A stretch of 30,508 nt of DNA from positions 1-30,508 of the IMG/VR virus record IMGVR_UViG_3300027732_000087; one strand, given 5' to 3'. Origin of the DNA: a virus. Its lineage: Duplodnaviria > Caudoviricetes. This document shows positions 1-30,508 of the stretch, in pieces. The notes under the pieces are model-generated. The model was given only the letters and a program-made list of their open reading frames with translations, made no database searches and was not told where the DNA came from. The position numbers were made by a program, and so were the translations under genes. Positions within the stretch are counted from its first letter, which is position 1; each line of letters opens with the position of its first letter.

Positions 1-242
1 TTAATTAATTCTTTCTTCAAATATAGTATTTGTAATCTTAAAGCATCATTTGTTCGTGTTAATTCAGTATTATCGTCTTTAAGCATTTTAAAGACTTCTA
101 AGCTATAGTTCAAATCATTTGCTTCACGTAGTATCACTTTTTGTTTTTCTTCGCTTACACGTTCTAATGCACCTCTAAAAAGCAATCTATTGATGCTTAC
201 CTTTATGTTTAGTCTTGCAATAGCAATATCTGTATCTTTCAT
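1..242 (-). CDS. Hypothetical coiled-coil protein, truncated by the window edge; divergent homolog of 29281..29547
   Basis: Hand translation MKDTDIAIARLNIKVSINRLLFRGALERVSEEKQKVILREA...; ATGA overlap with the helicase stop; shares SINRLLFR and SEEK with 29281..29547. Confidence 0.8.
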   Translation of the reverse strand, partial: MKDTDIAIARLNIKVSINRLLFRGALERVSEEKQKVILREANDLNYSLEVFKMLKDDNTELTRTNDALRLQILYLKKELI

Positions 243-1087
243 AATACGTTTTTTCCTTCGTTTAAAAATTGTGTTCCGTTCTGTAATTTAAACATAATTG
301 GCTCGGCAGCGAATGTAGGCTTACCACCAGTTTCAGTTTCTTTAACTTTCTTGATATGAACTTCTGTAAACATCCAAAAGTTTGTGTGCATTGGGTATCT
401 ATGAATAACAATGAAATCATCTGCACGGTTACCCCACTTACCACCACCTTCAGCATCCGCCATATTCGGTGCCATTGGCATACCTTCATAATCACCTGCT
501 TTGTGCGTTTTACGGAGTGCTTCAGTTGCTGCGTGAATACACATATAGATTGAAGTATTCGTTTTTTTCGCAAACAATCTCAACTTTGTAGCCATTTCAT
601 AATCCAAATCGTGTGCATTAGCAAACTTTGGCTTTAAGAATGAATTGTGTGGGTCAATCATTAAAGTATCATAATCACCTAACACTTGAACTTCTTTCAT
701 AAATTCTTCAATAGTCCAAGCCTTTTGTGCATCTATGAAATCAAAATGCAATTCAATAAAGTTTTTACAATTTTCTAGTTGTTTAGGTAACATATCTTTA
801 ATCTTACATCCTGCATATAATTCAATTAGATTTCTTTTCAATCCGTTAACACTATTTTCGGCTGAATAAATTAGATGCTTAAGATTATGCTTTTTAGCCA
901 AACAAAGCAAGTACCATAAAACCCAGTAAGTTTTACCTACATTTGCGTGTCCTAGCACAATATTGAATGAAGCACGTTTAAATCTTAGGTTAACATCTAA
1001 ATCAATACCTAATCCTAAACCCAAAGGTATTTTATCTAACCTAGACAATTCTAAAAATTCATCACTACTTCTATGGTTAACTATCAT
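239..1087 (-). CDS. DnaB/T7 gp4-like SF4 helicase domain without a primase domain, allele A
   Basis: Walker A GHANVGKT, Walker B LMIDP, IYSAE and ADDFIVIHR motifs; follows the initiator gene. Confidence 0.8.
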   Translation of the reverse strand: MIVNHRSSDEFLELSRLDKIPLGLGLGIDLDVNLRFKRASFNIVLGHANVGKTYWVLWYLLCLAKKHNLKHLIYSAENSVNGLKRNLIELYAGCKIKDMLPKQLENCKNFIELHFDFIDAQKAWTIEEFMKEVQVLGDYDTLMIDPHNSFLKPKFANAHDLDYEMATKLRLFAKKTNTSIYMCIHAATEALRKTHKAGDYEGMPMAPNMADAEGGGKWGNRADDFIVIHRYPMHTNFWMFTEVHIKKVKETETGGKPTFAAEPIMFKLQNGTQFLNEGKNVL

Positions 1088-1203
1088 TTCTTTTTTGTTT
1101 TTATGTGAAAGCCATTTACATCAATTTCATTACCCCATTGGTCGGTTGAAATTACATCCGCTTTTGTATTTATTACATTATCATTTACATTATCATTAAC
1201 AGT
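239..1203. repeat. Left copy of the imperfect terminal direct repeat (partner 29544..30508)
   Basis: Ungapped alignment at offset 29,305; about 47 substitutions by hand count in 239..1076; 1077..1203 is identical. Confidence 0.97.
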
Positions 1204-1509
1204 TATGTTTGTTATCGTTTGATATGCTTTGTTATCGTTTGTTATACTTTGCCATCTTTTAGCCATTCCTTTCTTCCCCGCTTCACTACGTTTGCCCTTG
1301 ATTTCATTGAACTTAACTAAATCACGTTTTAATTGTTGTTTGATTGGTGTGAATGCTAAATTAATAATAATATCTTCACTAATTGGATTTTCATCATTAA
1401 CGTAGGCAAAGATGAACTTAATTAGTTCACCTGCCTTTTCGTTAGATAATTGATTAAACAAAGCATTCTGGTCTGCGTATAGGATAAATCCTTTCTTATC
1501 TTCTGCCAT
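1084..1509 (-). CDS. Phage replication initiator, DUF6291-like N-terminal domain
   Basis: KKGFILYAD...LSNEKAGELIKFIFAYV, RSEAGKKG..KRW and NDNVNDNV linker; directly upstream of the helicase. Confidence 0.7.
   Translation of the reverse strand: MAEDKKGFILYADQNALFNQLSNEKAGELIKFIFAYVNDENPISEDIIINLAFTPIKQQLKRDLVKFNEIKGKRSEAGKKGMAKRWQSITNDNKAYQTITNITVNDNVNDNVINTKADVISTDQWGNEIDVNGFHIKTKKK
1175..1250. repeat. Iteron-like tandem repeats inside the initiator gene (candidate origin)
   Basis: gttatgttt/gttatcgttt/gatatgcttt/gttatcgttt/gttatacttt at ~10 bp period (1202..1250), next to acattatcatt x2. Confidence 0.6.
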
Positions 1510-1510
1510 T

Positions 1511-1981
1511 TTAATTTATTGGATTAAATTTATAATTTCTTTGGTCGTATTTAGATAATCTATCAATATCTTCTTGTGAAATTGTAAACAAATATTTCAT
1601 ATCTTCAACTTTCCAAGCAATAATATTTTTATTTGGGTATATCGGATTATTCAATTGCATTAAATCAGCTAAATGAACACTGCCTGTTTTGTCATCTACA
1701 AATATTAAATAGAAATTAACTGAAGTTATTTTAACAAAATTAATATATTCATTATAACTTTTAATATTTATACCCTGTGCATTCCAATTATTTAAACGTG
1801 CTTTTGTTTTAACATCAATTGCAATAACCTTTTCTTTATTTAATGTACAAATCATATCAAAATAATGTGCTTTATCTTTAGTGAAAGGGCGGTATATTAT
1901 CCACCCTTTTTTTTCTAAAAATTCAGAAACAATATCTTCACCTATATCACCTTTTTTTAATGCTATTTGAAAGTCTGCCAT
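1511..1981 (-). CDS. PD-(D/E)XK endonuclease, restriction-like
   Basis: GDIGEDIV..FL..KGW, FDMIC and IDVKTK catalytic pattern; start overlaps the methyltransferase stop. Confidence 0.65.
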   Translation of the reverse strand: MADFQIALKKGDIGEDIVSEFLEKKGWIIYRPFTKDKAHYFDMICTLNKEKVIAIDVKTKARLNNWNAQGINIKSYNEYINFVKITSVNFYLIFVDDKTGSVHLADLMQLNNPIYPNKNIIAWKVEDMKYLFTISQEDIDRLSKYDQRNYKFNPIN

Positions 1982-3108
1982 TAGAATTTATTTACATCAT
2001 TACCGAATACTTCCCATCCATTTCTTTTTTCTCTACTAAAATATTCTAATCTTCTGCCTAACGTTATATTTTCAATCATTTCAAAAAATGAATCTGGCTT
2101 TCTTGAATGTTCTCTTCTTGGTTCGTTTAAAATATCTCTAAATGTTGTATTCTGCCAATATGGTTTCCCTTTGATTCCTACTATACAAAACTCGCATTGC
2201 ATTCTAAACCAAGCTCCCATTCCTATTTTTTCTTTATTCCATACTAAAGTAGCTTTATAATCTAATCCCCATTCTTTTAAAATATCAAATGCATCTGGTA
2301 AAAATCTATGTGTAGTCCAAAGTAATACAACAGCGTCATCCATTAACGGTATTTCAATTTTTTTAATATCTTCAATACTCATTTCAGGATATGGATTTGC
2401 AACTCTTCTACCTACTGAATCAAATGAAGTTACATTTTTACTTTCTCCTTCATAAGGCCAAGGTGGGTCAACCGAAATAACATTAAACAAACCATCTAAT
2501 TCAGGAAGTAAACCATGCTCAATATCTTCTATCTGTTGCTCAATTAACTCTATTCGCTCTGCTTTCTTTTCTTCTTTCTTTATATCTTGGTAAACTTGGT
2601 TTATACTTACTTCACCAATGCTTAATTGTGCTTTTACTTCTTCACTTGCTTTGGCTTCAATTACTTTTACACGTGCAATAGTTTGTTCACCAACTGAAGC
2701 TATTTTAGCAAGTTCTTTTCTTGTGTCTATTGGCTCACTTTTCGGTGAATTCACCAAAAGGTCAGCACGTTTTCCTTGTTGCTCCTTTGCTCTTTCACTA
2801 AACACACTTTCAAGTTCTAAAGCTAAAACTCCTCTTTGATAGTTGCTTAAATTTCTCCTGCCAAATTGGTTATTAATCATCCATTCTCTTACATCGCTTT
2901 CATCTTTAAAACGTTTGCTTTCCGTTTGATAATCCAAGTTCCAACGTGTAGCAATTTCATAACGGTTATGGCCATCAATTATAAATCCATTCCACGTTAT
3001 AATCTTTTCTCGGATTCCTTCTTCTAAACAATTTGCCTCTAGTTGTTTAAACTCTTCAGCAGTTAGTGCTGGTATTAACTTTTTAAACTCTTCTTTAATC
3101 TCTAACAT
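1981..3108 (-). CDS. ParB/Srx-like N-terminal domain fused to an MT-A70 (IME4-like) adenine methyltransferase
   Basis: IIDGHNRY and GRRNLS in the ParB-like part; DPPW, LLWTT, REHSRKP, LEYFSR and GWEVFGN in the MT-A70 part. Confidence 0.88.
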   Translation of the reverse strand: MLEIKEEFKKLIPALTAEEFKQLEANCLEEGIREKIITWNGFIIDGHNRYEIATRWNLDYQTESKRFKDESDVREWMINNQFGRRNLSNYQRGVLALELESVFSERAKEQQGKRADLLVNSPKSEPIDTRKELAKIASVGEQTIARVKVIEAKASEEVKAQLSIGEVSINQVYQDIKKEEKKAERIELIEQQIEDIEHGLLPELDGLFNVISVDPPWPYEGESKNVTSFDSVGRRVANPYPEMSIEDIKKIEIPLMDDAVVLLWTTHRFLPDAFDILKEWGLDYKATLVWNKEKIGMGAWFRMQCEFCIVGIKGKPYWQNTTFRDILNEPRREHSRKPDSFFEMIENITLGRRLEYFSREKRNGWEVFGNDVNKF

Positions 3109-3127
3109 AATATAATTTATTAAACAT

Positions 3128-3220
3128 AAAAAACCCCTGTACTCCTTTGTGCTTCAACCTACAAATTCATACAAGGGTTTAAACTAAATTCCTTTTGTTA
3201 CTATAATGTTGAAGCGTAAC
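3128..3220 (-). ncRNA. Structured 5' leader: two hairpins with complementary 8-nt loops, the second an intrinsic terminator
   Basis: GTTAC-[GCTTCAAC ATTATA]-GTAAC, then AAACCCTTGTA-TGAA-TTTGT-[AG GTTGAAGC]-ACAAA-GGAG-TACAGGGGTTTTTT. Confidence 0.7.
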
Positions 3221-3225
3221 GTATG

Positions 3226-3255
3226 CAAATATAACTAAATATTCTTAATATTCAA
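3226..3255 (-). promoter_or_regulatory. Bacteroidota housekeeping-type promoter
   Basis: TTG-N19-TATATTTG, an exact fit to the -33/-7 consensus. Confidence 0.8.
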
Positions 3256-3441
3256 ATCTTTATCTATAAATATTCCTCTTCTGCTATCGCATTCATCCAT
3301 CCATTCATCTAAAAGCCAAACATCGTATATTAAAGATGGCAGTACATCAGCTTTTAATATCGCATCTTCTTTGGAATTAGCTTTGCCAATCCAGTATGCA
3401 GGTTGGTTTTCTCTTGTGTAAAATACTTTATAGTAACTCAT
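3235..3441 (-). CDS. Hypothetical protein
   Basis: 68 aa ORF, ATGA-coupled to the upstream gene. Confidence 0.65.
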   Translation of the reverse strand: MSYYKVFYTRENQPAYWIGKANSKEDAILKADVLPSLIYDVWLLDEWMDECDSRRGIFIDKDLNIKNI

Positions 3442-3659
3442 ATCACCAGGTTATTATCGTTCAAAAATTCTCTAATTTGTTCTCTTAAATAGTCAGCCAT
3501 ATCTAATTCACTTTCTGAAGCATCTCTATTTTGATACACACCGTACTTAGTAGTTGACCTTAGTAGTTCGTCTAGTTGCAAAACTGTTTGCTTCCAATCA
3601 AAAGCATTCATTGCAAGTTTAGCATCTTCTACATCGTCATATTCTATTGTTATTTTCAT
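3438..3659 (-). CDS. Hypothetical protein
   Basis: 73 aa acidic ORF in operon. Confidence 0.7.
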   Translation of the reverse strand: MKITIEYDDVEDAKLAMNAFDWKQTVLQLDELLRSTTKYGVYQNRDASESELDMADYLREQIREFLNDNNLVI

Positions 3660-3663
3660 AGCT

Positions 3664-3720
3664 AAAAAATTAAAGGGGAAAGGTTTTTATCCTTTACTGC
3701 TGGAACTCCAACACACCCCT
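3664..3720 (-). terminator. Branched terminator-like RNA structure after the SSB-like gene
   Basis: AGGGG/CCCCT closing stem encloses TGTTGG/CCAGCA and AAAGG/CCTTT hairpins, followed by TTAATTTTTT. Confidence 0.45.
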
Positions 3721-3728
3721 AATTAATA

Positions 3729-4028
3729 TTAGAACGGCAAATCGTTTGCTTCAGCTAGTTTTTGACTAGTTGACTGCATTGTCATTCCTGTTGGCTTTGA
3801 TTCCGTTCTTTCAACAAATTCAGCTTTAACGATGTTGCCATCTGTCCAAGCTACTTTACCGTTTCCTACATACTGCTTGTGTGTTTTTGCATCACGTTGT
3901 TCTTTTGATTGCTGAACAAAGATACTAGCATTGTTACCATAGTCATCTTGTTTGTCGTTTACACTCATAGTGTACTTATCGTAACCACCTTGTGCATTTT
4001 TGATACTGAAGTTTATCAGTGAACTCAT
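3729..4028 (-). CDS. Putative single-stranded DNA-binding protein
   Basis: C-terminal NDLPF tail, YVGNGK motif, position after ERF and exonuclease. Confidence 0.6.
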   Translation of the reverse strand: MSSLINFSIKNAQGGYDKYTMSVNDKQDDYGNNASIFVQQSKEQRDAKTHKQYVGNGKVAWTDGNIVKAEFVERTESKPTGMTMQSTSQKLAEANDLPF

Positions 4029-4708
4029 CTTAAAATTGTTTTTAATTGTTCGTAATATTGACGTGCAACTTTTACACGTTCAATTATCTTTGCTTGTGCT
4101 TCTTCGTCTTTTTGCACAATAAATCTTTTAACTCTTAATTCATTCGGTATTTGGTCGAAGTTATGGCTAAGTTGTACTGCCTCTCTTACATCTAAATCTT
4201 CATCTATTAAATGTAACTTCCAATGTTCACGTCTTACTTCGTCTTCAACTATCTCAAACGGTGTATTCATCAAACAATAAACTAACTCACTAGTATCGTG
4301 ATTCGTTAGCATTAAATATCCTTGCAACTGCCAATAGTACTCTTTGTTTTTTAAAGTAGAATCGAACATCGGAAACGTACTGCCATTCCAACTGCATTTA
4401 ATATCAGCTAAAAGATTATCTGTACAAATGTCAGGCTCACCAGTTAACCATTCGTTGTTAAATCTTTCTGTATTCTTAACTACAAAATCCCATTTAAGAA
4501 CTTCTGATGCAAACTGAATTGCTTCATCTTCCATTTGTATTCCTTTATCAGTATAACGGCTTGAGAAGTCTTTATATATACCTAGTTCTTTTTCTTTAAA
4601 TACATCTTGAATGTATGTTTTTGCAGTTTCAGACAAAACCTCAGATTTACTCCGAGATTCTGTCATTAACTTTCCTAGTGAACTGCATCTAAATAGTAAT
4701 TCGCTCAT
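4025..4708 (-). CDS. YqaJ/lambda exonuclease-like recombination nuclease
   Basis: RCSSLG, GIQMEDEA, GEPD, DIKCS and YYWQLQGY motifs. Confidence 0.82.
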   Translation of the reverse strand: MSELLFRCSSLGKLMTESRSKSEVLSETAKTYIQDVFKEKELGIYKDFSSRYTDKGIQMEDEAIQFASEVLKWDFVVKNTERFNNEWLTGEPDICTDNLLADIKCSWNGSTFPMFDSTLKNKEYYWQLQGYLMLTNHDTSELVYCLMNTPFEIVEDEVRREHWKLHLIDEDLDVREAVQLSHNFDQIPNELRVKRFIVQKDEEAQAKIIERVKVARQYYEQLKTILR

Positions 4709-5238
4709 AATAATTTTATTGCTGCTTTTTGTAACTCAGTTAATTCAAATTGATTCAAGTCTGAAACTTTAGCTTTGCCATCTTGAATAGCAATTAATGC
4801 TTTTTCAAATCGTTCTTGTGGCATTGTAGGTTTCTTATTAACGTGTTTAGTAACATCGTTTGCATCGTCATCTTGCATAGATAAAGATAGTAAACTTTGA
4901 AGCGTGTAACGTCTAAAATAAGAAATACAACCGCCTAACTTTTGCGGGTCGTTTAACTCTGGAAGTTTAATCTCAGCATTAATATCTACACCGCTTTCAA
5001 TGTCAACTATTACACTATGCACACAACCATTCATAATAGGTTGTAATAGCAGTAAATTGTACTTATGTAGTATTGGCTCAACTACATCTAAAATAGTGTT
5101 TAAATCAGCATATTTAGATTTAAAGAAAGGATTGTCAGCACTCTTGTTAATCTTACCAATTTCTTGTTTAGCTAAATGTAGCTTAAAATAAATTCCGTTT
5201 GGCTTTGGAATTGCGTCTTCAAATGTTTCGTTTTTCAT
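4705..5238 (-). CDS. erf: ERF-family single-strand annealing protein
   Basis: NPFFKSKYADL, PQKLGGCISYFRRYTL and DDDAN motifs. Confidence 0.88.
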   Translation of the reverse strand: MKNETFEDAIPKPNGIYFKLHLAKQEIGKINKSADNPFFKSKYADLNTILDVVEPILHKYNLLLLQPIMNGCVHSVIVDIESGVDINAEIKLPELNDPQKLGGCISYFRRYTLQSLLSLSMQDDDANDVTKHVNKKPTMPQERFEKALIAIQDGKAKVSDLNQFELTELQKAAIKLL

Positions 5239-5243
5239 AATTT

Positions 5244-5474
5244 TTAGTTTATTTTATTTATAGTATAACCGTTGTTTTTAGTTCTTTCAATTTCAAATTC
5301 AAGTGAAAGCACACTAACTGATTTACCTTTTCTAATTACTTTTTTACCTATATCTATTTTTGATTTTGCAAATGGATTTAAATACTTTGCAATATTAGAA
5401 GTTAATTCAGAATAAGAATTTCCACTTATAATAGAAAATGTGTTGTTTGGATTTAATACTGTTACGTTTTTCAT
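5244..5474 (-). CDS. Hypothetical basic protein with its own promoter
   Basis: 76 aa ORF preceded by TATATTTG and a leader identical to that of the gene starting at 7005. Confidence 0.65.
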   Translation of the reverse strand: MKNVTVLNPNNTFSIISGNSYSELTSNIAKYLNPFAKSKIDIGKKVIRKGKSVSVLSLEFEIERTKNNGYTINKIN

Positions 5475-5489
5475 TTTGTTTTGTTTTTA
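5466..5489. repeat. 24 bp exact direct repeat of the translation start region (partner 6997..7020)
   Basis: TAAAAACAAAACAAAATGAAAAAC on the minus strand at both sites. Confidence 0.85.
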
Positions 5490-5498
5490 GATTGTTTA

Positions 5499-5506
5499 CA
5501 AATATA
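5499..5506 (-). promoter_or_regulatory. Bacteroidota -7 promoter element
   Basis: TATATTTG about 25 nt upstream of the ATG; -33 element not canonical. Confidence 0.6.
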
Positions 5507-5532
5507 CTACTTATTAACTTATTAAACTAATT

Positions 5533-5922
5533 TTATTTATACTTTTTAATTAATTCTTCTTGCAATAACCTCATTTGAAAGTAGTTTTCACACTTCAAGA
5601 TTCGTTCTTCTATTTCTGTGATTAAAGGATTCTCAATAGTTAATTCAGTTTCTTGCAAATCTCTTAAAATAGCCGAATAAATGTACTTGAAATCAATCTC
5701 ATTCTTTAAAAGTTCAAATTGCTTTAACGCCCAAATAACTGTGGCGTGATCTCTATTTACAACTTCACCTATTTTAGTTAAACTCCAACCGTTATTTCTT
5801 AAGTACCTGCAAACTACAAATCTCGCATACACCTTTTCACGCTTTCTAGACTTTGTATTCATCTCGTATTTTAAGATTACTTCATTTAAAAGGTCGTTGT
5901 TTAAAATATCTTTATTTTTCAT
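5533..5922 (-). CDS. DnaA C-terminal (domain IV)-like HTH protein
   Basis: SRKREKVYAR and SLTKIGEVVNRDHATVIWAL match the DnaA domain IV signature. Confidence 0.8.
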   Translation of the reverse strand: MKNKDILNNDLLNEVILKYEMNTKSRKREKVYARFVVCRYLRNNGWSLTKIGEVVNRDHATVIWALKQFELLKNEIDFKYIYSAILRDLQETELTIENPLITEIEERILKCENYFQMRLLQEELIKKYK

Positions 5923-6176
5923 GATTCTTGTATTTGCACCTGATTTAATATTTCTCTTACTTTATTATTAATAAACACCCATTGCTCACCTTGTTCTGGT
6001 GTTAAAACATCTGTAGAAAATTCGACAAATCTTGCAACATATTTATAATAGTTTTCCGTCTTCATTTTCATTTCTCGCTTATAATGGATGGAATTTGATA
6101 ACTCATCCATCAGCTCTAGTTGTTGTTGCTGACAGATAAGTATTCTCAATGTTATATCTAAGTCGTTTTGTTTCAT
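5919..6176 (-). CDS. Hypothetical protein
   Basis: 85 aa ORF with ATGA overlaps at both ends. Confidence 0.7.
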   Translation of the reverse strand: MKQNDLDITLRILICQQQQLELMDELSNSIHYKREMKMKTENYYKYVARFVEFSTDVLTPEQGEQWVFINNKVREILNQVQIQES

Positions 6177-6349
6177 TTCATTTGTTTTATAAGTCCAAAA
6201 ATATGATTCGCCTTTTGATTGAAGTCTAATCCTTTACCTTCATCTACTGTTGATTGAATTCTAATCTTTGCCTTCGTTGAAGGAACATAGGTATTAACTG
6301 CCTTCGTTGGTTTAATGTTCTGATTGAAAAATTCTGTTATTGCTTTCAT
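6173..6349 (-). CDS. Hypothetical protein (likely start MKAITEFF)
   Basis: ATG at 6349 avoids overlap with the upstream lipoprotein gene. Confidence 0.6.
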   Translation of the reverse strand: MKAITEFFNQNIKPTKAVNTYVPSTKAKIRIQSTVDEGKGLDFNQKANHIFGLIKQMK

Positions 6350-6368
6350 ATTACTTCTTTTTAAATTA

Positions 6369-6611
6369 TTACCAACTTGTGGTATTAGTAATACAATAAT
6401 CACTTCCTACATAAGCATTCATCCAATCACTTTCTGAAAGGTAAAAAGTTTTATTATTATTTGAGCAACTGTTTCTAATTACTACCGAATAATCCGCAGC
6501 ATTGTCACTTTGTATTATACCACAGTTACACGACTCATTTGGTGTTATTTCTTCTTTCTTACATGACATTGCCATTAACGCAACTGCCATAATCATAATT
6601 ACTTTTTTCAT
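6369..6611 (-). CDS. Small cysteine-rich lipoprotein
   Basis: MKK, hydrophobic core and lipobox AMSC, followed by KKEE; four further Cys. Confidence 0.8.
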   Translation of the reverse strand: MKKVIMIMAVALMAMSCKKEEITPNESCNCGIIQSDNAADYSVVIRNSCSNNNKTFYLSESDWMNAYVGSDYCITNTTSW

Positions 6612-6772
6612 AACTCAAGTTTTAATTTTCGTTCTTTTAACTCACTTTGTATTAACATTCTTTCATATTCTTCTCTTTCAGCAGCATCAAATTCGTTGTT
6701 TCGATTGTACTTTTTGATTCTGAAATCTGATAAGTATAACTGGTGTTCTAGTTCTTTGATTCTTTCGTTCAT
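6608..6772 (-). CDS. Hypothetical 54 aa charged protein (not in ORF track)
   Basis: MNERIKELEHQLYLSDFRIKK...KLKLEL; ATGA overlaps with both neighbours. Confidence 0.7.
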   Translation of the reverse strand: MNERIKELEHQLYLSDFRIKKYNRNNEFDAAEREEYERMLIQSELKERKLKLEL

Positions 6773-7005
6773 AACTCAAATTCTTTAATCTCGTTAATAA
6801 CTTTAAAATAACTAGCCATAATTCTCTTTGTAGCTAACATCTGAATTTCAATTACTAAATCTGATTTTGGTTTAAAGTCATTTGGCGCTGCAATTTCAAC
6901 ATTATATCTTAACATTGATTCATACTTTTCTTGTGATGCTTGTGCTAAATCTAATAAGTCTATTGCTTGATTAGTTAGCTTTGTGATTTGTTTTAAGTTT
7001 TTCAT
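6769..7005 (-). CDS. Hypothetical first early gene
   Basis: 78 aa ORF right after a consensus promoter. Confidence 0.72.
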   Translation of the reverse strand: MKNLKQITKLTNQAIDLLDLAQASQEKYESMLRYNVEIAAPNDFKPKSDLVIEIQMLATKRIMASYFKVINEIKEFEL

Positions 7006-7034
7006 TTTGTTTTGTTTTTATTAATTGATATATG

Positions 7035-7064
7035 CAAATATATATATAATGTTTAGAACTACAA
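7035..7064 (-). promoter_or_regulatory. Major early promoter, Bacteroidota type
   Basis: TTG-N19-TATATTTG exact consensus at the head of the early operon. Confidence 0.82.
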
Positions 7065-7239
7065 TACTTTTAAACAAAATAATAACAAATATTTTCATTT
7101 ATTTTTAAGAAGTCAATGTTTACAAGGCTTTCAAGATGTAAAAAAAATACTTAATTAATGATATAAACTTACAAAATGTTAATTATAACGTTTAATTAAG
7201 ATAAATATTTTCTACTATAAATGGATTTAATACTGCTAA

Positions 7240-7321
7240 AAGTATACTATACGGCACTTTTAAGTGTTTTTAACGTTCATTAAGTGTTTTTCTCCTTCAC
7301 AAGTGTACTATACTGCACTTT
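7240..7321. repeat. Two 21 bp quasi-palindromic direct repeats flanking two 11 bp repeats
   Basis: aagtatactatacggcacttt (7240) and aagtgtactatactgcacttt (7301); taagtgttttt at 7261 and 7281. Confidence 0.75.
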
Positions 7322-7327
7322 AGGCAC

Positions 7328-7354
7328 AAAAAAAAGGAGGCTATTACACCTCCT
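7328..7354 (-). terminator. Intrinsic terminator
   Basis: AGGAGG-TGTAATAG-CCTCCT running into a T8 tract. Confidence 0.85.
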
Positions 7355-7395
7355 AATTCAATCCAAACCTAAACAAAACAAAAATTTTAACTGTG

Positions 7396-7403
7396 CAAAT
7401 ATA
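7396..7403 (-). promoter_or_regulatory. -7 element possibly driving a ~60 nt sRNA
   Basis: TATATTTG immediately after the phosphoesterase stop, with no ORF before the terminator. Confidence 0.45.
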
Positions 7404-8438
7404 CTAAAAAATATGTGTTAAACGTGCAACCACACCATTATATTTTGAATGGATATAACCTTCTACTGCTTTTACTCCTCCACAAAAACCGTTTCTGTGA
7501 TGCCAAGAATCTGTACCTGAAGGTGAACGTAGACTTTCTATTGTAATACCTGGAAAGTCTTTGCCTGATTTATGGTGAATGTGATGCGTATAAACGTATC
7601 TATGTTTAGTATTTGCCCAAAGTATAGAATGTTCTGTAGCATAAAGCAATGGTAATGCTTCTAATTTTGCACCATCACCATGCGTAGTTCCTATGAAGTT
7701 ATCATAATACTGAAATGCTTTGCGATGTTTTAAATCAACGTTAAAAATGATATTTTCAGCTTTATTAAAATGTGCTTCAATTAACTGCAATAAAAAGAAT
7801 CCGTGTGTGTAATCGTGATTAGATGGATTGTAAACCACTTCGACATCTGCAATATGTACAAGCATTTCTAATAAATCAATGTACAACTGTTTTGCAGTTA
7901 GAAAATTATCATACCACATTCCATCTGTATCTTGTTGTGTTCCTGCAGTTGTAGAACTCTTTGTATTGTCTGTGTGTAGAATATCGTTTCCTGCAACAAA
8001 AAGAATTTTATCAATCGTATAACCTTTGCTCTTTTGAATAATTCCAATCAATCCTTCCTTTGCTCTTTGTACTGCGATTTGGCAATTATAATCTTCTCCA
8101 GTTTCAAAAGCTGAAGATAATTTACCAATGTGCAAATCAGCAATATCAATTACTAATAGATTAGAATCTTTATCCTCAATGCGTTCTATCTTCTTATACT
8201 TTGGTGAATGCTTTTTTGTAGCTTCAATAGTACTTTGTTGTATTATAGAAAATCCTTGTTCTGTTTCTGTTTTAAAATTTGGATTCTTAAAGAATAAAGA
8301 TGCTTTATCAGTCTTAAGCCAACCGTGTTTTACATCTTCGTCATTTACATCTGCTTCATCTGTAGCATTCTTTATTCCTCTATATTGTTTAATTATCTCT
8401 AGTTCATCGGGTTTCAATCTTATTCTATTATTCGACAT
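7404..8438 (-). CDS. Calcineurin-like metallophosphoesterase
   Basis: DLHIG, GNDILH, SNHD, HGD and HIHH metal-binding motifs. Confidence 0.85.
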   Translation of the reverse strand: MSNNRIRLKPDELEIIKQYRGIKNATDEADVNDEDVKHGWLKTDKASLFFKNPNFKTETEQGFSIIQQSTIEATKKHSPKYKKIERIEDKDSNLLVIDIADLHIGKLSSAFETGEDYNCQIAVQRAKEGLIGIIQKSKGYTIDKILFVAGNDILHTDNTKSSTTAGTQQDTDGMWYDNFLTAKQLYIDLLEMLVHIADVEVVYNPSNHDYTHGFFLLQLIEAHFNKAENIIFNVDLKHRKAFQYYDNFIGTTHGDGAKLEALPLLYATEHSILWANTKHRYVYTHHIHHKSGKDFPGITIESLRSPSGTDSWHHRNGFCGGVKAVEGYIHSKYNGVVARLTHIF

Positions 8439-8459
8439 TTTTATGTGTTTTAGGTAAAT

Positions 8460-8482
8460 AAAAAAACCTTCGTTGTGAAGGC
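8460..8482 (-). terminator. Intrinsic terminator after the lysis module
   Basis: GCCTTC-ACAAC-GAAGGT followed by a T run. Confidence 0.75.
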
Positions 8483-8489
8483 TTTAGCA

Positions 8490-9089
8490 TTATTTAATAT
8501 TATTAATCTCTTGCAAGGTGCTTTTTGAATCTAGTTCTATACCGTGATTTTTAAAGAATGAAATTATCTCGCTTAAATAACTATTTCCTGCTCTTGCTCC
8601 AGTAGAATAGATTTTTATAAATTGGTCTAATTGCCCTGTAAAAATAAAACGATAACCCGGTACATATGGTGACATCTGATATGTCTTTATATTCTTTGCT
8701 ATCTCACTTGAATAATAAGGCTTGATGTTAACTTGTTTATTCATTGGATATGTTTTAGACCTGCCTTCAATAATTTTAGTAAAGTAATCTATTTGCCTAC
8801 CTATTCCAATCTCTAAACTAGCAAGTTTCACGTTTGCACCTGAATCAGTATTACCGATATTACCAGGATTGTTTGTTCTGTAACTTCTAGTTCCTAGTTT
8901 GAATCCTTCGTGGTCAGTCATTACTATTAATAATAACTTCAATCCTTTAGATACATTCATCTTTTCAATAGCAGGAATGTACTCTTTTAGAATCTCATCG
9001 TTAAATGAAATCTTTGCATTATTAATAATTGGTTTGTCAGGAAAATGTGAGCCGTTAATGGTCACTCCTTTGTACTTTTCAATATCCAT
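8490..9089 (-). CDS. Putative endolysin, lysozyme-like fold (likely start MDIEK)
   Basis: HEGF..GTRSYRTNNPGNIG motif; last gene after holin-like and spanin-like genes. Confidence 0.5.
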   Translation of the reverse strand: MDIEKYKGVTINGSHFPDKPIINNAKISFNDEILKEYIPAIEKMNVSKGLKLLLIVMTDHEGFKLGTRSYRTNNPGNIGNTDSGANVKLASLEIGIGRQIDYFTKIIEGRSKTYPMNKQVNIKPYYSSEIAKNIKTYQMSPYVPGYRFIFTGQLDQFIKIYSTGARAGNSYLSEIISFFKNHGIELDSKSTLQEINNIK

Positions 9090-9096
9090 ATTTGTT

Positions 9097-9540
9097 TTAT
9101 TTAAATTTAAACAAAAGTACAATTAATAAGACAAGAAATGCAATTATACCAAGAAATCTAAAGTTAAAAGCAAAACCTTTTCTTTTATCGTTTTTAATCG
9201 TTTTAATGGATGCTTTATACTTGTACTTTGTATTGTACTTAATTAGCTTTAAAGTGTCTCTAATCGTTTTATATTGGTATCTAATCTCATAACGTGTTAA
9301 TGGTGCTTGTAGTTCTGGACATTTAACAGAAACTTCACGATAGATAATTGAATCTTTGCCATCCTTACCTTTAATAATTGTGTTTACAGTAACCACCGTA
9401 GTGTCGCATATTATCTTACCACCTTTTTCAATGAATTTTCTTTGATGAAATTTCGCTGAACAAGAAATCAAAAAGAATAAATATATTGATAGCAGAAACA
9501 TAAATACCAATGTCGAAAGTTGTGTGTAGTTAATTTTCAT
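9097..9540 (-). CDS. Putative unimolecular spanin
   Basis: N-terminal lipoprotein signal (FLISC) plus a C-terminal TM helix with basic tail, in the lysis cluster. Confidence 0.6.
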   Translation of the reverse strand: MKINYTQLSTLVFMFLLSIYLFFLISCSAKFHQRKFIEKGGKIICDTTVVTVNTIIKGKDGKDSIIYREVSVKCPELQAPLTRYEIRYQYKTIRDTLKLIKYNTKYKYKASIKTIKNDKRKGFAFNFRFLGIIAFLVLLIVLLFKFK

Positions 9541-9625
9541 AATGTATAGATAATTCGTTTTTTTATACTTGATTGTATAATATAATAGCTAAAATGTACA
9601 TAATTTGTGACAAAAGTATAATATA

Positions 9626-9847
9626 TTAGCTATGTATCTTCTTGCTAAAAGCATCCGATATCTTGCTACCTACTGCAACCGAAAGAAAACCGAAGAATAC
9701 TTCTGAATTATAACCATGCATACAAAAATCTATTAAGCCAACAAGCACACATATAGAAAATGAAGTAAACATTGTAAGCGAAGTTCTTGACCATTTACCG
9801 TCTTTCTTTAAAGTATCACGAAATAACTCTTTTATTTTTTCTTTCAT
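9626..9847 (-). CDS. Holin-like two-TM membrane protein (likely start MKEKIK)
   Basis: DGKWSRT followed by two hydrophobic helices and a basic end. Confidence 0.55.
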   Translation of the reverse strand: MKEKIKELFRDTLKKDGKWSRTSLTMFTSFSICVLVGLIDFCMHGYNSEVFFGFLSVAVGSKISDAFSKKIHS

Positions 9848-10046
9848 TTGGAAGAATTGCAACTAATTTCTCTTTTATTAATATCTCACTTCTATGTGTA
9901 GATGCTTGTTTTATTTCTTGCCTATCGTTTAAGCACTCGAATAGTCGTTCTTCTACAGATGATAGTCTACTGTTCATCCAAATTAAAGCAATAACGGTCA
10001 TTCCTAAAGCACCGTGTTTTTTAATAGTTTCTAAAATTTCAAGCAT
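9816..10046 (-). CDS. Single-TM membrane protein (holin/antiholin-like)
   Basis: HGALGMTVIALIWM hydrophobic segment followed by a coiled coil. Confidence 0.5.
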   Translation of the reverse strand: MLEILETIKKHGALGMTVIALIWMNSRLSSVEERLFECLNDRQEIKQASTHRSEILIKEKLVAILPNERKNKRVIS

Positions 10047-10052
10047 TGTGGT

Positions 10053-10352
10053 TTATTTGTGTGTTTTTATCATTTCTACAAAAGTGTCAAAGATTACTTT
10101 TTGTGTCTTATTCATTTCAATATAATCTAATTCTGTAAACGATTTTGGTACACTGTTTTCAATTCCATAAAACTTCATTATCCTTGCAATTGGATCAGTT
10201 ATATTAACTGTTAACAATTCTTGAGTATCTGAAAATTCATTTATAAAAAAATCATAATCTGCTGTCAAAGGATAGTCTATTCTTTCGTTTGTCATTTCAT
10301 CATAACAATATATAGTATCTATCATTATATCTATTTTACTTACATTCTCCAT
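10053..10352 (-). CDS. Hypothetical protein, possible fibre chaperone
   Basis: 99 aa acidic ORF translationally coupled to the fibre gene. Confidence 0.55.
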   Translation of the reverse strand: MENVSKIDIMIDTIYCYDEMTNERIDYPLTADYDFFINEFSDTQELLTVNITDPIARIMKFYGIENSVPKSFTELDYIEMNKTQKVIFDTFVEMIKTHK

Positions 10353-11773
10353 TATAAAAATATATTACCTTGTGTATCTTCTGTTGCTACTATTGCTTGT
10401 GTTATAAGAACACTATATGCTGCTCCACCTTTATATGTATTTCCTCTTGTAGATATTGCTTGTGCTGTTGGTCCATTAAATAAATAAGGTGCTGTTGCAT
10501 TTGCTAACAAAAATGTAGAGTTTAATATAATACTAGGAAGTATAGTTGTGTTGCTGGATATTCCAATTCCTCCGGCATTATTCCAATCACATATAATATT
10601 TGAATTATGTATTTCTATTGTTGCTGCATTCGCTAAAATAGAATAACTACTTGTAGATTTTGAAGTTAAATTATATGCTTTTGATGCAGTAGATGTCAAC
10701 TGAGAGCCTCTTGATGAAGAACTAATGCCGGTGCAATTGTATAAAAATGATGAGCCTGATGTAAGTCCTGCTCCACTAACTGAAACACCTACACAACCTA
10801 CAATATTTATGCCGCTGGATGCTTCAAATCCAACACCTGAAGTAGACCTTCCAATACAATTATATGCGTTTACTGCGGCTAAAAAACCTACACCACTTGT
10901 TGAAATACCTACACTATTAGATTGATTTCCTGCCAAGCCATAAATACCATAACCTGAATCTGATACACCTGTACAATTTTGAATATCTCCACCATTATGA
11001 CAACGAATACCATAACCTCCACTTGTTCCGTAGCCAATGCAGTTGTTTAATTTTGCTCCTGCACTAGTAAATATTCCAAAAGCAGCATAAGTTGAAGTTG
11101 AATAAGCTACTGCATAGTTAATTTCGTGAGTTGAATTTGTATTGAATAATATACCTACTCCACTACCTGAATTTCTAAATGTAGAGCCAGCACAATTAAT
11201 TACACCACTTCCTGCTGCTCCTAATGTTAAACAAGAATTATCAAACAATGTACCTGTGCTTCCTGTTCTAATAACGTTTAAATTATTTATATTACAAGAT
11301 GTTGCTACCGTTACAGCTACCGTTAATGCGTGTGTTAATCCACTATTATTAAGAGTATAAGTATGACTATTGCCATTGATATTAACACCATTTTTTAAAG
11401 TAATAGTTACTGCTCCAGTTTCAGTTACATCAGCAAACATCTCAATAGTATTACCACTTACTGCTGCTGCCATTGCAAGTGTTAACGTAGCGTAATAAGT
11501 ATAAACACCTGAAGCATTTGGTATTCCAAAAATACCACTTCCTCCACCACCACTAATTACCAAATCACCACTACCAAGTAATGAATTACCGTTAATAGTT
11601 TTGATACTTGTGCCTGAAACTAGCTTAGTTTGTAATGTATTAAAGATTTGTGTACCTGTCAAGTACCTAGAATAGTGAACACCTCCTGAAAGATAAGATA
11701 CTTCAAACTTATCTGTTGCTGCAAACGTACTATTTGGATAGGCTGTTAACCCCGATATCTTGTAATTTGGCAT
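10352..11773 (-). CDS. Tail fibre/spike with a predicted parallel beta-helix
   Basis: Gly/Ser/Asn-rich; SIKTINGNSLLGSGDL motif; repeated NCxGxSxSGxG units at ~20 aa period. Confidence 0.7.
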   Translation of the reverse strand: MPNYKISGLTAYPNSTFAATDKFEVSYLSGGVHYSRYLTGTQIFNTLQTKLVSGTSIKTINGNSLLGSGDLVISGGGGSGIFGIPNASGVYTYYATLTLAMAAAVSGNTIEMFADVTETGAVTITLKNGVNINGNSHTYTLNNSGLTHALTVAVTVATSCNINNLNVIRTGSTGTLFDNSCLTLGAAGSGVINCAGSTFRNSGSGVGILFNTNSTHEINYAVAYSTSTYAAFGIFTSAGAKLNNCIGYGTSGGYGIRCHNGGDIQNCTGVSDSGYGIYGLAGNQSNSVGISTSGVGFLAAVNAYNCIGRSTSGVGFEASSGINIVGCVGVSVSGAGLTSGSSFLYNCTGISSSSRGSQLTSTASKAYNLTSKSTSSYSILANAATIEIHNSNIICDWNNAGGIGISSNTTILPSIILNSTFLLANATAPYLFNGPTAQAISTRGNTYKGGAAYSVLITQAIVATEDTQGNIFL

Positions 11774-11849
11774 TTTCTTTGCTTAATTTAATTATATACT
11801 GCTCTAATTTCTTAACGTTAGATGCTTTTTGTTTATATTTTATCTTCAT
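11730..11849 (-). CDS. Small basic protein, 39 aa (not in ORF track)
   Basis: MKIKYKQKASNVKKLEQYIIKL...; ATGA-coupled to the adaptor stop and fills the gap. Confidence 0.45.
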   Translation of the reverse strand: MKIKYKQKASNVKKLEQYIIKLSKENAKLQDIGVNSLSK

Positions 11850-12346
11850 AAATACCAGCCACCTAAGTTAACATCTCTATCTGGAAACATATCCCCATTT
11901 GTATTTGAGTTATATTCAGGAAACAAGTTAGAATTAAAACAAATGTAATCTACAAATCTTTCATTATAGTGTTGTGCTAAACTACGTTCCTTTTCAATCA
12001 ATGAATCCATTTCTTCTTTAGATATAGTTTCACCATTTTCACTTCCATGCTTGTAAACTCCTTTGTTGCCAAATGTATAACTAGCAAAAGGTAAATATTC
12101 AACCATAGTATAATGAATAACCATAGGCTTAATATAAGCAGTTAATAACGTTGTGTAAGGAGCAACTAAGTTATTGGCTACAATTCCATCGTTTATCTTA
12201 TTAAATAGCTTTGTACCTAGAATATTTTGTATGTGAATATCTTGAGCAACCTTCATTTTATCTGTGAACTTATCGGGATCTAAATTACCATTTAAAGAAG
12301 TGAATTTTGCAATGTCAGTAGTAGTGACAAATAGTGCTTGTGCCAT
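11846..12346 (-). CDS. Probable head-tail adaptor (DUF6712-like)
   Basis: AQDIHIQNILGTKLF, YIKPMV and NKGV motifs; immediately after the portal. Confidence 0.6.
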   Translation of the reverse strand: MAQALFVTTTDIAKFTSLNGNLDPDKFTDKMKVAQDIHIQNILGTKLFNKINDGIVANNLVAPYTTLLTAYIKPMVIHYTMVEYLPFASYTFGNKGVYKHGSENGETISKEEMDSLIEKERSLAQHYNERFVDYICFNSNLFPEYNSNTNGDMFPDRDVNLGGWYL

Positions 12347-14076
12347 TAGTTAAATCTTTTATTAGTTGGTAAAAAACCGTTATAAGGCATATCAACAGGT
12401 TTTTGATAAACCTTTGAAGGATTAGTAGGTAAAATTTCACCTTCTTTTCTTGCTTGTGCTGGTGTAACTTGTACTTTATTTGGTGACATTATATCAGTTC
12501 CTTTTCTTCTATAAGTTTCTCTAGTCCAAAAATGATGACAATCACCTCCACCTTTATACAAGAATACATCGTAAGTATCAGTACCTTCAGGTCCCCAACC
12601 TTCGTTAACTACTTGTGAAGACATAGCTACAATATCTTCTTTTCTATAAAGTTTATTAGCATTAACCATTTTTTTACAGAAATCTCTTGAATCTTCTGAT
12701 AAACCACCTGAATAACGGTATCTTGTTTTAAATAGTTTAGTATCTTGTTCACTATTTCTAGTAGTATTAGCCACCCCCGTAGACGTCTTTAAAAAGTTTA
12801 CTATTCTAGATAGTATAGTTTCTTCTTTTGGTGCGTTTAAAAGCTCTAATTGTGCGTCTAATTCATCTTCCTTATCGTAATCCACCCTTTGAGAATCTAC
12901 TAATTCATATCCTTCTAGTTCATCTTGTTCTGACATTGTAACAGCAGGTGCTAAAGAAGGTATAATTGTATCTTCTGTTGGTAAAACAACATTTGAATCT
13001 GTCGTTAAAGATTTACGTTCAAAGAATAAATCTAAATAAATACCGTTTACTGCTAAAATAGTATCACAAGCATCTGTAACTAATTCTTGAAAGTGATTTA
13101 CAATAGTATTATAAAAATAGATTGATGCTACTTCAATTTCATCTGCTGAACTAGAAAAACCACTACCATCTAAAGTAACACCTACCAACATAGGAGAAGT
13201 TATGTTATGCCCTACTAAAATCTTGTTTCTAGCTTCTGTAGATAAGTATTCGTAGTGTTGTGGTGCATCGTTTAATGGAATATCGTCAACAGTAGTTTTT
13301 TGCGTTTCATTATTATTAAAAGAAACGATTACTTTTTGACCTCTTGAACCTGTTAACTTATTTAGTACTTTACTAGATTGCAACCTTTGTTGTTCTTCAG
13401 TTGGTACACCGTTATTAAAGTTAACTACTTTAGTGCCTGAAAATCCGTTTTCTACTTCATTAATTAGGTACTCAGCTATTCTCTCTTCTAATACACAATA
13501 GTCTAAAGCACCTTCATAATCAACAGATGAAAAATACTTTCTACCTACTGAATAGTTACCAAATACTAAAACTTCAATATCTTCAGTTGATGTTCCTAAA
13601 CATGGAATAAATCTAGGTACAAATTTCTTTACATCTTCCCAATTATCAGAATACCAATAACCCTCTATAATTCCGTCTTTATTACATTTAGCAGGTCTTA
13701 ATAGATTCATTGGTAAATGCTCAACCTTTGATACTAAACCTTTTGATTTAACACATTGAAAAGCACCTGATCCCATCAACTTTAAATCTAATATTGTAGA
13801 TCGCAAACAAGTTTTACCAAATAGCATTTTCATTTGTGCGTATTCGTTTGGCTTTCTGTTTGCATCTTTAGCATCCAACCCTTTACCGTAAATCAACTTA
13901 GACATATTGTTAATAACAGCATTATTTGTTGGTGAGTTACGATAACGGTCTATGAGCCAACTATAATAATTATTCGATTCTCCGTATTCAACCCATGCGT
14001 TGCGTGAATCTTCTACAATTGAAGGCTGTGTATAACTAGATAATTCTAGTATAAAACTATTTGATGTATCACTCAT
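12346..14076 (-). CDS. Portal protein with an extra C-terminal domain
   Basis: WVEYGESNNY, SPTNNA, NGFSG, KLTGS and ILVGHNITSPMLVG; acidic linker, then a SRDFC...GGGDCHHFW domain. Confidence 0.75.
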   Translation of the reverse strand: MSDTSNSFILELSSYTQPSIVEDSRNAWVEYGESNNYYSWLIDRYRNSPTNNAVINNMSKLIYGKGLDAKDANRKPNEYAQMKMLFGKTCLRSTILDLKLMGSGAFQCVKSKGLVSKVEHLPMNLLRPAKCNKDGIIEGYWYSDNWEDVKKFVPRFIPCLGTSTEDIEVLVFGNYSVGRKYFSSVDYEGALDYCVLEERIAEYLINEVENGFSGTKVVNFNNGVPTEEQQRLQSSKVLNKLTGSRGQKVIVSFNNNETQKTTVDDIPLNDAPQHYEYLSTEARNKILVGHNITSPMLVGVTLDGSGFSSSADEIEVASIYFYNTIVNHFQELVTDACDTILAVNGIYLDLFFERKSLTTDSNVVLPTEDTIIPSLAPAVTMSEQDELEGYELVDSQRVDYDKEDELDAQLELLNAPKEETILSRIVNFLKTSTGVANTTRNSEQDTKLFKTRYRYSGGLSEDSRDFCKKMVNANKLYRKEDIVAMSSQVVNEGWGPEGTDTYDVFLYKGGGDCHHFWTRETYRRKGTDIMSPNKVQVTPAQARKEGEILPTNPSKVYQKPVDMPYNGFLPTNKRFN

Positions 14077-14398
14077 AAACTACATAGTCATTATTTGAAG
14101 AAGATTGTACATATTCTCCGTTGTTAATTGAATAAGTTGCTATTGTTTGATTTGTAACGAATACCTTATCTGTATAAACTACAGTCGCTCCATTCAATAT
14201 ATTTAGCGTATAAAAATGATTATCTTTTAAAACAAGAATCTTTGAAATAGATAAATAATATCTATCTGTAGTTGGTGTAATTGCATAAGTTGTAACTATT
14301 CCAGTTTCTTCATGCGTAAAAGTCATAGATGTTGCTGCCAATGTTCTTGGAATAACTTTAAACGTTTGACTTGTCGCTAATTCTTTTAAGATAATCAT
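14069..14398 (-). CDS. Virion-associated hypothetical protein
   Basis: 109 aa beta-rich ORF overlapping the portal start. Confidence 0.65.
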   Translation of the reverse strand: MIILKELATSQTFKVIPRTLAATSMTFTHEETGIVTTYAITPTTDRYYLSISKILVLKDNHFYTLNILNGATVVYTDKVFVTNQTIATYSINNGEYVQSSSNNDYVVYE

Positions 14399-14407
14399 AT
14401 ACTATAA

Positions 14408-14430
14408 TAACAAGAAAAGTTAAAAACTGT
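14408..14430 (-). promoter_or_regulatory. Putative late promoter ACA-N15-TGTTA
   Basis: One of four identically spaced copies; lies just downstream of a terminator. Confidence 0.65.
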
Positions 14431-14439
14431 TTTAAAAAC

Positions 14440-14472
14440 AAAAAAACCTCCACCGATTAGATGAAGGTTTTT
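14440..14472 (-). terminator. Intrinsic terminator, possibly bidirectional
   Basis: AAAAACCTTCATC-TAATC-GGTGGAGGTTTTTTT. Confidence 0.82.
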
Positions 14473-14491
14473 ATTTCTAGAGAAGTTAATA

Positions 14492-15034
14492 TTAAACTCC
14501 AGCAGTAATTGTATAACCAGCAGTAGTAAGTAATGCTTCAGTAGTAGCTTCAAAGAAGTTAGCAGCCACTTTCTCCATTCCAGTTAATTCCAAAGTATAA
14601 CCACTAAGGTCACCCATTGCACCACCAGTTACGATAGTTCCACCAGTTACATCCATTCCAAAGTCTTTTCCTGCTAAGAAGAAATTACCGTTGTTATCTC
14701 TAACAATAACGTTTGGTCTTCCGTAAATCAACAATTTAAGTTGCTTATGGTCAGATACAGAAAGTTTCTTTAAAGTAATAGATAATTTTTGGTCAAAGAA
14801 AGTAGTACCATTTTCTCTTGAACTATTGATAGTTTGAGTAAACGTATTAGTACTTCCTTTTAAGTCATATTTAAAAGCAATTGGTGTACCTGTTACGGTT
14901 TCAATTGCATCAGTATTTACAGCATCAAAAGTGTATCCAGTAGCATCTCCATCGTTAACGAAGTAAACTGCATCTAATCCACCGATACTATCTTTGCAGG
15001 GCTCAATTCTCCCTAAGGTTATTTCACAAGGCAT
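14492..15034 (-). CDS. Probable major tail (tube) protein
   Basis: CKDSIGG, SRENGTTFF and GDLSGYTLELTGME; 180 aa, follows the capsid gene and is bounded by terminators. Confidence 0.65.
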   Translation of the reverse strand: MPCEITLGRIEPCKDSIGGLDAVYFVNDGDATGYTFDAVNTDAIETVTGTPIAFKYDLKGSTNTFTQTINSSRENGTTFFDQKLSITLKKLSVSDHKQLKLLIYGRPNVIVRDNNGNFFLAGKDFGMDVTGGTIVTGGAMGDLSGYTLELTGMEKVAANFFEATTEALLTTAGYTITAGV

Positions 15035-15048
15035 TTCGTTTATGTATT

Positions 15049-15081
15049 AAAAAAGGGATGGTGTATATTGCACCACCCCTT
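15049..15081 (-). terminator. Intrinsic terminator after the capsid gene
   Basis: AGGGGTGGTG-CAATATA-CACCATCCCT followed by a T run. Confidence 0.85.
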
Positions 15082-15100
15082 CTTAGTTAATAATTAATTA

Positions 15101-16054
15101 TTAGTTAGCTGCGTTAGTGATTCCGTAAGTTACGATATCTGAAACGTTAGCATATTGAATACCCATAGCCATACGCATAACAACACGAACGTTTTGAGAT
15201 CCATCTAATTCAGACATATCAATAACTTTTACTTCATTTGTGTCAGCTAGTAAACCAGTTCCGAAAAACAAGTTTTCAGGATAAGTACAGATAGCAACTG
15301 TTGAAGTCATACCAGAACACATAAACAATGGAATACCATCGAAAGATAAACTTCCATCTGTGTACCATTGTGTACCTTGTGCGTTAACACCGTTACCACC
15401 TAATCCACTTGTTCCGAATCCACCTAAAGCACGAATGTAAGCCTTAACAATTGAACGTGAAGCATAAATTCTTAATCCTTCTTGACCGTATACAGCAGCA
15501 GGAATAGCATCTACAATTTTACCCAATTCAACAATAATAGTTGAAGCAGAAACAGCAGCACCAGCAACTTCATTAGCAGCAGGAAGAGCAGCATCAGCAG
15601 CTAAAAGAACTTCAAAACCATCAAAAGCACCTGAAGTAGCGGTAGCACCCGACCAAATGTTAGTCTCTACAGTAGCAGCAACTTTAGAAGCAACCAATGC
15701 AATAAGATAATCAGCGAATGAAGTAGGTAATACATCGTGAGCAGAATAACCTTGCTCCATTCCTAACCATGTGTTATGGTAATCTTTCTTACACAATTGT
15801 AAATTAACTTGGAAATCTTCTAATGTTAAGATTCTTTCAGTTAAAGTAACTGTAGATGTAGATGTAAAATCACAAGTAGCATCTTTAAGGATTCCATCTA
15901 ATCCAATTTTTTGCATTACTTGTTTGAACTTTACGTTAGGAAGAATCGTAATTCCACCATTTTCTAAACTGTTTGCAGAAAGCAAAGCAGCAGACACATA
16001 CTTACCTGCAAATTCTCCAGCATAAGTTGTAGTGATTGATGTTGTTGTTGGCAT
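15101..16054 (-). CDS. Major capsid protein
   Basis: 317 aa; TTYAGEFAGKY, FQVNLQLCK and DGSQNVRVVMR; follows a scaffold-like gene and precedes a strong terminator. Confidence 0.78.
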   Translation of the reverse strand: MPTTTSITTTYAGEFAGKYVSAALLSANSLENGGITILPNVKFKQVMQKIGLDGILKDATCDFTSTSTVTLTERILTLEDFQVNLQLCKKDYHNTWLGMEQGYSAHDVLPTSFADYLIALVASKVAATVETNIWSGATATSGAFDGFEVLLAADAALPAANEVAGAAVSASTIIVELGKIVDAIPAAVYGQEGLRIYASRSIVKAYIRALGGFGTSGLGGNGVNAQGTQWYTDGSLSFDGIPLFMCSGMTSTVAICTYPENLFFGTGLLADTNEVKVIDMSELDGSQNVRVVMRMAMGIQYANVSDIVTYGITNAAN

Positions 16055-16076
16055 TTTTTTAAAATTTATTAGTTAA

Positions 16077-16655
16077 TTATTTATTTAATTTATTTAATAC
16101 ACGATCTAAAGTCGTTTGTGCAGCACCTTTTGAATATCTAAAAGTTTCAACTGGCTTAGAATTCTCAGGATTGAAACGTATAGGCTCAACTTCTTGTTCT
16201 ACTGCCAATTCTACTACTTCTTTCTTTGCTTCTAATTGTGCTTTTAATTCAATATTTTCTTTTTTCAATGCTTCAATTTCAGAAAAGAATGTTTCTTTAG
16301 TAATTGATTCAACTACTTTCTTTACCGTTTGTGCTTCTTCCATTGCAACTGCAGCAACTTCAGGAGTTTCAACTTCTACTTCAACTTCAGCTTGTGCTTC
16401 TTCCATTGGTTTAATTTCAGCAATAACACCTTCAACTAGAACTACCATAATAGTACCATCTTCAAGTGTATATTCTCCAACTGGAGCAGGAACAATTCCT
16501 TCTTCTGTTGCGATACCAACTGAATAATCAGCTTCAAAAGATTCAGCTTCAAAGACTGTTATTCCATCTTCTGATTTCATTTGTGCTAATTTTATTTCTA
16601 CTGCCTTCAAGCCTACTGCTCTTAGTACAGAATTAACGTTTTCTTTTAAACTCAT
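16077..16655 (-). CDS. Probable capsid scaffolding protein
   Basis: Very acidic; PAPVGEYTLEDG; C-terminal coiled coil; directly upstream of the capsid gene. Confidence 0.62.
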   Translation of the reverse strand: MSLKENVNSVLRAVGLKAVEIKLAQMKSEDGITVFEAESFEADYSVGIATEEGIVPAPVGEYTLEDGTIMVVLVEGVIAEIKPMEEAQAEVEVEVETPEVAAVAMEEAQTVKKVVESITKETFFSEIEALKKENIELKAQLEAKKEVVELAVEQEVEPIRFNPENSKPVETFRYSKGAAQTTLDRVLNKLNK

Positions 16656-16682
16656 TTTTATAATTTTTAGTTATTATCTATT

Positions 16683-16710
16683 TAACAAAACTTATTTTAT
16701 TTTGTTGTAA
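16683..16710 (-). promoter_or_regulatory. Putative late promoter TTACAACA-N15-TGTTA
   Basis: Intergenic, upstream of scaffold/capsid genes. Confidence 0.7.
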
Positions 16711-16719
16711 ATTCAACTT

Positions 16720-16827
16720 TTAAATGTTTACTATAACACTTATAGATTGACCTACTAACGTTCCTAATCCTTGTCCTTTAGATTTTTTTTCGTAATCTTT
16801 TAATTTTGGTTTTTTTACCTTTGCCAT
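16720..16827 (-). CDS. Small basic protein, 35 aa (not in ORF track)
   Basis: MAKVKKPKLKDYEKKSKGQGLGTLVGQSISVIVNI; starts just after the upstream stop. Confidence 0.5.
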   Translation of the reverse strand: MAKVKKPKLKDYEKKSKGQGLGTLVGQSISVIVNI

Positions 16828-16828
16828 T

Positions 16829-17449
16829 TTAACCTACTTTATCAACTGTTAATATTACACTAGGTAAACTTGGATAACCATGTGTTAAATTTTCTGTTTC
16901 TGCTATTAACTGAATTGCATCGTTTTGATAGATCATTAATTCTATATAATCATTAGCCGCAAGACTTATAAAGAAATTCCACGCAGCAACTAAAAAATCT
17001 GAATTAGACTGCATTGTAACACGTGTAGATGTATTTGGCACATTAACACCGTTTTTTCTTAACCATATTACCGCTTCTTTTACAGTACCACCTTGAACTC
17101 GATATAGCTGTGCTGAAAATTGAACGTTATAAACTCCTACAGTATCTACTTTTACTCTACTACTATTCACAATTGAAACACCACTAGTAGAACTTGCATC
17201 TGTTCCATTCAATGTAATTGCAGTTACTATACTTATTGTTGGTGATTGCGTTACAGTAGAATACAATGAGCCATATTTTCTAGCATTAACAGTTGTACTT
17301 CCTAAAGTTACTTCTTGGATTGCACCGTTTAAATGTACTTTTAGTTTATTATCGTAAACGTGTAATACACCATTTTCAATAGATATACCTGATTCACTTT
17401 CTACAGTATCTGCTTGAACTTCATAAGCTGTATTTATTGTATTAGGCAT
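16829..17449 (-). CDS. C1q/BclA-like beta-sandwich virion decoration or fibre protein
   Basis: GVYNVQFSAQL, IWLRKNG and LAANDYIELM motifs. Confidence 0.6.
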   Translation of the reverse strand: MPNTINTAYEVQADTVESESGISIENGVLHVYDNKLKVHLNGAIQEVTLGSTTVNARKYGSLYSTVTQSPTISIVTAITLNGTDASSTSGVSIVNSSRVKVDTVGVYNVQFSAQLYRVQGGTVKEAVIWLRKNGVNVPNTSTRVTMQSNSDFLVAAWNFFISLAANDYIELMIYQNDAIQLIAETENLTHGYPSLPSVILTVDKVG

Positions 17450-18011
17450 TTATCAAAGTTTTCAATTCGTTTATAATCTCATCTTCTTTAGAATGTAATT
17501 GCTCAAACCCATCAAATGCACCTTCAATAGAATAACCTTTGAATGTTCCGTTCTTAATTTCACTCCAAACTTGATCGTTGTAAATCTTTGACATTAAAAC
17601 CCATTCGCCACCTTTAGCACCTAGATTATAAAGATTAGATTTGTCATTCTTAGAATCCTCCACAATCCAACTTTCTATTACTGAAATTCCATCTACCTTT
17701 TCTTCATGTTCTGTAGTAAAGTTGTTTAGATTTAATTTCTTCATGTAGATTTCAGCTGTTTGTGCAACCGTTTCTTTCGTAAAAAAGATGTTGAAATCTT
17801 TACCGTTCATTCGTCTAAAGATTCTCTTTTCAGGAACTAAAGCGAAACCTACTACTATACGTCTTTCTTCATCTACTACTTTAAGTTCAACTACTTCAGA
17901 AGATAAGTACACAAAATCCTTTTCTATTGCTGGATTCTCAACTAATGAAACTGCAAAAACTCCATCTTCGGCACTCTTAATTGTTAATTCTATTTCTTGT
18001 AACTTCTCCAT
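17442..18011 (-). CDS. XkdF-like putative prohead serine protease
   Basis: GFALVP, TEHE, ESW and WSEIKNGTFKGYSIEG motifs. Confidence 0.75.
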   Translation of the reverse strand: MEKLQEIELTIKSAEDGVFAVSLVENPAIEKDFVYLSSEVVELKVVDEERRIVVGFALVPEKRIFRRMNGKDFNIFFTKETVAQTAEIYMKKLNLNNFTTEHEEKVDGISVIESWIVEDSKNDKSNLYNLGAKGGEWVLMSKIYNDQVWSEIKNGTFKGYSIEGAFDGFEQLHSKEDEIINELKTLINA

Positions 18012-18018
18012 AACTAAA

Positions 18019-18046
18019 TAACATTTTTATATTGATGCTGTTGTAA
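18019..18046 (-). promoter_or_regulatory. Putative late promoter TTACAACA-N15-TGTTA
   Basis: Overlaps the tape measure 3' end, 7 nt before the protease ATG. Confidence 0.7.
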
Positions 18047-19853
18047 TTTTATTTCTATCTAAATTTTGTGCTGTTGTAACATCTCCACCTACAACATATG
18101 CTTTTATAGGTTGACTTTGTAACCCTTGCATCAATTGATTTGTGCCTGAATTACCTACTACATTAAAGTTAGCAGGAGTTGGAACAGCAGGAGCATTCAT
18201 GCCACCGCCACCGCCACCACCACCACCACCTTCATCACCGCCACCACCACCATCAAAAGTAGTAGATGATATTTTCTTAACTTGAGCAACACCTGAAGCA
18301 GCAACACCAGCAGCAGCGACCACGCCTAATGCTATACCAACAGGACCAGGAATAGTTGATGTCATTCCTGTAAATGCACTTACAGCACCTTTGATAGTGT
18401 CAATTGTAGCTATTGCTATATTAAGTTTCTTTTGTGTGTTAAATGCTTTCTTTTGTGCTGCCTTAGATTTTCCTGCAAATGCCGCAACTAAGTCTGATAT
18501 TCCTTGTAATGAATCCTTAGTTAAATCCATCATCATATGGAAGTTTTTTAACTTCCTATTTCTTTCATCATTAAGGGCCTCTTTTTCATCAGCAGCTTTT
18601 TTTTCATTAGCAGCCTTTTCCGCTTCAATCCCTTTTTGTCTATACTCTTCTTCTAGGCTAAAATCAACTTCTAAAATTTCTCTTTTAACTTCTAATTCTT
18701 CAGCAGCTTTAGTTTTTAAAGTACCAATTTTATCTAACTTAAAAGGCTCTTCTTTCTTCGCTGCATCTCTTCCATCTTTCTCTGCTTTGTTTAATTCAAG
18801 TTGTGAAATCTTTAAATTTGCAACAGCATCTTTTGCACTAACTATTTCAGCAGTTTTTTCGTAAAGAAGTTTTCTTGTTTCTTGAATTTGTTTATTACTA
18901 TCACTTGTTAAACTACGAAATTGCTCACTTAATTTATTTAATTCATTTGCTGCAATTAATTTAGCAGGTGCAGTAATACTGTTTTCATAATCAGCTTTAG
19001 CATCAAGAATCTGTTGTGCTAGTTTTCCTCTTGCTCTTGTGGTTTCAATCTCTAATATAGCTAATTCAGAGTTTAAAGCTTTAGTCGTTTGTCTATCTCT
19101 AGCTATATCTATTTCAAGCTGTTGAATTTTTAAAGCATTAATTTCTTTTTGAACTTTTGTTTCATTCTCACCTAAAGCAATTCTTGTTCTTGCTTCACGA
19201 TCTAAGTTTTTAAGTGTATTAGAAGATTGAACATCTTGTATTTTACCTTGCTTTTCTAGTTCTTTATTTGTTTTGCTTATCGTATTAGTTAAACCTTCAA
19301 ATCCTTTTACTATTCTATCTCCCGCTGTTTGTGCAGTTGATTGTAAATAAACAAATGCAGTAGCAGCTAAAGCAATTACAGTTAATAATAAACCTAAAGG
19401 ATTGGCAGCAACAGCAGCAGCAATACTTTTAAATGCACTAATAGCTTGTGCGCCAAAAGTTTTAAACGCATCTCTAGCTTCAAGCAAACCATCAACACCT
19501 TGTGCCAATGCCATAGCACTCTGCACTTTTAGTAAAGTTTCTTGAACAGCTTTTCCTTCCGCACCAAACAATCCCATTGCACCTTGAACGGCTTGAAAGC
19601 CATTTAATGCACCCGACATTGAAGCAGTTAATGCTTTGAATTTAGCATCAGGGTTAAACGCATCAGTTAATGCTTTAGCATCACCAATAGTATCTTTTAA
19701 TCTACCTGCTGCCTTTGCAGCATTCATTGCTTCTTTACTTGTTGCGCCAAACTTTTCAGACATCGCAGCAACTTCTGCTTGTGCCTCTCTTAACTGTGAT
19801 TTTAAACTACCTAAGTTACTTTCAACTTCTACTACTATCGTTTTTGTTTCCAT
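18027..19853 (-). CDS. Tail tape measure protein
   Basis: 608 aa Ala/Lys-rich helical protein; hydrophobic ANPLGLLL and PGPVGIALG segments; poly-Gly linker. Confidence 0.8.
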   Translation of the reverse strand: METKTIVVEVESNLGSLKSQLREAQAEVAAMSEKFGATSKEAMNAAKAAGRLKDTIGDAKALTDAFNPDAKFKALTASMSGALNGFQAVQGAMGLFGAEGKAVQETLLKVQSAMALAQGVDGLLEARDAFKTFGAQAISAFKSIAAAVAANPLGLLLTVIALAATAFVYLQSTAQTAGDRIVKGFEGLTNTISKTNKELEKQGKIQDVQSSNTLKNLDREARTRIALGENETKVQKEINALKIQQLEIDIARDRQTTKALNSELAILEIETTRARGKLAQQILDAKADYENSITAPAKLIAANELNKLSEQFRSLTSDSNKQIQETRKLLYEKTAEIVSAKDAVANLKISQLELNKAEKDGRDAAKKEEPFKLDKIGTLKTKAAEELEVKREILEVDFSLEEEYRQKGIEAEKAANEKKAADEKEALNDERNRKLKNFHMMMDLTKDSLQGISDLVAAFAGKSKAAQKKAFNTQKKLNIAIATIDTIKGAVSAFTGMTSTIPGPVGIALGVVAAAGVAASGVAQVKKISSTTFDGGGGGDEGGGGGGGGGGMNAPAVPTPANFNVVGNSGTNQLMQGLQSQPIKAYVVGGDVTTAQNLDRNKITTASI

Positions 19854-19987
19854 CTTATAACTCTTTTAGCTTGTTTTAATGCGTCTTTAATTGTTGTAGG
19901 TATTGCGTTTTTACCTTTCGCTATTTCTATTTCTTCACTCATATTATAGAATGAATCTAATTTTAACATCTCAAATATCTCTTTCAT
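19835..19987 (-). CDS. Small protein, 50 aa (not in ORF track)
   Basis: MKEIFEMLKLDSFYNMSEEIEIAKGKNAIP...; fills the gap before the tape measure gene. Confidence 0.6.
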   Translation of the reverse strand: MKEIFEMLKLDSFYNMSEEIEIAKGKNAIPTTIKDALKQAKRVIRWKQKR

Positions 19988-19988
19988 A

Positions 19989-22355
19989 TTATTCTATTAT
20001 TCGTCTTTGTCCGTCTTCAGTTACTCTATATGAATGGCTAAATTCTTCTAGTCTTCTATAGCCAATCTCATGTGCTTGAATTATTGTTAAATATTGATTC
20101 GGTAAAACTCCATCAGGTGTAGTTACAACCATAGGGAAAGTATTTGTTCTATCTGTTGTTCCCGCGTTTAACGTACAAGCAAAAGTTACTTGTTGTTCTC
20201 CAGTTGGTGTATAATCATTTGGTGTAGCAAATTGCGTTTCTAATGGTAAAGAAATCACAATGCTATATCCTTCAGGTATCGAAAAGTCTACCACAACATC
20301 TTGTGCTAAATAATCAATATGAATCGTTTGGTTATAATCTACTGATTCTCTTTGATTAGTTATTAAGCTAAATGAAACTTCTCCAGTAGTAAGATTAGAT
20401 TTCATTGAATTAATGATATACTTCTTGTCACGAATGATAAGTGAATCGTTAAGTTTTAAAGACGTTAACATGCTTATTGGTATAATCGTCTTAACATCAA
20501 CCAAACGTGTCTTAGAACTAAACAAATTTGTTAAGTATTCTTCGTAATATGTAGCATATAAACTATTGTTTTCTATGTTTTCTGTGAAACTAGAAATATC
20601 ACTATTGAAATTTAGTGAATAATTAACACCTGATACATCAGCATCTTGTCCAAATGGAATGTAATCTGTAATCGTGTCAGTTGTTACACTATTATTAAAC
20701 TTAAAAGATTGACTTGCTCCAATGTTTGTGTATTTATTTTGGTATAATAATACTGCTTTTGGAATATATGATTTATATTCAGGCTCTGTGCCTAAAGTAT
20801 ATGCTACTTGCAAATCTGTGTTTGTGAATTTTTGATGTAGTAAAGTTTCAAAAGGTAATTTAATTATATAATCTCCACCATCGTATCCAAATACTGCTTT
20901 AAGATTTGAGTATTCTTTACCAAATAAATCAAAGTGTTTTCTATTTAAAAAACAATTACTTTTTTCGTATTCAAAAGAAACAGTATTGTACAGCTTAGGT
21001 CTTGTAACTGTTATGTCATCTGTTATAACATACTTTGTAATATTGCGAACACTACCTGAATTATAAAAATCATGTAACGTTTGAAATCTAAATGAAGTAG
21101 GTGAAGTTGAAACAACAGTTAAATTAAACGTGTTGAATATTCCCTTCATAAAATCCATTATCTTCATATCAGGTGCAAATGCTGATAGATTGGTATAGTT
21201 CGTTGTTGTTGCACTTGTTATAGCTTCTGAGTAGTTTAAACTATCGTTATAAGGTGGATATGTAAACGGATCAAAATTGTTGTTTACTGTGTAATTATAA
21301 GAATAATCAACTGTCCCCGTAAATGTCATTACGGCAACAGAACGTAATTTAAAAGTATAGTCTATTGTCGCAATAGCACTACCACTAGAAGCAACATTAA
21401 AAACATTTGAGCCGTTTCCTAAGTATGAACTTGTCAAAACGCCATTTAAATAAACGTCAAGATAATAATCAATAGCAGAAGCCGTTATAATACTTACATC
21501 TATAGTGTAGTATTTTGCAGAAGCAAATGAATCACTAGGCAAAGAAAGTGTACTGTCAGCTATAGGTCTTTGTTGAACTATTGAATTGTATAACACATCT
21601 GTTGAAGCATTAGCCACTCCAAAAATTACATCTTGTGGTGCTGAATAACTTGTAGCAACTTCTTTGTTCTTATACAATAAAAACGCATCAATAAACTTTT
21701 TATTAGTTAGAATATTACCAGTAAAAGTAACTCCATATTTTAACTCTATTAAATCAAATATTGTAGCCACTCTAACTGCAGGAAACAACTCAGTATAAGC
21801 TATTGCTCCAACTGTTTCATATATATCTGTTGTGCCACCTACACCATATTCCCAAACCCTAGAAGACGAAATTAAAGGGTACTTAACATCGTAATCCGCA
21901 ACTGTTAAATCTGTTTCTATTCTTGCTTGAACTTCTGCTCCTGAATATTGATGATTGATTGTAGCATAATCTAAATCAGCAAGTTTATCTTCTAAAACCA
22001 AATCTTTAAACGTTACAATATCACCAAAGAATGTTACAGAATAGCTTTCAGCATTTGATTTCTTTACTTGTGATTTCTCTAACTGAATCTTACCAGTTCT
22101 AAAGGGTACAGTATCAATTTCAATTCTTGCTGCTCTTCTTTTATTATGGTCTATTGTAGTATCAACATCGTTGTTATAATAGTGTTCAAAGATTCTATTA
22201 TTTTTCGGTGTACAAGGAATAGTAAAAGACTGTGAAAAGTCAGTAAATACTGTCGCAATATCAGCTATATTTTGAACACTAGAAGTAACTTCAATCGTCT
22301 CATCATTGAATAAGTCAACCTGAAGATTCTCAATAAATATTTTAACCGATCTCAT
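19989..22355 (-). CDS. Large tail tip/hub protein with a possible C-terminal BACON-like domain
   Basis: 788 aa; DFSQSFTIPCT..NNRIF; in the tail block; N...R...Q pattern near the C-terminus. Confidence 0.65.
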   Translation of the reverse strand: MRSVKIFIENLQVDLFNDETIEVTSSVQNIADIATVFTDFSQSFTIPCTPKNNRIFEHYYNNDVDTTIDHNKRRAARIEIDTVPFRTGKIQLEKSQVKKSNAESYSVTFFGDIVTFKDLVLEDKLADLDYATINHQYSGAEVQARIETDLTVADYDVKYPLISSSRVWEYGVGGTTDIYETVGAIAYTELFPAVRVATIFDLIELKYGVTFTGNILTNKKFIDAFLLYKNKEVATSYSAPQDVIFGVANASTDVLYNSIVQQRPIADSTLSLPSDSFASAKYYTIDVSIITASAIDYYLDVYLNGVLTSSYLGNGSNVFNVASSGSAIATIDYTFKLRSVAVMTFTGTVDYSYNYTVNNNFDPFTYPPYNDSLNYSEAITSATTTNYTNLSAFAPDMKIMDFMKGIFNTFNLTVVSTSPTSFRFQTLHDFYNSGSVRNITKYVITDDITVTRPKLYNTVSFEYEKSNCFLNRKHFDLFGKEYSNLKAVFGYDGGDYIIKLPFETLLHQKFTNTDLQVAYTLGTEPEYKSYIPKAVLLYQNKYTNIGASQSFKFNNSVTTDTITDYIPFGQDADVSGVNYSLNFNSDISSFTENIENNSLYATYYEEYLTNLFSSKTRLVDVKTIIPISMLTSLKLNDSLIIRDKKYIINSMKSNLTTGEVSFSLITNQRESVDYNQTIHIDYLAQDVVVDFSIPEGYSIVISLPLETQFATPNDYTPTGEQQVTFACTLNAGTTDRTNTFPMVVTTPDGVLPNQYLTIIQAHEIGYRRLEEFSHSYRVTEDGQRRIIE

Positions 22356-23425
22356 ATAACGTTATTGATAATATCGTATGCATAATCAAACTCTAATGTA
22401 TAGTTAATTAACTTTTCGTTTATGTGTTTTTGTACATCAACTCCTTTAGTCTTCAACTTAACTGGCTTACCGTTTAATAATACACGTTCACTAAGTAATA
22501 TTTGTTTCAATGTTGTAGTTCCAAAGAACTCATCTACCCAACCAGTATTGCATCGTATTGATTCATTACCGTTTGCATTCATTACAGCATTCGTTGCATT
22601 AGATGGATTGTAATTATAACTTGAACTCATTAAATTATAATCGGTATTCTTTGTTTGTATAGATTGTTTTGAAGCCTTGAAAAGAAACTCTTTTTGAAAC
22701 GCACCGTAACGGTTAATAAAATCTAAATAGTAAACCTCATATTTACACTCTTCAATAGGCCTAAAATAATACGTTGCTAGAACAACATTACTAGCATCTA
22801 AGACTTCCGTTTTACAACCATCCGCCCAATATGTTGGATTAACTTTGTAGATTGAAATAAGATTACTTCCTGAGAAATATAACGGTGTAGCCGTAAATGT
22901 TGCGCCTGATACAAGATTAGTATATTTGACCTTCCACGTACCTTCAGCATCAATAGTTAAGAATCCTGGTCTTTTATCTAAATCAGAAACTAAACCAGCA
23001 GAATCGTAATAATAATAATACGTTCCTTCATCTAATAAATAAGGAGCTAATGTAGGATTGTAGTCATCTTCATAATAACCATATCCATCTAACCCAACAT
23101 AAGTCGTAGTAGATTGAAGAACTCCTGCTAAATATAACTTTACTATAACATTGCAAAATTGTGCAGTAGGTGCGTTTGAAATACTATTGTATATAGTTAA
23201 CGGTGTAGTGAATGAAATGTATTCACGCAAGTAAGGACTAATATTATAATTAACACTTGTAACTACTGAACTAGGTATGCTCTTAGATAGTGTATAAGTT
23301 GGTGTAGTTGGTGCTGTAGAACTATAAATTCCATTCCAAATATATAACTCACAAGTTGTCTCTTGATTTGCAGTACCACCCAGTGCAATATGAAAAGGTG
23401 AACGTGTAAAAATTCTATTTGCCAT
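22352..23425 (-). CDS. Tail structural protein (distal-tail-like C-terminus)
   Basis: RSPF, FINRYG, NTGWVDE and ILLSERV motifs; directly precedes the hub gene. Confidence 0.55.
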   Translation of the reverse strand: MANRIFTRSPFHIALGGTANQETTCELYIWNGIYSSTAPTTPTYTLSKSIPSSVVTSVNYNISPYLREYISFTTPLTIYNSISNAPTAQFCNVIVKLYLAGVLQSTTTYVGLDGYGYYEDDYNPTLAPYLLDEGTYYYYYDSAGLVSDLDKRPGFLTIDAEGTWKVKYTNLVSGATFTATPLYFSGSNLISIYKVNPTYWADGCKTEVLDASNVVLATYYFRPIEECKYEVYYLDFINRYGAFQKEFLFKASKQSIQTKNTDYNLMSSSYNYNPSNATNAVMNANGNESIRCNTGWVDEFFGTTTLKQILLSERVLLNGKPVKLKTKGVDVQKHINEKLINYTLEFDYAYDIINNVI

Positions 23426-23945
23426 TTAAACTATATTTTAATAAATCTTCAACATCTAATCCAAAGCCTGTAACAACATCATTCGATAAGTTCTTAAATT
23501 CCTTTTCAAATGGCTTGGTAAAAAACAAACTTGGTTTTATTCCTTGTGCGTGAATAGATCGTGCTATAAGGAACTTTAAAGTCTTTCTACTTATAAATTG
23601 ACCTTTCTCATTTCTTGGTGCAATACCTTTCATTATTGCCCATTTGTCTAATACTTTTGTAGGTATAGATTGTTTAGACGAGTTAAATCTAAAAGGTGAA
23701 TTAGGTGCTTTTTGTCTACCGTTCTTTACTCTATTTGGTCCTGCTCCTTTAACTCCTTTATCTACAAATTCACCATAATTACCCAAGTCAAAAGATAACT
23801 CAAAGCTATTTTCACTTACTTTTAAATCAGAAGATATAGTGCGTTGAAGATTACCCGAACTATTTTTTTTAGATAAGTTCTTTTTAGCTTGTGATACAAC
23901 CTTATTTCTAAAATCGTCAAGCTCTTTCTTCAATCCCTTTAACAT
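23415..23945 (-). CDS. Neck/tail completion protein (HK97 gp10-like)
   Basis: Basic; SGNLQRTI, YGEFVDKG and GIKPSLFF motifs. Confidence 0.6.
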   Translation of the reverse strand: MLKGLKKELDDFRNKVVSQAKKNLSKKNSSGNLQRTISSDLKVSENSFELSFDLGNYGEFVDKGVKGAGPNRVKNGRQKAPNSPFRFNSSKQSIPTKVLDKWAIMKGIAPRNEKGQFISRKTLKFLIARSIHAQGIKPSLFFTKPFEKEFKNLSNDVVTGFGLDVEDLLKYSLNGK

Positions 23946-24394
23946 ATCGTCATATCGTTAGGTACTAATACGTCAAAAGTACACGCCCATCCTGCTAAAC
24001 TATTCTCAAATCTTTCTGTAAACGGCTCAAAACTAGGATTACCATCCAATATATAATGGTCTGTTACAATAGATGAACGTTTAAGTAATTCAGTTAACCT
24101 AGATTGTACGGCCAATTGTGTGTTCAATACATCTTGTGTGTTATCATTACCTACCCATTGGTCTGTAACTTGTACCTTAGAAATGTTTACTATATCCATT
24201 GAAAGCAAAGTAAAACTAAAACGCATAACCCTATCTTCTTTAGTGGCAGTATTCACTATCAAATGTGATAAAGGAAAGATTGTTTGTTTATTTAAATCCA
24301 CATCGAATATATCACCCATCGTAATAGTGTTAACAAAAGCATCTAGTGCTAATGTATCTTTTATCTTTGTTGTAACTGCGTAGAATCCTGTCAT
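23939..24394 (-). CDS. Probable tail terminator protein
   Basis: 151 aa acidic; FPLSHL and LAGW motifs; in the tail block. Confidence 0.5.
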   Translation of the reverse strand: MTGFYAVTTKIKDTLALDAFVNTITMGDIFDVDLNKQTIFPLSHLIVNTATKEDRVMRFSFTLLSMDIVNISKVQVTDQWVGNDNTQDVLNTQLAVQSRLTELLKRSSIVTDHYILDGNPSFEPFTERFENSLAGWACTFDVLVPNDMTIC

Positions 24395-24639
24395 TTGTTT
24401 ATAATTTCTCTTTCTGTTTTAACCTTTTCGCTTTCGTACATCAACCATTGTAAGCATTGAAGAAGTCTAAGTTTTCCAACTCTTTCAAACTCTTGTACGT
24501 TTCCTCCAGCAAGTGCGTATAAGCTGTTGTACCATCCCCATCTTTTATTGAATTGTGCTTGAATTGAATACTCATCTCCTTCACCGTTTGCTCCAAATAA
24601 GCTATCGTACCCTTCAATAATTCTCTTTTTAAATTCCAA
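24391..24639 (-). CDS. -1 frame extension of 24441..25127 (gpGT-like C-terminus)
   Basis: Predicted TTG start lies within a T9 run; stop overlaps the next ATG (ATGA); WGWYNSLYALA motif. Confidence 0.7.
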   Translation of the reverse strand: MEFKKRIIEGYDSLFGANGEGDEYSIQAQFNKRWGWYNSLYALAGGNVQEFERVGKLRLLQCLQWLMYESEKVKTEREIINK

Positions 24640-25127
24640 AAAAAAACCTTTGCTCCAGTAGCAACATCCAATGGCGCATACTTCATAACATCAGCATAAG
24701 TAATATTAGATATATAAGGCTCTATCTCAAACTTATCTCCTTTCGTTTTAATGATTGGTCTATACATTACAGCCATTGCTTTATGAAAGGTCTTCCAATC
24801 TCCAATGTTGTTATCCAAATCTATATACTCATCTAAAGTAATATCTTCTAAGTTAGGAATGAATCCAAACGTCTTACCACCCATCTCAAACCTATCTTGA
24901 AACTTTGGTGCTTTGCTGAATATATCTAAAAATATTGCTTCAATCTCATCTATTGAATGCTTCTTTAATAAACCTACATGGCTTAACTTGATTCCACAAA
25001 ATATAGATATCATTTTCTTACCTATAAAATCAGCATCTTCATTGCTTTCTTTGATAGACATAAACGACTGATACTTCTCTAAAGATATATCACTTAATTT
25101 TGTTGGTATCTGTATTTCTATCTTCAT
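24441..25127 (-). CDS. Probable tail assembly chaperone (gpG-like)
   Basis: 228 aa with internal AAG GTT TTT TTT TGG slippery site; duplicated DISLEKY/DITLDEY motif. Confidence 0.55.
   Translation of the reverse strand: MKIEIQIPTKLSDISLEKYQSFMSIKESNEDADFIGKKMISIFCGIKLSHVGLLKKHSIDEIEAIFLDIFSKAPKFQDRFEMGGKTFGFIPNLEDITLDEYIDLDNNIGDWKTFHKAMAVMYRPIIKTKGDKFEIEPYISNITYADVMKYAPLDVATGAKVFFWNLKRELLKGTIAYLEQTVKEMSIQFKHNSIKDGDGTTAYTHLLEETYKSLKELENLDFFNAYNG
24638..24646 (-). promoter_or_regulatory. Slippery site (T9) for a -1 frameshift
   Basis: T TTT TTT heptamer in the correct phase; the -1 frame is open for 82 codons. Confidence 0.7.
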
Positions 25128-25135
25128 TATATATA

Positions 25136-25158
25136 TAACAATTAGTTCTTATTTTTGT
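25136..25158 (-). promoter_or_regulatory. Putative late promoter ACA-N15-TGTTA
   Basis: 8 nt upstream of the ATG of the first tail-block gene. Confidence 0.68.
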
Positions 25159-25315
25159 AATAGTCTAAGGCAACATTGTACGCATGGTTTAATAATTGCA
25201 TATCTCTATGAAGTGTCATAGGGTTGCTAATATTAATCTTAACTTTCACTTGTTTTACATCCCATAGAAACATCTCTACTCGTTCAATCATTTCATTCAT
25301 GTGTATAAATTCCAT
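25142..25315 (-). CDS. Hypothetical 57 aa protein (not in ORF track)
   Basis: MEFIHMNEMIERVEMFLWDVKQVKVKINI...; starts 2 nt after the terL stop. Confidence 0.6.
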   Translation of the reverse strand: MEFIHMNEMIERVEMFLWDVKQVKVKINISNPMTLHRDMQLLNHAYNVALDYYKNKN

Positions 25316-25317
25316 CT

Positions 25318-26523
25318 TTAATATATTGCGTATGTTCCCCTTGTTGGATTATCTAACTGATAACCTACTGCATACCTGATAGCATCTAATGCATGGTTAT
25401 GTTTATCAATTGGTGTTTTAGATTTCTTCTCTAGCCAACAGTAATTATTCAACTCCTTAATTAAATCAACTGAATCTTCATCTACTATTAAATCGTAATC
25501 TTGTAGTATTGTAATGCCATGAGTAACACTTCCTTGACCTTTCACAGCTTCAAGTATATTCAAGCCTTTAGAACGTAATTCATTTATTAATCTCGGCTCG
25601 GCACAATCCGCAATGATTAACCTATCTTCTGCATAGTGTTTATTAAGTTGGTATATTTCTGTAGTAGTTAACGCTGTTTGATACATTAATAACTTAAGAT
25701 ATATTTTCTTGTTAACTGAATCTATTGATGTTGCAACCAATGTAGATGGGTCGTTTGAGAATCCAAAATCTTGACCGTACACAACCGTACCTACATCTTG
25801 AAATTTACCTATACTCCAATTGGTAAAAATAACTCCTTCAGCTTTATCCAACCAACCACCTAGTATTTGATGTTGATATCTTTCAGGTCTTCGTAGCTTA
25901 ATAGTTTCAATCTGTTGTAGGAATGATTCAGATAGATTCTCAATGTTATCTAAATACGTTGTATGTATGTACGTTGTATCTGCTTTAGTTATGTTACTTC
26001 CCGCAGCAACTCCTTTGCTTTCAAAGAATCTTTGATATATGAAGTGTTCTTTAGTAGCAGGATTAAGAATAAGAATAACTCTATTCTGTTTTGTCTTATG
26101 CCTAATAGATAAATCAATTTTATCAAACGTATCTTCATCTGTTAACTCTTCAGCTTCATCTAATACCCAAGTAGTAACTCCAGCCAATGATTTTAAGTTT
26201 GCAGTTTGTGTTCCTGAACTTGTTTTGATTCCTTTAAAGATTATTTTACTACCTGAATTGATATTGACGATCTCATCTTTGGTTATAATAAACTCATGTG
26301 CTAATTTAAGCAATTCAATCTTTTCTATAAATTCTGGAATGATTGATATAGATGCCGAAACCAATGTATAACGTGTGAATAGAATAACGTGACCTGATTC
26401 TCTAGATAACATAACAAGAAAAGAAGTAATAGAAAATGACTTACTACTACCTCTTCCTCCTGTTGCTATAAAATACCTAGAGTCTGAACCTAAAGCATTA
26501 TACTTATCATTTACTAGTACCAA
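25318..26523 (-). CDS. terL: Terminase large subunit, PBSX/SPP1-like
   Basis: GGRGSSKS Walker A, WVLDEAEE Walker B, LNP, GQDFGFSNDP, DCAEP and NHALDAIRY motifs. Confidence 0.95.
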   Translation of the reverse strand: MVLVNDKYNALGSDSRYFIATGGRGSSKSFSITSFLVMLSRESGHVILFTRYTLVSASISIIPEFIEKIELLKLAHEFIITKDEIVNINSGSKIIFKGIKTSSGTQTANLKSLAGVTTWVLDEAEELTDEDTFDKIDLSIRHKTKQNRVILILNPATKEHFIYQRFFESKGVAAGSNITKADTTYIHTTYLDNIENLSESFLQQIETIKLRRPERYQHQILGGWLDKAEGVIFTNWSIGKFQDVGTVVYGQDFGFSNDPSTLVATSIDSVNKKIYLKLLMYQTALTTTEIYQLNKHYAEDRLIIADCAEPRLINELRSKGLNILEAVKGQGSVTHGITILQDYDLIVDEDSVDLIKELNNYCWLEKKSKTPIDKHNHALDAIRYAVGYQLDNPTRGTYAIY

Positions 26524-26797
26524 CTTTGAAGTAGTCTTTAATATTGAAATCGTTTACATTCAATGTTGTTTCTACCGTATCTTTTGCTTTACCGAATAGA
26601 TGCTCTGCTACAAAGATTTGACCTCTTTGTGAATCTAATAAATCTACAATAAAAGCTACTTTATTACTTTCATCCGTATCTTGCTTGTAAAGAACTTTAA
26701 GTGCTTTGTTGAACAATGTATTCACTTTCTCTTCTTCTACCTTTGGCTTTCTTCCTGCGTTCTTATTACCGCCATTATTCTTCCTATTATCTTCCAT
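26507..26797 (-). CDS. Probable terminase small subunit (likely start MEDNRK)
   Basis: NGGNKNAGRKPK motif; overlaps the terL start. Confidence 0.6.
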   Translation of the reverse strand: MEDNRKNNGGNKNAGRKPKVEEEKVNTLFNKALKVLYKQDTDESNKVAFIVDLLDSQRGQIFVAEHLFGKAKDTVETTLNVNDFNIKDYFKVGTSK

Positions 26798-26821
26798 ATT
26801 CAAAAAAGTATTCATTAATGA

Positions 26822-27034
26822 TTAATTCTCATTATATGCCATCTGTTTAAAAACATCCTTTGTTACTTCATTCAATTCTATTTCTTGAATGCTATAATCA
26901 AAAAACACTATATATGAATAACCACTTACTTGCAAATTTGTTTTTAGTTTCTTCCATTCCTTTAGATGGATTCTATCATTTACAACTGCGATGTAGTATT
27001 TCATATCTTCTGGCTTATACATTTTGTGTAACAC
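26822..27034 (-). CDS. Hypothetical protein
   Basis: ORF in operon; start uncertain. Confidence 0.55.
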   Translation of the reverse strand: MLHKMYKPEDMKYYIAVVNDRIHLKEWKKLKTNLQVSGYSYIVFFDYSIQEIELNEVTKDVFKQMAYNEN

Positions 27035-27042
27035 ATTTTGTA

Positions 27043-27459
27043 TTAAACAACTTGCTCATAAGTTGAATGTACTTTTTTAAGTGCGTTCATTATATCTCTC
27101 CAACAACTAGCACAATTAGAAGGTGCATCTGCTTTCTTGAATACTCTATTGTATATTGCTAACATTTTAGTTTGTTCTCCGTGTTTTAGATCGTCACGTT
27201 TAGAAAGAATGTAAGCATCTATATACTGGTATTCGTCTTCTGTTAGACACAAAGGATTATTATACGGAAATAATTTGTTCAATGTTTCTTTTCGCTTGTC
27301 GCATCCGCAATCATCTCCAGCAATAAAGTGAACAAGTTTAGATATACCTGTTGCTTGAAATACCTTCTCTACTGTATCACCTAATCCTTGTGATTCTTTT
27401 ACTCTAGCTTCAGCCATTTGCTCTGGTGTTCTTCTAGTTCTTTTTACTTGCTTTGCCAT
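27043..27459 (-). CDS. Hypothetical, possibly metal-binding protein
   Basis: GLGDTVEK, DCGC and CASC motifs. Confidence 0.7.
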   Translation of the reverse strand: MAKQVKRTRRTPEQMAEARVKESQGLGDTVEKVFQATGISKLVHFIAGDDCGCDKRKETLNKLFPYNNPLCLTEDEYQYIDAYILSKRDDLKHGEQTKMLAIYNRVFKKADAPSNCASCWRDIMNALKKVHSTYEQVV

Positions 27460-27613
27460 TGTTCAATTCTGTTAAATATTGAATACTCATCATTAATGCA
27501 GTCAAGAAATGATAATCTGCTAAGTTAGGTGTTTCGGACTTTCCTATTTCATCCATCTTCAAAGCAATACCTGCTGCTTGTTCTTCTAAAAATTTGTTTA
27601 CTGTTTTATTCAT
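27434..27613 (-). CDS. Hypothetical 59 aa protein (not in ORF track)
   Basis: MNKTVNKFLEEQAAGIALKMDEIG...; fills the gap after the sigma gene. Confidence 0.6.
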   Translation of the reverse strand: MNKTVNKFLEEQAAGIALKMDEIGKSETPNLADYHFLTALMMSIQYLTELNNGKASKKN

Positions 27614-27618
27614 AGTTG

Positions 27619-28152
27619 TTATATTAATTCAAAATCGTTATTCTTAAAATCTTCGTAATCTTCTGATACGTTATCTTTGATTCTTTCTTTACAATACTTC
27701 AATGTGTGAAATATAGAAGTCGTTGAAATGTGTGTACGTTCTGCAATATCCCTGATTGAATCTCCTGACTTTGCATATAGCTTGAATAACATCTTATCAA
27801 ACCATTCCCAGCTATCTATTTCTTTGTCAATCTTACTTAACATTCTTGAATAAGCTACTGATTCTTCTAATTCACAAACGTATTCCACTTCAAAACCGTT
27901 TCCAATTCTAACTTTATCTATCTTATTGCGTTCTTTTATTGCTGAAATAAAAATAGATCGTAAAGTAAACCAAATATAAGACTTATTGACTTGACCATTT
28001 TTGACAATCTTTTCTTCTGTAGTATATTTAAGTAGTTTTATGTACATCTCTTGAACTATATCTTCACAGTATTCAACTTCTCCCCATCCTTTGACAATGG
28101 ATACCCATTCTTTATGATGTTTAGCAATATGTTTTAGCCAATCTGCGCTCAT
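27619..28152 (-). CDS. ECF-like (sigma70 family) RNA polymerase sigma factor
   Basis: Region 2 EDIVQEMYIKL and YIWFTLRS; region 4 HTH SIRDIAERTHISTTSIFHTL; 177 aa. Confidence 0.8.
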   Translation of the reverse strand: MSADWLKHIAKHHKEWVSIVKGWGEVEYCEDIVQEMYIKLLKYTTEEKIVKNGQVNKSYIWFTLRSIFISAIKERNKIDKVRIGNGFEVEYVCELEESVAYSRMLSKIDKEIDSWEWFDKMLFKLYAKSGDSIRDIAERTHISTTSIFHTLKYCKERIKDNVSEDYEDFKNNDFELI

Positions 28153-28172
28153 AATAGACGTTAATTTTCTGT

Positions 28173-28202
28173 AAAGATATAAAATAAAATGAATAATACA
28201 AA
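28173..28202 (-). promoter_or_regulatory. Host-type promoter for the sigma gene
   Basis: TTG-N19-TATCTTTA, one mismatch to TAnnTTTG. Confidence 0.55.
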
Positions 28203-28272
28203 AATAAAAATAAAAATAATTATTCTAGTCCTTTGTAAAGTTTGTTTATTATGTAAATGTATATTAAATTTC

Positions 28273-28656
28273 TCATAATTCAAATTCTTTTAAGTATAAA
28301 TCAATCACTCTTTTTGTCTTCTCTAAGTCTTCTCGGAATTGTCCTTTCTTTCTGCATCTTACAATACGTTTCAAAATATCAAATTCATACGCATTTAGTT
28401 CGTGTTGTTTAGCGAATAGGTAAAGACTTCCATTCGTGTTATTGTAGTGCTGGTCTTTTGATTCAAGTACAGGAGTAAACATCTCTATTATTTCAGTAAA
28501 TTTAAAACACCATAAATAACTTTTATCTAAAACAACATCAATATAACTACCATCAATGTTTACAATTTCATACTCTTTATTAAACTGAATATATTTATAC
28601 GATTCAGCTTCAGGATTCAATCCACCTTTGTATCTTACTTTATCTCCTACTTTCAT
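28273..28656 (-). CDS. SH3/KOW-like N-terminus plus DUF3310-like (T7 gp1.7-like) C-terminus
   Basis: MKVGDKVRY; QHY...ILKRIVRCRKKGQFREDLEK. Confidence 0.5.
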   Translation of the reverse strand: MKVGDKVRYKGGLNPEAESYKYIQFNKEYEIVNIDGSYIDVVLDKSYLWCFKFTEIIEMFTPVLESKDQHYNNTNGSLYLFAKQHELNAYEFDILKRIVRCRKKGQFREDLEKTKRVIDLYLKEFEL

Positions 28657-28736
28657 AACCTTGTATATTTATCAACTATTACTGTAATTATTATCAATCC
28701 AATGGCTATTACACCTATTGTTATTTCTCTGCTCAT
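28653..28736 (-). CDS. 27 aa single-TM micropeptide (not in ORF track)
   Basis: MSREITIGVIAIGLIIITVIVDKYTRL; ATGA overlap with the next gene. Confidence 0.5.
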   Translation of the reverse strand: MSREITIGVIAIGLIIITVIVDKYTRL

Positions 28737-28760
28737 CTTATCTATTTGTTTGTGTTAACA

Positions 28761-29294
28761 CTATGATACATCTTTTAACTTCGCTTTATATTCCAAAAGT
28801 AGTGATTTAAGTTCAATCTTCGTGAATTTTCTTGTTAAATATGCTTTTTCACGTAGAATCATAAATTCATCTTTACCTATGTATTTCTCCAAGTTAATGC
28901 CATACTCGATTAGATTGCCTGATAATCTTACGTTACACTTGTAACAACAACTAAAAACGTTATTCTCATCAAATCGTACATTATAATGGTTATTAGCATT
29001 ATAGTAATGTGATGCGTGAACTACTCCGTTTATCTTTTTACCACACGAGAAACAAGGTTTACCCTCATCTCTTTGCCGAATGAACTTATTAAACACCTGT
29101 TGCGTCATCTTCAAATAGTCTTGCAACGTTAACAAATCTTCTTTCTGCTTAATCTTCTTTTCTTTCTTTATACTGGCTAAATTCTTTAATGCTTCAGCAG
29201 TTTTTAAACATACTTCACATCTATTAGTTGATAAAGTTGAATTAAACTTTTTGATAGGCTCAAATGATTCTTTACAATCCTTACAATATTTCAT
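28761..29294 (-). CDS. ninG: NinG/Rap recombination endonuclease
   Basis: QVFNKFIRQRD, CFSCG, HASHY, RFDENN and CYKCN..LSGN motifs. Confidence 0.88.
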   Translation of the reverse strand: MKYCKDCKESFEPIKKFNSTLSTNRCEVCLKTAEALKNLASIKKEKKIKQKEDLLTLQDYLKMTQQVFNKFIRQRDEGKPCFSCGKKINGVVHASHYYNANNHYNVRFDENNVFSCCYKCNVRLSGNLIEYGINLEKYIGKDEFMILREKAYLTRKFTKIELKSLLLEYKAKLKDVS

Positions 29295-29547
29295 CTTCTT
29301 GTTGTTTAATTAGTTGCTTCTTCAGTCTTAAATTTTCTAAATGCAAACTTGAATTAATGTTATACTGTTGTTCAATCGCTTTAGATAATGTTTTAATCGT
29401 TTCTAATACACTTTCTAATGCTTTTGCTTCACTTAGTATGTTTTGCTTTTTTTCTTCGCTTAAATGCAATGATTTAGAACGAAACAATAAACGATTAATT
29501 GATATGCTTAAATCAATTCTTGCTAGTTGTATTTGTAATTCATTCAT
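29281..29547 (-). CDS. Hypothetical coiled-coil protein, allele B
   Basis: 88 aa; homologous to 1..242. Confidence 0.75.
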   Translation of the reverse strand: MNELQIQLARIDLSISINRLLFRSKSLHLSEEKKQNILSEAKALESVLETIKTLSKAIEQQYNINSSLHLENLRLKKQLIKQQEDEIL

Positions 29548-30392
29548 AATACGTTTTTTCCTTCGTTTAAAAATTGTGTTCCGTTCTGTAATTTAAACAT
29601 AACTGGCTCAGCTGCGAATGTAGGCTTACCACCAGTTTCAGTTTCTTTAACTTTCTTGATATGAACTTCTGTAAACATCCAAAAGTTAGTATGCATTGGA
29701 TATCTATGAATAACAATGAAATCATCTGCACGATTACCCCACTTACCACCACCTTCAGCATCCGCCATATTAGGTGCTTGTGGCATACCTTCATAATCAC
29801 CTGCTTTGTGCGTTTTACGCAGTGCTTCAGTTGCTGCGTGAATACACATATAGATTGAAGTATTCGTTTTTTTCGCAAACAAACGAAGTTTAGTAGCCAT
29901 TTCATAATCTAAATCGTGTGCATTAGCAAACTTTGGCTTTAAGAATGAATTGTGTGGATCAATCATCAAAGTATCATAATCACCTAACACTTGTACTTCT
30001 TTCATAAATTCTTCAATAGTCCAAGCCTTTTGAGCATCTATAAAATCAAAATGCGATTCAATAAAGTTTTTGCAGTTTTCTAGTTGTTTAGGTAACATAT
30101 CTTTAATCTTGCATCCAGCATATAATTCAATCAAATTTCTTTTCAATCCGTTAACACTATTCTCAGCTGAATAAATTAGATGTTTAAGATTATGCTTTTT
30201 AGCCAAACAAAGCAAGTACCATAGCACCCAATACGTTTTACCTACATTTGCGTGTCCTAAAACAATATTGAATGAAGCACGTTTGAATCGTAGATTAACA
30301 TCTAAATCAATACCTAATCCTAAACCCAAAGGAATCTTATCTAACCTAGACAATTCTAAAAATTCATCGCTACTTCTATGATTAACTATCAT
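29544..30392 (-). CDS. SF4-like helicase, allele B
   Basis: 279 of 282 aa identical to 239..1087. Confidence 0.8.
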   Translation of the reverse strand: MIVNHRSSDEFLELSRLDKIPLGLGLGIDLDVNLRFKRASFNIVLGHANVGKTYWVLWYLLCLAKKHNLKHLIYSAENSVNGLKRNLIELYAGCKIKDMLPKQLENCKNFIESHFDFIDAQKAWTIEEFMKEVQVLGDYDTLMIDPHNSFLKPKFANAHDLDYEMATKLRLFAKKTNTSIYMCIHAATEALRKTHKAGDYEGMPQAPNMADAEGGGKWGNRADDFIVIHRYPMHTNFWMFTEVHIKKVKETETGGKPTFAAEPVMFKLQNGTQFLNEGKNVL

Positions 30393-30508
30393 TTCTTTTT
30401 TGTTTTTATGTGAAAGCCATTTACATCAATTTCATTACCCCATTGGTCGGTTGAAATTACATCCGCTTTTGTATTTATTACATTATCATTTACATTATCA
30501 TTAACAGT
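29544..30508. repeat. Right copy of the imperfect terminal repeat
   Basis: 30382..30508 equals 1077..1203 exactly (127 bp); the rest is ~94-95% identical. Confidence 0.97.

Follow-up and report, generated by a model that had tools for sequence, protein, structure and literature searches.

The phage genome and the genes behind the leader

The window, that is, the whole stretch of 30,508 nucleotides that was analysed (IMG/VR record IMGVR_UViG_3300027732_000087), holds a nearly complete phage genome, which includes genes for portal, terminase, tail and recombination functions and in which all ORFs longer than 120 aa lie on the minus strand. The leader described here sits between a 68-aa ORF (3441–3235) and a ParB-like plus MT-A70 methylase gene (3108–1981), and is followed on its own strand by these genes:

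1981..3108, minus strand: first gene after the leader, 375 aa, ParB-like N-terminal part and MT-A70 adenine methyltransferase (PF05063, E 6.7e-23; phrog_359, phrog_12047)
1511..1981, minus strand: 156-aa probable PD-(D/E)XK nuclease, partner of the methylase (feature likeness 0.95 to PDDEXK_14 clusters)
1084..1509, minus strand: DUF6291 protein, probable replication initiator (PF19808, E 1.5e-21; phrog_19415 and phrog_6451, primosomal protein)
239..1087, minus strand: DnaB-like replicative helicase (AAA_25; phrog_18375, phrog_19)

The 156-aa probable nuclease gave no match in Pfam and PHROG scans; ORFs resembling it come after the methylase in most related loci, as judged by eye. The methylase and the probable nuclease (window 1511–3108; loci L122–L198) travel as a pair whose position differs between related phages and which, in L183 and L198, has a leader of its own besides that of the initiator; the pair looks like a mobile restriction-modification-like cassette. 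The DUF6291 protein, at 141 aa, is shorter than most initiators that follow the leader in relatives (190–300 aa) and may be without the C-terminal domain. Among the 40 window proteins scanned (Pfam, PHROGs), many of them unannotated, no integrase or repressor family was matched and no N- or Q-like antiterminator was found.

The contig ends (1–1200 and 29305–30508) overlap with differences: the helicases encoded there are identical at 279 of 282 residues, and a 300-nt stretch is 78% identical without gaps. This probably reflects a circular genome of ~29.3 kb whose assembly drew on a mixture of strain variants. Elsewhere on the minus strand, the intergenic stretch 3660–3728, behind a 99-aa ORF, has a three-way junction as its MFE structure, yet a z-score of only -1.1. 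Early promoter-like TATATTTG boxes at 5462–5506 and 6993–7042 (minus strand) have no structured leader behind them, and the 28-nt A-rich start regions that follow the two boxes agree at 27 of 28 positions.

Anatomy of the leader

A first-pass annotation of this DNA had described a promoter followed by two hairpins, the loops of which are exact 8-nt complements. All of these parts are present where it had placed them, on the minus strand:

3226..3256, minus strand: promoter of the Bacteroidota housekeeping type (-33 TTTG at 3256–3253, 19-nt spacer, -7 box TATATTTG at 3233–3226)
3197..3220, minus strand: hairpin P1, predicted 5' end of the RNA; 5-bp stem GUUAC 3220–3216 / GUAAC 3201–3197, 14-nt loop (L1)
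3208..3215, minus strand: key X (GCUUCAAC) in loop L1, covarying with X'
3181..3196, minus strand: linker, 16 nt, A/U-rich, with a conserved AAAG near its start
3131..3180, minus strand: terminator-type hairpin P2 (lower stem, UGAA/GGAG internal loop, upper stem, 10-nt loop)
3151..3158, minus strand: anti-key X' (GUUGAAGC) in the P2 loop, exact complement of X
3128..3133, minus strand: U6 tract, predicted 3' end of a terminated RNA of ~94 nt

TTTG/TANNTTTG is the Flavobacterium promoter consensus, with the last G of TANNTTTG at -5 (PMC6847099). The predicted +1 falls at ~3221–3220; with the last G of the -7 box at -5 and +1 at ~3221, the RNA would start with P1 and the terminated product would measure ~94 nt. 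The promoter alone is not beyond chance, since TTG-N19-TANNTTTG has two matches in the window, one of them the leader promoter, and shuffles give 1.2 on average. An exact -7 box stands ahead of 10 of the 13 leaders that were detected at methylase loci by a model without the promoter.

Loop L1 consists of GCUUCAAC (3215–3208) followed by AUUAUA. The lower stem of P2 (3180–3170 / 3141–3131) has 11 pairs, one of them U-G; above it lie the internal loop, UGAA (3169–3166) facing GGAG (3145–3142), in which tandem G.A pairs are predicted, and a 5-bp upper stem (3165–3161 / 3150–3146) closed by a loop of AG plus GUUGAAGC. The earlier description can be refined in that the first three U of the U6 tract pair as the outermost three A-U of the 11-bp stem. 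The ATG of the first gene, at 3108, is 20 nt past U6. Both hairpins appear in the MFE and centroid structures (-23 kcal/mol, z -2.6); folded singly, P2 reaches z -3.45 and P1 only -1.3. A loop complement of at least 8 nt, which would allow a loop-loop ‘kiss’ of X with X', arose by chance in 71 of 200,000 composition-keeping shuffles and in 136 of 200,000 draws at genome composition; chance is removed as an explanation by the covariation in homologs described below. No second copy of the leader was found in the window.

Covariation of the two loops in homologs

Homologous leaders were collected along three routes. In route a, a model run on the best 80 of 176 methylase loci gave 33 matches, 23 of them distinct, in which the kiss is 100% paired with seven of eight pairs compensatory, and all five pairs of P1 are changed on both sides (alignment A2). 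Many upstream regions of methylase loci, as seen by eye, follow the design with different keys, some of them 7 nt long, and with different stems. Route b used a pattern of the upper P2 with free loop letters and yielded 99 distinct contexts, of which 28 were kept for having a promoter box and a terminator tail (one being the window phage itself) and 71 were dropped. In these 28 leaders, all 224 kiss cells are paired and five of eight pairs are compensatory; controls with a slid partner gave 27–63%. Route c was blind to the kiss, as its pattern comprised only the promoter, P1 and the AAAG behind P1, so that the conservation of AAAG in its hits was part of the search. An exact 8-nt complement of the loop nonetheless followed 27–32 nt further on in 58 of 74 distinct hits in viral contigs, compared with 35 of 3700 in a shuffled control. 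Among metagenome contigs, the complement stood at the family offset in 48 of 97 distinct hits, the rest being mostly chance matches of the pattern.

For kiss, stem and key statistics, 61 distinct leaders were aligned to the covariance model. Whether loop complementarity is kept in homologs had been set beforehand as a check on the first-pass proposal, and it is kept: 99.6% of kiss cells are paired and six of eight pairs are compensatory, values that 0 of 500 shuffles reached, with the qualification that such homolog counts overstate independent events because the sequences are related (effective number ~24). The kiss is almost purely Watson-Crick, with G-U in 6 of 488 cells. The strongest 16 covarying column pairs all fall within P1, P2 or the kiss, five of them in the kiss, and the pairs of P2 are changed on both sides throughout (lower stem 10/10, upper stem 5/5). 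The stems hold 115 G-U and 0 C-A cells, which identifies the sense strand as the strand that folds. Apart from P1, the kiss and P2, the alignment contains no conserved helix of at least 4 bp.

The first six kiss pairs vary freely: 58 leaders have 16 keys, and leaders that are divergent have every letter different. Nearly invariant are the last two kiss pairs (A-U, C-G), several A of loops and linker, and the A of each predicted G.A pair; these last two, in alignment columns 62 and 86, are unchanged, in keeping with the earlier suggestion that UGAA/GGAG is compatible with tandem G.A. The linker measures 13–17 nt in 83 of 92 leaders. A U tract of at least six T within 8 nt past the last G-C pair is found in 52 of 58 homologs, the hairpins of which have a G-C-rich base and a mean fold energy of -19 kcal/mol. 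These features of intrinsic terminators, shared by the window and those 52 homologs, predict termination. The overall pattern reads as the signature of a fixed geometry, and not of a fixed sequence, under conservation.

A detector free of family sequence found one element in each of six whole contigs, all already known carriers. Among natural variants, L384 and L531 have a weakened or broken kiss and an intact terminator, and L393, compared with L541, lacks most of P2; these may be useful controls or assembly errors. Leaders of other shapes, with a long P1, an extra middle hairpin and a short terminator, or with a much larger P2, keep a 7-nt loop complement in different letters and were missed by models R1 and R2 (L137:2397–2500, L152:2400–2500, L154, L155, L157, L182, L124, L194, L195 and L189).

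Distribution of the leader

The first-pass annotation had not recognised the element as a named family, and the Rfam search bears this out. At the gathering score, Rfam 15 gave 0 matches in the whole window; between 2950 and 3900 the only match was unrelated (E 9.3) and outside the leader. At the same score, 20 methylase homolog loci returned 2 tRNAs only and no match to the leader, and six further loci, searched at E up to 5, gave only three sub-threshold matches (E 0.43–4). The leader is a strongly covarying RNA family, uncatalogued in Rfam, with a function that we infer.

An exact-key search of viral contigs (GCTTCAAC-N35-65-GTTGAAGC) gave, among the matches listed, only chance or coding matches besides the sequence itself, and none of 36 loci from a pattern search of species genomes matched the leader model. 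Model R2 found 0 in five host genomes, 0 in 151 genomes of the order (27 of up to thousands of candidates scored per genome) and 2 in 151 genomes of the genus of G001 (27 candidates scored per genome), one real and one a bare terminator by eye. One of the six whole contigs with a detected element, a 33.7-kb phage contig (capsid, terminase, RecT) in a genome of that genus, carries the leader before an O-like initiator. A blastn search with one homolog leader against cultured phages gave nothing meaningful among the 40 of 45 records listed. No publication on the leader was found in the literature searched, in which subscription journals are thinly covered. Fremin et al. 2023 report 10,006 viral candidate structures, some of them upstream of NUMOD4 and MT-A70 genes (PMC10690425). 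Six leader motif strings are absent from those tables of the paper that were compared, and the leader may be among its unnamed candidates.

Gene context across relatives

The constant partner of the leader is the replication module. Among first and second genes there are matches to initiator, DnaD-like, O-like, primase, Prim-Pol and helicase families, and some match HNH/NUMOD4 nucleases. In its position, the leader agrees with the gate by termination that the first-pass annotation had put in front of the methylase, nuclease, initiator and helicase genes. A link to methyltransferase or SAM is not supported: of 61 first genes (from 63 leaders), 17 are ParB-methylase-like and 44 are not. At 13 methylase loci the leader lies directly before an initiator-like gene, identified by eye from scored relatives, and a helicase, with the methylase upstream. 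L183 and L198 each carry two leaders with different keys (GTCTTCAC and CATCCTAC in L183), the methylase cassette and the initiator being preceded by one each.

In 19 of the 61 cases, a count to which 16 proteins already belonged as members of the profile used for counting, the first gene, standing before the initiator, encodes a very divergent family of ~60 aa (L388:1324–1500 and relatives, alignment A4). Its predicted fold, four strands and a helix, has a pLDDT of 94, and structure comparison matched it best to the single-strand-binding PUR repeat and PC4 proteins (Z 7.6, rmsd 2.0, 56 of 59 residues aligned). Only two of the members scanned in Pfam or PHROGs had a weak PHROG match, and a sequence search of the alignment against solved structures gave nothing clear (best E 0.013). 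We treat the PUR/PC4 likeness as a lead only, because a Z below 8 can reflect a common arrangement and because the window phage has no detectable member. The protein would be a candidate feedback regulator or replication accessory.

Comparison with known systems

The layout of the leader is closest to that of guanidine-IV (GGAM-1 / mepA motif), in which a loop-loop helix onto the terminator has been proposed to strain its outer pairs and so cause read-through (PMC7736828; PMC11611296). As far as the published description goes, both have a 5' hairpin whose loop pairs with the loop of an intrinsic terminator hairpin, neither sequesters the 5' arm of its terminator in a classical antiterminator, and the leader, like guanidine-IV, would control its downstream genes at termination. 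The leader nevertheless fails the loop-base and gene-context tests of that family. Guanidine-IV is described with highly conserved ligand-binding loop bases, whereas six of the eight kiss pairs of the phage leader vary with compensation. By the published table, it occurs mainly in Firmicutes and not in Bacteroidota, whereas the leader is found in phages (PMC7736828, PMC11611296). It precedes SugE, MATE and PnuC transporter genes, none of which appeared among 27 first genes (Pfam) or 71 first and second genes (PHROGs) of the leader, which precedes replication and nuclease genes instead. A SAM or SAH riboswitch is not supported either: no Rfam model matched the leader in the window or the homolog loci searched, and the link to methylases is inconsistent (17 of 61 first genes; 13 leaders with the methylase upstream).

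Termination in satellite phage P4 is Rho-dependent, whereas the leader carries a predicted intrinsic terminator. P4 immunity rests on the CI RNA with seqA and seqC (PMC4825925), and the leader resembles it in having short complementary loops in a phage leader and, by prediction, premature termination before replication genes. In the account given there, P4 has three sites and a processed trans-acting RNA; the leader has two sites, one of them in the terminator loop, and no third was found. A third site of the P4/P1 c4 type was searched for in 105,703 bases around 58 leaders, with 0 further key copies and no start-codon site; in the window, the only two 8-mer key copies besides the leader lie inside structural genes. 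Pairing with the start codon was also tried and rejected: L1 of the window pairs with its own start region at -5.5 kcal/mol, and over 79 leaders the cognate combination is not better than the non-cognate.

The antisense attenuators of pT181 (RNAI) and pIP501 (RNAIII) use a counter-transcribed RNA and a pre-emptor helix on the 5' arm of the terminator (PMC5703833). The leader shares with them, as described there, a terminator just before an initiator gene that would set initiator supply. The first-pass annotation had listed an antisense RNA among the possible deciding factors, and one encoded in cis is disfavoured, as opposite-strand TANNTTTG boxes are rarer in leaders (4 of 56) than in control stretches (11 of 44). 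With neither an antisense TANNTTTG promoter nor a pre-emptor helix found, the pT181/pIP501 design was set aside.

Antitermination in phage leaders is exemplified by lambda PR'-6S-tR' with Q and by the put RNA of HK022, the latter without a terminator of its own. As in these systems, a short leader RNA lies right behind a phage promoter and before replication or late genes; the window matched no Q or N family. We know of no loop-loop helix onto the terminator in either.

A proposed cis attenuator with read-through set by the kiss

We favour, at a probability of about one half, the reading of the leader as a conserved cis attenuator in which a kiss formed before the terminator is complete would let part of transcription through. 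The leader is likely transcribed from a host-type promoter. P1 would fold first; X' would then exit the polymerase and pair with X while the 3' arm of the terminator still lacked about 17 nt. Tied by a short linker to the terminator base and bent at the G.A loop, the rigid kiss would delay or strain closure of the G-C pairs beside the U tract, and a fraction of polymerases would read through. If the kiss did not form or was blocked, P2 would be free to close and the short RNA would be released. In this way initiator, helicase and nuclease would be made in a set dose or under the control of a switch; the likeliest modulator would be a single-strand-binding protein and the least likely a metabolite.

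In nested MFE folds of partial transcripts, X:X' pairs form in 59 of 61 leaders over a median span of 17 nt, and in the window they do so in prefixes of 75–88 nt. Since there is no other conserved helix of at least 4 bp, the kiss alone among conserved elements is in a position to affect the terminator. Against the strain reading, the full terminator with P1 folds at -23 kcal/mol and the X:X' fold at -16, and the 10-nt loop and covarying upper stem would in principle let the kiss sit on a complete P2. Since the full terminator is the more stable and the kiss fits a formed P2, the kiss could equally stabilise the terminated RNA; nested folding programs cannot score the pseudoknot. Linker length and stem height are negatively correlated, which gives no support for a ruler and is uninformative, because a shared boundary produces such a correlation. 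The natural variants with a weakened or broken kiss (L384, L531) or with most of P2 gone (L393), and the window's lack of a detectable member of the small-protein family suggested as modulator, also speak against the strain reading. Of the attenuator or riboswitch-like element originally proposed, the real structured leader, the conserved loop-loop helix and the absence of an Rfam family have stood, and the SAM/methylase link and the cis-encoded antisense have not.

Weighing of other explanations

The possibility that the kiss acts on a finished terminator would make the leader the source of a locked, stable RNA of ~94 nt, with termination as the default. The replication genes would then be reached only with help from a phage or host antitermination factor specific for the fold, in the style of lambda PR'-6S-tR' with Q or of the HK022 put RNA. 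P1, both P2 stems and the kiss covary and can coexist without a competing helix, the few invariant bases are mostly loop or linker A, as expected for tertiary contacts, and such a terminator would also stop upstream early transcripts, because the ORFs above 120 aa all run on one strand. We nevertheless consider this account unlikely, as no N- or Q-like antiterminator was found among the 40 window proteins scanned, many of them unannotated, and a promoter just for a terminated RNA before initiators or nuclease cassettes would be less economical than a gate. The terminated RNA might alternatively act in trans, its loop pairing with that of new transcripts, blocking their cis kiss and forcing termination, as a self-timer or a key-specific exclusion of phages that bear an identical key, akin to P4 CI. 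The 16 keys among 58 leaders, the different keys in the two leaders of one locus (L183, L198), the nearly pure Watson-Crick kiss and the lack of a matched integrase or repressor family in the window would all suit it. Yet the keys show no sign of diversifying selection, since key pairs change no faster than stem pairs (50 changes on the tree over 8 key pairs, versus 90 over 10 and 38 over 5 stem pairs). Some keys are common to many contigs (GCAACCAC in 12, GCTCTCAC in 11), the third key copy is absent from the bases searched around 58 leaders, and in free RNA the two loops would pair with each other, all of which makes this role improbable. More broadly, the roughly 94-nt terminated RNA may be an sRNA, which the first-pass annotation had offered as its alternative.

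We rate lower still a post-transcriptional role, in which P2 terminates only leakily and the read-through mRNA owes to the kiss either a protected 5' end or an A/U-rich start region left accessible to Bacteroidota ribosomes. The start codon does lie a median of 18 nt past the leader, some homologs have broken U tracts (e.g. TTAGTTTT, TTTACCTT), and in Flavobacterium, initiation relies on little structure and on A upstream (PMC6847099). However, L1, X and X' pair with the start region no better than non-cognate combinations do (p 0.87, 0.46 and 0.24; n=79), and the G-C-rich base and U tract are kept in 52 of 58 homologs. Least probable of all is a riboswitch in which a ligand (SAM, SAH, a nucleotide or an ion) stabilises the kiss, even with an overall layout as in guanidine-IV, nearly invariant last two kiss pairs and loop A, and 17 of 61 first genes that are ParB-methylase-like. 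There is no Rfam match in the window, the 20 methylase loci or the six further loci, the kiss leaves six of its eight pairs free to vary, and between divergent leaders every letter is different. A SAM riboswitch in particular is unlikely because only those 17 first genes are ParB-methylase-like; the other 44 are not methylases, and the downstream genes indicate no single metabolite.

Implications

The cis attenuator can be extended, tentatively and with a good deal of doubt, to a ligand-free, key-coded replication gate. The kiss would antiterminate by geometry alone, and either the terminated RNA, as it accumulates, or a protein of PUR/PC4 fold from the gene next behind the leader could switch it off in trans. 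Bacteroidota phages would thus have a timer or exclusion device without a repressor, and mobile nuclease cassettes would reuse the gate with keys of their own.

The leader places a covarying RNA absent from Rfam at the entry to DNA replication in small Bacteroidota-type phages, the gene control of which is largely undescribed. Its many natural keys are ready for swap experiments. If the kiss gives read-through, the leader would offer a natural, ligand-free test of the strain mechanism that has only been proposed for guanidine-IV, and a small orthogonal part for transcription control in Bacteroidota.
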